A DNA stretch of 52,429 nt from a virus (Duplodnaviria; Caudoviricetes). The notes beneath the pieces are model-generated. The model was given only the letters and a program-made list of their open reading frames with translations. It was not told the DNA's origin and made no database searches. The position numbers and the translations under genes were made by a program. Positions 1-52,429 of the stretch are shown here, one piece after another. Numbering within the stretch: the stretch's first letter is position 1; each line of letters opens with the position of its first letter. The stretch spans positions 1 to 52,429 of the IMG/VR virus record IMGVR_UViG_3300037140_000067, one strand, 5' to 3'.

Positions 1-835
1 CGGCTGCCACGGCGCGTTCCGCTGCATCCTTGGCATCCTGCTCGGCTTTGACTGCGCGAGCCTCGGCTGCCTCGGTGTCGCGTTTGGCCTTCGCCTCGCG
101 CTCTGCGGTATCCCGCTCGGCCTTCTCAGTCGCTTCGCGAGCGACCCGCTCGTCACGTTCGGCCTGCTCCTTCGCCTGACGCTCCTTGGCTTCCATGGAC
201 TCGCGGACGATGCGCTCGGCCTCCAGTTTGGCGAAAGCGGCCTGCTGTTCCTCTTGCGCCTTCGTCTGGGTGAGGATCAAGGTGAGGCGCCCAGACACGG
301 CTTCGTAGCCCAATTCCGCACGCTTGGCGAACTCCTCCCAATTGCGGAGCACAAACTCGTCCAGCTTCGCAATCCGGGCCTCGATCTCCGCGACAGTGGC
401 ACCAAAAGGCACGTTGCTGAGTTCGATAACATCCTTCAACGCCTGCTCGTGGGCATCCACGCGGGCCTTGACTGCCTCTTCGTAGTCCGTGAGAGGCTTG
501 CGGGCCTGATCGCGTAGAGCGGTGAGTGCTTCCTTCATCCGCTTACGCTCGGCGTCGATGTCCGTCGCCTTGCGTTTGATGTCCATGCTCAGGTTCTTGC
601 CGTAGTCTTCCAGCCGCGCCATAGAACTGGAGACCTTGCGGGCAAGGGATGCAATCGCCTTGCGCCCCTTTTCACACGAGATGTCCGGCTGAAACTGCTC
701 AACTTCTTTACGGATCAGGGCGATGATTTTGTCAAGGCCGTTCGGAACGAACAGTTCCGACGCCTTCTCTTCTGGGGGAATGATTTCCCCGATGGGTGTT
801 CCGACGATGATTTCGTCTTCGATTATGCCGTTCAT
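1..835 (-). CDS. Phage coiled-coil protein, allele A (runs off the window edge)
   Basis: ATG at 835 after AGGAGG. MNGIIEDEII...KGRKAIASLARKV. Collinear with 50655-51689. Confidence 0.9.
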   Translation of the reverse strand, partial: MNGIIEDEIIVGTPIGEIIPPEEKASELFVPNGLDKIIALIRKEVEQFQPDISCEKGRKAIASLARKVSSSMARLEDYGKNLSMDIKRKATDIDAERKRMKEALTALRDQARKPLTDYEEAVKARVDAHEQALKDVIELSNVPFGATVAEIEARIAKLDEFVLRNWEEFAKRAELGYEAVSGRLTLILTQTKAQEEQQAAFAKLEAERIVRESMEAKERQAKEQAERDERVAREATEKAERDTAEREAKAKRDTEAAEARAVKAEQDAKDAAERAVAA

Positions 836-1575
836 GGCTACGCCTCCTGAGCGTTTGCGGTGGTTATCATGCTGTCGAGTTGCGTCTTGATTGCGGTCCA
901 GTCGTGACCCTTGCTCTCGCAGAACTTCATCTGCTCATCCGGCGTCCAATCGAGCATGGCAAAAGCTGCCTTGACATCCTGGGGCATGAGCGGGGTTTTG
1001 AACCAGTCGAGGATGGCGCTGTACTTCCTGGCGGGGATGAGGCTGCCGGGCTTTTGTCCGACAAACTCATAGAGTTGCGCGGCCTTACGCTCGGTGCGCT
1101 TCAGTTCTTCCTTGATGTGCGTGGCCTCCTCGTTGGTGATGGGAGTAGCGTCTTCCAGGACTGCTGCGCGAGATGCGGCCTCGGTGCGTTGCTGGGCTCC
1201 AGTAAGGTCTTTGCCGCGTTGCGCCGCGTTCTTGGATACCTGCGCATCTTCGTTCTCTTCCGGGGCGACTCCAGCCAACCCGCACAGTCCTTGCCGCCGT
1301 GCATAGGAGTGTTCCGCGCCGAAGGTTTGCGGATCATTGTTCGGGCCGAGAGGGATGCCGTCATCGTTTGCCCACTGGCCGGACGAGTGGTGCAACTCGG
1401 TTACGAGATACATCCGGCCTTCAACACGACGGATTGGCTGGCGTACGCAGATCTCTTCGGCAGTGAGGCACGGAAGAATCGCCGTCAGAACGTCGGCAAG
1501 ATCGGCGTAGGCATAGTCGTAACTGTATTCCTTGCCGCTGCCCTTAGCTGTCCCTTTGACGGTGGCCTTCCTGGT
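1..1575. repeat. Left copy of imperfect terminal direct repeat (partner 50855-52429)
   Basis: Constant offset of 50854. Identical over 1-127 and 1490-1575, with about 138 substitutions between (hand count). Confidence 0.97.
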
Positions 1576-1659
1576 CTTCTTGATGGGCGGAAAGGTCTTC
1601 TGGGCGCGGGCTAGAGCGGCATCGAAAAGGCCACGTACAACAGGTTCTTCATGGAGCAC
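838..1659 (-). CDS. erf: ERF-family single-strand annealing protein
   Basis: Motifs AALARAQ, YAYADLADVL, LHHSSGQW, DPQTFGAEHSYARRQGL...ENEDA. GTG start at 1659 after GGAGG. Confidence 0.88.
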   Translation of the reverse strand: MLHEEPVVRGLFDAALARAQKTFPPIKKTRKATVKGTAKGSGKEYSYDYAYADLADVLTAILPCLTAEEICVRQPIRRVEGRMYLVTELHHSSGQWANDDGIPLGPNNDPQTFGAEHSYARRQGLCGLAGVAPEENEDAQVSKNAAQRGKDLTGAQQRTEAASRAAVLEDATPITNEEATHIKEELKRTERKAAQLYEFVGQKPGSLIPARKYSAILDWFKTPLMPQDVKAAFAMLDWTPDEQMKFCESKGHDWTAIKTQLDSMITTANAQEA

Positions 1660-1712
1660 GGTTGCACCTCCGGGTGCGTATGGCGGATTACGCGCCGCCT
1701 CGCGGGTGGGGG

Positions 1713-2069
1713 TTAGGCTTCGGTGAGGGCGGCGTCTTCGTGATCGAGCAGGGTCAGTTCGCAGTCGTACTCGGCGGGCTGGGCTGGCTTGATGACCGTG
1801 CAAACGGCTGTGCGAATGATGGAGTCTCTGACGCACAGGCCGGGGGCGTTGTGGCTGACCGTCACCGAGGAATACGTGTTGTCGTCTGTGGGGTAGGTCT
1901 TCGTCAGTGGGTGGGGGAGCAAGCGAGCGACGGCCAGGAAGCTATCCTTCTGGCTCTTGTTGTAGTGGGAGAAGGTGAGATATGGCCTCTCCACTTCCTG
2001 GTCGGGCTCCCGGTCGAGTGCGTCGGCTAACTTGCGGAGTTCGGTGGCTACTTCGTTGGCTTTTGGCAT
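1713..2069 (-). CDS. Hypothetical protein (118 aa), first gene of the leftward operon
   Basis: AGGAGG RBS, directly downstream of a sigma70-like promoter. Confidence 0.85.
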   Translation of the reverse strand: MPKANEVATELRKLADALDREPDQEVERPYLTFSHYNKSQKDSFLAVARLLPHPLTKTYPTDDNTYSSVTVSHNAPGLCVRDSIIRTAVCTVIKPAQPAEYDCELTLLDHEDAALTEA

Positions 2070-2107
2070 TTGATTGCGCCTCCTGAGCGCGTTTGGATCG
2101 TTGGGTG

Positions 2108-2137
2108 ATTCTACCTGAGTGGTTTTCCCGTAGTCAA
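2108..2137 (-). promoter_or_regulatory. Leftward sigma70-type promoter
   Basis: TTGACT-18 bp-TAGAAT on the - strand. Confidence 0.7.
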
Positions 2138-2182
2138 GATAAATGCGATCGCGTTGGGAAAATAGTGTTGTAAACTTCCTTC

Positions 2183-2353
2183 ATGGAAATCGGAAACGTA
2201 CTTCGGGACTGGAGACTACTGGAGCGGATGAGCCTTGCGGACGCTGCACAGCGCATCGGGATTCCGTTGAGCACCCTCGACCGGATCGAGAAAGGGTGCA
2301 GCGTGGAGGGGCGAAACATGGTGATTCTCATACAGTTCCTTTTCGGTTCATAA
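2183..2353 (+). CDS. XRE-family helix-turn-helix regulator (56 aa, not in the ORF track)
   Basis: Own translation: MEIGNVLRDWRLLERMSLADAAQRIGIPLSTLDRIEKGCSVEGRNMVILIQFLFGS. Divergent from the leftward promoter; no SD, possibly leaderless. Confidence 0.85.
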   Translation: MEIGNVLRDWRLLERMSLADAAQRIGIPLSTLDRIEKGCSVEGRNMVILIQFLFGS

Positions 2354-2409
2354 TCCTGTAAAGAATTGTGCGCCTGAAACTATTTGCATTTATCCAAATA
2401 CTGCGTGCC

Positions 2410-2568
2410 TCACTTTCCGAACAGTGAAAGGGTTATGTCGACAGCGGCCAGGATGAGGATGGACGCGACAACGGTGATGACGGCCCATGTGATCGTGGCG
2501 CGCAGCTCGCGGCGGGCCTTCTCTTTGCGGTACTCGGCTATTGAGCCATCGGGATCGTAGACGTGCAT
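2410..2568 (-). CDS. Small single-pass membrane protein (52 aa)
   Basis: ATG after GAAAGGA; C-terminal hydrophobic helix. Confidence 0.7.
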   Translation of the reverse strand: MHVYDPDGSIAEYRKEKARRELRATITWAVITVVASILILAAVDITLSLFGK

Positions 2569-2629
2569 TGGGGGTTTCCTTTCGGGTTTGAGCGGAGATG
2601 GGCCAAGGATGCAGCCTGAGTCCGCGTGG

Positions 2630-2848
2630 TTAGACTGCGATGGTTTCGATGCGCGTGTACCAGCCGCGCGAGTCCCGCAAGTGGATCTGAAACTCATACG
2701 GCGCGAGCACGTTTGACTCAGACGTTGGGCCAAACTTGATATAGCCCGCGATGATTTCCTTTGCCTCTTGCACGCTTGCGACCGAGCCTACAATCTGAAA
2801 GCCGGACTCTTCGCCGATTGCGATGAGGATACCTGTTTCGTGCTTCAT
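2630..2848 (-). CDS. Hypothetical protein (72 aa)
   Basis: GGAGG RBS; globular composition. Confidence 0.75.
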   Translation of the reverse strand: MKHETGILIAIGEESGFQIVGSVASVQEAKEIIAGYIKFGPTSESNVLAPYEFQIHLRDSRGWYTRIETIAV

Positions 2849-2912
2849 CGCGTCCTCCGCAGTGGATCAGGCAACGGCACCGCCGGCCTGACTGAGTTAC
2901 TGAGTTGGTGTG

Positions 2913-3128
2913 TCATTGGGGCTTCTCCTTTTCAAAAACGATCTCGCGACCATCCTCAGACAAGTGCCACTTGGGATACGAGTCTGGATTCCGCTTGCGC
3001 CATTCAATCGAATCCGTCACAGCCTGAAGCGCGACCCGCTTGGCGGTCAACTTCTGCTCCAAGCGGGCGACTGACCGCTCGCATCCTGACCGCATCATCT
3101 CTAACTGTTGCATCGTTGCGTCTGTCAT
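2913..3128 (-). CDS. Hypothetical coiled-coil protein (71 aa)
   Basis: ATGA overlap with the upstream gene; GAGG RBS. Confidence 0.7.
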   Translation of the reverse strand: MTDATMQQLEMMRSGCERSVARLEQKLTAKRVALQAVTDSIEWRKRNPDSYPKWHLSEDGREIVFEKEKPQ

Positions 3129-3505
3129 TTCGCCACCTCTGCCAGAGCTTCCGAGGCAAGTTTCGCCTCGACTAGGCGCCGATACTCGCGCGTGGATGAG
3201 CATATAGAACCGAGCGAGCCGAGCCCCTTGCCGTTCTCATCGCGGACGATGCAGCAAAGCGATTCATGGATCTCGCCCGTTGCGCATGGACACTCTGGAT
3301 TGTCGCAGTCGCAACCGATGCAGTCGTCTTCGTTCCAATCGAAGTAGTAACCGAGCGCCGCGGCATCCCGTTCTGCTTTGGCAAGCTGCCTGGCGCATCG
3401 CGACCGGCCGGCCCTTGGAGTTTCCGTCTTGGGATCGTAGGAATAGCCAGCATGTTTGAGGAAGAACAGGTATGCGGCTTGCTTGGGAGTGGTTGGCTTA
3501 GACAT
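3125..3505 (-). CDS. Hypothetical Cys-containing protein (126 aa)
   Basis: Part of an overlapping operon chain; ends in SLGSIC...YRRLVEAKLASEAL. Confidence 0.75.
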   Translation of the reverse strand: MSKPTTPKQAAYLFFLKHAGYSYDPKTETPRAGRSRCARQLAKAERDAAALGYYFDWNEDDCIGCDCDNPECPCATGEIHESLCCIVRDENGKGLGSLGSICSSTREYRRLVEAKLASEALAEVAK

Positions 3506-3773
3506 TGGCCACCGCCGCTCTCTGCTTTAGTTCCCAGTCGGGTACAAATGCAGCGGAATAAGCTCCCAACCGTCGCGAGGTCGGGCCATCAGCTAGACGG
3601 AAGTTGCTCCAGTAGCACGGCACTGCGGAGGTGGTAAAGGCTTCATCGGCGGTAATCGGAAGCTCTGCAATCAGTTTGCGGTTCTGGTCGTAGAACCGAG
3701 CCAGCTTGGTCGATTCCAAAGTCACACCCGAAAGCTTCATCAGGTGGATGCGCATTTCAGTTCCTGTCGTCAT
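3498..3773 (-). CDS. Hypothetical protein (91 aa)
   Basis: GAGG RBS downstream of the promoter at 3824-3852. Confidence 0.7.
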   Translation of the reverse strand: MTTGTEMRIHLMKLSGVTLESTKLARFYDQNRKLIAELPITADEAFTTSAVPCYWSNFRLADGPTSRRLGAYSAAFVPDWELKQRAAVANV

Positions 3774-3823
3774 TGCTGGATACCTCTCTCAGCTATCAGT
3801 GACCTCTGTTCTGGTCTTGAGTG

Positions 3824-3852
3824 ATTAGATGCTTCCCCAAAGCCAATGTCAA
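3824..3852 (-). promoter_or_regulatory. Leftward sigma70-type promoter
   Basis: TTGACA-17 bp-TCTAAT on the - strand. Confidence 0.7.
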
Positions 3853-4153
3853 GACAATTCTTTAGATAAATGCAAAGTATTTTCGCGGTATCTATATATA
3901 GAGGAGTGGAACAGAGCGGGAGGAAGCCCCATCCCCCTCCCTGCTTGCCCCCCCCCGTTCTTTCCGAATCTGCGCGGTGCCCCCCTGGCGAGCTCCTGGG
4001 GCTGTCCTAGGGCCTCAGTGGGGCGTTGCCGCTTGTCTTGTCAGTAACTTAGGCGGAGGCCCAGGATGGCCGGCGGTTAGTTGTCTCCAATGGGGGAGGG
4101 TGAAGGCTCGGACTACCTCGAGCCCCGGATTTCAACTCTCCCAAAAATAACCC

Positions 4154-4191
4154 TTGACAGGTGATGATGACATAGGTGATGATGATGACAT
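4154..4191 (+). promoter_or_regulatory. Rightward promoter with tandem operator-like repeats
   Basis: TTGACA at 4154 followed by AGGTGATGATGACAT and AGGTGATGATGATGACAT, running into the ATG at 4190. Confidence 0.5.
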
Positions 4192-4432
4192 GAACAAATT
4201 ACGAGCATTGATCCAGTGGTTATGGGAGCTTGAAGTTGAGGAGCACAAGCATTGGTGCCCTATGGGGTGCGACTGTTACCACAGCTCCGTCTGCTGGTAC
4301 TGTACGGGCCTGTTTTGCTCCGCGATCGTGTGGAAAAAGTGCCCTAACTGCGAGGATAACCGTTTCAGAGTTTGCCATGGATCCATGGGGACGGGTGCTC
4401 GCGTGTGTGATTGCGGGTATGGGAGAGGCTGA
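4190..4432 (+). CDS. Cys-rich hypothetical protein (80 aa)
   Basis: Multiple CxxC/CxC motifs; TGATG coupling to the next gene. Confidence 0.65.
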   Translation: MNKLRALIQWLWELEVEEHKHWCPMGCDCYHSSVCWYCTGLFCSAIVWKKCPNCEDNRFRVCHGSMGTGARVCDCGYGRG

Positions 4433-4785
4433 TGTTGGATTGCAGGAAGTGCGGGCATCAGTGGAATCCGATAGTACCGACGCCGCTGAAGTGTCCTGCG
4501 TGCAATCAGCCGAGGTACTGGCTACCGAAAGTGAGGAATGTGAATGGAGCTTCTAGAGCAGATGAGCATGACGCGCGAGCAAAGGTTGGGAGAGTTGGGA
4601 AGCGAACCGCCGTGTCCTCAGTGCGGCAAGCCAAGGGTAAGCCGAAGCTCTTACATCCGGTGCAACCCGTGCGGGATGAACTGGGGGGAGGGGCAGGACA
4701 TATTCAAACATCCTCACATGAAGGCCATTCCGTCTACCGGGCCGGCGATCGACACTACTGCTCCGACTGCAAAGTGAATTTCTAA
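4432..4785 (+). CDS. Zn-ribbon protein (outer gene of nested pair 1)
   Basis: N-terminal CRKCGHQW...KCPACNQPRYW and C-terminal HEGH...YCSDC. RBS GGAGAGG; coupled at both ends. Confidence 0.7.
   Translation: MLDCRKCGHQWNPIVPTPLKCPACNQPRYWLPKVRNVNGASRADEHDARAKVGRVGKRTAVSSVRQAKGKPKLLHPVQPVRDELGGGAGHIQTSSHEGHSVYRAGDRHYCSDCKVNF
4544..4777 (+). CDS. Zn-ribbon protein (inner gene, +1 frame)
   Basis: CPQCG...CNPCGMNW; own GAGGA RBS. Confidence 0.65.
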   Translation: MELLEQMSMTREQRLGELGSEPPCPQCGKPRVSRSSYIRCNPCGMNWGEGQDIFKHPHMKAIPSTGPAIDTTAPTAK

Positions 4786-5078
4786 TGTGTAGGAGTCCCT
4801 ACTGGGACAGGGAGCGGGTCAATGATACTCAAAAAGATACTGTTTCAGGGGGTGGCGGTGGGGCTTCAGATCACCGCCGAGAACGAAGACGAAAAGGAAT
4901 TGCTGCGGTGTCTATCGGGGCTGAAAACGGCTCAGTCGAAGAAGTTCAATCGCGATCCACTGCCAGCCCTGATTCTATGCCCACTACTGCCGGGAGATGC
5001 CCTGTACACGAAGGAGTAGACTGCGGGTTCGCCAAGGCTGGCGGGTGGTGGTGCTCAACCGATGGGAGGATGCGATGA
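4785..5078 (+). CDS. Hypothetical protein (outer gene of nested pair 2)
   Basis: TAATG and ATGA couplings. Starts MCRSPYW and ends CPVH...CG...WWC. Confidence 0.55.
   Translation: MCRSPYWDRERVNDTQKDTVSGGGGGASDHRRERRRKGIAAVSIGAENGSVEEVQSRSTASPDSMPTTAGRCPVHEGVDCGFAKAGGWWCSTDGRMR
4822..5019 (+). CDS. Hypothetical protein (inner gene, +1 frame, 65 aa)
   Basis: GGGAG RBS; globular sequence GLQITAENEDEKELLRCL. Confidence 0.6.
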   Translation: MILKKILFQGVAVGLQITAENEDEKELLRCLSGLKTAQSKKFNRDPLPALILCPLLPGDALYTKE

Positions 5079-5212
5079 CGGATTTCTTAGCGGCGTTCGG
5101 ATATGGGCTGTTTTGCTGCTGGCTCGGATGGCTCGCGCGATCGATTCAGAAGGCTGAGATGAAGTCGTTTCCTGCCCCAAAGCGGGACGCGAAAGGAAGG
5201 TTCAAGCGATGA
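5075..5212 (+). CDS. Small membrane protein with C-terminal RDAKGRF motif
   Basis: GGAGG RBS; hydrophobic N-terminus. Confidence 0.7.
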   Translation: MTDFLAAFGYGLFCCWLGWLARSIQKAEMKSFPAPKRDAKGRFKR

Positions 5213-5385
5213 GCCTCTGGATCAAACTCGAAATTCGTAATGACGGAAAGGTCTATGTGTTCCAGAGCGAGAATGGTTACAAGTACGAGCCTTCAAGTTT
5301 ATTCGGGCACTCGCCCCGGGAGGCATTACTGAAGTTGGCCGACACGATGCAGCGCAGACCATCACACCCAGAGAATGCCCGATGA
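5209..5385 (+). CDS. Hypothetical protein (58 aa, not in the ORF track)
   Basis: MSLWIKLEIRNDGKVYVF...; ATGA overlaps on both sides. Confidence 0.6.
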   Translation: MSLWIKLEIRNDGKVYVFQSENGYKYEPSSLFGHSPREALLKLADTMQRRPSHPENAR

Positions 5386-5483
5386 TGCACTTCCTCTTCA
5401 ACTCCTGGTGGGGCGCCTGGATCATCGGGGTCGGATGTGGGTTCGCGTTCGTCAAGCCCGCATGGAAGGATGTGAAACGATGA
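5382..5483 (+). CDS. Small membrane peptide (33 aa, not in the ORF track)
   Basis: MMHFLFNSWWGAWIIGVGCGFAFVKPAWKDVKR; ATGA overlaps on both sides. Confidence 0.55.
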   Translation: MMHFLFNSWWGAWIIGVGCGFAFVKPAWKDVKR

Positions 5484-5614
5484 GCCTGTCCCCCACCGTC
5501 CTCGCGCAAGTCGCTACCATCCAAGCCAAGCTGCGGGAGCACACCATCGGCTCGCCACAGCCCACAGATAGCGTTGACAACCCAGTATGGGAAGACCCGA
5601 AAGGAACAAAATGA
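5480..5614 (+). CDS. Hypothetical protein (44 aa)
   Basis: Part of the ATGA coupling chain. Confidence 0.55.
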   Translation: MSLSPTVLAQVATIQAKLREHTIGSPQPTDSVDNPVWEDPKGTK

Positions 5615-5976
5615 CCCACCGCCGCATCAATCTCATCTACGCCGCCATCGCCACGCTTATATTCACAGTCGCGTGGTACGCCGCCCACCCACAGCAACCC
5701 AGACCCCCAGTTCTGCACCGCCCCATCTCTACCGCTTGGGATGTGCCTGCTGTCATGTTCACGACCCCAGCTTCACATCCATGCAATCACCAATGGCCTG
5801 CCGGGGCAGTGGTTGTCCCTGCGGTATGCATCACGGAAGACGAGACACACTGGAAATGTTCCGATAGAGCCAGGGCTCTCCTTCAAAGCGAGGACGGGGT
5901 ACACCACTGCATCCTCTTCCCTCAACAGCAAAAAGAAATAGTCACAGTTACTCACAAGGAGACGAAGAAACCATGA
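5611..5976 (+). CDS. Membrane-anchored Cys-containing protein
   Basis: AAGGA RBS; N-terminal TM helix LIYAAIATLIFTVAWYAA. Confidence 0.65.
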   Translation: MTHRRINLIYAAIATLIFTVAWYAAHPQQPRPPVLHRPISTAWDVPAVMFTTPASHPCNHQWPAGAVVVPAVCITEDETHWKCSDRARALLQSEDGVHHCILFPQQQKEIVTVTHKETKKP

Positions 5977-6161
5977 TCACAGAAGTCGTAGGAACCAAGC
6001 CCGCCGTCAAGCCCGAAACGCCCGTGAAGCTCAACCGCCACGTCGCGATCGCGCTCACCCACATGAAGCAGGAACGAGACACGCTCGACAAGAAGATCGC
6101 CACCCTCACCGCGGAGCGCGTGAAGGTCCACAAGGCAATTCTGGAGATCGAACCGGAGTAG
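5973..6161 (+). CDS. Short coiled-coil protein (62 aa)
   Basis: ATGA overlap; heptad pattern. Confidence 0.7.
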   Translation: MITEVVGTKPAVKPETPVKLNRHVAIALTHMKQERDTLDKKIATLTAERVKVHKAILEIEPE

Positions 6162-6199
6162 AATTTTCCCGAAAGGAATAGGAAAAGAGCAGAGCACAG

Positions 6200-6228
6200 A
6201 AAAAGGCCGGGGAGGCAAAGCCCCGGCC
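6200..6228 (-). terminator. Rho-independent terminator between convergent units
   Basis: GGCCGGGG/CCCCGGCC stem followed by a T5 tract on the - strand. Confidence 0.75.
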
Positions 6229-6248
6229 ATATCTGTCTTTGCGACCCT

Positions 6249-6722
6249 CTAGGTCGTTTGGTTGAACGTGATGCCGGTGGGCAGGTTGTTTACAGGAGCG
6301 GACGGCGGGATGGTCGAGCTGACGCTCATGTTGGGGTTGCTGGCGCTGGCTGCGGCGTAGGAGAACGCCAGCGGGGTCGTGGTGCTCTCCACCCACCCTG
6401 CCGGATAGCTTACGCTCACAACCAGGCCAGTCGAGTCCACAGAAGGCGAGACGGCGGGATCGTTCGATACGACGGTGAAGGTTGAGTCGGCGGGGTAGAC
6501 TGCGCCGGCCGGGACGAGAGTTCCGGTAAAGACCTGGGACTGTCCTGCTGCTGTTGAGTTCATGGTGATCTCCGTGAATGTGATTGCGGTTGGGGTGGGG
6601 TGATGCTGTTCGTGGAGCTCGTGCAGAATTTCGCGCTCGGTGCGAAGGATCTCATCTTCGCGGCGAAGGATGGCACCGAGTTCGGGATTGTCGGGATCTG
6701 GGCGGCGCCGTCGGTGGGACAT
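6249..6722 (-). CDS. Ig-like beta-sandwich protein (possible internal start at 6563)
   Basis: S/T/P/V-rich beta-strand C-terminal part; GGAG precedes both Met1 and the internal MNSTAAG. Confidence 0.65.
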   Translation of the reverse strand: MSHRRRRPDPDNPELGAILRREDEILRTEREILHELHEQHHPTPTAITFTEITMNSTAAGQSQVFTGTLVPAGAVYPADSTFTVVSNDPAVSPSVDSTGLVVSVSYPAGWVESTTTPLAFSYAAASASNPNMSVSSTIPPSAPVNNLPTGITFNQTT

Positions 6723-6746
6723 TTCAGAGTCTCCGAATGAATAGTA

Positions 6747-6908
6747 CTACAGGCCAGGAATGAGTTTCAGCACCAGAAGGATGAGCAGGATGAATAGAAT
6801 TAGGCCAACGGCCCCGCCGCCATACTGAATGTGTGGGTTTGGAGTCGCTATGGCGAACGGCCCAGCCCAGCAGAGAAGGATGAGCACGACAAGCAATATC
6901 AGGATCAT
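6747..6908 (-). CDS. DUF3309-like two-TM small membrane protein
   Basis: MILILLVVLILLCWAGP...YGGGAVGLILFILLILLVL; GAGG RBS. Confidence 0.7.
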   Translation of the reverse strand: MILILLVVLILLCWAGPFAIATPNPHIQYGGGAVGLILFILLILLVLKLIPGL

Positions 6909-6970
6909 TGGACGTACCTCGCAGACATCATACGCCCATAAGATGCGATTCGACGCCCTCGCGGAGAGGA

Positions 6971-7003
6971 TGTTTGCGGAGTTGTTTGCGGAGTTGTTTG
7001 CGG
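6971..7003. repeat. 12-bp tandem repeat TGTTTGCGGAGT (~2.8 copies)
   Basis: Read directly from the sequence. Confidence 0.85.
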
Positions 7004-7083
7004 GCGTGGTGCGTGCGCGGGGGAGCCTGCTGTGTGGACACGCTCTTGAGGACTTGCCCCGCGCTGAGAAGCATAGCACACAA

Positions 7084-7166
7084 CAGAAAACCCCTCCGAA
7101 GAGGGGGCTTCTGGATCACGCTTAGGAGGCGGTGTTCGGATGTATCTGCCAGGACTCACTCGAACA
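7084..7166 (-). ncRNA. Candidate trans-acting anti-Shine-Dalgarno sRNA (~80 nt)
   Basis: Own promoter, 5' hairpin GUUCG...CGAAC, central CGCCUCCUAAGCG, then a CCCCUC-UUCG-GAGGGG-UUUU terminator. Confidence 0.6.
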
Positions 7167-7171
7167 TTTAC

Positions 7172-7200
7172 ATCTTGACACATTTAGACGTTTTATGCAA
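7172..7200 (-). promoter_or_regulatory. Promoter of the candidate sRNA
   Basis: TTGCAT-17 bp-CAAGAT with an extended -10 TGn. An overlapping + strand TTGACA lies at 7175. Confidence 0.55.
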
Positions 7201-7554
7201 GCATGAAGTTGCCAGCGATTCACATATGCGGACATTCTCCCGACAATTCGGCTTGAACTCCCCAAAGACTACGTGCGTCTTGGCCGCTGCATTGCGCTCA
7301 ATCGGCTTATACCCGAGAGAGTAACCGGCCCCTTGCGCGCGCTACGCGTGCCCCTGGTCGATAGAGGAGCGTCCTTCTTCGGGAGGCGTGCGTAAGCAAA
7401 TGGGGCTTGTAGCCTGTCAGGGGTCCATACGAGCTAACGGCATACCGTTACTTCCCTGCTGAGAGTAAGTACCCTTGCTTTCAGTCTGTCCACCGAACAC
7501 TGGCATTATCAATTGGTTTTAGTCTTAGTTCTTGCTTCTAAAGGGGTTTATAGG

Positions 7555-7884
7555 ATGGATTACAAGGTGTCTTATGAATGGCCTACATCGAGCATAGCCT
7601 ACGGGAAGGAACACTTCCGCGAGAGCCGCTTGAAGACAAAGTATGGAATGACGGGCGAACAATTCGATCTCCTACTCCAAGATCAGGGCGGAGTTTGTAA
7701 AATATGTGGAAAAACTAATGCCCCAACCAGAATGAATTTGCTCGGAGTCGATCACTGCCACGCCACCGGGAAAATTAGGGGGCTGCTTTGCATAAAGTGC
7801 AATTCAGGACTCGGATTTTTTGAGGATGACATAAACCGCATGAAAGCAGCTATTGAATACCTCCTTTGTTCGCGCACACAATAA
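7555..7884 (+). CDS. Endonuclease VII-family (His-Me) nuclease, probably a free-standing homing endonuclease
   Basis: KYGMT...QGGVCKICG...VDHCHATGKIRGLLCIKCNSGLG. Confidence 0.9.
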   Translation: MDYKVSYEWPTSSIAYGKEHFRESRLKTKYGMTGEQFDLLLQDQGGVCKICGKTNAPTRMNLLGVDHCHATGKIRGLLCIKCNSGLGFFEDDINRMKAAIEYLLCSRTQ

Positions 7885-7921
7885 TTATCAATTCTCCTAA
7901 TTTCGTGTTATTGTAAATCTC

Positions 7922-8149
7922 GTGAAGTCAAAGAAGCCCAGACCGAAGACGTGCCCTCTCTGCCGGAATCGGTACTGCTTGGCAATGGCTCAAGTCCACC
8001 CGGAAGTCGAGATAGCCTACGTGCCCCGGAATGAATGGCCTAAGAGTGTGGTAGAGAAGATGGACGCCGCGCTTGGGCGAACACCCCCCGACCGCATCAC
8101 CCAGGCCCGCAAGCAAGCGGAGGAATTACTTCAGAAGGTGACAACGTGA
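7922..8149 (+). CDS. Hypothetical protein (75 aa)
   Basis: CPLC motif; GTGA overlap with the next gene. Confidence 0.65.
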   Translation: MKSKKPRPKTCPLCRNRYCLAMAQVHPEVEIAYVPRNEWPKSVVEKMDAALGRTPPDRITQARKQAEELLQKVTT

Positions 8150-8391
8150 TCGACGAGGCCACCAGGATTCGGGTTATAAGAGCTATCCTCGGTCTGGAGT
8201 CTCAGGCGTTCGCGGCCAAGATTGGCGTCACTCCCTGCACGATGAGCAACTGGGAGAAGGGCCGATCCACCCCGCAGCGGGCTTTCCGAAAAAAACTATC
8301 AGAGCTTTGCGAAGAACATAAAATTTGCTTTCTGCCAAGCGGATGTCCCGTGCTGCAGGAAGACCTCATGCCCGTTCAGGAGACGACGTAA
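8146..8391 (+). CDS. XRE/Cro-like HTH regulator
   Basis: IRVIRAILGLESQAFAAKIGVTPCTMSNWEKGRSTP. Confidence 0.9.
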   Translation: MIDEATRIRVIRAILGLESQAFAAKIGVTPCTMSNWEKGRSTPQRAFRKKLSELCEEHKICFLPSGCPVLQEDLMPVQETT

Positions 8392-8795
8392 TGGCTGAAA
8401 CTGCAATCAGTGTGCCGTTCGACAGTGGCGAAATCAAGGAAATCGCCGTAGCCGAGTTCAAGAAGAGACTCGACCAGCTTTCACCCCTGAGTGGGGCTAA
8501 GGAGTATGGAGCCTTCGAGATCGACTTCGCTCACACCATCCGGCTGCATCGCACGTCGGGCATTGACACGGTGGACAAGCAGACTCTCGCGTGGGGCCAT
8601 GTCGAGGGCGGAAAGATCGACGACGCTCCGGCTGACGAAGTGGAGAAGATCGTTGCCCTTCACGAGACGTACAAGAGCGACCCGGACGTGAACGGGGAAC
8701 GGCTCAAGCACCAAATGCCGCTCACTGTGGAGTCCCGCGACGGGAAAGGGAACATGGTTCGCAAGCGGGTAAAAGTGGCGGATGATGGGAAGTGA
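8391..8795 (+). CDS. Hypothetical protein (134 aa)
   Basis: AGGAG RBS; TAATG coupling. Confidence 0.8.
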   Translation: MAETAISVPFDSGEIKEIAVAEFKKRLDQLSPLSGAKEYGAFEIDFAHTIRLHRTSGIDTVDKQTLAWGHVEGGKIDDAPADEVEKIVALHETYKSDPDVNGERLKHQMPLTVESRDGKGNMVRKRVKVADDGK

Positions 8796-9000
8796 CAATG
8801 AACTCCTCATCCGCATCGCGGAAGCCGTCGAGCGACTGGCCGGAGAACTCTGCAAGCCCATCCCCAGGCCGAAGCGGAAGGCGCGGATCGGCGTCGCGCT
8901 CTACACGGAAGAAGAGCGCAACCGCGAAGCCCTCCGGAAAGCGGCGAAGTCGAAACAGGAGAGACGAAGTGCTGCGAAGGCTGGACGTATCGACGGATGA
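8785..9000 (+). CDS. Small helical protein overlapping the 5' end of the next gene
   Basis: Amphipathic helix MGSDNELLIRIAEAVERLA. Confidence 0.5.
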   Translation: MGSDNELLIRIAEAVERLAGELCKPIPRPKRKARIGVALYTEEERNREALRKAAKSKQERRSAAKAGRIDG

Positions 9001-9589
9001 GCTTGCCGACCAGCCGCAAATCATGCCTATCTTGCGGCAGAACGGCATCCACCCCGACCGACTGGTAGAAGTCCTCCGCTGTGACGACGAACCGGACTCT
9101 CTGACGTTCATCAAACTGTGGGACACGCTTACCCCGGCCTCGCGCTCGCTGGCGGGCCTTGAGGCGATTGCGCTTTCCGCCGACCTCACCCCTCGGCGGC
9201 TGTGGGAACTCTTTCAGGGGGCTGCGCTGATGCAGTCACGGGCGTCCATCTCGGCCATGATCGCGCTGGAGCTTCCCGGCATCATCCGCGAGACAATCAA
9301 GCAGGCGAAGAAGCCGAAGGGCCAGTACGATCGCGAGCATGTGTTCAAGTTCTCGCGGATGTTCCCCACTCCGAAGGGCTCCGTGAACAACTTCAATTTC
9401 GGCGATAAGGAGAAGGCGCTGGAAGAGGGCGACGATGACGACAGTGGCGACCTGATGCCTGCGGACGATGTGCTTATGCGGGCGTCGAAGGCGATGAACC
9501 CGACGAAGGCTCTGCCGAAGCCGAAGGCGGTTGAGATTCTTGAGGGCGACGTGGAAGAGGAGGAAGACGACGATGGAGCTGAACCCTAA
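8798..9589 (+). CDS. Putative terminase small subunit
   Basis: Lies upstream of TerL. Basic N-terminus, helical core, VNNFNF strand and acidic tail. Positional inference only. Confidence 0.45.
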   Translation: MNSSSASRKPSSDWPENSASPSPGRSGRRGSASRSTRKKSATAKPSGKRRSRNRRDEVLRRLDVSTDELADQPQIMPILRQNGIHPDRLVEVLRCDDEPDSLTFIKLWDTLTPASRSLAGLEAIALSADLTPRRLWELFQGAALMQSRASISAMIALELPGIIRETIKQAKKPKGQYDREHVFKFSRMFPTPKGSVNNFNFGDKEKALEEGDDDDSGDLMPADDVLMRASKAMNPTKALPKPKAVEILEGDVEEEEDDDGAEP

Positions 9590-9824
9590 CCACCCAGCAA
9601 CGCAAGGGGTGCATGACCACTGGCATAAAATCTGTGCTCTCATTATGCTCAAGATGGGTCTTACCACGCTAACCATATCGCCAAACGAGATAGAGAAGTT
9701 GGGCGATTGCGTCGTCAATATCGCCATCCGTTTCGACGACACAAAAGGGATCGAATTGTTCATCATTGACGACTTGGAAACGGCGAAGATTATGGCGCGA
9801 CGCGAGGGAGGACTACCAGTATGA
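9573..9824 (+). CDS. Hypothetical protein (83 aa)
   Basis: GGAGG RBS; ATGA overlap downstream. Confidence 0.75.
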   Translation: MELNPNHPATQGVHDHWHKICALIMLKMGLTTLTISPNEIEKLGDCVVNIAIRFDDTKGIELFIIDDLETAKIMARREGGLPV

Positions 9825-10384
9825 GCACAGTGGAGGAAAACACTCTTGAAATTGGCGTAGTGAATGGTGAAGTAGTCATCAACCATCCTCATCTGAAACC
9901 CGATGCGGATGGCGTGGGTCACATCGTATTCTCGCCAGAACAGGCACGCAACCTAGCGCAGATACTCGTCAAGAACGCTATTCAGGCAGAGCATGAGGAG
10001 CGGCACGCAAAAGAAGTGGAACGCTTGAAGAATGTTCCTCCCGTTGATCGGAGTGCTCGCATACTAGCCAGTGGAGAGTCTGTTCCCGAAGATCAGAGTC
10101 ACACTGCGTTGAAGTCCAACGGCCAGCAGCAGGACTATGTTGTGCTCGCGCCGGGAGAACGCTCTAAGGGATTCGTACGTCCTTACCGCGACTCCTACAA
10201 ACATCTGAAGTGCGGAAAAATCACAACCATGAGTCGCGCCATTTCCGAGACATATGCGCGTGATCCGCATTTTTATTCAGGGACTTTCTGCACGACATGC
10301 TGCGGACACTTCCCAATTGGCGAGGATGGCGATTTCGTCTGGTACGAGATGGACGGCACGACTGGCCCCAAGGTCGGGACATAG
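9821..10384 (+). CDS. Hypothetical protein with C-terminal Zn-binding motif
   Basis: HLKCG...TFCTTCCGHFP; GGAGG RBS. Confidence 0.8.
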   Translation: MSTVEENTLEIGVVNGEVVINHPHLKPDADGVGHIVFSPEQARNLAQILVKNAIQAEHEERHAKEVERLKNVPPVDRSARILASGESVPEDQSHTALKSNGQQQDYVVLAPGERSKGFVRPYRDSYKHLKCGKITTMSRAISETYARDPHFYSGTFCTTCCGHFPIGEDGDFVWYEMDGTTGPKVGT

Positions 10385-10387
10385 CAC

Positions 10388-12523
10388 ATGTTCGCTGATT
10401 CGGTGATCGAATCCAAACTCGACCTACTCGAAGCCGAGTTTGGGTGGCGTCCAAAGCCCCATTCCATCGAAGAAGTAGACGCTTGGAAAAAGCAGCTTGC
10501 CACGGCCTTTGAGGAAGACTCCAAAGGCAACATCTACATGAAGCGCAAGCTCACCAAGTCAGAGCAGCGATTCATCGAGAATGAGCGCCTGATGGTCAGT
10601 GCGTCGTGCGGCTATTTCCTCACCCGCTACTACTACATCAAAGCCAAGAACCGCATCCTCCGCTTCGTGTTTCGCAGTGGGCAGTGGATTGTGTGGCGCA
10701 TCCTGCAAGAGTTGGACGCGATGGGTGTGTCGAAAGAGCTTCAGGTGCTGAAGGCCCGCAAGCTCGGCATCTCGACCCTCGCGGAAGGCATTATGACGTG
10801 GGGCGCACTCTTCATCCCCGGAGCGGCCTCGCAGATTGGATCTGCCGACGCGCAGAAAACTCAAGTCATGCTCGGTATGATGACGCTGGCCATCGACCAG
10901 CTACCATCATGGCTTCCTCCAACGCAGACGCGCTCGAAAACGAAGTCCGACCGAGCCATGCTGGAGTTCGAGCACATCGGCTCGCTCATCATCGTGCAGC
11001 CGGGTTCGATGATGGGCGGCATGGGACAGGGCACGACGCCGACCATGATCCATTTATCTGAGGTCAGTCAATTTACCAACCCGGTCCAGCAGCTTGACGA
11101 AGGACTGCTCAAGGCGGTCGAGTCCAGCCCCGAGGTTGTCTTCATTCTGGAGTCGACCGGAGACGCCGGCCATCGTTCCGCATGGTGGTGGACGGAGCAG
11201 TGGATTGCAAATCGAGACAATTACTGGCAGGGCGGATCGCGGTTCCTGCCAGTGTTCCTGCCGTGGCACACGACGCCCGAACTTTACCCCGGCGAGCATT
11301 GGCTCAAGAAGTTCCCCATGCCGGAGGGCTTCACTCCGAATCAAGACACCATCGACCACGTAACCCGCGCCGAAGCCTACGTGCGCAACACGGAGATGCT
11401 GAGTCGTGTGATCGGCAAGGATTGGACAATGCCGCTCACCCAGCAGTGGTATTGGCAGTACAACTACCTCGATCACAAGCGGCGGAGGGTCGAAAAGTCA
11501 TGGTTCCGCCAGATGCCGTGCGACGACTACGAGGCTCTTTTGGGCGAGCGTGACAAGGTGTACTCGCAGGATGCGATTGACGCCGTTGCGGACACCGTAG
11601 GCAAGGCCAGCGTCTACATGCTGGCTGGCGACGGCATGGAAGAGAAGCGCGAGCCCGAGGAGGCGCAAATCTGGTATGGCGCTGAGGCTCCCGCGCGCCA
11701 GCGGTTCCACTGGACCACGCCGAAGAAAGACAAAATGGAGTGGATGCTGGTGCCGCTCGCGCCTGTACCTGAGTTGACGTTCGACCCGCTCGAAAAGTTG
11801 CTGATCTGGAAGGAGCCGGAAGAGGGATACGACTACTCGGTTGGCGACGATACCGGGACGGGCGTTGGCGGCGACCGCTTCATCCTGAACGTCACCCGCC
11901 ACGGAACGAACGAGTTCCCCGACGAGCAGGTTGCGGAGTTCGCATCGGACTCGATCCCTACGGCGGAGCAGTACGCATGGATCGCGGCGGTGACGGCCTA
12001 CTATGCGAAGTACATGAATCCGGGGCCGAAGGGACATCCCAAGATTTGCCCTGAGATGCGGCGGAAGTTTGGCGACCTCCCCTACCACCAGACGCAATTG
12101 CTGGGCTTCCGGCGGTGGCATGAGTGGGGGCAGGGGTTCGACCGCAAGACGTTCGAGGATAAGGTTGGCAAGCACGGGCGCATCGGCTGGTTCACGAACG
12201 AGTGGAGCCGTCCGATGCTGCTTTCAGCCTTCCAGTATGCGGTCGAAAACGGCTGGTATGTGGTGCGGTCGAAGTGGCTTCAGGACGAGATGAAAGAGTT
12301 GGAGCAGAAGTTCATGGCGTCGGGCAAGACCCGCGTAGATCACGCATCGGGAAAGCATGACGACCGGGTATTCGCGGCGGCGATGGCGTATTGGACACTG
12401 CATCAGCGCAGTGAAATGATGCAAAGGATGAAATTACGCTATGAGCAGCCCCAAAAGAGTGGGATTATTATTGAGCGAGGGCCAGCGGTGATGACGGTGG
12501 AAATTACGGGGAAAACGCGATGA
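10388..12523 (+). CDS. terL: Terminase large subunit
   Basis: Walker A LKARKLGIST, Walker B MIHLSE, coupling motif EST, nuclease DTGTG and HDDRVFA. Confidence 0.93.
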   Translation: MFADSVIESKLDLLEAEFGWRPKPHSIEEVDAWKKQLATAFEEDSKGNIYMKRKLTKSEQRFIENERLMVSASCGYFLTRYYYIKAKNRILRFVFRSGQWIVWRILQELDAMGVSKELQVLKARKLGISTLAEGIMTWGALFIPGAASQIGSADAQKTQVMLGMMTLAIDQLPSWLPPTQTRSKTKSDRAMLEFEHIGSLIIVQPGSMMGGMGQGTTPTMIHLSEVSQFTNPVQQLDEGLLKAVESSPEVVFILESTGDAGHRSAWWWTEQWIANRDNYWQGGSRFLPVFLPWHTTPELYPGEHWLKKFPMPEGFTPNQDTIDHVTRAEAYVRNTEMLSRVIGKDWTMPLTQQWYWQYNYLDHKRRRVEKSWFRQMPCDDYEALLGERDKVYSQDAIDAVADTVGKASVYMLAGDGMEEKREPEEAQIWYGAEAPARQRFHWTTPKKDKMEWMLVPLAPVPELTFDPLEKLLIWKEPEEGYDYSVGDDTGTGVGGDRFILNVTRHGTNEFPDEQVAEFASDSIPTAEQYAWIAAVTAYYAKYMNPGPKGHPKICPEMRRKFGDLPYHQTQLLGFRRWHEWGQGFDRKTFEDKVGKHGRIGWFTNEWSRPMLLSAFQYAVENGWYVVRSKWLQDEMKELEQKFMASGKTRVDHASGKHDDRVFAAAMAYWTLHQRSEMMQRMKLRYEQPQKSGIIIERGPAVMTVEITGKTR

Positions 12524-13014
12524 TAATCGAGAGCAACGCGAAGCCCACCCAATCCGACCGCGTAGTAGCCTATTTCGTCTCGATCAAGGGCGAGAAGATG
12601 CTGGCCCCGGACACCCGCGTATCGGTGATTGACTGCGGCTTGCACCCTCTCCAGTGGCGCCGGGAAGAGGCCGTAGGGGCGAAGGAGATTGAACGACTCT
12701 CGGTTGACCTCAGCCGCCAGTTGTGGGACAAGAAGCGGGGCATGACCGCCGCGCAGCACCTTCGGGAGAAGAAGTTCATCGACGAAGTAAAGATTCGCTG
12801 TCGGCTTCGCATCGCGCAGGCGTACTCTGAGAACGATGCCGCGATGAACCGCCGCATACTGGCGAGTGTCGAGAAGCGCGAGGAAGACTTGGTAAGCATG
12901 ATCGTATCGACGTTTGACGTATCGAAGCGCACCTCGGCGCTGGCGATTGAGATTTCTCCAGAGTCGGTGAACCCGCACTCGATGGGGAAGAAGAAGGCGG
13001 GCATCTGTGGCTAG
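12520..13014 (+). CDS. Hypothetical protein (164 aa)
   Basis: Overlaps the ends of both TerL and portal. Confidence 0.8.
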   Translation: MIIESNAKPTQSDRVVAYFVSIKGEKMLAPDTRVSVIDCGLHPLQWRREEAVGAKEIERLSVDLSRQLWDKKRGMTAAQHLREKKFIDEVKIRCRLRIAQAYSENDAAMNRRILASVEKREEDLVSMIVSTFDVSKRTSALAIEISPESVNPHSMGKKKAGICG

Positions 13015-15025
13015 GACGGACGATCAACGCTGGCAACCGCCTGACCGCTTGCAGCCGGGGATGAAGCGTGCTGGATGGGTCAGTGACATCATCTCAGATG
13101 GTGAGCGTTGGCTCCAGTCGCAGCCGTTCTGGAGTGACCTTGCCAAAGCGGAGAACCTGATAAACGGCAAAGAAGCCCTCAAAAGCGATGAAAATAGAAG
13201 CTCGCTGACCAGCAACAGGCTCAAGCGCATCTTCCGCGAGATGGTGGCGGGTCTGTCGGACGTGCGCTACCCGGATGCGTGGTCGAGCGATAACAAGTCC
13301 TACGCCGCCACCACGGCGATGTTTACCAAAGTGGCGAAGGGCGTCTGGTACGAGTCTAAGGCGCCGCTCAGTTTCCGCCGGATGTGTCAGTGGATGGTGT
13401 TGGGCGGCATGGGATCGCTGTGGCCGGTGTACCGCCGCCGCAAGCTGGTAGATCCGCAATCGGCTGCGCTGTGCTTTGACGACTATGGCCCCCGCGACCT
13501 CGTTCCGTTCATGGTGGACGACCGCAACTGGCAGGAAACCTACTCCGTGACGGTCGTCAAGATGATGTCGCTCTACAAGGCGCACGCGCTGTTCCCAACG
13601 TTCGCAGACAAACTCCGCCCCGTCTCGCGCCGCCGCATGGAATCGAACGCCGTGACCTCGCGGATGCAACTCATCGACTCACTGCGGGGGAACGATAAGG
13701 CGCGGCCCTGGTCGGAGCAGATGTGCGAGATCCGCTACACGCTCATCCGCGACCTATCAATCAATGAAACGGGGATGCCGATACCGATGGGTGATCCCGG
13801 AGCGTCGTGGAGTTCTGTAGTGCAATCGCTCGGTGCCGACATGCCGACCGATGACGTGCTCAATGGTGAGCGCAAGATGCGGACAGTAGGGATTGACGAC
13901 TGCCGACTGTACCCAAACATGCGACTGATGACTACGGGCTCTGGAGTGATGGTTCCACTCTATGACGGCCCCGCGTGGGACTGGCATGGCATGTTCCCGC
14001 CGCGGTTCTTTGCCGACGATTGGGTGACGGAGCAGTGCGGCCTGCCGTTGATCCGCGATGTTCTCGACACCGAGCGCACGCGCCAGTTCACCGAACGTGC
14101 GATCGACATGAAGATCAAGGCGCAGATGGACCCTGGCATGAAGTACGACATGAACCAGATCAATCCGGGGGACGCCGAAGAACTCGACCCGTGGGAAATG
14201 CGCAAGCGGCTCGGCTGCGATGGCGACACCGATAAAGCCATCAGCACGATCCTGCCGGCGGAGTGGTACAAGGTCGGAGACGACCCGTTCAAGTGGCTGG
14301 AGTATCTGGGAACGAGCGAAGATGAGCAGCTTGGCACGAACCAGATGGCGCAGCTGGCGAAGATGAAGGCCAACACGGGCGACCCGGCAGACGACCTCCT
14401 GAAACTCGAAGGGCCAATCGTGCGCGACATCTCCGCTTCGATGGAATCGCCGATGGCTGACGTAATGGAGATGGTGAAGTACGACATCCTGCAATACATG
14501 GACACGGCGCGGGTGATGACCTACGTTGGCCCTGACGGGGTGACGCCTGAGACGTTCGACTTCGATCCAAAGTCCATCATCCCTTCGCATCTCCCCGGCG
14601 AGGATACCGGAAGCACATCGAAGTTCAGCCGCATGGAACGGTTGAAGAACTTCGCTCGCAGCATCAAGACGCAGATCGTTCCGGGCGGAATTCACGGAAT
14701 AGCACAATCCCAGGCCAAACTACTTCTGCTCCAGGCGTCTCGCGGCGGCTTGCCCATCTCGCCCATTTACGTGATGAAGAACGCGCTGGGAATTCAGGAC
14801 GCCGAAGCGGTGGCCGATGAGTTCTTCGAGTACAAGGAAAAGGAACTGGAGATGGCGGCTCGACTGAAGAACGAGGGCGCATCGTTGACTCCACAGCAGG
14901 GCGGGGCCACTCCTGCGGGTTCGCAGAAGAACACCGGAGGGCGTCCAAGTTCCGGGCGCAAGCCGCCTACCGCAAAGACCAAGGGCAGCGCAGAAGGACC
15001 GAGAGCGACCATCACCACAAGTTAG
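13007..15025 (+). CDS. Portal protein (P22-like size)
   Basis: 672 aa after TerL; helical, with a low-complexity C-tail containing GGRPS. Confidence 0.8.
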   Translation: MARTDDQRWQPPDRLQPGMKRAGWVSDIISDGERWLQSQPFWSDLAKAENLINGKEALKSDENRSSLTSNRLKRIFREMVAGLSDVRYPDAWSSDNKSYAATTAMFTKVAKGVWYESKAPLSFRRMCQWMVLGGMGSLWPVYRRRKLVDPQSAALCFDDYGPRDLVPFMVDDRNWQETYSVTVVKMMSLYKAHALFPTFADKLRPVSRRRMESNAVTSRMQLIDSLRGNDKARPWSEQMCEIRYTLIRDLSINETGMPIPMGDPGASWSSVVQSLGADMPTDDVLNGERKMRTVGIDDCRLYPNMRLMTTGSGVMVPLYDGPAWDWHGMFPPRFFADDWVTEQCGLPLIRDVLDTERTRQFTERAIDMKIKAQMDPGMKYDMNQINPGDAEELDPWEMRKRLGCDGDTDKAISTILPAEWYKVGDDPFKWLEYLGTSEDEQLGTNQMAQLAKMKANTGDPADDLLKLEGPIVRDISASMESPMADVMEMVKYDILQYMDTARVMTYVGPDGVTPETFDFDPKSIIPSHLPGEDTGSTSKFSRMERLKNFARSIKTQIVPGGIHGIAQSQAKLLLLQASRGGLPISPIYVMKNALGIQDAEAVADEFFEYKEKELEMAARLKNEGASLTPQQGGATPAGSQKNTGGRPSSGRKPPTAKTKGSAEGPRATITTS

Positions 15026-15033
15026 GAGTACCC

Positions 15034-15249
15034 ATGCACCCATCATTCGATAAGAAAGTAACTTTGCAGGTACACAACCGATTCAATCCGAAGGCTGACA
15101 TCGCGGAAGTCGTCACCTTTGTCCGTGAGCAAAAGGTTCCCGGCAAGGTGGAGATTGTGCTCCCCGGCAACGGCGGAATCACGTCGGTTGAGTTCATCGA
15201 AAGCCCGAAGATTCACAAGGCGGATGTGCCGATAATCGAAGTGCCCTGA
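15034..15249 (+). CDS. Hypothetical protein (71 aa)
   Basis: AGGAG RBS. Confidence 0.75.
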   Translation: MHPSFDKKVTLQVHNRFNPKADIAEVVTFVREQKVPGKVEIVLPGNGGITSVEFIESPKIHKADVPIIEVP

Positions 15250-15366
15250 TTTTTCCGTTTGACATTCGACGGGTTCGGTGTTTTTATTCAACACAGCGAA
15301 GATTCTGTAGGGTTGGCATAGCCAAACACCACATGGCTTCTACTTCAGCACCAAGGAGAAGAAGTT

Positions 15367-15495
15367 ATGGCCGGAAAAAAGAAGGTTGGCAAGCGTCACC
15401 GCAGCAAGAAGCACAGCACGAAGGTTGTGCCCGAACACCTGATGGGCAAGAGCCTCCACAAGAAAGTCAGTCGCAAGCGGTCTCGCCGCAAGTAA
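15367..15495 (+). CDS. Highly basic 42-aa peptide (not in the ORF track)
   Basis: AAGGAG RBS. MAGKKKVGKRHRSKKHSTKVVPEHLMGKSLHKKVSRKRSRRK. TAATG coupling. Confidence 0.75.
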   Translation: MAGKKKVGKRHRSKKHSTKVVPEHLMGKSLHKKVSRKRSRRK

Positions 15496-15758
15496 TGGGA
15501 ACCCCCGCAATCACGCCTCAGCCCCCGCAAGGTTCGCCCAATGGTGCGCCTTCGGGGGCTGCACCCTCTCCGGGGGGTGGTGGCGGGACGGCGGGGATGG
15601 CCTCATTCGCTCGTCTGTCGCAGATGGCGCAGCAGGCGGCGAGTGAGTTTCCCGAAGCGGCGCCCATGATGCGGGAGATTCAGAATCAGGTGCGGATGGC
15701 GACCATGAAGGTGATTCAGTCGAAACAAGCCCCCCCACAGCAGACTCCTTCCATCTGA
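15495..15758 (+). CDS. Pro/Gln-rich head-module protein (87 aa)
   Basis: ATG overlaps the TAA of the basic peptide. Confidence 0.75.
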   Translation: MGTPAITPQPPQGSPNGAPSGAAPSPGGGGGTAGMASFARLSQMAQQAASEFPEAAPMMREIQNQVRMATMKVIQSKQAPPQQTPSI

Positions 15759-15774
15759 CAACTGAGGTAACAAC

Positions 15775-16584
15775 GTGACTATTCAAGAATTTCTCGCGCA
15801 AGACGGTCTCACGGAAGAGCAGATCGCGGCCATTGTTGGCGATCCCATCCAGTCGAAGCTGATGACGCGGGCGCTGGCTAAGTTTGAAGAGGGCAATACC
15901 TCCCTGACCGCCGCGAATGCCGCCAATGCTGCCGCACAGCGCGAGAAGCAGGATGCAACCGACTTCTGGGAGAAGAAAGTCAATCCTGCGCTGGCCGAAG
16001 TGGACGGCAAGGTGGCGCTGGCCAACTCCGAAGCAGCCCGCTACCGCGAATACCTCAAGAGCCTGAAGACGCAGGGATACGACGTGCCCGATTCGCTGCT
16101 CAACAGTTCGACCCCTGAGCCCGCCAAGCCCGAGTACATGACCAAGGCCGACTTGGACGCGATGGGCAAGAACACAGCCCCGACTCTCATCCAACTCACG
16201 CAGCTGTCAAACGAGTACACCGACCTCTACGGCCAGCCGTACCTCGCAATGGAGACGGACTTCGCCGCCGCGCAGCAGGCCCGCAAGCCGTTCCGCGAGT
16301 TTGTCCGTGAGAAGTACGCCTTCTCGACCAAGCGCGAGGAGCGCAGCGCAGCCAAGGCCAAGGCAGACGAAGAGGCAATCCGCAAGGATGAGCGCACCAA
16401 GGCGCAGGCGGAGTTTGCCAAGACCAACGGCTCGAACGATGGCCTCCGTGCCCCTGTCCCATCGAAGTTCGACAAGCTCACGAAGCAGGAAGGTTTCAAG
16501 TCCGATTCGTGGAAGAGCCGCGAAGGGCGTCAGGCAAACCGCACTGAACGCCTCAAGCGTTTTGAAAACGTAACACTCCAATGA
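15775..16584 (+). CDS. Capsid scaffolding protein (putative)
   Basis: Charged coiled-coil protein just upstream of the MCP; GAGG RBS. Confidence 0.7.
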   Translation: MTIQEFLAQDGLTEEQIAAIVGDPIQSKLMTRALAKFEEGNTSLTAANAANAAAQREKQDATDFWEKKVNPALAEVDGKVALANSEAARYREYLKSLKTQGYDVPDSLLNSSTPEPAKPEYMTKADLDAMGKNTAPTLIQLTQLSNEYTDLYGQPYLAMETDFAAAQQARKPFREFVREKYAFSTKREERSAAKAKADEEAIRKDERTKAQAEFAKTNGSNDGLRAPVPSKFDKLTKQEGFKSDSWKSREGRQANRTERLKRFENVTLQ

Positions 16585-16741
16585 GAAAAGGGAAAACTCC
16601 ACGACCCGAATTCGACGCAAAAATCTCCGTAGTCAGTGAGATTGACTGGGCACGACTAAGGCGAGAGAAGAGCATTTTTTCAATCTTCGAGAATTGAACC
16701 GGCGCGGCACTGACGCCGCTACGGAAAGATTTATTCAGTAA
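16581..16741 (+). pseudogene. Internally deleted LAGLIDADG-type homing endonuclease remnant
   Basis: N-terminal ...VSEIDWARL joined out of frame to ...REEHFFNLRELNRRG...FIQ*. Confidence 0.5.
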
Positions 16742-16765
16742 CTTTGCAGTAAGGAGTAAGCGCAA

Positions 16766-17953
16766 ATGCCCGATCCGACTTATGGCAGTGATCTACAAGC
16801 GAGCACGCTGGACGACCTCGTTCTTGGCGTTGCCTACGACAACTTTTTTGTGGACGACCCCAAGCTCGAATGGATGCGGACGATAGGCGTCGTCAACCCG
16901 TTCGACGGTGGCGTTCTCAGGCGCTACCCGACCATCATGAACCGTCCGATGGGCGGCGCGGCGGCTCCTGGCACCACGCAGAACATCGTGCATCGCCAGC
17001 AGCTTGCCAACATCGCATTCAATATCCGCAACTACTCGACGTGGGACATGCTCGAAACGTTCTCGCTGATGGTGCAGAACCGGGGCGAGGCGAAGCGTGC
17101 GGACCTGATGGACATTTACGCTCAGTCGCACATCAAGGCCATCAACACGGATGTGGGCACGGACTCCTTCCACCACGGCCAGTCTCCGGTTGCCGGGTAC
17201 ATCACCGACGACGGCTCCGAGCGCGTCAACGGCGACGATGAGGCGATGAATAACGGCCTCGATCCGGGCTGGTACGGCAACGTCTACACGACCTACGGCA
17301 ACCAGGCCCGCAACGGTGCGGTGATGAACACGCTGAACTCGACGCCCATCTGGTATGGCAACCCGGACGGGACTTGCGCTTCATTCTCGGTCGAGCGGTT
17401 CATCCTGCACATCCGGTCATGCAAGCGGTACGGGTCGGACGACTTCATCGGCATCTCCTCGGTTGAGGGCATCTCGTACATCGCCTCCGCTCTCCAGCGC
17501 CAGCAACGGCTGGTGGACTGGAAGATTGAGGAAACCTGCCCCGACTTCACCGGCATCGGCTTCATGGGCTGCATGTTCTACGAGAGCGCACTGGCTCCGG
17601 GACGTGCATGGGCCGCAACGCTTCCGCCTGACATCTCGGCCACGTCGAACGCGACCGATACTGCCGGAACGAGCACCGCCGGCCAGCCGTACAGCTTCAC
17701 ATCGCCGGCGACTTGCACGGCACTGAGCGGCATTCCGGCCAGCACGCAGATTTCGGTAGGCGAGCCGCTGTTCGTCTACGCAGGGTCGAGCATTGAATAC
17801 TGGCCGACGACCGAGCCGGAGTTCTTCTTCGGGGTGCGCCGCAATCAGGTGTACAACTCGAACTCGCTGGATGCGTACATCGTCAACCTCGGCCTGAACA
17901 TGTCTTATACGATGCCGAGAAAGAACAGACTTGGCTATGGTTTTGCATCATAA
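16766..17953 (+). CDS. Major capsid protein
   Basis: 395 aa after the scaffold; strong TAAGGAG RBS; N-terminal STL...DNFF...P.L...GG pattern of HK97-fold MCPs. Confidence 0.82.
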   Translation: MPDPTYGSDLQASTLDDLVLGVAYDNFFVDDPKLEWMRTIGVVNPFDGGVLRRYPTIMNRPMGGAAAPGTTQNIVHRQQLANIAFNIRNYSTWDMLETFSLMVQNRGEAKRADLMDIYAQSHIKAINTDVGTDSFHHGQSPVAGYITDDGSERVNGDDEAMNNGLDPGWYGNVYTTYGNQARNGAVMNTLNSTPIWYGNPDGTCASFSVERFILHIRSCKRYGSDDFIGISSVEGISYIASALQRQQRLVDWKIEETCPDFTGIGFMGCMFYESALAPGRAWAATLPPDISATSNATDTAGTSTAGQPYSFTSPATCTALSGIPASTQISVGEPLFVYAGSSIEYWPTTEPEFFFGVRRNQVYNSNSLDAYIVNLGLNMSYTMPRKNRLGYGFAS

Positions 17954-17984
17954 GGACTTACGCCTCATTGGTTAGGAGCTAGAC

Positions 17985-18884
17985 ATGGTAAAGGGAATCA
18001 CATTCACGAGCTACATTCCGACTTCACTGGTGGGTGTCAATTCGCCTTCGCCTACCCTCGCGGCGGAAACCGTTACTGGGTTGCCGATTCCCACCGGAGC
18101 ATTCCCCGGCAACGTCTTTTACTTGAGTGAGTCTCAAGCGAATCAAGTTTCGCTGGTTTCCGTCAACAGTGCTCCCAAAAAGACCTGTCATGCCGGCTGG
18201 TACGCGGTGGTGCAGGTTGACGCTGGCGCGACGGCTGCGAACATCGTGCAGGGTGCCATCGGCGCGATGCTGGCGATTCCCACCACGTCGGCGGTAGAGA
18301 ATGCCGCAGTGTCTCCGCAGGCGATTGTGACGGATGGAGCAACGGCTGCAACTGCCAGTTTGCTTGGCATCAATCCGGTCGTTTTCCTGAACGCGGTGAC
18401 GCCGGGTAACTACACCATCGTCCAGGTGGACGGCGATGCTCACGTGCTGTTGGCCGCAAGCCAGACGACCGTGATCGGCTCGGCGCTACTGTCGGCTACT
18501 CCCGGCGTTGCGAATGCTGGAGGCTCGACGGCTCTCACTGCCGCGAACATTTACAGCGTGATCGGGTTGGCGGAGCAGGTTCGGATTACTCCCGCCGCTG
18601 CCCTGGTGCTTACGTCGGTAGCGGCTTCGAGTGGCGGCTCTGCCGTGTACACCGGCACCATCACGGGAGGCACCTCGCCCAACTTCGTTGGCCTCAACTT
18701 CGTGATCGCCGGCTTCGCCAAGGGCTCGAACAACTCTCCGCCGGAGGGGTTCGTTTGCACGGCTTGCAGTACTACGACTCTGACGTTGAGCAACCCCAAC
18801 GCTCTTGCCGAGACGCACGCAGGCACGGCAACCTCGTCGAATCTCGTGCGAGCGCAACTCAGCCCACTGTTCGGTGTGGTGTAA
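17985..18884 (+). CDS. Capsid cement/decoration protein with added beta domain
   Basis: Follows the MCP; YAVVQVD...AVTPGNYTIVQVDG; A/T/G-rich. Confidence 0.6.
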   Translation: MVKGITFTSYIPTSLVGVNSPSPTLAAETVTGLPIPTGAFPGNVFYLSESQANQVSLVSVNSAPKKTCHAGWYAVVQVDAGATAANIVQGAIGAMLAIPTTSAVENAAVSPQAIVTDGATAATASLLGINPVVFLNAVTPGNYTIVQVDGDAHVLLAASQTTVIGSALLSATPGVANAGGSTALTAANIYSVIGLAEQVRITPAAALVLTSVAASSGGSAVYTGTITGGTSPNFVGLNFVIAGFAKGSNNSPPEGFVCTACSTTTLTLSNPNALAETHAGTATSSNLVRAQLSPLFGVV

Positions 18885-18893
18885 GGAGAAAGC

Positions 18894-19418
18894 ATGTCGG
18901 ACAAGACGGTTATTGGCGTCGATCCAGTCAACGGGCGAAGCAAACTCACTTACGTCGACCACGCTGGCCCCGCGTCCTACGCCACAGGCGGGGAAGTGTG
19001 GCCGCAGCAAAGCTCGCTGGGTGGCCCGAACTCGGTTGGCCTGAGCGATATTGCGTGGTGCAACGGCGGGTACACGGAAGACGGGCTGTACTTCGTCGTG
19101 CCGGTCTTCGGTGGCGTCGGCTCACTCAAGGGGTCGATCAAACTCAAGTGGTTTGTAGCCGGATCGGGCGGAACGTTTACAGGAACTCCCGCCACTCTGA
19201 CTCTTCCCATTGGTGCGGGTGCGGCGACCGATGCCGTTGGCACGTCGGGTGCGTCTGGTACCGTGACGCTAGGGAATGGGACGGGAGCCTGCACAGTCAA
19301 CCTCAACGCTTTCACCCCGGCCGGAACGATTGCAGGAGCGGTGGGTGGCTTGACGGAAGTTACTGCTGCGGTCAATCTGAGCGCATCGTACCTACGTCTC
19401 GCTGTTCTCGGCGGATAG
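18894..19418 (+). CDS. Virion structural protein (174 aa)
   Basis: AAGGAG RBS; SYATGGE...EVTAAVNLS pattern. Confidence 0.65.
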   Translation: MSDKTVIGVDPVNGRSKLTYVDHAGPASYATGGEVWPQQSSLGGPNSVGLSDIAWCNGGYTEDGLYFVVPVFGGVGSLKGSIKLKWFVAGSGGTFTGTPATLTLPIGAGAATDAVGTSGASGTVTLGNGTGACTVNLNAFTPAGTIAGAVGGLTEVTAAVNLSASYLRLAVLGG

Positions 19419-19437
19419 CGGCACACAACGGCAGTAC

Positions 19438-19470
19438 CGAGGCCGCCTCTTGTGGGCGGCTTCGTTGTTT
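19438..19470 (+). terminator. Terminator/attenuator after the capsid genes
   Basis: GAGGCCGCC/GGCGGCTTC stem plus GTTGTTT. Confidence 0.65.
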
Positions 19471-19478
19471 GAGGGCTC

Positions 19479-20507
19479 ATGGCACTGCAAGACATGATCG
19501 GCGAGCTCCAGGGGTCGGTTCCGAATCAGGATGCCGCCCTCGCTCGCACGCTTCTGAATGAGGCATACGAGGACGTGCGCCGTCTCGGCGGCTGGTCGTG
19601 GCAACTTGCTCAGACCGGATTCACCGTGCCGGGGCTGCTGGGCACGGGGACGGTCACGCTCCAGTTTGGCATCGCTACGGTCATTGGGGACGCCAACGCG
19701 AGCGCGGCATGGCTCACGGCCTCGCAGTATGGCTCGCTCATCACGCAACGGCAGTTCCGCTCGGGGGGAACGTCTGGGGCCGGCACCATGTACGACATCA
19801 TCGCCATCGACCTCACGGTGCCCACGGCTGCGGTCATTACGCTGGACAGGCCATTCTCCGATCCCCTGACCTCGCTGGTGCTTCCGGTGACTGGGCAGAA
19901 ATATTCGATCTACCAGCCGTACATCGTCGCTCCGTGCAAGGATTTCTCGCGCTGGCTGACGGTGTACGACATTGCGAACTCTGGGTGGCTGTTCACTCGC
20001 GGCGACCGGAGAGCGATTCCGGGGCCGGGTAGCGATCCCCAGCGGCAAATCTTCTCCAACCCCGACCGCCTGCTGGGGCTGGGTCAGGATAGCCGTGTGG
20101 GATCCTCTACGGCGGGCTGGGAGCGGTACGAGCTTTGGCCGGGGCCGCAGAATCAGTATCTCTATCAGGCATGGTTCCTCCGGTCAGGCCCTGACCTCGT
20201 AAACATGACCGACACGCTCCCAGTGGGCATCCCCGAGAGCATGGTGAAGGCCAAGGCGCGGGTCAGGTGCTACGAGCAGCAGGAGATGAACAAAGACCCT
20301 CAGACGCCTCGCGGCATGGGCTCCGACTTCCGCTGGGGCGTCGGCGCGGCCCTCGCGCAGTATGAGCGGGAACTGAAGTTCGCACGGTTGCGCGACCGGG
20401 ATAAGGTAAACGTGTTCTTCACGACAATGAAGCGGTATCGCGGTGGCCCCGCTCCAACCACATTCGATTCGGCAACAGGAGCCATCCTGAGTCAGGTAGG
20501 AATTTGA
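19479..20507 (+). CDS. Head-tail adaptor protein (putative)
   Basis: LLNEAYEDV...WSW at the N-terminus and YELWPGP...Y, typical of podoviral adaptors. Confidence 0.65.
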   Translation: MALQDMIGELQGSVPNQDAALARTLLNEAYEDVRRLGGWSWQLAQTGFTVPGLLGTGTVTLQFGIATVIGDANASAAWLTASQYGSLITQRQFRSGGTSGAGTMYDIIAIDLTVPTAAVITLDRPFSDPLTSLVLPVTGQKYSIYQPYIVAPCKDFSRWLTVYDIANSGWLFTRGDRRAIPGPGSDPQRQIFSNPDRLLGLGQDSRVGSSTAGWERYELWPGPQNQYLYQAWFLRSGPDLVNMTDTLPVGIPESMVKAKARVRCYEQQEMNKDPQTPRGMGSDFRWGVGAALAQYERELKFARLRDRDKVNVFFTTMKRYRGGPAPTTFDSATGAILSQVGI

Positions 20508-23500
20508 TGAAGCGAATCGCACTATGGCTGTCCCTCTTGATGCTCCCGCTTGCCGCTCACGCGCAGACAGACACCATTCAGGGCGCATGCACGCAGGAAG
20601 GCGTCACGGCTTCTTTGTCGGGCATCCCGTCGACCAACCGGCTTGACGGCATCATCCCCGGCTGTATTGTGACGGTGTACCTCACGGGCACGACGACGAA
20701 GGCGACGATCTACGCAGACGGGTCGCTCACCCCGCTGCTAAACCCATTCACGGCGGACGTGGCTCCGGCGTCGAACTTTCCCGGCAAGTGGATATTCTGG
20801 GCAGCGACGGGCACGGGGTACGATGTGGTGATGAGTGGTGGGGGAGGCAACCCCTCCTGCACGACGGCTCTGCTTTGCTATGCCCATCCGCGGACATTGA
20901 CAGACGTGAAGGTAGGCGGAGGCGGCGGGGGCGGCGGCGTCACTCAGATCGTCGCAGGGGCTAATATAATAATCGCTCCCTCCAACGGTCTTGGAACGGT
21001 GACGATCAGTTCGACAGGTAGCGGCAATCTTCCGGCTGGCACCGGGCTTGTGGGCGTAGCGGGCGGAACGGGTGTGCTGAATAGCGCCGCAAACCCGGCA
21101 CCCACTTTGAATCTATCTGGAGCCGCACCAGCCACAAACGGCGGGCAAATCAGTCAGTCCACCAGTTACTATGGCTGCAACGGCCTCGGGTTCTCTCTCG
21201 GGTACGGTGGGACATCGGCCCAGGGTTGGACAATTTGCAAAACACATGATGACACCTTCAACATATCGCAGCCGGGAATCCATCAAAATCACAGTGTCTT
21301 TATGGATCAGGCGGCAAACGGAGACACCGACATAACCGCCGAATATTTGACAGCTTTCGGCGGAAATACTGCGAATAGCGATGAAGCAGTCATTGGGCAC
21401 CTGATGCACGTTTATCAGCGTGGGTTCGTTTCGGGTCTCGTGACTGGAGGCGCATCCACCGGGTCTTCTATGATCACGGCGGGGACCTTAGCTTGCACCG
21501 GGAAATGCGATGAGTCGTTTAGTGGTGGCCTGTTCTCCCCCGGAGGAATGCTGCTCGATACTCACGCGGCTGGAATAACAGCAACTATTGTAGGCTGCGC
21601 TACCCCTATCTCGAACATTGGATGTGCAGCCAGTGCAACCGGACTGAATGGGATGTACTACGACATTAGCGGAGCGACTGTCACGCCCTCGACCGCATGG
21701 GGCAACATCGTTCCCAGCAGTTGCACAGTTCGCAGCGCCAGCTTATACCAAGTTCTTCAGTCGATGACTTGCACCATCACGCTCGGATCAGGATCAGGAC
21801 ACTTCGCCGCGACGAGCGCCCACATTCAACTGAGCGGGCCTTTTCAGGAAGAGTCAATCGTTACGGCAGTCACCCCTGGAAGCGGCACCGATTCGGTAAC
21901 TTTCACATCGCGGTATGCGTGGGACAACTCCAACGGAAACACGAATGGTGCTTTGGTTATGCAGGGCGGACCCGGAGGACAGGCACTCATTCTAGCCGGT
22001 ACGCAGACTTCGGCCCCGATAGCTTATCAGGTAGTAGGCGCTACTTCATCGACCAGGGTTTACTTCTCGAATTGCGTGGAAGGGCAGTGCAACGGAATTC
22101 AGAGCAGCAATTTTATTACCCCAGAGAACGGAACATTATTCAACAGCGGAACTCTCACGCGGACTACTCATGTAGTTACGCTGAGCGTCACGGGCGGAGG
22201 AGCACAGTCCATATATCTTCTCCCTGCCGGGACAAGTATCGTCGTCAGCGGTGCGGGTGACGCCACATTCGACGGCACGTTTACAGTTGTTAGCAACACA
22301 ATGGATCGTTTCAACCCGGTTATTACTTGGGCGCAGACAGCGACGGACTCGACGACTACGACTTTCAACGCTACCGGAGTCAAGCCACAGATTACCTTTT
22401 ATCCGATGGCGTTCATTACCGGCACGAATAATGGGCTGGTCGGAGTTGCCCAGCTAGGGACCAACTCAGTGCCATTCGCCAACGGAGATTCGGTTGTCAG
22501 CGCCCCAACGTCTCAGTTCCAGTCAAAAGGCTTCGAGGTAAATTCGGGGCAGATGACGCCCAACAGTCCAGGCTACAACTCAAACCAAGTTCAAGTCTTC
22601 GACGCGGGTCCTAGCCCTCCGTTCTCTCAGTACTACGCCTCCAATCCAAGGGCAAACGCACCGGGATATGTAGGGCAGAATATGTTTTACTCCAATGGGG
22701 CGTATGCGAACTTTTTCAATTTCAACTTCCGTCCTGCCAACAATGGGGCTTTGATCAACGTAATCGGCAACGATCCAGTGTCGGGAGCTTCGAACATCCC
22801 GTACTACCTTTTCCAAGATCAACTTGCGTCCGCGATGGGAATTATCGTAAGTCCTGCCAGTTTGACTTTTGGGATCAACGGAAATCTTAGTGTTAGCGGA
22901 ACTTGCACGGGATGCTCCTCGGTGAGCGGTTCCGATGGCGAACTTCTGTGGCGCAGTGGGGCGGCAGCTACCGGGATCACAGGCTCGAACACGAATGGCA
23001 CAGACACGATTACTATCCCGTATTTCCATGTGACGGGCGGAGATGGATTACTCGTGCAAAGCGCCTCCTCAAATTGGACGAACATGATATTTAACAACAC
23101 GACGGCGGGCGGTAAGAATTGGCAAATAGGCTCTGGCGGGTCGGGCGGGACGCCAACGACTACGGGAACATTTGCGATTGAAGACAATACGGATGGCACG
23201 TTGATACAAGTATGGGGAAGCAATTATTCAATATTCAACTTTCCGGTAACTGCCCCACAGATAAGCATCATAGGAAACGTGACAACCAGCACTCCAGCGC
23301 AGCTTTCTATGACTGCTCTTTCTGGGCATCCACCTGTGCCTGCGGCTGGCAGTGCTGTCTATGGAGTCGATACATCAGGGAACGCGGAAGTTTCGGAGAA
23401 CGGAGCGGCGGTCTCGCTCTTATGCACGGTGGCGAACGGGCGGTGCCCGGGCAGTCCATCCGTTGGAACCGCTGGTCAGATGCAGAAGGTAGGAGCGACT

Positions 23501-24097
23501 TCGGGTTCCTTTGCTGCGTCAAGCTGCACAGATAATGGGACGAACGTAACCTGCACCGAGCCTCAGGTTATCAATGCCCCCGGCGCAAGTCAGACGGTGT
23601 ACACCTACAACTCAACGCCGATTGTACCTGCCAGCGGAAGCGCGGTTGTGGGAGCGGACGCATCAGGCAACTACCTCTCCGCCGACAACGGCGCGGCGGC
23701 GGCGAGAGTTTGCAACGCAACGAATGGGCAATGCACTAACGTCCACACGGACTATGCAAGCATCGCAGGAACTCTCTTTGCCACCAGCACGATGCTCGGC
23801 CCAGTCTTTGCGGAGCCGGTGACTGCTACCTACAAAACCATCATCGTCAGGATGAGCGGTTCGATCACTTGCGCGACTGCCCCGGTGGTGACGATGGAAG
23901 ACTTAGGAACGTCGCCGTCTACAGCATTTGGCAGCGTCGTGGGCAGCGTCGATTCAGTGACAACCGGAACGTCAGACGGCGTGTATCAGCACAGCGCGTC
24001 CGTCAACCTAACCCCAGGACACTACTACGGCTTCGCTTTCAGTGGCGGAGCCTGCGCAACTCCTCCAAACTTTGATATCACGGCACAGGTGCAATAA
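20507..24097 (+). CDS. Tail fibre/spike-like protein with Sec signal peptide (1196 aa)
   Basis: MKRIALWLSLLMLPLAAHA|Q, then VTVYLTGTTTKATIYAD...NPFTAD domain; G/S/T-rich; 24 Cys. Confidence 0.75.
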   Translation: MKRIALWLSLLMLPLAAHAQTDTIQGACTQEGVTASLSGIPSTNRLDGIIPGCIVTVYLTGTTTKATIYADGSLTPLLNPFTADVAPASNFPGKWIFWAATGTGYDVVMSGGGGNPSCTTALLCYAHPRTLTDVKVGGGGGGGGVTQIVAGANIIIAPSNGLGTVTISSTGSGNLPAGTGLVGVAGGTGVLNSAANPAPTLNLSGAAPATNGGQISQSTSYYGCNGLGFSLGYGGTSAQGWTICKTHDDTFNISQPGIHQNHSVFMDQAANGDTDITAEYLTAFGGNTANSDEAVIGHLMHVYQRGFVSGLVTGGASTGSSMITAGTLACTGKCDESFSGGLFSPGGMLLDTHAAGITATIVGCATPISNIGCAASATGLNGMYYDISGATVTPSTAWGNIVPSSCTVRSASLYQVLQSMTCTITLGSGSGHFAATSAHIQLSGPFQEESIVTAVTPGSGTDSVTFTSRYAWDNSNGNTNGALVMQGGPGGQALILAGTQTSAPIAYQVVGATSSTRVYFSNCVEGQCNGIQSSNFITPENGTLFNSGTLTRTTHVVTLSVTGGGAQSIYLLPAGTSIVVSGAGDATFDGTFTVVSNTMDRFNPVITWAQTATDSTTTTFNATGVKPQITFYPMAFITGTNNGLVGVAQLGTNSVPFANGDSVVSAPTSQFQSKGFEVNSGQMTPNSPGYNSNQVQVFDAGPSPPFSQYYASNPRANAPGYVGQNMFYSNGAYANFFNFNFRPANNGALINVIGNDPVSGASNIPYYLFQDQLASAMGIIVSPASLTFGINGNLSVSGTCTGCSSVSGSDGELLWRSGAAATGITGSNTNGTDTITIPYFHVTGGDGLLVQSASSNWTNMIFNNTTAGGKNWQIGSGGSGGTPTTTGTFAIEDNTDGTLIQVWGSNYSIFNFPVTAPQISIIGNVTTSTPAQLSMTALSGHPPVPAAGSAVYGVDTSGNAEVSENGAAVSLLCTVANGRCPGSPSVGTAGQMQKVGATSGSFAASSCTDNGTNVTCTEPQVINAPGASQTVYTYNSTPIVPASGSAVVGADASGNYLSADNGAAAARVCNATNGQCTNVHTDYASIAGTLFATSTMLGPVFAEPVTATYKTIIVRMSGSITCATAPVVTMEDLGTSPSTAFGSVVGSVDSVTTGTSDGVYQHSASVNLTPGHYYGFAFSGGACATPPNFDITAQVQ

Positions 24098-24615
24098 TGA
24101 AAATTTATACGTGGCTTGTTTCAAAACCGTTCGGAGGGTGGCTCGTAGTCGCGGCAGTTGCCATATTGCTCCTTCTCTGGAGCGCGGCTGGTTTCGCGCA
24201 GACTCCCGCCAACGCTGTGCTTGTCGGTGCGGAGGGCATCACCATCACCGCTTGCTCGACGACGGCATGCACTTATCAGTTTGGCGCCGGCGCGAAGTTC
24301 AACACGGTTGCTGGGGCCAAGTACCCGTTGGTGGTCAGTTGCACATCTGCCGCGTCCTGTGCGCTGCTAGGCGGAGATCCGCTGCCCAACGTTGCCAAGA
24401 GCATCTATGCGGTCCAGCAGACGACGGCCTACACGGTGACGGTTGCGGGGAAGCCGGTGCCGATTGTGGTGCCTGCCCTGCCGCTTCCTCCACCCCCGCC
24501 TGTGACGCCAGTAAAGCAGTGGAGTTGTACGGGCGTGGTGTTGTACTCGCTGATGAGCGATGGGACGTTTCAAGTGACAAACTCTGGGGCGCTGACATGC
24601 AGGGAGACGATATGA
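24097..24615 (+). CDS. Secreted Cys-paired protein (172 aa)
   Basis: Signal peptide ending AGFA|Q; GGDPLPNVAK motif; 6 Cys. Confidence 0.7.
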   Translation: MKIYTWLVSKPFGGWLVVAAVAILLLLWSAAGFAQTPANAVLVGAEGITITACSTTACTYQFGAGAKFNTVAGAKYPLVVSCTSAASCALLGGDPLPNVAKSIYAVQQTTAYTVTVAGKPVPIVVPALPLPPPPPVTPVKQWSCTGVVLYSLMSDGTFQVTNSGALTCRETI

Positions 24616-24788
24616 AGAACCAGTTCAACCCAATCATTCGCCTGTTTCCGACCGTTGAGTCTGCCGCCGTATTCTACGCGAACCAAGCCAAACAATTGGA
24701 GGATGACTCCGCGATGGCTGTGGTCTTCCAAGCCTCCTGCGAAACGGCGGAAATGTTGCTGCGATTGCACGGGCTGGAGACTAAGTGA
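24612..24788 (+). CDS. Hypothetical protein (58 aa)
   Basis: GGAG RBS; ATGA/GTGA overlaps. Confidence 0.6.
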   Translation: MKNQFNPIIRLFPTVESAAVFYANQAKQLEDDSAMAVVFQASCETAEMLLRLHGLETK

Positions 24789-26905
24789 AGCGCCTCATCC
24801 AACTCGCGGTGCTGTTCGCGCTCGGCCTGTGCGCGGGCGCGGCCTCGGCCACGACGTGGTATGTGAACCCCACCACGGGCGGAACGCGCTACTCGGCCAG
24901 CAACCCTACGGGTCAGTGCAATGGGCAATCCGCGAGCGCTTATGTATCAGGCACGAATCAGCCATGCCCTTACAATGATCCCCGGCTGCTGTGGAACGAT
25001 CCTACCGTATACGCCAATGCTGCATGGGTATTCAGTGGCGGAGATACTGTCATCTTCTCTGGTTACGAACAGGGTACGGGGTTGACTGGACAAATTGCCG
25101 GTTCGCACTTCGCCACCGATGGCTTTTGTCTCGGACTGGGCGACTACTGTGAACCGCCTTCCATTCCGTCAGGATCCAGCGGGGCGCACACTAAGTTTAT
25201 CGGCGTAAATTGCACCACGTCCTGCTATACCACTTCCAGCAACGGATTCATCGCTCCGTTGGGTTGGCTGATACCTGACCAGACGAAGATTGAGTATCTG
25301 TTCGGTGGCGGAGGGTCCGGAGGGGTACCCATATTCCTGCTCGATTTGAGAGGTAGCCAATATGTCGACATTCAGGGGCTCGACTTCAGCGACCATTCCA
25401 GTTGCATCGCATTCGGTTCGCCGCCGCCGGCGACCTGCACAAATCCTGGGCAGGGAGTAGGAGAGGGGTTATTCACAAACAACACTTCCGGCAATATCCT
25501 ACTTCAAGATGTGCGTCTGCACGGCTTCACAGCTAGAGGACTGAAAGGTCCAATCGGCGGGCCTTGGACGGTGACGCGCACCCAGATCAACTTCAACGGG
25601 TTCGCTGGGTGGGACTTTGATGATGGCTCCGCTACTCCTGATGGGGCAGGGTCGTCCATCACGGCCAACTATTTCGTGATGACCGGAAATGGCTGCAACG
25701 AAGAATATCCGGTCACTGATTCTTATCCAGCGGCTTCCTGCTACGACTCTGCGACCGGAGGTTTCGGGGATTCGTGGAGTGGACAGGATACCAACCTGGA
25801 CGCTCTTACCTGCAATCATTGTGCCCAACTCTACAACACTAAGGATGGATTCATTGGGCCGCACACGCTCATCAAAACTCTGCTGGTTGAAAACTCCGTT
25901 TCCATCGGCAATGAAGGGCAGCAGTGGAAGTGGGGTGCGCAGGTAAACTCCTCAACCATATTTGTCAACAATCTAACAGTGGGCAACTGCAACCGCCTGA
26001 CCCAGCCGATTCCCGGCCAACCAAGCAACTACTATGCGAACCTCAATGCTGTGTGCCGCGCCGCTGGAGACGTGTTCTCTTTCTATAGTTCGGCTAACTC
26101 CACGGTGCTGTTTGCCAACAATACCGTGGTCACGTACCAGCCAACCGTCATCGATCTGAGTTGCGCAACTCCGGGGACATGCGGAACGACCCCCTATGTT
26201 TTTACGAACAATCTCTTTCTCGGATACACGCAACCCTACGGGGCGTTTCCTGGAGCCAGCGGGAACTTGCCGGGATTGTGGTACAACTCCGATTCGACTT
26301 CCATTCAAGTGCCCACATATGACCTCGAATATGGAGTTAGAAACGGTGACTGCCCGGCCGGGGGGACTGGGATTGTATGCTCTGATCCATTGTTGGCGAG
26401 TGAACCAGCGCAAGGGACGGTTCCTCCAGAAACGACGCTAGACAGCTTCAACTTCTATCCGGCATCGGGAAGTCCGGCATTAGCGGCAGGCACGACGTAC
26501 TCAGGACTCCCCGCCACTGACTACTACGGCATCACGACAACCTCTCCCCCAGTGATCGGCGCAGTGAACTACACTGGCGGCTCTCCTACCGCATCAACTC
26601 CGACCTTTAGCCCCGTAGCGGGACCCTATGGCACGGCGCAGACGGTCACGCTTTCGACAGCAACCAGTGGATGCTCGACATATCTGGTATGGAATACGAC
26701 CAACGCGCAGAGTGGCGGCAACCTTACCGGGACGAGCAGCACAAACCCACTCAGCGTGTCTACCTCAGAGACGGTTTACGCCCAAGTGCAGAGTTGCCCT
26801 AGCTACCTCAATAGTGGGGTCGCGTCGGCGGCGTATGTCATCACCGGAACTGGCGGCGGTGTAGTGAGAAAAGGCAATATAGCAGTGAGTGGTAAGGTTC
26901 AGTAG
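24785..26905 (+). CDS. Secreted parallel beta-helix protein with C-terminal chitobiase/beta-hexosaminidase-C-like domain
   Basis: Signal peptide ...AASA|TTWYV; GGDTV; NN-ladder repeats; TPTFSPVAGPYGTAQTVTLS...VASAAYVI. Confidence 0.75.
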   Translation: MKRLIQLAVLFALGLCAGAASATTWYVNPTTGGTRYSASNPTGQCNGQSASAYVSGTNQPCPYNDPRLLWNDPTVYANAAWVFSGGDTVIFSGYEQGTGLTGQIAGSHFATDGFCLGLGDYCEPPSIPSGSSGAHTKFIGVNCTTSCYTTSSNGFIAPLGWLIPDQTKIEYLFGGGGSGGVPIFLLDLRGSQYVDIQGLDFSDHSSCIAFGSPPPATCTNPGQGVGEGLFTNNTSGNILLQDVRLHGFTARGLKGPIGGPWTVTRTQINFNGFAGWDFDDGSATPDGAGSSITANYFVMTGNGCNEEYPVTDSYPAASCYDSATGGFGDSWSGQDTNLDALTCNHCAQLYNTKDGFIGPHTLIKTLLVENSVSIGNEGQQWKWGAQVNSSTIFVNNLTVGNCNRLTQPIPGQPSNYYANLNAVCRAAGDVFSFYSSANSTVLFANNTVVTYQPTVIDLSCATPGTCGTTPYVFTNNLFLGYTQPYGAFPGASGNLPGLWYNSDSTSIQVPTYDLEYGVRNGDCPAGGTGIVCSDPLLASEPAQGTVPPETTLDSFNFYPASGSPALAAGTTYSGLPATDYYGITTTSPPVIGAVNYTGGSPTASTPTFSPVAGPYGTAQTVTLSTATSGCSTYLVWNTTNAQSGGNLTGTSSTNPLSVSTSETVYAQVQSCPSYLNSGVASAAYVITGTGGGVVRKGNIAVSGKVQ

Positions 26906-26943
26906 AGCGAGTGGGGCCTGGGGGTATTTTGGCGGTGACTGAC

Positions 26944-27240
26944 ATGGACGAACGCATAATTCGGCTGGAAGAACAAAGCGCAGCCAACCATAAGCAGAAT
27001 CGGTCAGACATCCATCGCCTCTTCGATGGACAGCAAACTATGCTTGACGCCCTAACCGTGGGTTTGGATAATATCGCAGAAAAGATGAGCGGCCGATGTG
27101 GAGAGATTGAGAAGGATGTCATCGAACTGCGCCTATGGAAAGCGAAAGCAGTTGGCTACATCGCCGGGATGTCTGTTCTGGGTGGCATGGTGTTTGAAGT
27201 GGGGAAGGGACTTATAGGGAAGATGACGGGATGGCATTGA
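26944..27240 (+). CDS. Coiled-coil protein with C-terminal TM (holin/antiholin-like)
   Basis: ERIIRLEEQ...; C-terminal hydrophobic helix; immediately before the lysozyme. Confidence 0.6.
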   Translation: MDERIIRLEEQSAANHKQNRSDIHRLFDGQQTMLDALTVGLDNIAEKMSGRCGEIEKDVIELRLWKAKAVGYIAGMSVLGGMVFEVGKGLIGKMTGWH

Positions 27241-27695
27241 TGACCACATCCAAGAATGGGCGCTTGCTGATCGAATCGCTTGAAGGACTCGAATTGGTAG
27301 CATATCCAGACCAGCGCGGGATCTGGACAATCGGTTTCGGTCACGTTGACCCAGCGGTGGTGAAGAAAGGTCTGACTTGTACCGAGGCCGAGGCTGATGC
27401 GTGGCTGGCGTTGGACTTGCATACGGCCGAGAGCGCGGTAAATCGACTCGTCAAGGCTCCACTGACCCAGAATCAGTTCGACGCCCTAGTGAGTCTGACT
27501 TTCAACATTGGGCAAGGGAACTTCCTCGAATCGACCGTGCTGAAGAAGTTGAATCTGACCATCCCTACCGACTATGCGGGGGCGGCGGATGCTATTTTGA
27601 TGTGGAATCGCACGGCCGGTGAGGTAAATCCGGGTCTGATGCGTCGGCGGGAAGCAGAAAAGGCGCTCTTTATGACCGCTGAAGGCGTAATATGA
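27231..27695 (+). CDS. Endolysin, GH24 phage lysozyme
   Basis: E-x8-D-x5-T catalytic motif (EGLELVAYPDQRGIWTIGFGH), QNQFDALVSLTFNIG, GLMRRREAE. Confidence 0.95.
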   Translation: MALMTTSKNGRLLIESLEGLELVAYPDQRGIWTIGFGHVDPAVVKKGLTCTEAEADAWLALDLHTAESAVNRLVKAPLTQNQFDALVSLTFNIGQGNFLESTVLKKLNLTIPTDYAGAADAILMWNRTAGEVNPGLMRRREAEKALFMTAEGVI

Positions 27696-28006
27696 TTCGC
27701 ATGGGCACGATCAAGGCATGGTTGGCCGCACACTCGATCAGTTCGCAATCAGTTGCCGCCGTATGGGTGATGGCGACCGTCCTCTACAACACTAATCCCG
27801 ACTTCGCAGCCTATTGTGGTCTGATTTACCGTGGTATCCCTCGGGGGCTGCATTCGTTTATTGTCGGGATCGTCATACCAATCGCGATATTCTGGCGCAC
27901 GACGCACAGCACGAAGGTATCGGCTGAAATCGAGGATGGGGCGCCGGGAGTGGTCAAAGCCTCGGCCTCTGCAACGACAACAGATCTACCCGCACCGCCG
28001 AAGTAA
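27692..28006 (+). CDS. Putative holin (two hydrophobic segments)
   Basis: Small membrane protein overlapping the lysozyme stop. Confidence 0.55.
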   Translation: MIRMGTIKAWLAAHSISSQSVAAVWVMATVLYNTNPDFAAYCGLIYRGIPRGLHSFIVGIVIPIAIFWRTTHSTKVSAEIEDGAPGVVKASASATTTDLPAPPK

Positions 28007-28015
28007 AGGAGCCCC

Positions 28016-28561
28016 ATGAATCGACGCCATTTTGCAGTCTCGCTGCTCACCCTTCCTCTCGCCGCTACCTTCCCACTGATTGGCTGCAACACCGATACCG
28101 TCGCCACATTTGTGAGTACGATCGCCAAGTATGCTGCGCAGTTGGCAAGCTACTTCGGCCAGTCGAGCTACGCCGGCCAGATCACGGCTTTGGCAACACA
28201 GATTGCGGCTGACATCCAAGGCTGGCAGGCAGGCTCGCCTGTAACGGATGCAATCACCGCGCTGAACGATCTTGCTGATCTCGTGAACCTGATCCCGGCG
28301 GCTGGTCCCTACGTCGTCCTGATAGACTTGATCCTCGCGGCGATCACTGGCCTGTTGGCACTCCTGCCGAGTTCTGCGGTTCTGACTGTCCAGATGAGCG
28401 TTGCCGAGCACACGGCCAAACTCAAGGCGAAGGGCGTAACCCGCCGCGTGGCTGCCACAGCCTACTTCAAGGACTTCAGCAAGAAGTCCATGACGACCGC
28501 CAACAATGATTTTGTGGCGAACTGGACACGGCTGACGGTTGGCCTGCCGACAACCAAATAG
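28016..28561 (+). CDS. Twin-arginine lipoprotein with internal TM helix (u-spanin candidate)
   Basis: MNRRHF...PLIG|C lipobox; hydrophobic segment YVVLIDLILAAITGLLALL. Confidence 0.6.
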   Translation: MNRRHFAVSLLTLPLAATFPLIGCNTDTVATFVSTIAKYAAQLASYFGQSSYAGQITALATQIAADIQGWQAGSPVTDAITALNDLADLVNLIPAAGPYVVLIDLILAAITGLLALLPSSAVLTVQMSVAEHTAKLKAKGVTRRVAATAYFKDFSKKSMTTANNDFVANWTRLTVGLPTTK

Positions 28562-28570
28562 AGGTGATGC

Positions 28571-29323
28571 ATGAAACTCGGGAAACTTGCACCGCGCCGC
28601 CTGATGTCCACCCCAGCTTTCGGCGACTTTCTGGCTAAGGCAACGTCTTGGCCGGCAGTCGCAGCACGCGGCTGGGAGTACGCCGTCCCGCACGCACAGC
28701 TTGAAATGTTGGGCAACGATCAGTACGGCGACTGTGCCGAAGCTGGAGCCATGCACTTCATTCAGGTGGAGACGGCCAACTCAGGCAACCCGCTGCATGG
28801 CACCTTGCAGCAGACCTTGGACCTCTACACGGCCTTGACGGGGTTCAACCCTAACGATCCCAGCACCGATCAGGGAACGGACCTCCTGAGTGTCTTGCAG
28901 TACTGGAAGAATACGGGCATTACCGTCACCGACGCGGCCGGCAAGGAAGTCGTTCATAAGATTCTGGGCTGGGCATCTCTTGACATTTCCAGCGTTCCAC
29001 AAGTGCGCTACGCCAACGATTTGTTTGGGGGAACCTATCTCGGCATTCAGTGTCCGAAGTCGGCGGAGGATGACACTTCCAATTGGCTGTATCAGGCTGG
29101 CTCATCTATCCTTGGCGGTCACTGTGTGAACGGCACTGGGCAAGGATCGGCGGGAGGGCATATCCAAAGTTGGGGCTTGAATATCCCGTTCAACTGGGAG
29201 TTCATGCTGAACTATTTGGACGAAGGATACGCTGTGGTCTCTCCCGCTTGGGTCAACGCACAGGGCAAGTCACCCTCGGGATTGGACTTGAACGGCCTGC
29301 TCGCCGCGATGAAAGCACTCTAA
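28571..29323 (+). CDS. Papain-like cysteine peptidase (putative)
   Basis: NDQYGDC (catalytic Cys), GGHCV (His) and SWG in papain-like order. Confidence 0.65.
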   Translation: MKLGKLAPRRLMSTPAFGDFLAKATSWPAVAARGWEYAVPHAQLEMLGNDQYGDCAEAGAMHFIQVETANSGNPLHGTLQQTLDLYTALTGFNPNDPSTDQGTDLLSVLQYWKNTGITVTDAAGKEVVHKILGWASLDISSVPQVRYANDLFGGTYLGIQCPKSAEDDTSNWLYQAGSSILGGHCVNGTGQGSAGGHIQSWGLNIPFNWEFMLNYLDEGYAVVSPAWVNAQGKSPSGLDLNGLLAAMKAL

Positions 29324-30642
29324 TGTTCTATAGTTGGCTGACGTGGACCCAGGCGAAGGCCGAACTTGCCGCGCGACTGGCTCCCATTGGCCAGTTTTGG
29401 AGTGATGCCGAACTTGGCCTCTACATCGCCATATCCATGCGGATATGGAACTGCCTGACCGGGTTCTGGGTGGTCGAGTACCCCGTCAACATCACCACCC
29501 CGCTCGCGTCGAACTGGCTCCCCGCCAATGGCACAGGTTCCCCGCGCCAACCAACTCTCTCCGACATCGATGTCTACACGTGGATGGAGTACATGCTGCT
29601 GGAGCCCCCCACTGGCGGTACATGGACGGGAACAAACCAATTCAGCATCGCGGCACTTGCCCAGGCAGTGCAGGGCCGTAGGGATGAGACGCTGCAAATC
29701 GGTGCGAGCAACGTAGTTGAGATCACACTGCCGATTACACCGGGGGCCAGCCGCGTCACACTGCCCGACAACGCACTCGACGTGCTCCGGGCGAGGTACG
29801 TGCCCGCGACTGAGCAGGGAAGCCCTACGACCCTCCAGAGGGGCGATGCGGAGTCGTTCAGGACGTTCACCCCTGGATATCTCCAGACGACTGCCACGCC
29901 GATGCGCTGGGACGTGATTTCCGGGCCTCCACTAGCGCTGACCATCGACACCCTCTCGCCCGTGCCCGCCACGCTCGAAATCCTCATCATGCAGGCCGAG
30001 GCCGTACCTTCCCCGCCTGCGGCGACGCCGTTGGGGATGCCTGACGACTGGGCATGGGTGCCGCTGTTTGGGGCGCTGGCGGACGTGCTGGCGGCTCAGG
30101 AAGAGGCCAAGGACACCCAGCGGTCAGAGTACGCACGGAAGCGGTATCTGGAGGGCATGGCGTGGCTCAAGCAAGCCCCATGGCTCATGGAGGCTCGAGT
30201 GGCAGGGGTGCCCGTCGCTACGCCGTCCGTGATCGCGGCAGACAGGTTCGCTTACGAGTGGCAGTCGAACCCGAACGCCTTCCCGCAGATCGTCGTTGCC
30301 GGGGTGGACTTGTACGCTATCAGCCCCACGCCTGCGGCTGACACATCCGTCATGCTGGTAGTGATTGGCAACGCGCCCATCCCAACGGCAGGCAATCAGG
30401 AGATTCAGGTTCCCCGCGACGTGATGGATGCGATTCTTGACGAGGCGGAGCACCTTGCGGTTTTCAAGTGTGGAACCTACGAGTTGACTGCTAGTATGGG
30501 GTTGCACGAGGCGTTTCTCGGCACTGCGAAGCGATGGAACGCTCGTATCAGAGAATCGGGCATTTTCCCAACGACTCTCCGCAGCCCAGAGCCGCGTTCG
30601 GAAACTCAGCAACCTCGCTTCGCGGAACCCGGAAAGGAATAA
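29323..30642 (+). CDS. Virion connector/tail-associated protein (439 aa)
   Basis: TAATG coupling; FWSDAELGLYI adaptor-like N-terminus. Confidence 0.65.
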   Translation: MFYSWLTWTQAKAELAARLAPIGQFWSDAELGLYIAISMRIWNCLTGFWVVEYPVNITTPLASNWLPANGTGSPRQPTLSDIDVYTWMEYMLLEPPTGGTWTGTNQFSIAALAQAVQGRRDETLQIGASNVVEITLPITPGASRVTLPDNALDVLRARYVPATEQGSPTTLQRGDAESFRTFTPGYLQTTATPMRWDVISGPPLALTIDTLSPVPATLEILIMQAEAVPSPPAATPLGMPDDWAWVPLFGALADVLAAQEEAKDTQRSEYARKRYLEGMAWLKQAPWLMEARVAGVPVATPSVIAADRFAYEWQSNPNAFPQIVVAGVDLYAISPTPAADTSVMLVVIGNAPIPTAGNQEIQVPRDVMDAILDEAEHLAVFKCGTYELTASMGLHEAFLGTAKRWNARIRESGIFPTTLRSPEPRSETQQPRFAEPGKE

Positions 30643-30645
30643 CGC

Positions 30646-31035
30646 ATGGCACAGTACATTTCAGCATTCGTTCCAATCGGCCAACTCGCCATCACTGCGG
30701 CAGGCACGACAACCCTTCTCTCAGCCAACTGCGGAACCTACGGTGGGCAGACAGCGGCTCCCGGCACTACCGCGTGGACTCCCGGCGCGGCGTGGCGCGG
30801 AATGGAGATTCAGGCTGACCCTGCGAACTCGGGCAACCTCTACCTCTTGCCGCGCGGCAAGACGGCCTCAGCCAACCCCGGCTCGATCATCGCCAAGATT
30901 GGGCCTGGGGGATCGCTGCCGTTTCCGGCGGTGGCCATGTCGGGAATTGGGTTCACGCCGGAGAACTTCTGTCTCGACATGGACGGAACGGGAACGCAGT
31001 ACGCATATGGCTACGGCATTTTAGGTCTGGGGTGA
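30646..31035 (+). CDS. Virion protein (129 aa)
   Basis: AAGGA RBS; IQADPANSGNLY jelly-roll-like motif. Confidence 0.7.
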   Translation: MAQYISAFVPIGQLAITAAGTTTLLSANCGTYGGQTAAPGTTAWTPGAAWRGMEIQADPANSGNLYLLPRGKTASANPGSIIAKIGPGGSLPFPAVAMSGIGFTPENFCLDMDGTGTQYAYGYGILGLG

Positions 31036-31038
31036 GTG

Positions 31039-32868
31039 ATGCGGAAAATCCTTCTAGCTCTCGTGTTTCTGGCTTCTGCTGCGTTCGCGCAAAACCCCGG
31101 CGTGGTCATTGTTGGCACGGCTCCCTCGGGAACCTGCGTTCCCGGCTCTGCGGGGCGACTGGTCAACTCCACGGGCGTTTTATGGCTCCCAGTGGTCACA
31201 GGCGGCGTTTGCACTTGGACTGCTTCTCCGACGAGCGGCGGCGGCACCACAACCAACGCTCTGACTGGAGCGGCTTCGGGTGGTGCGGCTCCGGGCACCA
31301 CCTTCAACGGGTCGGCGGCGCGGACGTTCGATTATTCCACGTTTGGCGCGGCGAACTTTCCTACCGGCAATGGCATCCCAACAGTCAACACCGCAGGCAC
31401 CGCATGGGGGCCAACACTGCCGCAAGTCCCGGTAGAGAACTATGGGGCTGTGGGCTACACAACCCAAGCTGCTGCTGTGGCAGGAACGGATTCCACGTCT
31501 GCTGTAAACGCCTGCATAACTGCGCTCACTGCGGGACAATGCACGTTTCAGGCACTCTACTATAAAGTCGCAGGGGCTATCAGCATCACGAAGTCAAATG
31601 TGGGACTCTCGGGCGTCTCGCCGTCTTTTGCTGGAGTGTCAAGTGCTATTGCGGGCGGTGGTACTACTCTCGTCGCTACTGCACAAGTAACTACTATCAG
31701 CGTGGCCGGTTCCGATGCCTCCCATACCGTAGATGCAACCCGATTGGATCACTTTACGATCAAGCGTTCCACGGCTGCCACTGGAACGGCGACGGATATC
31801 AGCCTGAATTTCGCTCTTGAAACTCAAGTTGATTCTGTTCTGGCAGAAGATGCCGTGTATCCGTTTCATATTCATGGAAGCGGCTCCGGGGCTTCGGGAT
31901 ACATTCAACACTCGGGAGCATTGTGGGGGTACGGAAATCCATGTCCCTCTACTGCTAACATGTACGGTTTTTTCTTAGACTCCGAAGATGGAACGGCTAA
32001 TCCCTCAATGCTGATGTTGAATAATTTAGCGGTCAGTGCCTGCGGTGGGACTCCCGTAGCCTATGGAGTCTATTCGCACGGAACTTCAATAAATGACTTA
32101 GTAAATTACACACAGCAAGAGAGCGGACTTGATTTCGGTATTTGGGTGGAATGCGCTGGTTGTAGCCCAACAATGGGGCTACCACCAGCAAGCGACATAC
32201 AGTTTGTTCAACCGTCAATAGATGGCACGATCTCTACTGGTACCGCTATGACGCTCAAGAATGTCGCCGGTGTAACCGTTACCGGCGGATTGTTGAATGG
32301 GGGAGTTTGCAGTCTAGATATTGAAGGAAGTTCCGGAGTGGTAGTTCACGGAGTTCATCTCTTCACCAATTCTGGAACCGTAAAAAGCGCCTGCATCAAC
32401 GGCAGCAAACTAGTCTCTCTGACGGGCAATATGGCAGTTCGTAAGGGCGTTGCTGCCATCTTCAATCTGAGTGGAAGCAGCGCAGTTACTGTACAAGATA
32501 ATAACTTTGAAATAGCCGCTGCTGGCGATCCATGCTGCTTCGCTGTGCAGGTAGTTGGCGGATCAAATAACGTCATCGGGCCGAACGTTTATGACGGCCC
32601 TGGCACGAATCTATACTCGATTGATTCTACAACAAGTCATAACACGGTGCAGGCAAATATGGCCGTGGCTGATGCTTCTACGACTGACACGGTTCTATTG
32701 CAAATTCCCCCAATGGCTATAGGGTCTCTTCCCACCGCTTCTACCTATCCAGCAGGAACTCAGATCGTGGTCACGGACGCGCTCACCTTCACTCCCGGAA
32801 CCTGCACCAACGGCGGCAGCGATACGATGATTGCAATTACAAACCATTCGACGTGGAGTTGTCACTAA
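31039..32868 (+). CDS. Tailspike-like beta-helix (pectate-lyase-like) protein with Sec signal peptide
   Basis: MRKILLALVFLASAAFA|Q; VENYGAVG...DSTSAVNACI motif; fibre-tip-like C-terminus LPTA...VTD...GG...W; 14 Cys. Confidence 0.8.
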   Translation: MRKILLALVFLASAAFAQNPGVVIVGTAPSGTCVPGSAGRLVNSTGVLWLPVVTGGVCTWTASPTSGGGTTTNALTGAASGGAAPGTTFNGSAARTFDYSTFGAANFPTGNGIPTVNTAGTAWGPTLPQVPVENYGAVGYTTQAAAVAGTDSTSAVNACITALTAGQCTFQALYYKVAGAISITKSNVGLSGVSPSFAGVSSAIAGGGTTLVATAQVTTISVAGSDASHTVDATRLDHFTIKRSTAATGTATDISLNFALETQVDSVLAEDAVYPFHIHGSGSGASGYIQHSGALWGYGNPCPSTANMYGFFLDSEDGTANPSMLMLNNLAVSACGGTPVAYGVYSHGTSINDLVNYTQQESGLDFGIWVECAGCSPTMGLPPASDIQFVQPSIDGTISTGTAMTLKNVAGVTVTGGLLNGGVCSLDIEGSSGVVVHGVHLFTNSGTVKSACINGSKLVSLTGNMAVRKGVAAIFNLSGSSAVTVQDNNFEIAAAGDPCCFAVQVVGGSNNVIGPNVYDGPGTNLYSIDSTTSHNTVQANMAVADASTTDTVLLQIPPMAIGSLPTASTYPAGTQIVVTDALTFTPGTCTNGGSDTMIAITNHSTWSCH

Positions 32869-32889
32869 AGTGAGCGGAGGAACGAGCAA

Positions 32890-32934
32890 ATGACGGATAC
32901 AGCCTCACGCTTCACGCTCGACGGGAAGAACTGA
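32890..32934 (+). CDS. 14-aa mini-ORF (possible detached N-terminus of the 33060 gene)
   Basis: GGAGG RBS, then MTDTASRFTLDGKN*. Confidence 0.35.
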   Translation: MTDTASRFTLDGKN

Positions 32935-33063
32935 ATGGCAAAGATCACCGTGACCGCCCGTAGGTGCCTGCGCTGCGGCGCGGTGGCGGCATCTGTGCAA
33001 ACCCTCTGCCCTGACTGCTCGCTGAGCTGGAAGGTGGTTGGCGGGAAAGTGGTAGCAAAGTGA
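32935..33063 (+). CDS. 42-aa Zn-ribbon mini-protein (not in the ORF track)
   Basis: MAKITVTARRCLRCGAVAASVQTLCPDCSLSWKVVGGKVVAK; TGA-ATG and GTGA junctions. Confidence 0.6.
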   Translation: MAKITVTARRCLRCGAVAASVQTLCPDCSLSWKVVGGKVVAK

Positions 33064-36000
33064 TTTTTCGAGCCTTGGACGTAACCAGTCCCGTGAACCG
33101 CCTCAAGGCCGGATTTGCGGCAATCGCGTGCAACGTGAGAGCATACGCGCTGGGTTCCTTCCAACTCCGTAACCTGCTCACCAACCCCATCCTGACCGTC
33201 TCTGGCATCATCTCGACGCTGGCGCGGCTGAACGACTCAACCCCGGCAGGCCCGGTGAGCGGCTACACTATCGTCACCGCGGCGGGCACTAAGCTATACA
33301 ACAACACGACACCCATCGCCACGGTGATGAGTGGGAATCCGCTGTCTATGGTTTCCTTCCGCCCAAACGCGAGCGTGGAGCCGTGGCTCTACATTGGGGA
33401 TGTGGCTCCGAGTCCCGCAGCGCTGGAGGCGGCAAACAACGTCGTGCAGTTGGCGACGAAGTATCTCATCAGTGGGACTCCTGTAACCTTCGCATCCACT
33501 CGGATGAATAAGGTGCGATCAGATGGGCTGATCTACAAGATGGGAGTGAAAGAGCCGCAACTTGCGCCCTCGGTGACGACTGAGAACACGAACGTCGGAT
33601 TCTCCGGCACGCTACTTGCGACGGCAATTCCGTGGACGAACTATCTCAGCGCGAACTCCAGTTTCAACTACGGCGAGTCGAACGGATATCCCAAGCCCAC
33701 CCCTGACGGGACAATCTGGTTTGCAGTGAACGTGGATAACGCTTCTACCGTCACCATCGCGTCGCTGACAGGATCAGCCACAATCAACGGGGGAACGAAG
33801 GTTCCGACCTCGCTGGGGCCGTCTACCGGCGCCTCAACTAATCCCGGCCACTACATTCAGATTGCAGGCTCTGGGGGCACGCCGGCGACCGCCACGGTAG
33901 TCACAGGCGCGTTCATCGACGCGACCGGGCAGGTCATGCCGATTGGGGTGGCTCCGCTCTACATCCCATCCGTGGTGGATGTGGGTGCGTCGATCGGCTC
34001 GCCTATCACGGTTCCCGTGGGGGCGGTGTCGTTCCAGATCGGCATCAACTCAACCGGCAACACGTTCTCTGCGAACTCAGGCAGTTTCGCCATCGCGGGC
34101 ACGGTGACGACGGACGCACTCTCTCCGGTCATGGGGATTGTTGGAAGCCTGACATTGGTTTATTGGACCGACTCGCCTACGGCTGGTCCGACAGCCGCAT
34201 ACGTCTGGTGCAACCCAGGCGACCCAGGCGGAGGAACGCCGCGAACGGTATCGAGCGGTGGGGTCACCGGGACGCTGTTTGGCACCTATTCCGGCAACTC
34301 GTTTATCTTCGATGCCACATTCACATCCGGCGTGCCGGGGCTTCCTGGTATCGGCTCGCCGTCCACTGCGATGGTATGGTCGCAGCTCAACCCAAACGAA
34401 TCGGTCAGCGGAACGATATCCGTCTCGCCCAACGGGACATCGAATTTCAACTTCTGCCTGTACGGGAGCATCTACATCCCAGCGGCCGGAAACTACACCT
34501 TCGTTCTCACCAATCACGACGACTGCATCTGGGGCATCGAAGGCGCAACCCTCATCTCCGCTACCCCCTCGGGCAGCGGCGAAGGCGGCGGCGTGTCGCT
34601 GTCGGACTTTGGGCAGACGCTCACTGTGGCGAAGGGCTACCCCCTGCTCCCACGGCAGACCTACACGAGCGGTTCGGGTGGCAACTACGCTCAGACGACG
34701 GCGGTGGCGAGCTTCGCGGCGGCTGGCGTCTACGGCATCGAACTCGACTACGACTACTGGTTCCATTCAGGCCGCATCCTGCTTCTGATGGGATCTCCTA
34801 CTGCCGGCGGAAGTCCGGCAATCATCCCACCCGGCAAGGCGAACCAGCGCCAGCAAGTCCAGTACCGCTACACCTACCGCTCATCGGCTACCGGGGCCAC
34901 GTCGAACCCCTCGCCCAAGTCCTCCGCCATCACCCTCCCTGTAGCGGCAAACACGGTGACATCGCTCTGGTCGAACGACCCCCAGATTGACCTCGTAGAC
35001 TACTACCGCGTGGACTCAGCACTGACGGCGTTTACCTACGTCGCCACTGGGCCGAACGACAACGGCTTGGGCGGCGGGGTCAACACGCCCATCGTGGACG
35101 CGCTGACCGACACTGAGCTGGGCACGCAACTGCTCAACTACGATAACTTTGAGCCGTTCCCGTCTATCGATCTTCCACAGAAGGGAACATGCACAGTATC
35201 GGGCGGCGTCATTACGTGGGTTTCTGGCGGCGCTATTGGGGGCACAGCGACGGGATTCAACACCCGGTGGCTGTTTGGCACCATCATCGTCATCGGCTCG
35301 CCGACGGGCCTTGCCTACACATTCATCGCCCGGCCCACGTCCACCACATCAGTCACCATCCCCGGCGTGCCTGATGCGGGTACGCCCGTCCAGTACACGA
35401 TTGCCGAGCCCATATTGGCGGCACAGGCGTTGCCGTACCTCTGGGGGCCGTCTGACAACATCCCATTCACTTGCGGATGCGGTGACCCGCTCCGGCCCGG
35501 CACGATGTACTGGTGTCAGGGAAACAACCTCGATGCCGCGCCGGACACGAACCAGCAAGACCTTACCGACCCGTCTGAGACTCTGGTCAATGGCCTCTAT
35601 TCGGGTGGCAGGGGCATCGTGTTCACCATCAAGCGGGCCATCGCCGTGCTGCCCAACTTCTTCAATGCCCAAGCGACGGCTACGGGCACGCTTGGTTCGA
35701 CGTGGAGCGTGCGCGAGACGGGTATCACTCGGGGGCTGTTCATTCCGCGATGCCTCGCCATCTCGGGCGGTGGAAACATCTTCTTCCGGGTGGATGACGG
35801 CTGGCACATCTCCCCGAATGGGCAGGCGTCGAAGTCGATCACCGATGAGAGCCTGTATCCGCTCTTTCCGCATGAGAACTCGACTCCGCAGCCCATCGTC
35901 CGCAACGGCATCACCATCTATCCGCCCGACGACACGCAGCCCCAGAAGCAGAAGGCCAGCTTCATTCTTGGCTACCTGTACTGGGACTACTACGGGACAG

Positions 36001-36536
36001 ACGGCAACCCGCACACGCTGGTTTTCGATGAAGCGGCGATGGGCTGGATTTGGGATCTCAACACCCCGTCAATAACGGCGCGCGCGTCAAACGAAGATGT
36101 GAGCGTGCAGGGCGTGCTATGCGGTTGTGTGGACGGCACGATACGGCAATTGTCGAGCACGTCAAGCGGAACCGAGACAGCCACGGCAACGGTGCTTTCC
36201 GGGGCCATTGGAAGCAAGGGATACCAGCACGCCGGGGCGATGGTGGTGGAGTACCAATCTAAGGCAGCGGTGACGCTCACCGGCATCCCTGCGGACTCTG
36301 GCAATGGCTCCTACGGGTTTACGGCGATCCCTCTCCCATCGACCAGCGGGGCACTCACCAAACTCTTTCTACGGCCATCCCCGAACAAGACGAAGCTGAT
36401 TCAACTGCAATTCTCATCCAGCGATCCGGCGATGATCGTGAACCTCGACGGCTGCGTGATCTACCTTCGGGCGTGGGGCTCCACGGCTGCGTATGAACCC
36501 GTCAAGATGTTCGGGTCGCAAGGCGGTGAAGGATGA
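33060..36536 (+). CDS. Tail nozzle/stabilisation-like protein with inserted PA14-like domain (1158 aa)
   Basis: Large beta-rich protein before the ejection genes; GSIYIPAAGNYTFVLTNHDD motif. Confidence 0.65.
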   Translation: MIFRALDVTSPVNRLKAGFAAIACNVRAYALGSFQLRNLLTNPILTVSGIISTLARLNDSTPAGPVSGYTIVTAAGTKLYNNTTPIATVMSGNPLSMVSFRPNASVEPWLYIGDVAPSPAALEAANNVVQLATKYLISGTPVTFASTRMNKVRSDGLIYKMGVKEPQLAPSVTTENTNVGFSGTLLATAIPWTNYLSANSSFNYGESNGYPKPTPDGTIWFAVNVDNASTVTIASLTGSATINGGTKVPTSLGPSTGASTNPGHYIQIAGSGGTPATATVVTGAFIDATGQVMPIGVAPLYIPSVVDVGASIGSPITVPVGAVSFQIGINSTGNTFSANSGSFAIAGTVTTDALSPVMGIVGSLTLVYWTDSPTAGPTAAYVWCNPGDPGGGTPRTVSSGGVTGTLFGTYSGNSFIFDATFTSGVPGLPGIGSPSTAMVWSQLNPNESVSGTISVSPNGTSNFNFCLYGSIYIPAAGNYTFVLTNHDDCIWGIEGATLISATPSGSGEGGGVSLSDFGQTLTVAKGYPLLPRQTYTSGSGGNYAQTTAVASFAAAGVYGIELDYDYWFHSGRILLLMGSPTAGGSPAIIPPGKANQRQQVQYRYTYRSSATGATSNPSPKSSAITLPVAANTVTSLWSNDPQIDLVDYYRVDSALTAFTYVATGPNDNGLGGGVNTPIVDALTDTELGTQLLNYDNFEPFPSIDLPQKGTCTVSGGVITWVSGGAIGGTATGFNTRWLFGTIIVIGSPTGLAYTFIARPTSTTSVTIPGVPDAGTPVQYTIAEPILAAQALPYLWGPSDNIPFTCGCGDPLRPGTMYWCQGNNLDAAPDTNQQDLTDPSETLVNGLYSGGRGIVFTIKRAIAVLPNFFNAQATATGTLGSTWSVRETGITRGLFIPRCLAISGGGNIFFRVDDGWHISPNGQASKSITDESLYPLFPHENSTPQPIVRNGITIYPPDDTQPQKQKASFILGYLYWDYYGTDGNPHTLVFDEAAMGWIWDLNTPSITARASNEDVSVQGVLCGCVDGTIRQLSSTSSGTETATATVLSGAIGSKGYQHAGAMVVEYQSKAAVTLTGIPADSGNGSYGFTAIPLPSTSGALTKLFLRPSPNKTKLIQLQFSSSDPAMIVNLDGCVIYLRAWGSTAAYEPVKMFGSQGGEG

Positions 36537-37351
36537 GTCTCAGCCCTTCATTCCGGCTACCTCCTTTTATCGCACCCGGCAACGCTCACCCCGAAGTGAT
36601 CGAGGCGGTGAACTATGCGGCGGACGGCATCACGGACTTGAACCAAGCGATCACGTCGCTCAAGACGCAAATCGACGCCAAGGCCAGCGCGACCACGACC
36701 GCAACAACCGCGACCAACACAACATCATCGACCGAGAACGTCACGAACGCCACCATCGGCGGAGGGCCAGTAAACAATCAGACGGGAGTGGCGGCGTACA
36801 CCACGGCGCAGACGGACGATGGGGCGCTCCTGATCTTCGCGGACGCCTCCCCGGTTGCGGTGACGCTCAACAACTCCGTGACGCTTCCCTGGTACTGCTT
36901 TGCACTGAACGCCGGAGCGGGACTCGTAACCCTCACCCCTCAGCAGAACACGATCAACGGCAACGCTTCGGAGACGGTGATTCAGGGCTACTTTGCCGTC
37001 ATATTCTTCGATGGCACGAACTGGTGGTCATCGAACATCCCCATCGTGCCGGTGAACACCCCCGGCGTGGCGCATGAATGGGTAGCGAGCTATAACGCAG
37101 CGACGGGAGCGTTTAGCTTGAGTCAGCCCGCCTACTCTGATTTGACGGGTACGCCGCAACTGCCGAACACGGCTACGCCTGTCGCTGGCGAATACCTGAC
37201 CGGATACAACGCCGGGACGGGGAACTTTTCTCAATCGACTCCGGCGGGACTCAGCGTTACAATCACGACAGCCGCGCTCACGTCGCTCGGCACGCAGGGG
37301 AGCATGACATTCACGGCGGGGCTGCTTACCGCCCAGACGCCAGCAACATAG
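36533..37351 (+). CDS. Tail needle/fibre-like protein (272 aa)
   Basis: N-terminal coiled coil followed by a YT...D.G.L...VTL...FDGTNW fibre module. Confidence 0.6.
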   Translation: MSLSPSFRLPPFIAPGNAHPEVIEAVNYAADGITDLNQAITSLKTQIDAKASATTTATTATNTTSSTENVTNATIGGGPVNNQTGVAAYTTAQTDDGALLIFADASPVAVTLNNSVTLPWYCFALNAGAGLVTLTPQQNTINGNASETVIQGYFAVIFFDGTNWWSSNIPIVPVNTPGVAHEWVASYNAATGAFSLSQPAYSDLTGTPQLPNTATPVAGEYLTGYNAGTGNFSQSTPAGLSVTITTAALTSLGTQGSMTFTAGLLTAQTPAT

Positions 37352-37357
37352 GAGCAC

Positions 37358-37882
37358 ATGATGGGCGCATGGCTATCAGGCATATTCACAGGAAATGACC
37401 CGACCCTAAGCCAAAACATCGGCAAGTTCGGGAGCGAGGGTGACTTCGCCACGGGTACAGGGCAGGGCGACGTCACCGCTGCATCGAATTTCTACACCGG
37501 CATACTTAGCGGCGACCAGACCAAAGAGGCTGAGGCACTTGCCCCGGAGATTGGGGCGATCAAAGGCCAAGCCCAGCAACAGAAGAAGACCATCGCCAAC
37601 AACTCCACCCGCAGCGGCGGCACAGCGGCGGAAGCAGGCGCGATTGACGATAAGGTGACAGGCGACATTACTGGGCTGCTTGGCAGCGAGAAGTCGTCGG
37701 CCGCGAGCGGGGCGGCATCGCTTGGCACGTCGGAACAGAGCCTCGGGTTGCAGTCGCAGGCAGAGCAAGACAAAGCCGCGCAGCAGCAGCTTGAGAACTG
37801 GAAGAAATCGCTCTTCGGGGATGCCATCACCACGGGCGCGGGAGCGGCTGAAGGCGCGGGACTTGCCGCGATAGGGATATAA
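37358..37882 (+). CDS. DNA ejection/pilot protein (putative)
   Basis: G/A/Q-rich, Cys-free; AGGAG RBS; position. Confidence 0.6.
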   Translation: MMGAWLSGIFTGNDPTLSQNIGKFGSEGDFATGTGQGDVTAASNFYTGILSGDQTKEAEALAPEIGAIKGQAQQQKKTIANNSTRSGGTAAEAGAIDDKVTGDITGLLGSEKSSAASGAASLGTSEQSLGLQSQAEQDKAAQQQLENWKKSLFGDAITTGAGAAEGAGLAAIGI

Positions 37883-37883
37883 C

Positions 37884-39347
37884 ATGGGCGGATTCAGTCA
37901 AGGCTTTGCGCAAGGTTCGGGAGAGGTTGACGCCCGCAAGTCGCGCAGCAACCAACTCGAAGACGAGCAGCGCCGCACCAAGCAGGACGCCCTCGGCCAG
38001 CAGCTTGCCACCGGAGCCATCACCGCCCCGCAGTACGGCTCTGGCGTGAGCGATCTCTACGCCCATGAACCAGCCGAATCGAGGCTGGGGCGGATTCACC
38101 GTGGATTGGAGCGCGCGGTCGGGATGAAGAAGCAGGCTGACCAGCAGAAGGCCCAGGCCGACGCCAAGCTCGCATCGCAGCCATCCCCCAAGGCCGACTA
38201 TGCCAACATCCAAGCGGGGGCCAAGAGTCCGCAAGACTTGGCGGCGGAGAAGCAGACCCAGGCCATTTCGACGTTCACGCAGGAAGGCGACATCGGAAAT
38301 AAGCAGGCGGCGGAAGCGGCTGACACGACGCGGCAAGCGACCGTCGCGCTCATCGACAAGTACGTTACCGATCCGGAGGCGAACAAGGCGGCAAAGCAGG
38401 AGTACGCACAGAAGCAGGCTGGCATCTTCGGCTCGCCCAAGCCCCTGACCGGAGCGGCAGGCGAGCCGGTGGAATACCCTCCCGGAAGTGGCCAATATGC
38501 TCAGGCCGTCAGCAACCCGGACGGAACCCGCACAATGATGCCGATGCCGCTGGGTTGGAAGCCGCCCGCGCCCAAGCCGTCCACGTCGCCCGCTGGGATC
38601 TACACGAACCTGTTGGCGAAGAAGATTATGGCCGACAATAAAACAGGCCCGCCACTCACGCCGCAGGAAAGCGCGTCGCTGCAATCGAGCAAGAGCGCGA
38701 TGACCATCCCCGGAATAGCGCGGGCGGAAGCATGGGCGAGGGCTTCGGCTGCCAACAATCTGGTAGTGTCAACTGACCCCAGTACCGGAATGGATGTCCT
38801 CGTTTCGAGAGCGCAAGGGGTAGCGGCGACGAATGCGGGACAGCCGATGACGGCGGGCGTCGTCGGAGCGCCAACCGGCAACGACAAAAAGAATCAGATG
38901 CTCGCGCAGTCGGCCATCGCGCAGGTTGACAGGATGCAAAGTATACTGCGCCAAGACCCCAACCTCACCGGGCCGGGTGCGGGGCAACTGACAACCTTGC
39001 AGACATGGTTGGGGACGCAAGACCCAGACGCTCAGGCATTTATTGTTTCGTCTCTGCTGGGGTCTGAGCATGGAGTCGCGGTGTTCGGCGGTCGCAACAT
39101 CCACACAATTTCTGATCTGCAATCTGCCATCGGGAGCATGAAAACAAACCCCAAGGCTCTCGCGGCGGCGCTCCAAGTGATAAAGGAAACGATGCAGCCG
39201 TGGACAACGGCGAACGGCAGACTTCCAGCACCGAGAAATGCAACGGGCGGAGGAACGCACTCATACGCCATCGATGGCGCGGGGAAGCGGCATAAGGTAC
39301 TCGACTCCAAGGCGCAACTCCCGCAAGGCTGGAAGTGGGGTGACTGA
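37884..39347 (+). CDS. DNA ejection protein (putative, 487 aa)
   Basis: MGGFSQGFAQG start; A/Q-rich helical; position. Confidence 0.6.
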   Translation: MGGFSQGFAQGSGEVDARKSRSNQLEDEQRRTKQDALGQQLATGAITAPQYGSGVSDLYAHEPAESRLGRIHRGLERAVGMKKQADQQKAQADAKLASQPSPKADYANIQAGAKSPQDLAAEKQTQAISTFTQEGDIGNKQAAEAADTTRQATVALIDKYVTDPEANKAAKQEYAQKQAGIFGSPKPLTGAAGEPVEYPPGSGQYAQAVSNPDGTRTMMPMPLGWKPPAPKPSTSPAGIYTNLLAKKIMADNKTGPPLTPQESASLQSSKSAMTIPGIARAEAWARASAANNLVVSTDPSTGMDVLVSRAQGVAATNAGQPMTAGVVGAPTGNDKKNQMLAQSAIAQVDRMQSILRQDPNLTGPGAGQLTTLQTWLGTQDPDAQAFIVSSLLGSEHGVAVFGGRNIHTISDLQSAIGSMKTNPKALAAALQVIKETMQPWTTANGRLPAPRNATGGGTHSYAIDGAGKRHKVLDSKAQLPQGWKWGD

Positions 39348-41302
39348 TGGCACCCAAGACACAATCCGCTCCGGGTTTTGGCCCCGCCGAAGACGACACC
39401 CCAGCCGGGTTTGGCCCCGCCGAAGACGCAGCGCCCGCGCCGAAGGATGACGCCGCGCCTGCCGACACACGTAACGCCTTTCAGCGCGGCGTAGATACGC
39501 TATCTACTGTGACTCCCGAACAGAGGGCAGGGCACGGGCATATCTTCAATGCCGCGCAAACCTTCGGAGCCAATGTGATTGGCGCGGCAGCGGCTCCCAT
39601 CGCGCATCCCATTCAGACGGCCAAGAGCATCTTTCTGGCGACTCCGCTCGGGGCGGGTATCGATCCGCGTGGCGCATTCGAAGCCAACCCAGTCGTCCAG
39701 GGGGTGAAACAGATCAAAGAACAGGGGGCAGAGCAGGCTATCCCTGCCATCGCCGGCCAGGTAGCGGGTGGCGCTATCGCCGGAGAGTCGGCGGGCGGGG
39801 CGATGGGACTCGCTCCCCGCGTTCTCCGTGGCACCGCCGATGCCATCTCAGGCACCGGGCCGCGTGTGACGAAGGCGCTGGTGAAGGAAACGACCGCAGC
39901 CAATACAGCGGATGCGGCACAGACAGTAAAGGATAACAACATCGAATCGCTCAAGGCCGAAGCGAAGCGCCGCACCGAACTAAGCAAGCACGCGGCGGAC
40001 ACAGCTACGCACGAAGCGGGCAAAGTCGAGTCCAACGCAAAGCTCCAGAAAGACCTCGCTGCGCAGCGCGAGATTGCCCCCACCGAAAAGAAGCTCGCCG
40101 ACGCGAAGAGTGCGCGGCAAGCTGCGGTCGAGACGGCGCGGGAGAATGCTCGCAGGGTAGGCAACGAAAAGTACGGAGTGGTTCACACCCTCATGGACGA
40201 TCTTCCTGCCAGAGATGGCTTCTACGGGGATGTCACCAAGCAAGCCGAACATGGAATCTCTGGGTCTAAGGGTGCTCCAACAATCCTAAAAGCGATGGCT
40301 AAACGGATGGAGAGCGGGAAGCCTGTTGTGTACCAAGACCTGCAAAGCGACTACTCCACGCTCGGCAACGAACTCTCGAAAGGAACGCTCCCCGGAGACG
40401 TTTTCACCACCTATAGCGATATGCACGATGCTATTGGCGAAGAAATGCAGCGCATGGCTGACTCCGAGGGTACTCCGGTAGACCTGACCAAAGTTCCACG
40501 CAGGATGGTGGAAGGAATCCCAACGGATGAGCCCGCATATAAAACAGACATAGGGAAGCATGTTTACGATACCCGAAACTACTGGCGATTGATGAAGCAG
40601 ACGTTTGGCAAGACGAAAATAATCAATGACGCCGCGACTAAGGCTATCGGCGGAGCAAAAGACGAAGCGCAAGATAACCAGATGCGGCTACTCGGATCAT
40701 TCGACCCGCAGATTCCGCAGATCCACTCTCTCGTCAACACATTGGAGGCAAGGGCGAAGGCTCTGCCCAAGCCTGTACCGGAGCGCGTACTAACGCGAAA
40801 CGTCGCTGAGGCCCGCACTGCACCCCCCAAACTCGACCTCACGCCCCGGCCAGAGCCGAAGCTACCCGCTCCCCGAAAGATCAATGCAGAGGACGTGCAG
40901 CCCGCCAAGAAAGAGGCAAGGTTGAATCGGGCAGATACATTCAGAACTCGGGGCGGCGGACTGGCGAGTACCTTCCTCGTACTGGATGCCATCCGAAATG
41001 CCTTTCACGGCAACATCGGCGCAATCGGAGAGGACATTGGGGCGAGAGCCGCGTTCGGGGTTGGCAAGCAGTCGCTAGCTCGTCTGTTGGAGAATCCTAA
41101 GGTGGCGGCATGGCTCGACCAAGCGAGCGAGCGCGATGTAGCGGCTATTCCCCCAGAACTGCGCGGGAACTTCCCCGCCCTCGTCAAAGCGGCACAGGCG
41201 AAGGGCGTCAAGGTCAGTCCCGCGCTGCTCGGCATCGCCGCGGTGAGCGGCCTTCCAGCCCCCCGCGCCCAGAACCCCACAGACGCCTATGCTTCTCAGT
41301 AG
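39347..41302 (+). CDS. DNA ejection protein (putative, 651 aa)
   Basis: A/G/K-rich, Cys-free; N-terminal GFGPAED duplication. Confidence 0.6.
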   Translation: MAPKTQSAPGFGPAEDDTPAGFGPAEDAAPAPKDDAAPADTRNAFQRGVDTLSTVTPEQRAGHGHIFNAAQTFGANVIGAAAAPIAHPIQTAKSIFLATPLGAGIDPRGAFEANPVVQGVKQIKEQGAEQAIPAIAGQVAGGAIAGESAGGAMGLAPRVLRGTADAISGTGPRVTKALVKETTAANTADAAQTVKDNNIESLKAEAKRRTELSKHAADTATHEAGKVESNAKLQKDLAAQREIAPTEKKLADAKSARQAAVETARENARRVGNEKYGVVHTLMDDLPARDGFYGDVTKQAEHGISGSKGAPTILKAMAKRMESGKPVVYQDLQSDYSTLGNELSKGTLPGDVFTTYSDMHDAIGEEMQRMADSEGTPVDLTKVPRRMVEGIPTDEPAYKTDIGKHVYDTRNYWRLMKQTFGKTKIINDAATKAIGGAKDEAQDNQMRLLGSFDPQIPQIHSLVNTLEARAKALPKPVPERVLTRNVAEARTAPPKLDLTPRPEPKLPAPRKINAEDVQPAKKEARLNRADTFRTRGGGLASTFLVLDAIRNAFHGNIGAIGEDIGARAAFGVGKQSLARLLENPKVAAWLDQASERDVAAIPPELRGNFPALVKAAQAKGVKVSPALLGIAAVSGLPAPRAQNPTDAYASQ

Positions 41303-42284
41303 TGAACTAATCGCCACCGACGAACTTTGTCCAAGGCGCGTGGTGTGGTCGAATCGCTACCAACTCCCCCGCGTCTCGCTCATGGGCGCACTCTACCGCG
41401 CCGTGGATGCCGGTCTGCGGGCCGAGAAAGACCCTGAACGGGCGGCGGAGTCTGAATTCATTGGACTTGCCTCCCGCCCCGGCTTGGATGTGACCGGCCC
41501 GAACGTCTACGCCATCGGATTTCACCACGCCAAGCTCGCTGGAATCCTCAGCGTGGCTCTCAGAAGCGCGTTTCCTGAGCCCTGGAAGCCCGTCCCTGAT
41601 GCCAAACTCGTTCTGAATGGTTATCCCACCCACCCGTGGCGCTCGGCCTGCTACGACGCAGGGGACGGCGCCGTGAGGCGGGTTGTGCTGGTCGATCGAT
41701 GGTCAGACGACCGCAAGGCCCAGGAAGCGCGTTCCTGGCGCACCATCGGGGAAGCATGCGCCCTGCGCAAGCCCATTCTGCTTACCGCCGTGACCATCGG
41801 GGGATCGAAGGACGGCCGGCGGAGTTCCCCGTGGACCCGCTGCTACCAGCATCCCAAGAGCCGTCAGTACCGATTCAAGCGGAAGACGTCGACTGAGGAC
41901 TTTGGGGCGACGTGGAAACCCATCTGGCGCGAGGATGCCGGGTTCCCGACTGCGGACTGGCTGACCCGGATGAAGAAGGATGGATGCATGGCGGACGTGG
42001 TGGACACGCTTACGGTGCCAATGCCGACGCGCCGGGACGCCTACGTGCAAGAAATGATGCGACACGCTGGTGATATGGAACGCTGGCATGAGCGGTTGGG
42101 GGAGACGCCACCGATGCGGCTGGCGGGGTGCTACGGGTGGAGTCCATGTGTATTTCTGAATGTTTGCCACGGCTCGGCTGCACCATCACCTGAGGCGTAC
42201 AATTTTGTTCGCTTACCCCTAAAATCAGCCGCCGCGCCGAGTCTGAACGGCAGTGCGATAGTTGCGCCATCAGAGCATCGGTAA
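41289..42284 (+). CDS. Cas4/AddB-like PD-(D/E)XK-fold protein, apparently degenerate
   Basis: N-terminal CPRR and C-terminal CYGWSPCVFLNVC (Fe-S cluster-like); no clear D-x-K motif. Confidence 0.5.
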   Translation: MLLSSELIATDELCPRRVVWSNRYQLPRVSLMGALYRAVDAGLRAEKDPERAAESEFIGLASRPGLDVTGPNVYAIGFHHAKLAGILSVALRSAFPEPWKPVPDAKLVLNGYPTHPWRSACYDAGDGAVRRVVLVDRWSDDRKAQEARSWRTIGEACALRKPILLTAVTIGGSKDGRRSSPWTRCYQHPKSRQYRFKRKTSTEDFGATWKPIWREDAGFPTADWLTRMKKDGCMADVVDTLTVPMPTRRDAYVQEMMRHAGDMERWHERLGETPPMRLAGCYGWSPCVFLNVCHGSAAPSPEAYNFVRLPLKSAAAPSLNGSAIVAPSEHR

Positions 42285-42372
42285 ACTCGTGGCTGCGATT
42301 CTCTGGCATCTTGAACCGCATCATCCACGCCTCGCGCACGGGGTCGGGTGGACGGCCTACCGGGTTGCTCAT
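42010..42372 (-). CDS. Hypothetical protein (120 aa), tail antisense to the 41289 gene
   Basis: AAGGAG RBS; ATGA overlap with the HNH gene. Confidence 0.55.
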   Translation of the reverse strand: MSNPVGRPPDPVREAWMMRFKMPENRSHEFTDALMAQLSHCRSDSARRLILGVSEQNCTPQVMVQPSRGKHSEIHMDSTRSTPPAASVASPPTAHASVPYHQRVASFLARRRPGASALAP

Positions 42373-42608
42373 GCCTTGCTCCTTACCGACTTCGGGTTGT
42401 GTTCCTCGACAAGATGGTGCGTTGCACACTTCGTTTTTACGTTCTCCAACGTGTCAGGACCGCCACGCCCACGGCTGACAATGTGCGCCATGTGGCCAGA
42501 AGTCCAGCTCACCCGCTCATTGCAAACAGTACAGCGCCAGCCGTCGCGCTCGAAGCATCGGCGGCGCAGCATTGCCATGTCCGGGCCTTTCAATCGGACG
42601 GGCCTCAT
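42369..42608 (-). CDS. HNH endonuclease (79 aa)
   Basis: RDGWRCTVC...HIVSRGRGGPDTLENVKTKCATHH. Confidence 0.88.
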   Translation of the reverse strand: MRPVRLKGPDMAMLRRRCFERDGWRCTVCNERVSWTSGHMAHIVSRGRGGPDTLENVKTKCATHHLVEEHNPKSVRSKA

Positions 42609-42934
42609 GCTAGTACCTCCCTCATGTCGTCGATCGCCGTAGCTGCCGTCACCATCGCAGTCGAGTAGCGATAGACCTTCCAGCCAAGCCGAGTGGCCAT
42701 ATTGTATTTTCGGCAATCCCCTTCAAATCCTTCGCCGCGGCTGTGTCGCGACTTTCCGAACCTCGTTCCCCCTTCAATCTCGACTGCGATTTTATGCTCC
42801 GGCCAGGCGAAGTCGAAAGCCCACTGGCGACCGGGGCAGAATTTGTACTCACGCTCCGGGGTGAGGTTGTGCGCCTTACAGTGGAGCGCAAACGTGCATT
42901 CGCCCACACTCAGCGCCTTCGGTAGCTTGCTCAC
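42605..42934 (-). CDS. Vsr/DUF559-like PD-(D/E)XK endonuclease
   Basis: EYKF...FDFAWPEHKIAVEIEGG...H...D..K.N.A...GWKVYR. Confidence 0.85.
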   Translation of the reverse strand: MSKLPKALSVGECTFALHCKAHNLTPEREYKFCPGRQWAFDFAWPEHKIAVEIEGGTRFGKSRHSRGEGFEGDCRKYNMATRLGWKVYRYSTAMVTAATAIDDMREVLA

Positions 42935-43470
42935 TTAGTGGCCTTCTCTGCTGCCTCGTATGCAGCGAGATTGGCTTCGGCTGCTTCGGCGCGTTGCTTC
43001 CAATGATAAGTAGAGCGATCACAACCATCTATCTGATCGTCAAGCTGTAGCACCTTCTCCTGCAATACATCCAGTTCTGCGATGAATCTGAGGCAATCTG
43101 TTGCCAATTCTCGGCATGTCGAATCATATTGAGACGTGCATTTTGCGATGAAGTGGTAATATTCCGGTTCGTGATCGTAAGGTGGCATCTCCGGCATCGG
43201 AGCTTCGGGTGGCAACGGCTGGACAGGATAGTCCGCCGCGCATCCGCAGAGATGACCTCGAACTAAACCGCACGGGCATAGTCCATTGATACGGCTGGCG
43301 GCGTCGTCCCACGCCTTAGCTTCTGAAGTTCCTGAGCCCAAGAATGTGCACGAAGGGGAGTTGCGCGAGTAAATGTTCCAGTCGCCAGCCACCTCGGTAC
43401 ATTCTAGACACTCCGCATCCGGCCACACCTCTAGCACCCGCTTTTCCTCTTTGCTCGTCAGTTTGTTCAT
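42931..43470 (-). CDS. Hypothetical protein with C-terminal coiled coil
   Basis: Overlap chain; RAEAAEA tail. Confidence 0.7.
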   Translation of the reverse strand: MNKLTSKEEKRVLEVWPDAECLECTEVAGDWNIYSRNSPSCTFLGSGTSEAKAWDDAASRINGLCPCGLVRGHLCGCAADYPVQPLPPEAPMPEMPPYDHEPEYYHFIAKCTSQYDSTCRELATDCLRFIAELDVLQEKVLQLDDQIDGCDRSTYHWKQRAEAAEANLAAYEAAEKATK

Positions 43471-43655
43471 ACCCACTCTCCTGTAACTTGATGGAACTCC
43501 TCACGGTAGATGCCCGACGGCTTCCATGTTGTACATGCCGGCGGCGGAACACCTTTATAGTGCGCACACAGAAATTCGAATCCACACAGCCGTACCATAA
43601 TCGGTGCCCACGGTATCTGCGGCGGTTCACTGCTCCAACTTCTCCACTCTTCCAC
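43467..43655 (-). CDS. Hypothetical protein (62 aa)
   Basis: GGAGG RBS; ATGA overlap with the downstream gene. Confidence 0.5.
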   Translation of the reverse strand: MEEWRSWSSEPPQIPWAPIMVRLCGFEFLCAHYKGVPPPACTTWKPSGIYREEFHQVTGEWV

Positions 43656-43872
43656 GTTCCCTCCATTCCTCCATCGCTCGGATGACTACCGGGTTGTGCC
43701 CGATGTGCCACATCTTTCCGCAACGATAGACTCCAAGCGCGTAGTTCTTGCCGAACATCCTGCCCTTCCAGTGCCCCCGCATGACCCGGCCTAACGCGGC
43801 TCGCGCCGCCTCCTCGGTGCGATAGAGGACTTTATTGCACGACGCGCAAATCTTCCGAGGTATCCTGCTCAC
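43627..43872 (-). CDS. Hypothetical Zn-binding phage protein
   Basis: C..CNK.LYRTEEAA...VYRCGKMWHIGH; AGGAGG RBS. Confidence 0.7.
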   Translation of the reverse strand: MSRIPRKICASCNKVLYRTEEAARAALGRVMRGHWKGRMFGKNYALGVYRCGKMWHIGHNPVVIRAMEEWRERGRVEKLEQ

Positions 43873-44452
43873 GAGACTCCTCCTGCCACGCATGTAGTGC
43901 CATCGCAGCCAGTAATTCCAGCGCATCGTTCCGGTTGGCTGCGCCGTGCTCCATCGCCAAGTCTAGAGCCTCCTCGATCTTTTCCGCCGCCGATTCGTCA
44001 GGGTTGAACCGCAGTGCCCGCTTGTGCTCAATATGCTGGTTGGGGAAGTCCCGCCGGATCGTTCCAACAAACTCCTCCGCGCGTTGCGTCTTGGCCGCTT
44101 CGAGCACGGCTGGCGTCCGGCGTACCCGGCTGCTCAACTGCTTCAACGTGTGGAAGTTCGATGCAGGGATCTGTGCCAGGTCAGCCGCGGGAACGTCCGC
44201 AAGCTCCTCACAGTCGCGCAGGGCCGCGTAGACGACCGAGTATCCACGGGGGGCCGCGTAGCGCACCCACGAGGCGAAGGACGTGCATCCGGGTACGTGC
44301 TTCCAGAGCATTCGTCTCTCGACGGTCAGAGCCATCAATCCGAGACTGGCGTAGCGTAGGGGTTCCGTCTCGTCCCACTCGCGGATGAGGCTGGAGATGA
44401 GGGTCGCGGCTTCGGGGTCGGGAAGGGCGAGGTAGTCCTGCGTGGGGGTCAT
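43832..44452 (-). CDS. Hypothetical protein (206 aa)
   Basis: ATGA overlap; helical. Confidence 0.75.
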   Translation of the reverse strand: MTPTQDYLALPDPEAATLISSLIREWDETEPLRYASLGLMALTVERRMLWKHVPGCTSFASWVRYAAPRGYSVVYAALRDCEELADVPAADLAQIPASNFHTLKQLSSRVRRTPAVLEAAKTQRAEEFVGTIRRDFPNQHIEHKRALRFNPDESAAEKIEEALDLAMEHGAANRNDALELLAAMALHAWQEESREQDTSEDLRVVQ

Positions 44453-44640
44453 GCTTCGCCATCCTCGATCATCTGCGCCATCATTTCGGCGGTGTGGCAT
44501 TCAGACCGTAGATGCTCACCCGGCATACAGCACCGTCCGGGGAAGCAGCATCCGGTGTCGTTTTCCTCATCGTCGCGGTCGCATACACACGGGTAGCAAT
44601 AACATTCGTCGCAGTAGTGAACAGGTGGACCCATTACCAT
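44449..44640 (-). CDS. Cys-rich small protein (63 aa)
   Basis: AAGGAG RBS; CDECYCYPCVC...CC...CC. Confidence 0.65.
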   Translation of the reverse strand: MVMGPPVHYCDECYCYPCVCDRDDEENDTGCCFPGRCCMPGEHLRSECHTAEMMAQMIEDGEA

Positions 44641-45137
44641 CGTCTCTCCTTCGCTACCGCTGGCAGCATCCTGCGAGATAAGCAGTGATCCGCAGCGGCG
44701 ATACGTTCGGTTGTGGCTCTCAAGATACCTTCCCAAATGCGGTTAGGTTTGTTCGATAAAACGATAGCGCAAGCGGCGATCACTGTCACATCCTTGTCAC
44801 GGTCCTCGCGGGTGTAGCCGTTCTCGATGAAGCGGAGTATCCACGTCCCAATGCGGAGTTCGCTGGCCCTCTTCTCTGCGACCTCCCGCTGGCGTTGGGC
44901 CTCCCGCCACTCCTTCGGGTCACGCTTGGCGAACAGCGTATCCTTCCACGTTAGCCCTACCGCAGCCAGCACGTCGTCAGACTCGCACCCTGCGAAACAG
45001 TGGACGGTGGAGCGCTCGTCATCGGCGTAGATGGCCAGCGTGAGGCTCTTGCCCTTATGGACTGGGCATCGGGCCCTCCACGCCTTGCCCTCGCGCCGGG
45101 GGCGGTCGAACATGCGGGCTAGGGCTTCCGTGGTCAT
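44634..45137 (-). CDS. Primase-type CHC2 zinc-finger protein (no catalytic domain)
   Basis: WRARCPVH...SL.....HCFAGC...DVLAAVGL. Confidence 0.8.
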   Translation of the reverse strand: MTTEALARMFDRPRREGKAWRARCPVHKGKSLTLAIYADDERSTVHCFAGCESDDVLAAVGLTWKDTLFAKRDPKEWREAQRQREVAEKRASELRIGTWILRFIENGYTREDRDKDVTVIAACAIVLSNKPNRIWEGILRATTERIAAADHCLSRRMLPAVAKERRW

Positions 45138-47461
45138 ATCTCCACCGAATCCACGTCCTCTATCTCAACAGGTTCGTCGTCCGCACCCGCAAACAAACCA
45201 GTGGATGCGCTAAGGGCCGATGCGAGGTTCTTGTGCGCCTGACGGAAGTAAGATGGCTTGAGTTCGGACCCGATGAACTTGCGGCCCATCTCCAAAGCCA
45301 CGAAACCCTCCGAACCGATGCCCGCGAACGGACTCCAAACCGTATCGCCGGGGTTCGTCCACAGCTTCACCGCCCTGCGAATGACTTCCAATTGCAGCGG
45401 GCAGATGTGGCGTTCGTCCTCATGCTCGCGGGCGGAACGATATTGCAGCGTGTCCGATGGGTTGATGTCCATCCACACCGGCGAGGCGTAGTTCTGCCAC
45501 AACTCGACTGGGAACTCTTCCTTCGTGTGCGCGATAGCCTCCGGGTTCTCTCCCGGCTTGCGCATGGTCACAAGGTAGTCAGGCACGCCCTGGCGACTCA
45601 TGGCGGAGTCTTTGCGGATGGTCTTGTGCAACAGGCCCAGAGCCTTCGTGCGCTGCATGGCCGTCACCGGGTCTTTCCAGATGCAGACCTCGGAATGGTA
45701 GATGAAGCCAACATCCTCATACGCGCGGATGATCTCGCCCCGGAAGTCGCGGATGCCGATCACTCCGTCCCGCACCTTCGATGTGGGCAGGTTCATGCAG
45801 TGGATGGAGACGAGGCGACCCGGCATCATCACCCGGTACGACTCTTTGATGAGGAACTTGTAATGCTCCCAAAACTCGTCATGCGTCCGGCTGTTGCCCA
45901 TGTCGCGTTCGCTGGAGGAGTAGGTGTAGAGCGATGCGAACGGCGGCGAGAATACCGAATAGTGGACGGAGTTACTCGGCAACTCTTCGGCCAAGTCGAC
46001 GCAATCGGCAAGGTGAATCGTCCAGTTCTCCGAAGTCTCCACATTGCGCTCATAGACGGACTGTTCGCGCACCGTCCCCCGCAAGTGCATCCGGGTCAAG
46101 TCCTGCATGTTCGCTACCATCTCGTCGGCCATGTGTGTTGCCTCCTTTTCCTTGCGCTTCAAGTTCTCAAGTACGTTGCCTTCGGTCGATGCTGCGATGA
46201 TGTGGACGTGGACGGGGTTCTTTTGCCCGAAGCGCCACGACCGGCGCACCGCCTGATAGAACATCTCCCATGAATCATTGACGCCCACAAAGACCTGATG
46301 CGAGCAGTTCTGGAGATTCATCCCGTAACCAAACATCCGGGCCTTAGTCGAGAGCGCATGTATCTCGTCATTGCAGAACGCAATCGCCGCCTCGATCTTG
46401 AACTCGTCGGTGTCAGTTCCGGTAACTTCGATGCACTTCGGAACGCCCGCGGCGATGGCTTTCGACTCATCATTCAGGTTGCTCCACAACAGCCACGTCT
46501 CGGCAGGTTCCTCCGCAACGATGTCAATCGCCGCTTGCACTCGCTCATTCACCGATGAGCGACGGGCCGCAAGCCGTTCGCCCAACGACTCCGCAGGCAT
46601 GGCGAAGAGGAACCCTTCGCTTGGGGTGGAGACTTCCAAGACGTGCTCATGGTAGACCAGCGGCGGAAGGATGAACATGCTATCGTCATGGCCTATGTCG
46701 CTCGGCTTGTTCATCGACACAGCCCACGTGCATACCCACTTCCAGAAGTCTTTCCGCGCATGGCCTTTGAGCCGCCACTTCTGCGTCTCGCCACCATCAT
46801 GCACGAAGAACGTGGATAGCATCTCCGTGGCCGTCATCACGCCCAGGAACTCCGCATGGTTGCCAAGCTCCATGTAATCGTTCGGGGCCGGTGTGGCCGT
46901 CGCAGCGAGCCGGTACGGGGTATCGCGGAACGCCTCAATCAGAGCGGAGCGGGTAGTCCCATCGAACGATTTCAGGATGCTCGACTCGTCCAGAACGATG
47001 CCATCGAACGCGGTAGGGTCGAACTTGGCTAACCGCTCATAGTTGGTGACGTTCACCCCGCGAGTCGATTCCTTCATCTCGCGGCAGTAGTGGATCTCGA
47101 CCCCGAACTTATCCGCCTCACGGACGGTCTGACGGGCGACCGCGAGCGGAGCCAGAACGAGCACAGCGCCCCCAGTATGCTCCGCCACGACCCGAGCCCA
47201 CTCCAATTCGATGAGCGTCTTGCCGAGCCCGGTACCGAGGAATGCAGCGGCCTTGCCAAGTCGCAGCGCCCATCCGGTCACGTCGCGTTGGTGGGGGAAC
47301 ATCGCCGGGTGGAGCGGGGGGATCGTGGTAAGTCCCGCCGCATGGCATCGGATTGACTTCGCCGCGATGAACTCCGCGTACTTGTCCCGATGCTCCAAGA
47401 ACTCTGGACCCATCACCACGCCGGGATCAAAATGAACCGGCTCGCCATCTATGATTTTCAT
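45134..47461 (-). CDS. SNF2-like helicase fused to an amino (N4/N6) DNA methyltransferase
   Basis: Helicase motifs GTGLGKT, DESS, TATP, QAVRRSWRFGQ. Then SPPF (motif IV), HICP and SPFAGIGSE (motif I) in beta-class order. Confidence 0.9.
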   Translation of the reverse strand: MKIIDGEPVHFDPGVVMGPEFLEHRDKYAEFIAAKSIRCHAAGLTTIPPLHPAMFPHQRDVTGWALRLGKAAAFLGTGLGKTLIELEWARVVAEHTGGAVLVLAPLAVARQTVREADKFGVEIHYCREMKESTRGVNVTNYERLAKFDPTAFDGIVLDESSILKSFDGTTRSALIEAFRDTPYRLAATATPAPNDYMELGNHAEFLGVMTATEMLSTFFVHDGGETQKWRLKGHARKDFWKWVCTWAVSMNKPSDIGHDDSMFILPPLVYHEHVLEVSTPSEGFLFAMPAESLGERLAARRSSVNERVQAAIDIVAEEPAETWLLWSNLNDESKAIAAGVPKCIEVTGTDTDEFKIEAAIAFCNDEIHALSTKARMFGYGMNLQNCSHQVFVGVNDSWEMFYQAVRRSWRFGQKNPVHVHIIAASTEGNVLENLKRKEKEATHMADEMVANMQDLTRMHLRGTVREQSVYERNVETSENWTIHLADCVDLAEELPSNSVHYSVFSPPFASLYTYSSSERDMGNSRTHDEFWEHYKFLIKESYRVMMPGRLVSIHCMNLPTSKVRDGVIGIRDFRGEIIRAYEDVGFIYHSEVCIWKDPVTAMQRTKALGLLHKTIRKDSAMSRQGVPDYLVTMRKPGENPEAIAHTKEEFPVELWQNYASPVWMDINPSDTLQYRSAREHEDERHICPLQLEVIRRAVKLWTNPGDTVWSPFAGIGSEGFVALEMGRKFIGSELKPSYFRQAHKNLASALSASTGLFAGADDEPVEIEDVDSVEI

Positions 47462-49086
47462 GCTTGCCTCCGTTGAAAATGGACATCTAAAGCCGCCGAA
47501 ACCTGCCCACGGGTAGCCCCGTTCGGGATGGGGATGCGGAGTTTATGGCAGAGGGCTATCTGCTTCTCGCTCGGCCCCGTCTGCCGCCAGTGCGAGTCCC
47601 GCATGAGTACCGCCTTGGGAAGCACGCCGGAATCGACCACCAACTTATCCCCGATGTTGAACGCTCCGGCCAGGTTCTGCGCCTGAATCTCTACGAGCCT
47701 CCCTGCCACGAATCCGCGTACCCACCACTCGCCCAGCAGGTCGGCGGACAGCGTGACCCGCTCGCGGCCTACGGGCAGCGTGTAGGCGTCGCCCTGCTTC
47801 GTCCATGCCAGTTCAGTGAGCCGTGAGACTTCGGGCGGGTAGCTCACCTTGAACAGCGAGATATTCTCAGCCATCGTCTTCAGTTCGTCGAGATTGCGGA
47901 GGTCGGCAACGTTGGCGGTGGGGAACTCTGCCGCGATGCGCTCCAACTGCTCCCGCGCCTTGGTAAACCGCTCGCCTTTGAGGTCCAAATCCTTCGGCAA
48001 TCCAAGCAGGCTGGAGACGTTGCATAGGTCGTGGCGCTTGCTCGAATCGCACACGTCCAGCACGAGCAAATCATCTTTACCGTCCGCAATCCGGGTTCCC
48101 CGGCCTACCTCCTGGGCGTAGCGTACGAAGCTCTTGCGTGGTGCTGCCAGCACGATGCATGACACCTTCGGATCGTCGTAGCCTATGCCAAGCAACTGAG
48201 CGCAGCAGATGACGGGGTACGTCCCTGCCTTGTGCGCGTCGATCTTCGCTTGGCGGTCGGGATCTTCGCCCCAGACTGCTTTCGCGCCGATACTGTGAGC
48301 CTCGAACGTGGCCGCAAGGTCGAGCGCGTGCTGCACGTTGGCGGTGAAGCAGATGGTGCGGCGCTGCCATGCATGCTTCGCCCATTCCTTGACGACGATG
48401 GCGTTACGCTCGGGCGTGTTGACGGCGGTAGCAAGCTCGCCCTCGGCAAACTCTCCCATGCGAACGTGTACGCCATCGAGGTTGGCTTTGCCTGATACGC
48501 GCATTGCCCGAATATCGCAGAGCCATCCTGTCTCAATACCCTTGCGGATGTCCATGTCGAACACGATCTCGTCGAAGAGGTGCTTCAGCCCCTGGCCGTC
48601 GTTCCGGTTGGGCGTGGCGGTGATGCCAAGGAATAGCGTCTTGGTGCGCGTGCGGTCGAGCAGCCCAAAGTAGTCGTAGACGCGCTTGAACGAGTCGGCC
48701 ATACCGATGTGCGCCTCATCTTGGATGATGGCGTCGAACTCGTCGGGCTGGAACTTCTTGATGCGGTCAGAACCCTTGCGCCCAAGCGTCGGGATGGAGG
48801 CGATTACGAACTGATCGAGCGGCCCGGAGGTCTGCCCCGCCATCTCCGTTCCCACCCACGCGCCGGGGTTCCACGCATGGAACGCCTTAGCCGCTTGCTG
48901 CGCGAGTTGATCCATGTGGACGGCAAACATCACCTTGCCGGTAAAGCCGTGGTTGCGGCGCAGGTTGGCGGCGATGGCAGTTTTTCCGGTGCCGGTTGCC
49001 ATCACTGCCAACTGGTTCAGCACGCCTCGGCTGAGCGCGGCCTTGGACCGGGTTAGGCAGTCGGACTGGTAATCTCTAAGCTGCAC
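47458..49086 (-). CDS. SF2 DEAH-box helicase (ResIII/Irc3-like)
   Basis: LRDYQ, ATGTGKT, DEAH, TATP, QEVGRGTR. Confidence 0.92.
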   Translation of the reverse strand: MQLRDYQSDCLTRSKAALSRGVLNQLAVMATGTGKTAIAANLRRNHGFTGKVMFAVHMDQLAQQAAKAFHAWNPGAWVGTEMAGQTSGPLDQFVIASIPTLGRKGSDRIKKFQPDEFDAIIQDEAHIGMADSFKRVYDYFGLLDRTRTKTLFLGITATPNRNDGQGLKHLFDEIVFDMDIRKGIETGWLCDIRAMRVSGKANLDGVHVRMGEFAEGELATAVNTPERNAIVVKEWAKHAWQRRTICFTANVQHALDLAATFEAHSIGAKAVWGEDPDRQAKIDAHKAGTYPVICCAQLLGIGYDDPKVSCIVLAAPRKSFVRYAQEVGRGTRIADGKDDLLVLDVCDSSKRHDLCNVSSLLGLPKDLDLKGERFTKAREQLERIAAEFPTANVADLRNLDELKTMAENISLFKVSYPPEVSRLTELAWTKQGDAYTLPVGRERVTLSADLLGEWWVRGFVAGRLVEIQAQNLAGAFNIGDKLVVDSGVLPKAVLMRDSHWRQTGPSEKQIALCHKLRIPIPNGATRGQVSAALDVHFQRRQA

Positions 49087-49330
49087 GATTCACCTTCATG
49101 CACTGCCAGCCGTACTTGTCGCGCCACTGGGTAAAGAGTTTGTCTGGATATGGCACGGTGAGCAGCCGTTCCGCAGTGTCAACGTCCACATTCGGCCCGT
49201 AGATGTAGAGGGTGGTTCGTCCCTTGAACTGAACGACCATGTACCCTCCCACCTGCGCTACCTGGCCCAAGTTGCGAGCCTTCGGGACGGGTTTCATTGC
49301 GGCCTTGGCGAGTACCTCAGAGACTTTCAT
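49076..49330 (-). CDS. KTSC-like domain protein
   Basis: MVVQFKG...YIY.PNV......LL...P.K.F pattern. Confidence 0.55.
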   Translation of the reverse strand: MKVSEVLAKAAMKPVPKARNLGQVAQVGGYMVVQFKGRTTLYIYGPNVDVDTAERLLTVPYPDKLFTQWRDKYGWQCMKVNRAA

Positions 49331-49538
49331 CGTCTTCCTCCTCGTCGTAGTTCGGTGGGACCGGGAGGGGCATCCAGTGGGTGACTTCGTAATTCTTTGC
49401 GCTTCCCATCGCCCATATTCCGTCGCTGTCTAGCCAACTGATATCGCCAGATGCGTCGTCGGTGGCGTGGAATTGAACCCACACCCAAACTTCGTCTAAT
49501 ACTTCAGGTAACCGATCCTTCACGCTAATCCACTTCAT
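49317..49538 (-). CDS. DUF551-family protein
   Basis: MKWISVKDRLPE...VTHWMPLP.PP. Confidence 0.88.
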   Translation of the reverse strand: MKWISVKDRLPEVLDEVWVWVQFHATDDASGDISWLDSDGIWAMGSAKNYEVTHWMPLPVPPNYDEEEDDESL

Positions 49539-49794
49539 CGGCTTCAGCCTCCTGCTCTATCTTCGCTTTTGTGGCCCGGTACTGCTCTTTGTTCCAGATG
49601 AGAAGGCACAGATGGAGTTCATTGTTCATCACTGCGCCGATCACATTCCCCGCGATGCCAATGGTAATATCGGTATCTTGGCCCCTATGGACTGCGGTCA
49701 TGTTCTTGAGGTTTTCGGAGGTCGCAAGACGGATGTCGAGGTTATCCACGCTCATCCGCTTCAACACATCGAAAGAACTGATCTTAGCTTTCAT
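49525..49794 (-). CDS. Hypothetical protein
   Basis: Overlap chain; GAGG RBS. Confidence 0.7.
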   Translation of the reverse strand: MKAKISSFDVLKRMSVDNLDIRLATSENLKNMTAVHRGQDTDITIGIAGNVIGAVMNNELHLCLLIWNKEQYRATKAKIEQEAEADEVD

Positions 49795-49975
49795 CGGAGT
49801 CATCCTCGTCGTAGTCGCCATTCATGGCGTTCATGCAGAACTCGCTACAACACCATTCCCCGTTCTTGGACACGAAGTTCTCCCCGATGCCTTCACGGTA
49901 GCCGGGATCTTCGTGCGTGTTGGGATACTCCTTGCCGCAAGGCTCATCACAGCATGGGCAGTGGATGACTTTCAT
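49784..49975 (-). CDS. Small Zn-binding protein (CPCC...CCSEFC)
   Basis: GGAGG RBS; ATGA overlap. Confidence 0.7.
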   Translation of the reverse strand: MKVIHCPCCDEPCGKEYPNTHEDPGYREGIGENFVSKNGEWCCSEFCMNAMNGDYDEDDSDES

Positions 49976-50256
49976 CGGTTCAACCTCCGTGACTCCTGGC
50001 ACTCGCGGTCCCAGTCGGACGGACCACGCCGGCGGTCGGAGTCGATGTGCGGGTAGGGCTGCGTGCTGGGGCGGTTGATGTCTGGGTTATAGGTATCGAG
50101 CGCACGCAGTGCGGCACGTAGCTGCTCGGTGGCTTCCTCTCGCCACCGGCACGCGGCACCCGACTGCGAGTTGCGGAGTTCCTGGTCTGCGGCCTTGACG
50201 AACGTGGTAGCGAAGGCGCAGGCGGTGAGTAGGGCGGTACGATGGGATTCGGTCAT
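49972..50256 (-). CDS. Hypothetical protein (94 aa)
   Basis: ATGA overlaps on both sides. Confidence 0.7.
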   Translation of the reverse strand: MTESHRTALLTACAFATTFVKAADQELRNSQSGAACRWREEATEQLRAALRALDTYNPDINRPSTQPYPHIDSDRRRGPSDWDRECQESRRLNR

Positions 50257-50492
50257 ACTGCTACCTTCGTGTATGGATATAGGACGGGGTTGCTCTTGAT
50301 GTTTTGGCCGAAGTAGCGTCCCACGCTGTCGGCCGTCACAAGGCTTCCGTGAACATCTGGCGGAACATTCGCGTAGTGGTATTCGGATGCAGCGCTGAAC
50401 TTTCCCGGCAAGAAGCGGATACCCAGAGTCGATGTGTCGGCATCGTAACCAACCTCTGAAATCTGAGACGATTCAACGGTTTGCCAGTTCAT
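50253..50492 (-). CDS. KTSC domain protein
   Basis: VESSQISEVGYD....L.IRF......YHYANVP.......TADSVGRYF...IK. Confidence 0.9.
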   Translation of the reverse strand: MNWQTVESSQISEVGYDADTSTLGIRFLPGKFSAASEYHYANVPPDVHGSLVTADSVGRYFGQNIKSNPVLYPYTKVAV

Positions 50493-50655
50493 ATAATCCT
50501 TTCTCCTTGTTGGCCGTATAGCGACGGCGTTTGGCTTCCTCTGCCGCGATGCGCTTGAACTCGGGAGTCTCAACCCGCATCAGCGGCACAATGAAGCGAT
50601 TGAACGATTCGAGACTGCAACACTCGACGATAAGCTGCCTCCAGACGTGTTCCAT
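50473..50655 (-). CDS. Hypothetical protein (60 aa)
   Basis: TGATG coupling to the upstream gene. Confidence 0.6.
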   Translation of the reverse strand: MEHVWRQLIVECCSLESFNRFIVPLMRVETPEFKRIAAEEAKRRRYTANKEKGLYELANR

Positions 50656-51689
50656 CAGTAGATGATCTTCGTGTGTGGGATCTTGCCCTGGGCGATGGCC
50701 ACGACGAGCTTCTTTGCATTAGCATCGGAGATGCCCAATGCAACGACGGCTGCTATCGCCACCCGGTAAATCTCAGTCTTGTGTGCGGTGCTGTCCTCTC
50801 TGGCTTTGGTAGCGGCATCCTCCGCCGCCTTCGCGTCCGCTGTCCGCTTCTGCTCGGCTGCCACGGCGCGTTCCGCTGCATCCTTGGCATCCTGCTCGGC
50901 TTTGACTGCGCGAGCCTCGGCTGCCTCGGTGTCGCGTTTGGCCTTCGCCTCGCGCTCTGCGGTATCCCGCTCGGCCTTCTCGGTCGCTTCGCGTGCTACC
51001 CGCTCGTCGCGTTCGGCCTGCTCCTTTGCCTGGCGATCCTTAGCCTCTTTGGACTCGCGGACGATGCGTTCGGCCTCCAGTTTTTTGAAGGCAACCTGCT
51101 GCTCCTCGTGATTCTTTGTCTCTGCAAGAATTTTGCTGAGACGCATGGAGGACGCATCGTTCGACGTGCCAAATCGTTCGGCAAACTCTTCCCAATTGCG
51201 TAGCGCAAACTCGTCGAGCTTGGCAATGCGGCTCTCGATCTCCGCGACAGTGGCCCCGAAAGGTACGTTGCTGAGTTCGATAACATCTTTCAACGCCTGT
51301 TCGTGAGCCTCAACGCGGGCCTTGACTGCTTCCTCGTAGTCCGTGAGGGGCTTGCGGGCTTGATCGCGTAGAGCGGTAAGCGCTTCCTTCATCCGCTTGC
51401 GCTCGGCGTCGATGTCCGTCGCCTTGCGCTTGATGTCCATGCTGAGATTCTTCCCGTAGTCCTCCAGCCGTGCCATCGAACTGGAAACCTTGCGGGCAAG
51501 AGAAGCAATCGCCTTGCGTCCCTTTTCGCAAGAGATGTCGGGCTGAAACTGCTCCACCTCTTTGCGGATCAGGCTGATGATTTTGTCAAGGCCGTTCGGA
51601 ACGAACAGTTCCGACGCCTTCTCTTCTGGGGGAATGATTTCCCCGATGGGTGTTCCAACGATGATTTCGTCTTCGATTATGCCGTTCAT
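50655..51689 (-). CDS. Phage coiled-coil protein, allele B (344 aa)
   Basis: AGGAGG RBS; KGRKAIASLARKV...RKPLTDYE, E/A/K/R-rich stalk, AIAQGKIPHTKIIY end. Confidence 0.9.
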   Translation of the reverse strand: MNGIIEDEIIVGTPIGEIIPPEEKASELFVPNGLDKIISLIRKEVEQFQPDISCEKGRKAIASLARKVSSSMARLEDYGKNLSMDIKRKATDIDAERKRMKEALTALRDQARKPLTDYEEAVKARVEAHEQALKDVIELSNVPFGATVAEIESRIAKLDEFALRNWEEFAERFGTSNDASSMRLSKILAETKNHEEQQVAFKKLEAERIVRESKEAKDRQAKEQAERDERVAREATEKAERDTAEREAKAKRDTEAAEARAVKAEQDAKDAAERAVAAEQKRTADAKAAEDAATKAREDSTAHKTEIYRVAIAAVVALGISDANAKKLVVAIAQGKIPHTKIIY

Positions 51690-52429
51690 GGCTACGCCTC
51701 CTGAGCGTTTGCGGTGGTTATCATGCTGTCGAGTTGCGTCTTGATTGCGGTCCAGTCGTGGCCCTTGCTCTCGCAGAACTTCATCTGCTCGTCGGGTGTC
51801 CAGTCGAGCATGGCAAAAGCTGCCTTGACATCTTGGGGCATGAGCGGGGCTTTGAACCAATCGAGGATGGCGCTGTACTTCCGGGCGGGGATGAGGCTGC
51901 CGGCCTTTTGTCCGACAAACTCATAGAGTTGCGCGGCCTTACGCTCGGTGCGCTTCAGTTCTTCCTTGATGTGCGCGGCCTCCTCGTTAGTGATGGGGGT
52001 AGCGTCTTCCAGGACTGCGGCGCGAGATGCGGCCTCAGTGCGTTGCTGGGCTCCAGTAAGGTCTTTGCCGCGTTGTGCTGCGTTCTTGGATACCTGGGCA
52101 TCCTCGTTCTCTTCTGGCGCAACACCAGCCAACCCGCACAGTCCTTGCCGACGCGCATACGAGTGTTCCGCGCCGAATGTCTGGGGATCATTGTTCGGAC
52201 CGAGTGGGATGCCGTCATCGTTTGCCCACTGGCCGGACGAGTGGTGCAGTTCGGTTACGAGATACATCCGGCCTTCAACACGACGGATTGGTTGGCGTAC
52301 GCAGATCTCTTCGGCAGTGAGGCACGGAAGAATGGCGGTTAGCACGTCGGCAAGATCGGCGTAGGCATAGTCGTAACTGTATTCCTTGCCGCTGCCCTTA
52401 GCTGTCCCTTTGACGGTGGCCTTCCTGGT
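50855..52429. repeat. Right copy of imperfect terminal direct repeat (partner 1-1575)
   Basis: Constant offset of 50854 from the left copy. Confidence 0.97.
51692..52429 (-). CDS. erf: ERF-family protein, allele B (5' part off the window edge)
   Basis: Nearly the same protein as 838-1659; differences are mostly synonymous. Confidence 0.88.
   Translation of the reverse strand, partial: TRKATVKGTAKGSGKEYSYDYAYADLADVLTAILPCLTAEEICVRQPIRRVEGRMYLVTELHHSSGQWANDDGIPLGPNNDPQTFGAEHSYARRQGLCGLAGVAPEENEDAQVSKNAAQRGKDLTGAQQRTEAASRAAVLEDATPITNEEAAHIKEELKRTERKAAQLYEFVGQKAGSLIPARKYSAILDWFKAPLMPQDVKAAFAMLDWTPDEQMKFCESKGHDWTAIKTQLDSMITTANAQEA

Follow-up and report, generated by a model that had tools for sequence, protein, structure and literature searches.

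Four ORFs on the + strand of the window (the whole stretch of 52,429 nucleotides of DNA, from a peat-soil phage, that was analysed) form two consecutive pairs, in each of which an inner ORF (inner1 or inner2) lies wholly within an outer one (outer1 or outer2). With their start signals, predicted parts and flanking ORFs, they are arranged as follows.

4154..4183, + strand: promoter-like site (TTGACA-18 nt-GATGAT) from a consensus scan, weak (one found, 1.0 expected)
4159-4170 and 4174-4185, + strand: direct repeats AGGTGATGATGA, two copies at the promoter-like site
4190..4432, + strand: upstream Cys-rich ORF, 80 aa, whose TGA stop overlaps the outer1 ATG (TGATG)
4432..4785, + strand: outer1, 117 aa, with its ATG at 4432 and a TAA stop at 4783-4785
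4432-4521, + strand: C4 zinc ribbon of outer1, residues 1-30
4522-4716, + strand: disordered linker of outer1, residues 31-95
4533..4537, + strand: Shine-Dalgarno sequence GAGGA for inner1, 6 nt upstream of its ATG
4544..4777, + strand: inner1, 77 aa, +1 frame relative to outer1; two short helices and a C4 zinc ribbon (C24, C27, C40, C43), then a disordered tail
4544-4693, + strand: folded part of inner1, residues 1-50
4717-4782, + strand: C-terminal HHCC knuckle of outer1 (type A), residues 96-117
4785..5078, + strand: outer2, 97 aa, beginning on the TAATG overlap
4785-4823, + strand: head remnant of outer2 (last Cys and SPYWDRER end of the zinc ribbon), followed by a low-complexity linker
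4810..4814, + strand: Shine-Dalgarno sequence GGGAG for inner2, 7 nt upstream of its ATG
4822..5019, + strand: inner2, 65 aa, +1 frame of outer2; orphan ORF without the zinc ligand set
4992-5075, + strand: type-C Cys/His tail of outer2, residues 70-97
5075..5212, + strand: downstream gene, 45 aa, whose ATG overlaps the outer2 stop (ATGA)

An initial annotation of the locus had described much of this layout, and its ORF coordinates, the +1 nesting and the chain of coupling overlaps (TGATG at 4430-4434, where the ORF at 4190-4432 terminates on the A of the outer1 ATG, TAATG at 4783-4787 and ATGA at 5075-5078) were all located as claimed on the + strand. The ATG of each inner ORF is indeed supplied by an Asn codon of the outer frame (GTGAATG at 4540-4546 for inner1 and GTCAATG at 4818-4824 for inner2), and the Shine-Dalgarno (SD) sequences reported about 7 nt upstream are present at 6 and 7 nt, respectively. 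The described motifs were likewise all found in the translations: C..P.YW or C.SPYW, Val-Asn and a C-terminal Cys/His set in the outer proteins (CNQPRYW...VN and H96/H99/C110/C113 in outer1, CRSPYW...VN and C72/H75/C80/C90 in outer2), and CxxC...CxxC in inner1 (CPQC...CNPC). Were outer2 removed, a 55-nt gap would follow inner2.

The window has a GC content of 59% and alternative-frame ORFs are common in this phage, 25 ATG ORFs of at least 65 codons being found in alternative frames within 29.5 kb of long genes of the window alone. The probability that the outer1 frame is open given the inner1 protein is 0.12, and that of the inner1 frame given the outer1 protein 0.21; for pair 2 these values are 0.09 and 0.38. 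Since alternative-frame ORFs are so frequent, the open frames in this single genome have no significance by themselves, which has to come from relatives. The same abundance of ORFs favours the simplest alternative, namely that only the inner frames (4544-4777 and 4822-5019) are genes and that the outer ORFs represent a short zinc-ribbon ORF, or a remnant of one, extending by chance through a GC-rich neighbour. GC3 also favours the inner frames across the nested parts, and three relatives fit such a reading: the zinc ribbon of L002 is a stand-alone ORF of 48 aa that does no more than overlap its neighbour, in P0026 the same head is followed by another C-terminus and in L005 the outer frame continues across a further, unrelated gene.

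The relatives of pair 1 speak against it. Separate homology searches, which had been proposed for all four proteins, returned matches for outer1, inner1 and outer2 but no homologue of inner2. For outer1, two full-length homologues were found (P0023 and P0024), and for the inner1 family the protein search gave 21 homologues, the protein of the window not counted; at the DNA level the family has 70 metagenome loci and one IMG/VR locus, and 13 columns of its alignment are invariant. No relative is listed in the protein databases under both proteins, each having an entry for the outer or for the inner one. Of 59 distinct related sequences, 56 have the outer frame open over the ~75 inner codons, as do 40 of 42 clusters defined at 85% nucleotide identity across the core block, counts that share ancestry because all relatives are metagenome assemblies, mostly ascertained through the inner protein. 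The mean expectation is 0.026 given the inner protein and background codon usage, and 0.19 when each gene's own codons are permuted, while the third frame is open in only 1/59. Stops in the outer frame of relatives, which the initial annotation had named as the finding that would count against it, are thus rare, and pair 1 withstood this test. The codons themselves bear the mark of the second frame: T occupies 0.2% (n=1311) of the inner third positions that precede AA, AG or GA codons, where it would create an outer-frame stop, compared with 16.5% (n=3267) elsewhere, and the first Cys of the CNxCG motif is encoded by TGC in 56 relatives and by TGT in one. The inner ATG lies ~39 codons upstream of the motif, with an SD-like sequence 7-16 nt 5' of it in 47/57 relatives. 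Taken with the coding signature and the higher amino-acid identity of the outer frame over the tail, with the fusion of differing heads in one and the same frame (both described below) and, for pair 2, with 13 invariant tail residues common to outer2 and P0028, P0029 and P0031, these observations leave the idea that the outer ORFs are fortuitous extremely improbable, and for pair 1 it is already contradicted at the level of sequence. The comparison shows that, as judged from the relatives, both frames of pair 1 are maintained by selection and that the inner gene is equipped with start signals of its own. The nested arrangement is not absolute, since one locus has an inner gene without any outer frame (L053) and another a stop within the outer frame, the tail being retained (L071).

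How the two frames share the DNA is apparent from the distribution of constraint. In the core block, entropy by inner codon position is 0.61/0.52/1.08, and the inner frame is the more conserved in amino acids (identity 0.73, against 0.48 for the outer frame). Over the tail it is the outer frame that shows the coding pattern, with entropies by outer codon position of 0.71/0.80/1.28 and identities of 0.61 (outer) versus 0.33 (inner) for type B (n=25), and of 0.66/0.78/1.27 and 0.52 versus 0.27 for type A (n=12). As shown by these values, constraint switches frame along the locus, from the inner frame over the zinc-ribbon core to the outer frame over the C-terminal Cys/His knuckle. AlphaFold models of the two proteins of the window display a complementary pattern, in which each predicted folded part faces the predicted disordered part of the partner protein: pLDDT is 80-84 in the head of outer1, 43-57 in its linker and 85-89 in its tail, and 80-88 over residues 1-50 of inner1 and 54-63 over residues 61-77. 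Each stretch of DNA would thus serve one folded domain only, the core lying opposite the outer linker and the knuckle opposite the disordered end of inner1. The proposal that the disordered linker of a zinc-binding type of outer protein hosts the inner gene is borne out for pair 1 by the low pLDDT of that linker.

A constraint that changes frame twice along a locus would also be expected of a single recoded gene, in which a +1/-1 frameshift, a translational hop or an intron fuses head, inner core and tail. This seems difficult to reconcile with the inner gene having its own SD and, in many pair-1 loci, a stop 0-5 codons upstream of its ATG; a canonical slippery heptamer (X XXY YYZ) occurs between core and tail in only 11/57 loci, Rfam (introns, frameshift elements) gave no match on 3700-5700, and no Met is conserved before the tail. 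Moreover, a hop, an intron or a shift needs no open outer frame across the core, yet the frame stays open. Recoding is therefore highly improbable, and among its variants the translational hop and the intron were rejected outright, because the outer frame is kept open over the core and no RNA family matched. A separate tail microgene was rejected as well, given the open outer frame across the core and the lack of any conserved start codon upstream of the tail.

Which part of the module is exchangeable is another matter on which the relatives are informative. The initial annotation had regarded the inner ORFs as exchangeable passengers, homologous outer genes being expected to carry different ones, and the converse was found. 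Among 10 loci ascertained via the outer tail alone, all 10 hold an inner gene of the same family, and the tree of inner proteins separates tail A from tail B clades (98/95), with the outer heads intermixed. The N-terminal domain of the outer protein, which is either a zinc ribbon or a ribbon-helix-helix (RHH), changes many times across this tree, the different heads all being joined to the pair-1 outer gene in the same frame. In many outer proteins the N-terminal domain is an RHH, and a long disordered region comes after it; with a Pfam RHH_1 cutoff of 20.5 bits, relatives L049 (20.6) and L065 (22.8) reach the cutoff and L029 (19.3) falls below, and neither outer1 nor outer2 of the window gave a hit. 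These observations show that inner gene and tail are inherited together and that it is the DNA-binding head of the outer gene that has been repeatedly exchanged.

This bears on whether the nested gene might be an in-frame insertion, selfish or mobile, in a tolerant loop, as the passenger idea of the initial annotation would have it. Such an element has been published, namely an out-of-frame HNH homing endonuclease that is described as concealed within the ShiLan insertion in methylase genes of phages (PMC11855218); there too, as described, DNA that is read in-frame as a loop tolerated by the host protein also codes, in another frame, for a further protein. In addition, the linkers of two type-C relatives (P0029 and P0031) are shorter and ordinary-looking, a different ORF fills the slot in pair 2 of the window and the inner gene of L053 stands alone. 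However, the ShiLan element is reported to be a sporadic mobile homing endonuclease, whereas the gene considered here encodes a zinc ribbon co-inherited with the tail of its host. No HNH or other nuclease family was detected in inner1 or inner2 with Pfam, PHROGs or NCBIfam, the inner protein having generic zinc-ribbon matches only. Its occurrence in all tail-ascertained loci, a tree that mirrors tail type with no sign of independent movement and the lack of any observed presence/absence polymorphism between close relatives likewise make a mobile origin very improbable.

Pair 2 is a different case. Of the four zinc-ribbon cysteines, outer2 has only the last, and it has homologues in P0028 (E 3.5e-10), which has a full zinc ribbon, and in P0029 and P0031, which have RHH heads; all 13 tail residues that are invariant among these proteins are intact in outer2. 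When compared with the pair-1 outer profile using hhalign, outer2 scored a probability of 88.9%, and profile against profile 12.8%. At the DNA level, the YWDRER-SD-ATG junction of outer2/inner2 aligns with the junctions of three pair-1 relatives (L028, L055 and L024), in which the aligned ATG starts the inner zinc-ribbon gene. With full-length homologues and a conserved tail, outer2 looks like the product of an adjacent, diverged copy, and common ancestry of the outer genes is the best explanation for the design that the two pairs share. Inner2 is a different ORF from inner1 and lacks the zinc ligand set. A search of 5.8 billion proteins returned no homologue of inner2 except the window's own entry, neither inner2 nor outer2 had a relative in IMG/VR scans, hhalign against the inner-family profiles detected no similarity (E 0.32 and 0.28) and the best score in the ESM Atlas, 0.84, was under the lead threshold. 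The DNA alignment suggests that inner2 retains some similarity to the inner family but has lost the Cys codons. GC by codon position in the inner2 frame is 0.61/0.33/0.67, and GC3 of the outer2 frame over the same region is 0.33, below all 885 windows of real genes. Because no homologue was found, the case for inner2 rests on this composition and on its start context, and it may or may not be protein-coding, with about even odds.

It is possible, if rather doubtful, that pair 2 is a decaying duplicate in which outer2 and inner2 are both non-functional and the frames are open by recent descent and chance. The missing cysteines of outer2, the orphan status and low-confidence model of inner2 (Atlas pLDDT 0.55), the apparent loss of Cys codons from a residual inner-family sequence and the ease with which the inner2 frame would be open given outer2 (0.38) would all be in accord with decay. 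Less so are the complete set of invariant tail residues (13/13), the outer2 frame staying open across inner2 (0.09), its being in phase and coupled on both sides (TAATG and ATGA), and the typical coding composition and good SD of inner2. Two further sources were of little help in this respect: only one contig-end fragment of the DNA of the type-C relatives was found, which lacks the linker, genome contigs yielding none, and contigs from four DNA sequencing runs are identical to the window wherever they overlap, displaying no population variation. Among the sequencing runs listed as containing the stretch, none is an RNA run.

Little could be gained from known families. None of the four proteins or of the ORFs around them scored above cutoff in Pfam, PHROGs or NCBIfam scans, zinc-ribbon Pfam families (Zn_ribbon_8 and others) scoring 17.9 bits for outer1 and 14.8 for inner1 against a cutoff of 34.4, and the 80-aa ORF at 4190-4432 had no match in the family scans. 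Foldseek searches of the PDB with both pair-1 AlphaFold models gave no match at E <= 0.001, PDB sequence searches gave weak L37ae matches (E ~0.06) or none, and an ESM Atlas search with the outer1 homologue P0023 found generic zinc ribbons only. One database record of the inner family bears the name of ribosomal protein L37ae/eL43, with which the inner protein shares its CxxC...CxxC ribbon but against which it scores far under the cutoffs: membership of inner1 in that family was rejected, its score against the NCBIfam equivalog (16.1 bits versus 87) pointing to a resemblance of fold type only. No match to the region 4150-5620 was found by blastn among 50,697 phage records, and two matches of the inner profile to genome contigs were both false on inspection. 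A literature search found no published description of this nested module in the portions of the papers available.

Pair 1 is probably a real, old and obligately nested two-gene module of uncultivated soil/peat phages, of which pair 2 would be a diverged copy. A single mRNA would have two start sites. Initiation at 4432 would yield an outer protein with a DNA-binding head (a C4 zinc ribbon here, an RHH in many relatives), a disordered linker of ~65 residues and a 20-residue Cys/His zinc knuckle, and a second initiation in the +1 frame, at the ATG at 4544 with its internal SD, a zinc-ribbon protein of 77 residues. Outer1 and inner1 would both be produced and both bind zinc, and the two may act jointly as a DNA-bound accessory of packaging or of the late operon, this function being a guess. 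The latter idea comes from the neighbourhood of the module, which directly follows the small terminase gene in 8 of 18 loci scanned and in one (L052) lies between the two terminase genes (TerS-module-TerL). In this window, family scans recognized no small terminase gene, and a weak large-terminase match lies 5.6 kb downstream. In pair 2, the same design would have been copied directly behind pair 1, outer2 then losing most of its head and keeping its tail, with inner2 in the homologous slot having lost its zinc ribbon or being an unrelated ORF. A bolder version, which we consider unlikely, is that of an ancient unit that exists only in nested form: a DNA-binding adaptor, with exchangeable heads and a zinc-knuckle tail, whose gene surrounds that of its zinc-ribbon partner, the two proteins binding each other at the packaging or late operon and nesting locking the pair together through head-shuffling recombination. 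The inner2 slot would then have given rise to a new, unrelated protein, and pair 2 would be an example of a slot yielding one.

The closest parallel in layout is Rz/Rz1, in which one gene, preceded by a ribosome-binding site of its own, lies wholly within the +1 frame of another on the same strand, and neither product can be dispensed with. These spanin genes belong to the lysis cassette, the outer product having an N-terminal membrane segment and the inner one being a lipoprotein with a lipobox Cys. In both pairs described here the inner ORF is also wholly embedded in the +1 frame, with its own start, in a dsDNA phage, but the module encodes two soluble Cys/His proteins beside terminase or early genes, and the host gene has a modular head. 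The translations display no membrane segment in outer1 or outer2 and no signal sequence or lipobox in inner1 or inner2, and PHROGs gave no spanin hit for the four proteins, so that the nesting is, as had been claimed, distinct from that of Rz/Rz1, the embedded spanin genes of lambda-like phages (PMC5295617). A second comparison is with the overprinted genes of small viruses (reviewed in PMC8227390 and PMC6195259). Pair 1 shares with them a long same-strand overlap with order opposite disorder, but lies in a 52-kb dsDNA phage with no obvious size pressure, and disorder is here reciprocal. In overprinted small-virus genes, one partner is typically disordered. Finally, the RHH head and disordered C-terminal arm of many outer proteins are reminiscent of RHH regulators and antitoxins (Pfam RHH_1, FitA-like, ParD), from which the module differs in the zinc ribbon of outer1 in the window, in the C-terminal Cys/His knuckle and in having its partner nested rather than downstream; no toxin family matched the inner proteins in Pfam or NCBIfam.

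To our knowledge, few long same-strand overlaps in dsDNA phages come with evidence that selection acts on both frames, and such overlaps are disallowed by gene callers. Judging by its relatives, pair 1 is one of the better-supported nested gene pairs of DNA phages. With ~40 independent lineages of a single nested pair, a clean switch of constraint between the frames and order and disorder that are reciprocal, the family is well suited to asking how DNA is shared between two proteins, whether nesting shields a partnership from mosaic recombination and whether a nested slot can be a source of new genes. It also flags a recurrent, unannotated component beside the terminase genes of many soil/peat phages.

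As for the signals around the module, folding 70 nt at the inner start in 15 loci gave no excess of RNA structure around the inner SD (z -0.77 to +1.78) and no conserved hairpin over it. Upstream, the direct repeats AGGTGATGATGA may be a candidate operator. Relative L004 has no 80-aa upstream ORF; there the outer gene is the first, with the same Asp-rich GATGAT stretch immediately 5' of it.

The nested ORFs under study are these:

4432-4785, plus strand, outer1 (117 aa)
4544-4777, plus strand, inner1 (77 aa, +1 frame of outer1)
4785-5078, plus strand, outer2 (97 aa)
4822-5019, plus strand, inner2 (65 aa, +1 frame of outer2)

All four lie where the initial annotation had put them, as do the overlaps (TGATG, TAATG, ATGA), the inner starts (GTGAATG, GTCAATG) and both Shine-Dalgarno (SD) motifs; the observation of nested ORFs is thereby confirmed. 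Judged from the window alone, they do not go beyond chance expectation; its long genes (29.5 kb) contain 25 ATG-started alternative-frame ORFs of at least 65 codons, and synonymous resampling of the window ORFs gives a probability of 0.09-0.38 per frame of staying open given its partner. Base composition hinted at a frame switch: the outer frame has a high GC3 at the N-termini (0.70 and 0.83) and over the outer2 tail (0.75), the inner frames over the nested parts (0.69 and 0.67).

For pair 1, which is very probably a genuine and deeply conserved nested pair, the evidence comes from relatives. By sequence, inner1 is a member of a genuine protein family, with 21 homologues besides the window's own protein in a protein search, a single IMG/VR locus (L001) at 77% identity and 70 metagenome loci matched by the family profile. 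Outer1 has full-length homologues of equal length and with the same C-terminus (P0023, P0024 and L001). From any one contig, databases list the outer or the inner protein but never both, as expected of gene callers. Stops in the outer frame of relatives, which the initial annotation had regarded as telling against dual coding, were looked for in 59 distinct sequences, obtained by dereplicating the loci, over ~75 inner codons in the frame that lies one base 5' of the inner one. This frame is open across the inner gene in 56 of the 59 (the exceptions being L053, L071 and L072, a doubtful family member) and in 40 of 42 clusters (85% nucleotide identity over the most conserved 90-nt block), and the third frame is open in one sequence of 59. 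The mean probability expected is 0.026 when the inner protein is kept and synonymous codons are redrawn from background usage, and 0.19 when, conservatively, each gene's own codons are permuted. Codon choice shows the same avoidance of stops: T occupies the inner third position in 0.2% of cases before codons starting with AA, AG or GA (n=1311) versus 16.5% elsewhere (n=3267), and for the Cys preceding Asn in the CNxCG motif, TGC is used 56 times against a single TGT.

Constraint changes frame along the gene. Over the inner zinc-ribbon core, inner codon positions 1 and 2 vary least and position 3 most (entropy 0.61/0.52/1.08 bits), and amino-acid identity averaged over pairs is 0.73 in the inner frame versus 0.48 in the outer (n=51). 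The pattern is reversed over the tail, the C-terminal Cys/His knuckle compared over the final 18 codons of the outer ORF, where constraint follows the outer frame. Type B tails (CxHG-6-C-6-C; n=25) have entropies of 0.71/0.80/1.28 at the three outer positions and an identity of 0.61 in the outer versus 0.33 in the inner frame; in type A tails (HxxH...CxxC; n=12), the type found in the window, the values are 0.66/0.78/1.27, and 0.52 versus 0.27. Because the N-terminal domain (the head) and the tail share one frame, which is kept open between them, and no conserved start codon precedes the tail in relatives, the simplest reading is that head, linker and tail would form one polypeptide.

AlphaFold models of outer1 (from a 45-sequence alignment) and inner1 (from 56 sequences) predict a complementary arrangement, in which the DNA for one protein's folded part encodes the disordered part of its partner. 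In outer1, an N-terminal ribbon (residues 1-30, pLDDT 80-84) and a C-terminal beta-hairpin (residues 100-117, 85-89) are confident, and the middle is disordered (43-57), which bears out for pair 1 the proposal of a disordered linker hosting the nested gene. In inner1, residues 1-50 are confident (80-88; two short helices and four strands) and residues 61-77 poor. The inner gene has its own start, as had also been proposed: an ATG lies ~39 codons ahead of the motif in relatives, an SD-like motif precedes it in 47 of 57 loci and an inner-frame stop is often found 0-5 codons upstream. RNA folding gave no excess structure around this start, no slippery site is conserved (present in 11 of 57 loci) and no Rfam element matched the locus.

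Outer ORFs in relatives span 117-154 codons and their heads fall into two types, zinc ribbon and ribbon-helix-helix (RHH)-like. Motif-based sorting of 48 outer ORFs gave 18 and 18, with 12 unclassified; slightly wider patterns on 49 gave 21 and 24, with four unclassified. The heads of L049 and L065 reach the Pfam RHH_1 cutoff, and that of L038 has FitA-like and ParD matches. The initial annotation had taken the nested genes for exchangeable passengers; this is not supported, and the reverse was seen. A maximum-likelihood tree of 49 inner proteins has two clades (support 98/95) that match tail type exactly, one of 21 rows with A or A-like tails and one of 28 with B or B-like tails, and both head types are mixed within each; when head and tail are counted jointly on this tree, zinc ribbon with B needs nine changes and RHH with B eight, and starred branches force at least five of each. 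When IMG/VR was searched with nothing but a DNA pattern for the type B tail, 10 loci came up, each with an intact inner ORF. On these grounds, inner gene and tail are inherited as one unit, the head being the swapped part.

Individual loci vary in layout. L053 (641-950) has an inner gene without outer frame or tail, and L071 (1346-1733) an outer-frame stop at the motif, yet a recognisable tail farther on. In L005 (1320-2102), a close relative, no stop follows the tail of the outer gene, which continues for ~120 codons over another nested ORF (1753-1947), a homologue of the non-nested window gene at 5973-6161 (33% identity, E 6e-7). The stop was probably lost, yet the extension terminates in a further Cys/His-rich stretch. 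L002 encodes a stand-alone 48-aa zinc ribbon (3001-3147) that is 58% identical to the outer1 head, has no tail and shares 34 nt with the following gene, which encodes a membrane protein. The 268-codon outer-frame ORF of L018 (284-1088) has an extra zinc ribbon and a His-rich, HNH-like stretch before the usual head.

No description of this nested module was found in the literature searched. The distinction drawn earlier from Rz/Rz1 holds for the proteins, the location and the modular head but not for the principle, since in both a +1-frame gene with a start of its own is embedded in another gene of a dsDNA phage. Compared with hidden homing-endonuclease insertions of the ShiLan type, the nested genes here show neither a nuclease nor any sign of moving independently.

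Pair 2, directly behind pair 1, is a diverged copy whose coding status is uncertain. A library of 1.84 billion representatives contains three outer2 homologues: P0028 (E 3.5e-10), with a complete zinc ribbon ending CKSPYWDRE, then linker and tail, and P0029 and P0031, with the same tail and heads that look RHH-like by eye and by analogy with pair-1 relatives. Thirteen residues are invariant across the four tails. Outer2 thus shares the architecture of the pair-1 outers, with a third tail type, but the first three zinc-ribbon cysteines have been lost from it. One profile comparison matched its tail to those of pair 1 (probability 88.9%, E 2.4e-6), and the similarity was weak elsewhere (HMMER E 0.27; profile against profile 12.8%). 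In DNA, the junction YWDRER, SD, ATG aligns with those of L028, L055 and L024, where the ATG begins an inner zinc-ribbon gene, and further patches align beyond it (e.g. a stretch read as FNRDP). It speaks against inner2 as a gene that it has no homologue by protein search, no profile similarity to the inner family, no zinc ligand set and a low-confidence Atlas model. In its favour, it has a good SD and typical coding composition (GC 0.61/0.33/0.67), and in the outer2 frame the same DNA has a GC3 of 0.33, when 885 66-codon windows from real genes go no lower than 0.39. That outer2 is still translated is favoured by its intact tail, by its frame being open across inner2 (P = 0.09) and by the coupling of its start and stop to neighbouring genes. 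That the pair is a decaying duplicate is possible, if less likely than not. No population variants occur in the region in the four sequencing runs compared. For dual coding of this diverged copy, we consider the case evenly balanced.

A search of 185,579 species genomes did not find the module, and the window stretch occurs in peat and permafrost metagenomes. Of 18 loci scanned (L024 and L010 excluded, L019 in part), 8 have a small terminase subunit (PHROGs) as the ORF immediately before the module on its strand. L052 has the order TerS, module, TerL, and in both L001 and L004 an AT-rich or repeat-bearing leader comes before the outer gene, with no other gene between them. Judging by this context, the module is a putative DNA-bound accessory of a packaging or late operon. 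In the window, a promoter-like site with two AGGTGATGATGA repeats is followed by an extra Cys-rich ORF and then the module:

4190-4432, plus strand, Cys-rich ORF (80 aa, 13 cysteines), between promoter-like site and outer1
7513-7884, plus strand, recombination endonuclease VII (Pfam E 6.9e-23)
8146-8391, plus strand, small HTH protein
10388-12523, weak large-terminase match

The Cys-rich ORF, for which no family match was found, looks like an insertion, because the Asp-rich GATGAT leader recurs in L004, where it leads directly into the outer gene. The endonuclease VII and HTH genes lie in the module's rightward operon, between it and the putative large terminase. Recognisable genes are otherwise few in this complete 52,429-base record (GC 58.6%): helicases and Erf-like recombinases. 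Genes for Erf-like single-strand annealing proteins stand at both ends, 838-1836 and 51692-52342, both on the minus strand (PHROG E 1e-23 and 3e-15), and could reflect a circularly permuted genome with terminal redundancy, or a pair of paralogues.

What the first reader, a model, noticed from the sequence alone, without database searches (positions are those of the whole stretch)
7084..7200. Candidate phage sRNA complementary to the RBS of two genes in the ERF recombination operon
Seen on the - strand: promoter (TTGCAT-17-CAAGAT with TGn), 5' hairpin, ACCGCCUCCUAAGCGUG, then a UUCG-loop terminator. The 13-mer CGCUCAGGAGGCG occurs identically at the RBS of gene 2069 (2077-2089) and gene 835 (841-853; unchanged at 51695-51707). 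The sRNA pairs with it at 12 of 13 positions, extendable by 1-2 nt. Both sRNA seed and targets can fold with the anti-SD/SD in a loop closed by CGC/GCG, suiting a kissing interaction. Inference: a trans-encoded translational repressor located 5-6 kb from its targets, tuning the leftward operon.
Basis: partly seen in the sequence, partly recalled or inferred. Interest (0 to 1): 0.8.

Follow-up and report, generated by a model that had tools for sequence, protein, structure and literature searches.

The report
Conserved phage anti-RBS small RNA
This peat phage and its relatives carry a small non-coding RNA gene whose exposed stretch mirrors an unusual hairpin-shaped ribosome-binding site on a few of the phage's own early genes, so it probably turns their translation down, although nobody has yet seen the RNA.

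Summary
On the - strand at 7084-7200 there is a promoter, a 5' hairpin, an open CGCCUCCUAAGCG stretch and a UUCG-loop terminator. Its near-complement sits at the RBS of genes 2069 and 835 (and 51689).

The RNA gene is real. Five related lineages keep the same promoter, hairpin, CCUC(C) linker and a terminator of different sequence. Nine lineages keep a promoter plus hairpin at this spot. Rfam has no match.

Within the window, the target claim is only marginal. The two RBSs rank first and joint second of 233 candidates, but shuffled-flank P is about 0.1.

Comparison strengthens it. The extended RBS GCU(U/C)AGGAGGC occurs only in phages with this seed, always on the leftward strand: 10 of 96 versus 0 of 407 sites. 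The genes that carry it are unrelated, and each RBS folds into a small hairpin. Two relatives carry a second seed-plus-terminator copy in a 3' UTR.

No transcript evidence was obtained.

By-product: the adjacent 280-nt 'intergenic' region is a new large structured RNA, with 26 covarying pairs. It is transcribed divergently from an overlapping promoter.

The scan has noted similar anti-SD phage sRNAs on other DNA.

The parts
7172..7200 (-). Promoter of the small RNA: -35 TTGCAT (7200-7195), 17-nt spacer, extended -10 TGtCAAGAT (7180-7172)
   Evidence: Read. The hexamers and spacing are identical in 5 lineages. They vary but fit the consensus (TTGnnn, 16-18 nt, (T/C)AnnnT) in 10 of 10 loci from 9 lineages.
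7084..7166 (-). Small RNA of about 80 nt: 5' hairpin 7166-7133, open linker, terminator
   Evidence: Folds. Homologues fold the same way. There is no Rfam family.
7119..7131 (-). Seed CGCCUCCUAAGCG (anti-SD core CCUCC). The shared core in relatives is GCCUCCUAAGC.
7084..7106 (-). Intrinsic terminator CCCCUC-UUCG-GAGGGG plus UUUUCUG
   Evidence: The five close lineages have five different G+C-rich stems, each followed by a U-run, at the same place.
2075..2092 (-). Predicted target 1: hairpin RBS GCGCU-CAGGA-GGCGC of the 118-aa gene 1713-2069
   Evidence: (rank 1, -26.6 kcal/mol)
839..856 (-). Predicted target 2: hairpin RBS ACGCU-CAGGA-GGCGU of gene 2-835. The full copy is 50655-51689, with its RBS at 51693-51710.
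   Evidence: (-24.7 kcal/mol, joint rank 2). The protein matches phrog_1376, of unknown function.
51693..51710 (-). The same RBS in the 91%-identical end repeat (second haplotype); not independent
6747..6908 (-). 53-aa two-helix hydrophobic peptide just downstream of the terminator (RBS GAGGUAC)
   Evidence: Analogous peptides of different sequence follow the small RNA in L033 and G001. No family match.
6249..6722 (-). 157-aa protein with a conserved C-terminal domain; the operon ends at terminator 6228-6205
   Evidence: 178 homologues, alignment A1, terminator
7210..7490 (+). Large conserved structured RNA (leader of the rightward operon), transcribed divergently from the small RNA
   Evidence: 80 pairs, 26 with compensatory changes, 94% of cells paired, 0 of 500 shuffles as good, and invariant G.U pairs on the + strand.
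7175..7204 (+). Putative + strand promoter TTGACA (7175-7180), 18 nt, TGcAAGCAT (7196-7204). It occupies the same DNA as the small-RNA promoter.
   Evidence: Read. Kept in the five close lineages as the reverse complement of the conserved blocks. Function is inferred only.

Best explanation
A stand-alone gene on the - strand makes an RNA of about 80 nt. It has a 5' hairpin, an open linker carrying GCCUCCUAAGC, and an intrinsic terminator.

Proposed mechanism: the linker pairs in trans with a special class of ribosome-binding site, (N)GCU(U/C)AGGAGGC(N). This site is itself a small hairpin with the SD in its loop and 3' arm. It heads a few genes of the leftward early (replication and recombination) operon; here these are genes 2069 and 835, on either side of ERF. 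Pairing of 12-14 bp covers the whole SD and so blocks 30S binding. It may also expose the mRNA to RNase.

Readthrough of the terminator probably also feeds the two genes downstream.

Shown: the sequence features, their conservation, the complementarity, and the co-occurrence of seed and RBS class.
Inferred: transcription, pairing in vivo, repression, and timing.
For: 1. The gene is conserved.
- Five lineages (window, L033, L057 type, L059 type, G001) keep the promoter exactly, a 5' hairpin, a CCUC(C) linker and a terminator.
- L033 changes the apical stem and L059 the whole hairpin in a compensatory way. The terminator stems all differ.
- All 10 loci from 9 lineages keep a consensus-fitting promoter followed by a hairpin at this position.
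- The protein genes around it are largely different.

2. The seed behaves as the selected unit. G001 and L059 carry a second seed-plus-terminator copy on the same strand at the 3' end of the downstream operon. In L059 the primary linker has diverged.

3. Targets in the window. Among 120 GGAGG sites the two RBSs give the longest pairing, 15 and 14 against a next best of 11. Among 233 candidate initiation regions they rank 1 and joint 2.

4. Co-occurrence of seed and RBS class.
- The exact 11-mer GCTTAGGAGGC occurs 6 times in 126 kb of seed-bearing phages: 3 are the seeds' own antisense and 3 are - strand RBSs. It occurs 0 times in 682 kb of 49 related loci without the small RNA.
- 10 of 96 GGAGG-plus-start sites carry the extended flank in bearing phages, against 0 of 407 in the others (the pattern was defined after seeing the data).
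- Complete genomes G005 and G007 share the neighbouring large RNA but lack the CCUCC seed. They have 0 of 23 and 0 of 28 such sites.
- G001 has five such - strand sites.

5. Duplex energies are -18.5 to -29.1 kcal/mol.

6. The target RBSs form hairpins whose outer pairs differ yet stay complementary.
Against: - No transcript evidence. Of two metatranscriptome runs laid, one had a single contig at 6256-6424 and the other had nothing.
- Inside single genomes the pairing is not clearly better than for shuffled-flank seeds: window P = 0.16 and 0.10 and 0.09 and 0.10; L061 0.15, L058 0.14, L059 0.79.
- In G001 the significant top hit (P = 0.009) turned out to be the second seed copy, not a target. 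Its best real sites score 13 against a null mean of 13.9.
- The two window sites share 13 nt, and the two L059 sites share 16 nt, so they may be duplicates rather than independent events.
- Seed flanks do not covary with target flanks in G001 or L059.
- The GCUU/AGGC flanks are explained in part by the RBS's own hairpin, which could exist without any small RNA.
- Bearing phages are related, so co-occurrence could partly reflect common descent.
- The host is unknown, so host targets could not be scanned.
Confidence: 0.55

Rival explanations
1. The small RNA is real, but its physiological targets are elsewhere: host mRNAs, or any strong SD. The match to the two ERF-flanking RBSs is what any CCUCC-bearing G+C-rich stretch would find.
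For: Shuffled-flank nulls give P of about 0.1 to 0.16 in the window. The target genes are absent from G001, G002 and G003 while the seed is kept. The more distant lineages L073, L074 and L076 have a small RNA at the same place without CCUCC.
Against: The extended RBS class occurs only in seed-bearing phages, and only on the leftward strand. The seed is duplicated in two relatives.
Confidence: 0.22
2. The element is mainly a cis-acting leader and attenuator. The promoter at 7200 serves the 2-helix peptide and the 157-aa gene, and the terminator merely limits their expression.
For: Co-directional genes follow directly in the window, L033, G001 and L059. No other promoter-like site was found on the - strand between 6908 and 7084.
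Against: In the L057 type the next gene lies on the opposite strand. No alternative antiterminator fold appears in the minimum-energy or centroid structures. This reading does not explain why the open linker is conserved and duplicated. It is compatible with the best explanation as a second output.
Confidence: 0.13
3. A type I toxin-antitoxin pair: the hydrophobic peptide is the toxin and the small RNA is its antitoxin.
For: A 2-helix hydrophobic peptide of 47-57 aa follows the small RNA in 3 of the 5 close lineages. The best, sub-threshold, Rfam hit is istR (15.9 bits against a cut-off of 45, E = 1.3).
Against: There is no complementarity of 9 nt or more between the small RNA and 6747-7083; only the 5-6 bp SD/anti-SD match exists. 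The peptide is absent in the L057 and L059 types. The peptides have no family match.
Confidence: 0.05
4. The + strand is the expressed one: AGGAGG at 7124 drives a 12-aa mini-ORF (MYLPGLTRTFTS), and the - strand RNA is an illusion.
For: On the + strand, an SD plus ATG at 8-10 nt spacing is present in the window, G001 (MHLPGLTRTSTS), L057 and L059.
Against: L033 has no start codon within 22 nt of the SD. ORF lengths are 12, 12, 18 and 40 codons. Differences fall at unpaired RNA positions or are compensatory in the hairpin. The U-tract and promoter fit the - strand in 10 of 10 loci. On the + strand the site lies just after a hairpin, antisense to - strand genes.
Confidence: 0.03

Closest known systems
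c4 antisense RNA of phages P1 and P7 (immI region)
   Same: A phage-encoded RNA of about 80 nt whose open loop sequences pair with the ribosome-binding region of a phage mRNA and block translation. It can act in trans. (Passages of the review PMC12197685 read.)
   Different: c4 is cut out of the leader of the operon it controls and uses two loops (recalled, not from a call). Here there is an independent promoter and terminator, one seed (sometimes a second copy in a 3' UTR), several predicted targets 5-6 kb away, and no match to any Rfam model.
DicF RNA of the Qin prophage
   Same: A short prophage RNA with a terminator-like 3' end that pairs in trans with an RBS (ftsZ) and blocks translation (PMC12197685 passages).
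   Different: DicF is processed from an operon transcript and targets a host gene. No Rfam hit here. The predicted targets here are the phage's own genes.
sar RNA of phage P22 and OOP RNA of lambda (recalled, not from a call)
   Same: Small phage RNAs that repress phage genes by pairing.
   Different: These are cis-encoded, fully complementary antisense RNAs. The present RNA is trans-encoded, with 11-14 nt of imperfect pairing.
C-rich-seed sRNAs of Firmicutes such as RsaE/RoxS
   Same: An unpaired C-rich motif that pairs with G-rich SD sequences of several mRNAs.
   Different: Those are chromosomal, with UCCC motifs, usually repeated in loops. There is no sequence or Rfam relation.
T4 RegB endoribonuclease (recalled; a functional analogue only)
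   Same: A phage device that inactivates a subset of early mRNAs through their GGAG Shine-Dalgarno sequence.
   Different: RegB is a protein nuclease, not an RNA.

Membership tests
Trans-encoded base-pairing sRNA that occludes an RBS | Own promoter | tested here: met
   TTGCAT-17-TGtCAAGAT. Identical in 5 lineages and consensus-fitting in 10 of 10 loci. It did not reach the generic scan's threshold.
Trans-encoded base-pairing sRNA that occludes an RBS | Rho-independent terminator ending a short transcript | tested here: met
   7106-7091 plus a U-run. Kept with different stems in all 5 close lineages.
Trans-encoded base-pairing sRNA that occludes an RBS | Conserved unpaired seed | tested here: met
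   The linker is open in the minimum-energy folds. The GCCUCC(G)UA(A)GC core is kept in the window, G001 (twice), L033, L057 and the L059 3' UTR copy.
Trans-encoded base-pairing sRNA that occludes an RBS | Complementarity to translation initiation regions encoded elsewhere | tested here: met
   window; relatives. Significance inside one genome is marginal.
Trans-encoded base-pairing sRNA that occludes an RBS | Transcript of the predicted size exists | tested here: inconclusive
   Only assembled contigs of two metatranscriptomes could be laid, and none covers 7084-7200. Contigs cannot show absence.
Trans-encoded base-pairing sRNA that occludes an RBS | Represses target translation | not testable with these tools
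   Needs reporter fusions.
c4 antisense RNA family (Rfam C4) | Match to the family covariance model | tested here: not met
   No hit at the gathering score in the whole window, nor at E up to 10 in 6900-7560.
c4 antisense RNA family (Rfam C4) | Lies in the leader of the operon it controls | tested here: not met
   It is a separate unit, 5-6 kb from the predicted targets.
Type I toxin-antitoxin (istR/tisB-like) | Extended complementarity of the sRNA to the toxin mRNA | tested here: not met
   No match of 9 nt or more in 6747-7083. The istR model scores 15.9 bits against a cut-off of 45.
Type I toxin-antitoxin (istR/tisB-like) | Small hydrophobic peptide next to the sRNA | tested here: inconclusive
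   Present in 3 of the 5 close lineages and absent in the L057 and L059 types.
Transcription attenuator / riboswitch-like leader | Alternative antiterminator fold and constant downstream genes | tested here: not met
   No alternative fold. The downstream gene is on the other strand in the L057 type.

The most novel reading that the evidence does not exclude
The small RNA, the neighbouring large structured RNA of about 280 nt (15 helices) and their two overlapping, oppositely oriented promoters form one RNA-based early/late switch, conserved in peat and lake phages.

RNA polymerase can sit on only one of the two promoters at a time. One choice makes the anti-RBS RNA, which silences a dedicated hairpin-RBS regulon in the early operon. 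The other choice makes a new class of large cis-acting leader (riboswitch-, ribozyme- or antiterminator-like) that gates the packaging and structural genes.

Lineage-specific seeds with matching RBS classes would then act like immunity specificities.
Probability: 0.2. Interest if true: 0.85.

Novelty: new member of a known kind. Interest (0 to 1): 0.62.

Why it matters
Few phage small RNAs are known to control the phage's own genes in trans; c4 of P1 and P7 is the classic case. This one would be a new family, not in Rfam, from uncultured peat and lake phages.

It comes with a recognisable, testable target class: a hairpin RBS that occurs only where the seed occurs. That gives a simple rule for predicting RNA-controlled early genes from sequence alone.

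The scan has noted similar anti-SD small RNAs in many other phages (these are AI notes, not evidence). Translational shut-off of early genes by an RNA copy of the ribosome's anti-SD may therefore be a common phage strategy.

The adjacent large structured RNA is a separate, well-supported new RNA motif.

Tried and rejected
- **Phage database.** Near and distant BLAST of 6000-8500 and 6200-7520 against the phage collection found nothing.
- **Seed as a search pattern.** An exact 18-mer of the seed in viral contigs gave 5 hits. All were chance matches inside a coding sequence.
- **157-aa protein.** The search for related loci with the single protein found nothing. With alignment A1 it gave 50 loci, but only L033 has the small RNA upstream, by BLAST and by a promoter-plus-loop descriptor.
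- **Large-RNA pattern in other collections.** In genome contigs it gave 2 hits, both chance matches in coding DNA, so no host or prophage was identified. In metagenome contigs it gave 6 hits: 5 true copies of lineages already known and 1 chance match.
- **Long antisense targets.** The longest Watson-Crick matches to the whole small RNA are 11-mers, which is at chance level.
- **Other candidate targets, all rejected.**
  - The conserved GGGAGGCG block in the + strand leader. It is paired inside the large RNA and does not covary with the seed.
  - The RBS of the conserved HTH gene. It has no SD in L061 or L060.
  - The RBS of the hydrophobic peptide. It gives only 5-6 bp.
- **Whole-genome duplex scan.** A scan with a 26-nt seed is dominated by G+C-rich, non-RBS sites; site 2104 ranks about 21st. 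This is why later tests were restricted to initiation regions.
- **Sequencing runs.** 20 of the 22 runs listed hold part of the stretch. One of those is on record as RNA, and a second RNA run was listed only for sharing a study. The RNA contig laid covers 6256-6424 only, and the other RNA run has nothing. This is no evidence about the small RNA either way.
- **Alignment of the small RNAs.** MAFFT alignments (A3, A5, A6, A9) were too poor beyond the basal stem for a formal pair count or a covariance model. None was built, and structure conservation rests on the single folds.
- **G004 (L075 type).** The complement of its seed occurs only at the small RNA itself. The contig ends about 1 kb beyond it, so the prediction is untested.
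- **Target proteins.** Pfam and PHROGs gave no function for them.
- **Supplementary files of papers.** None were consulted.

Full report
**Setting**

The window is a whole IMG/VR virus record of 52,429 nt with 58.6% G+C. Its ends, 1-1575 and 50855-52429, are 91% identical. It therefore most likely represents a circular genome of about 50.85 kb, assembled across two haplotypes.

- The - strand genes from about 4460 down through 1, continuing as 51860 to 42605, form a leftward operon. It holds ERF (phrog_2324), helicase/methylase and primase-like genes.
- The + strand genes from 7513 to about 42300 are endonuclease VII, a small Xre-type HTH protein, and the packaging and virion genes.
- The finding lies at the junction, on the - strand.
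- DNA runs from peat and permafrost metagenomes hold the stretch.

**The observation**

- Promoter: TTGCAT (7200-7195), 17 nt, TGtCAAGAT (7180-7172).
- Hairpin: 7166-7133.
- Open stretch: ACACCGCCUCCUAAGCGUG.
- Terminator: CCCCUC-UUCG-GAGGGG (7106-7091), then UUUUCUG.
- The 83-nt RNA folds at -29.8 kcal/mol (z = -2.33) with the seed open.
- The 13-mer CGCUCAGGAGGCG lies on the - strand at 2089-2077, 853-841 and 51707-51695, and nowhere else. Each copy is followed by an ATG.
- Pairing with the seed is 8 bp, one C.A mismatch, then 5-6 bp: -26.6 and -24.7 kcal/mol.

**Is it a gene?**

Generic scans do not prove it. The terminator scan found 12 sites against 11.4 expected, and the promoter is below the scan's threshold. 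Rfam has nothing at gathering score in the whole window, and only sub-threshold hits that lean on the terminator (istR 15.9 bits against 45). The case rests on comparison with relatives.

- DNA pattern searches found four further lineages: L033/L058; the L057 type with four near-identical copies; L059/L060; and L068, which is G001, a complete 47,071-nt phage with terminal repeats.
- All keep the promoter hexamers and spacing exactly.
- All keep a 5' hairpin. The basal GUUCG/CGAAC stem is constant in four. The apical stem is replaced in L033 and the whole hairpin in L059. The loop UGGCAGAU is kept in four.
- All keep an open linker with CCUC(C), and a G+C-rich terminator of unrelated sequence followed by a U-run.
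- Fold z-scores run from -1.6 to -3.75.
- A wider search through the neighbouring conserved region added five more distant lineages. In all 10 loci a promoter that fits TTGnnn, 16-18 nt, (T/C)AnnnT is followed at once by a stable hairpin on this strand. Only L072 and L075 among these keep CCUCC.
- The protein genes around the module differ greatly. G001 shares only nine blastx segments with the window. The non-coding module is thus among the best-conserved parts of these genomes.
- In the L057 type the next gene lies on the other strand, so the unit does not depend on the genes downstream of it.

**The + strand mini-ORF rival**

The mini-ORF is 12 codons here and in G001, 18 in L057 and 40 in L059. 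L033 has no start codon at a usable distance. The differences between lineages sit at unpaired or compensatory positions of the RNA hairpin.

**The seed is the selected part**

G001 and L059 carry a second copy of the seed, followed by its own terminator hairpin, on the same strand at the 3' end of the downstream operon.

- G001: ACACGCCUCCUAAGCACAG.
- L059: ACACCGCCUCCUAAAGCACAG.

In L059 the linker of the promoter-proximal RNA has drifted to CGACCUCAAAACGC, while the 3' UTR copy keeps the seed.

**The targets, inside the window**

- Of 120 GGAGG sites, the RBSs of 2069 and 835 give the longest pairing with one mismatch allowed: 15 and 14, against a next best of 11.
- Of 233 SD-bearing candidate initiation regions they rank 1 and joint 2 by duplex energy.
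- Seeds with shuffled flanks do as well fairly often: P = 0.16 and 0.10 (2000 shuffles), and 0.09 and 0.10 (100 shuffles).
- The two sites share 13 nt, so they may be one event.
- An unrestricted genome scan is dominated by G+C-rich non-RBS sites.

On this window alone the target claim is only suggestive.

**The targets, in relatives**

- Neither target protein has a homologue in G001 (100% complete), G002 or G003, yet the seed is kept. The ERF module as such is therefore not the conserved partner.
- What is conserved is a class of RBS. The exact complement of the shared seed core, GCUUAGGAGGC, heads two leftward genes in L059 (at 4531 and 3602, with an ATG 8-9 nt on) and one in G001 (5979).
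- G001 has four further variants on the same strand: GCUUUAGGAGGC, GCUCUAGGAGGC, GCUAGGAGGC and GCUUACGGAGGC.
- The window has GCUCAGGAGGC twice.
- In 682 kb of 49 related loci without the small RNA, the exact 11-mer is absent. The six one-substitution matches there mostly break the SD core.
- Among GGAGG sites with a start codon downstream, 10 of 96 in bearing phages have the extended flank. Three of these are the seeds' own antisense. The figure is 0 of 407 in the others. This pattern was written after seeing the data.
- G005 and G007 are complete genomes that share the neighbouring large RNA but whose small RNA lacks CCUCC. They have 0 of 23 and 0 of 28.
- The proteins behind these RBSs are unrelated to one another and have no known function.
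- Every such RBS folds as a small hairpin: GCGCU-CAGGA-GGCGC, ACGCU-CAGGA-GGCGU, GAGCUU-AGG-AGGCUC and UAUCGCUU-AGG-AGGCGAUA. The outer pairs differ but stay complementary.

Two cautions follow.

- The GCUU flank is partly explained by this intramolecular stem.
- The bearing phages are related to each other.

Flank-by-flank covariation between seed and target was not seen in G001 or L059.

**Mechanism proposed**

The RNA is made from its own promoter and ends at the terminator. Its open linker meets the loop of the RBS hairpin and zips into a duplex of 12-14 bp (-18.5 to -29.1 kcal/mol). The duplex covers the whole SD and prevents initiation on a handful of leftward-operon genes. Readthrough of the terminator probably supplies the hydrophobic peptide gene and the 157-aa gene, because no other promoter-like site was found there. 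Transcription, pairing in vivo, the sign of the effect and its timing are all inferred.

**Expression**

Of the 22 runs listed, 20 hold part of the stretch. One holder is on record as RNA, and a second RNA run was listed only because it shares a study. Laid contigs of the two metatranscriptomes gave a single contig, at 6256-6424. This says nothing about the small RNA.

**Known relatives by mechanism**

The closest is c4 of P1 and P7. DicF, sar and OOP, and the C-rich-seed sRNAs of Firmicutes share parts of the logic. I read passages of the review PMC12197685. Other papers I saw only as listings. The statements on sar, OOP, RsaE/RoxS, RegB and on c4 processing are recalled. The RNA is not a member of any Rfam family. 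I file it as a new member of the known kind 'trans-acting, RBS-occluding sRNA'.

Earlier notes of this scan describe similar anti-SD small RNAs in other phages. I did not test those.

**By-product: a large structured RNA**

The 'intergenic' 7210-7490 region is a large structured RNA.

- Five lineages, + strand: consensus energy -74.1 kcal/mol, 80 pairs, 26 with changes on both sides.
- The same five lineages read on the - strand: -62.9 kcal/mol, 73 pairs, 19.
- Controls: 94% of cells are paired; 0 of 500 shuffles reach the observed values; slid controls give at most 6 covarying pairs.
- Ten sequences from nine lineages keep the core helices, with invariant G.U pairs that fit the + strand only.
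- A + strand promoter-like site, TTGACA (7175-7180), 18 nt, TGcAAGCAT (7196-7204), lies on the same DNA as the small-RNA promoter. The -35 of each overlaps the -10 of the other. It would start transcription at the first helix. This is inference only.
- Rfam has no match.

Noticed in passing
window 7210-7490 (+): A large conserved structured RNA between the small-RNA promoter and the first rightward gene. It has 15 helices and 80 pairs, 26 of them with compensatory changes in 5 lineages (0 of 500 shuffles as good). The core is confirmed in 10 sequences, and invariant G.U pairs fit the + strand. No Rfam match. It looks like a new leader or ncRNA motif of peat and lake phages.
   Followed up: partly
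window 7172-7204 (both strands): Two promoter-like sites on opposite strands share the same 33 bp, with the -35 of each overlapping the -10 of the other. Binding of RNA polymerase to one should exclude the other. The arrangement is conserved in the five close lineages.
   Followed up: partly
L069 (G001) about 8300-8375 (-); L059 about 7575-7665 (-): A second copy of the seed followed by its own terminator hairpin, at the 3' end of the operon downstream of the small RNA. It could be a 3'-UTR-derived small RNA.
   Followed up: partly
window 6971-7003: An exact 12-nt tandem repeat, 2.8 copies (TGTTTGCGGAGT on the + strand), between the terminator and the hydrophobic-peptide gene. It is absent from L033 and G001.
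   Followed up: no
window 6747-6908 (-); L033 526-667 (+); L069 8714-8887 (-): Small two-helix hydrophobic peptides (53, 47 and 57 aa) of unrelated sequence sit right after the small-RNA terminator in three lineages, all with a GAGGUA RBS. No family match.
   Followed up: partly
window 6249-6722 (-): A 157-aa protein with a variable coiled-coil N-terminus and a strongly conserved C-terminal domain of about 105 aa. It has 178 homologues in metagenomes and no Pfam or PHROG family. One metatranscriptome contig covers 6256-6424.
   Followed up: partly
L082 (G005) about 21912-22722, compared with G007: Two phages that are 96-100% identical over most of their length (one segment 91%) differ by a segment of about 810 nt next to the large RNA. 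The segment carries an extra promoter-plus-hairpin small-RNA-like unit. It looks like a variable, immunity-like module.
   Followed up: no
window 7513-8149 (+): An endonuclease VII gene and a 75-aa ORF lie between the large RNA and the conserved Xre-type HTH gene. In L061 and L060 the HTH gene follows more directly, which suggests a mobile insertion here.
   Followed up: no
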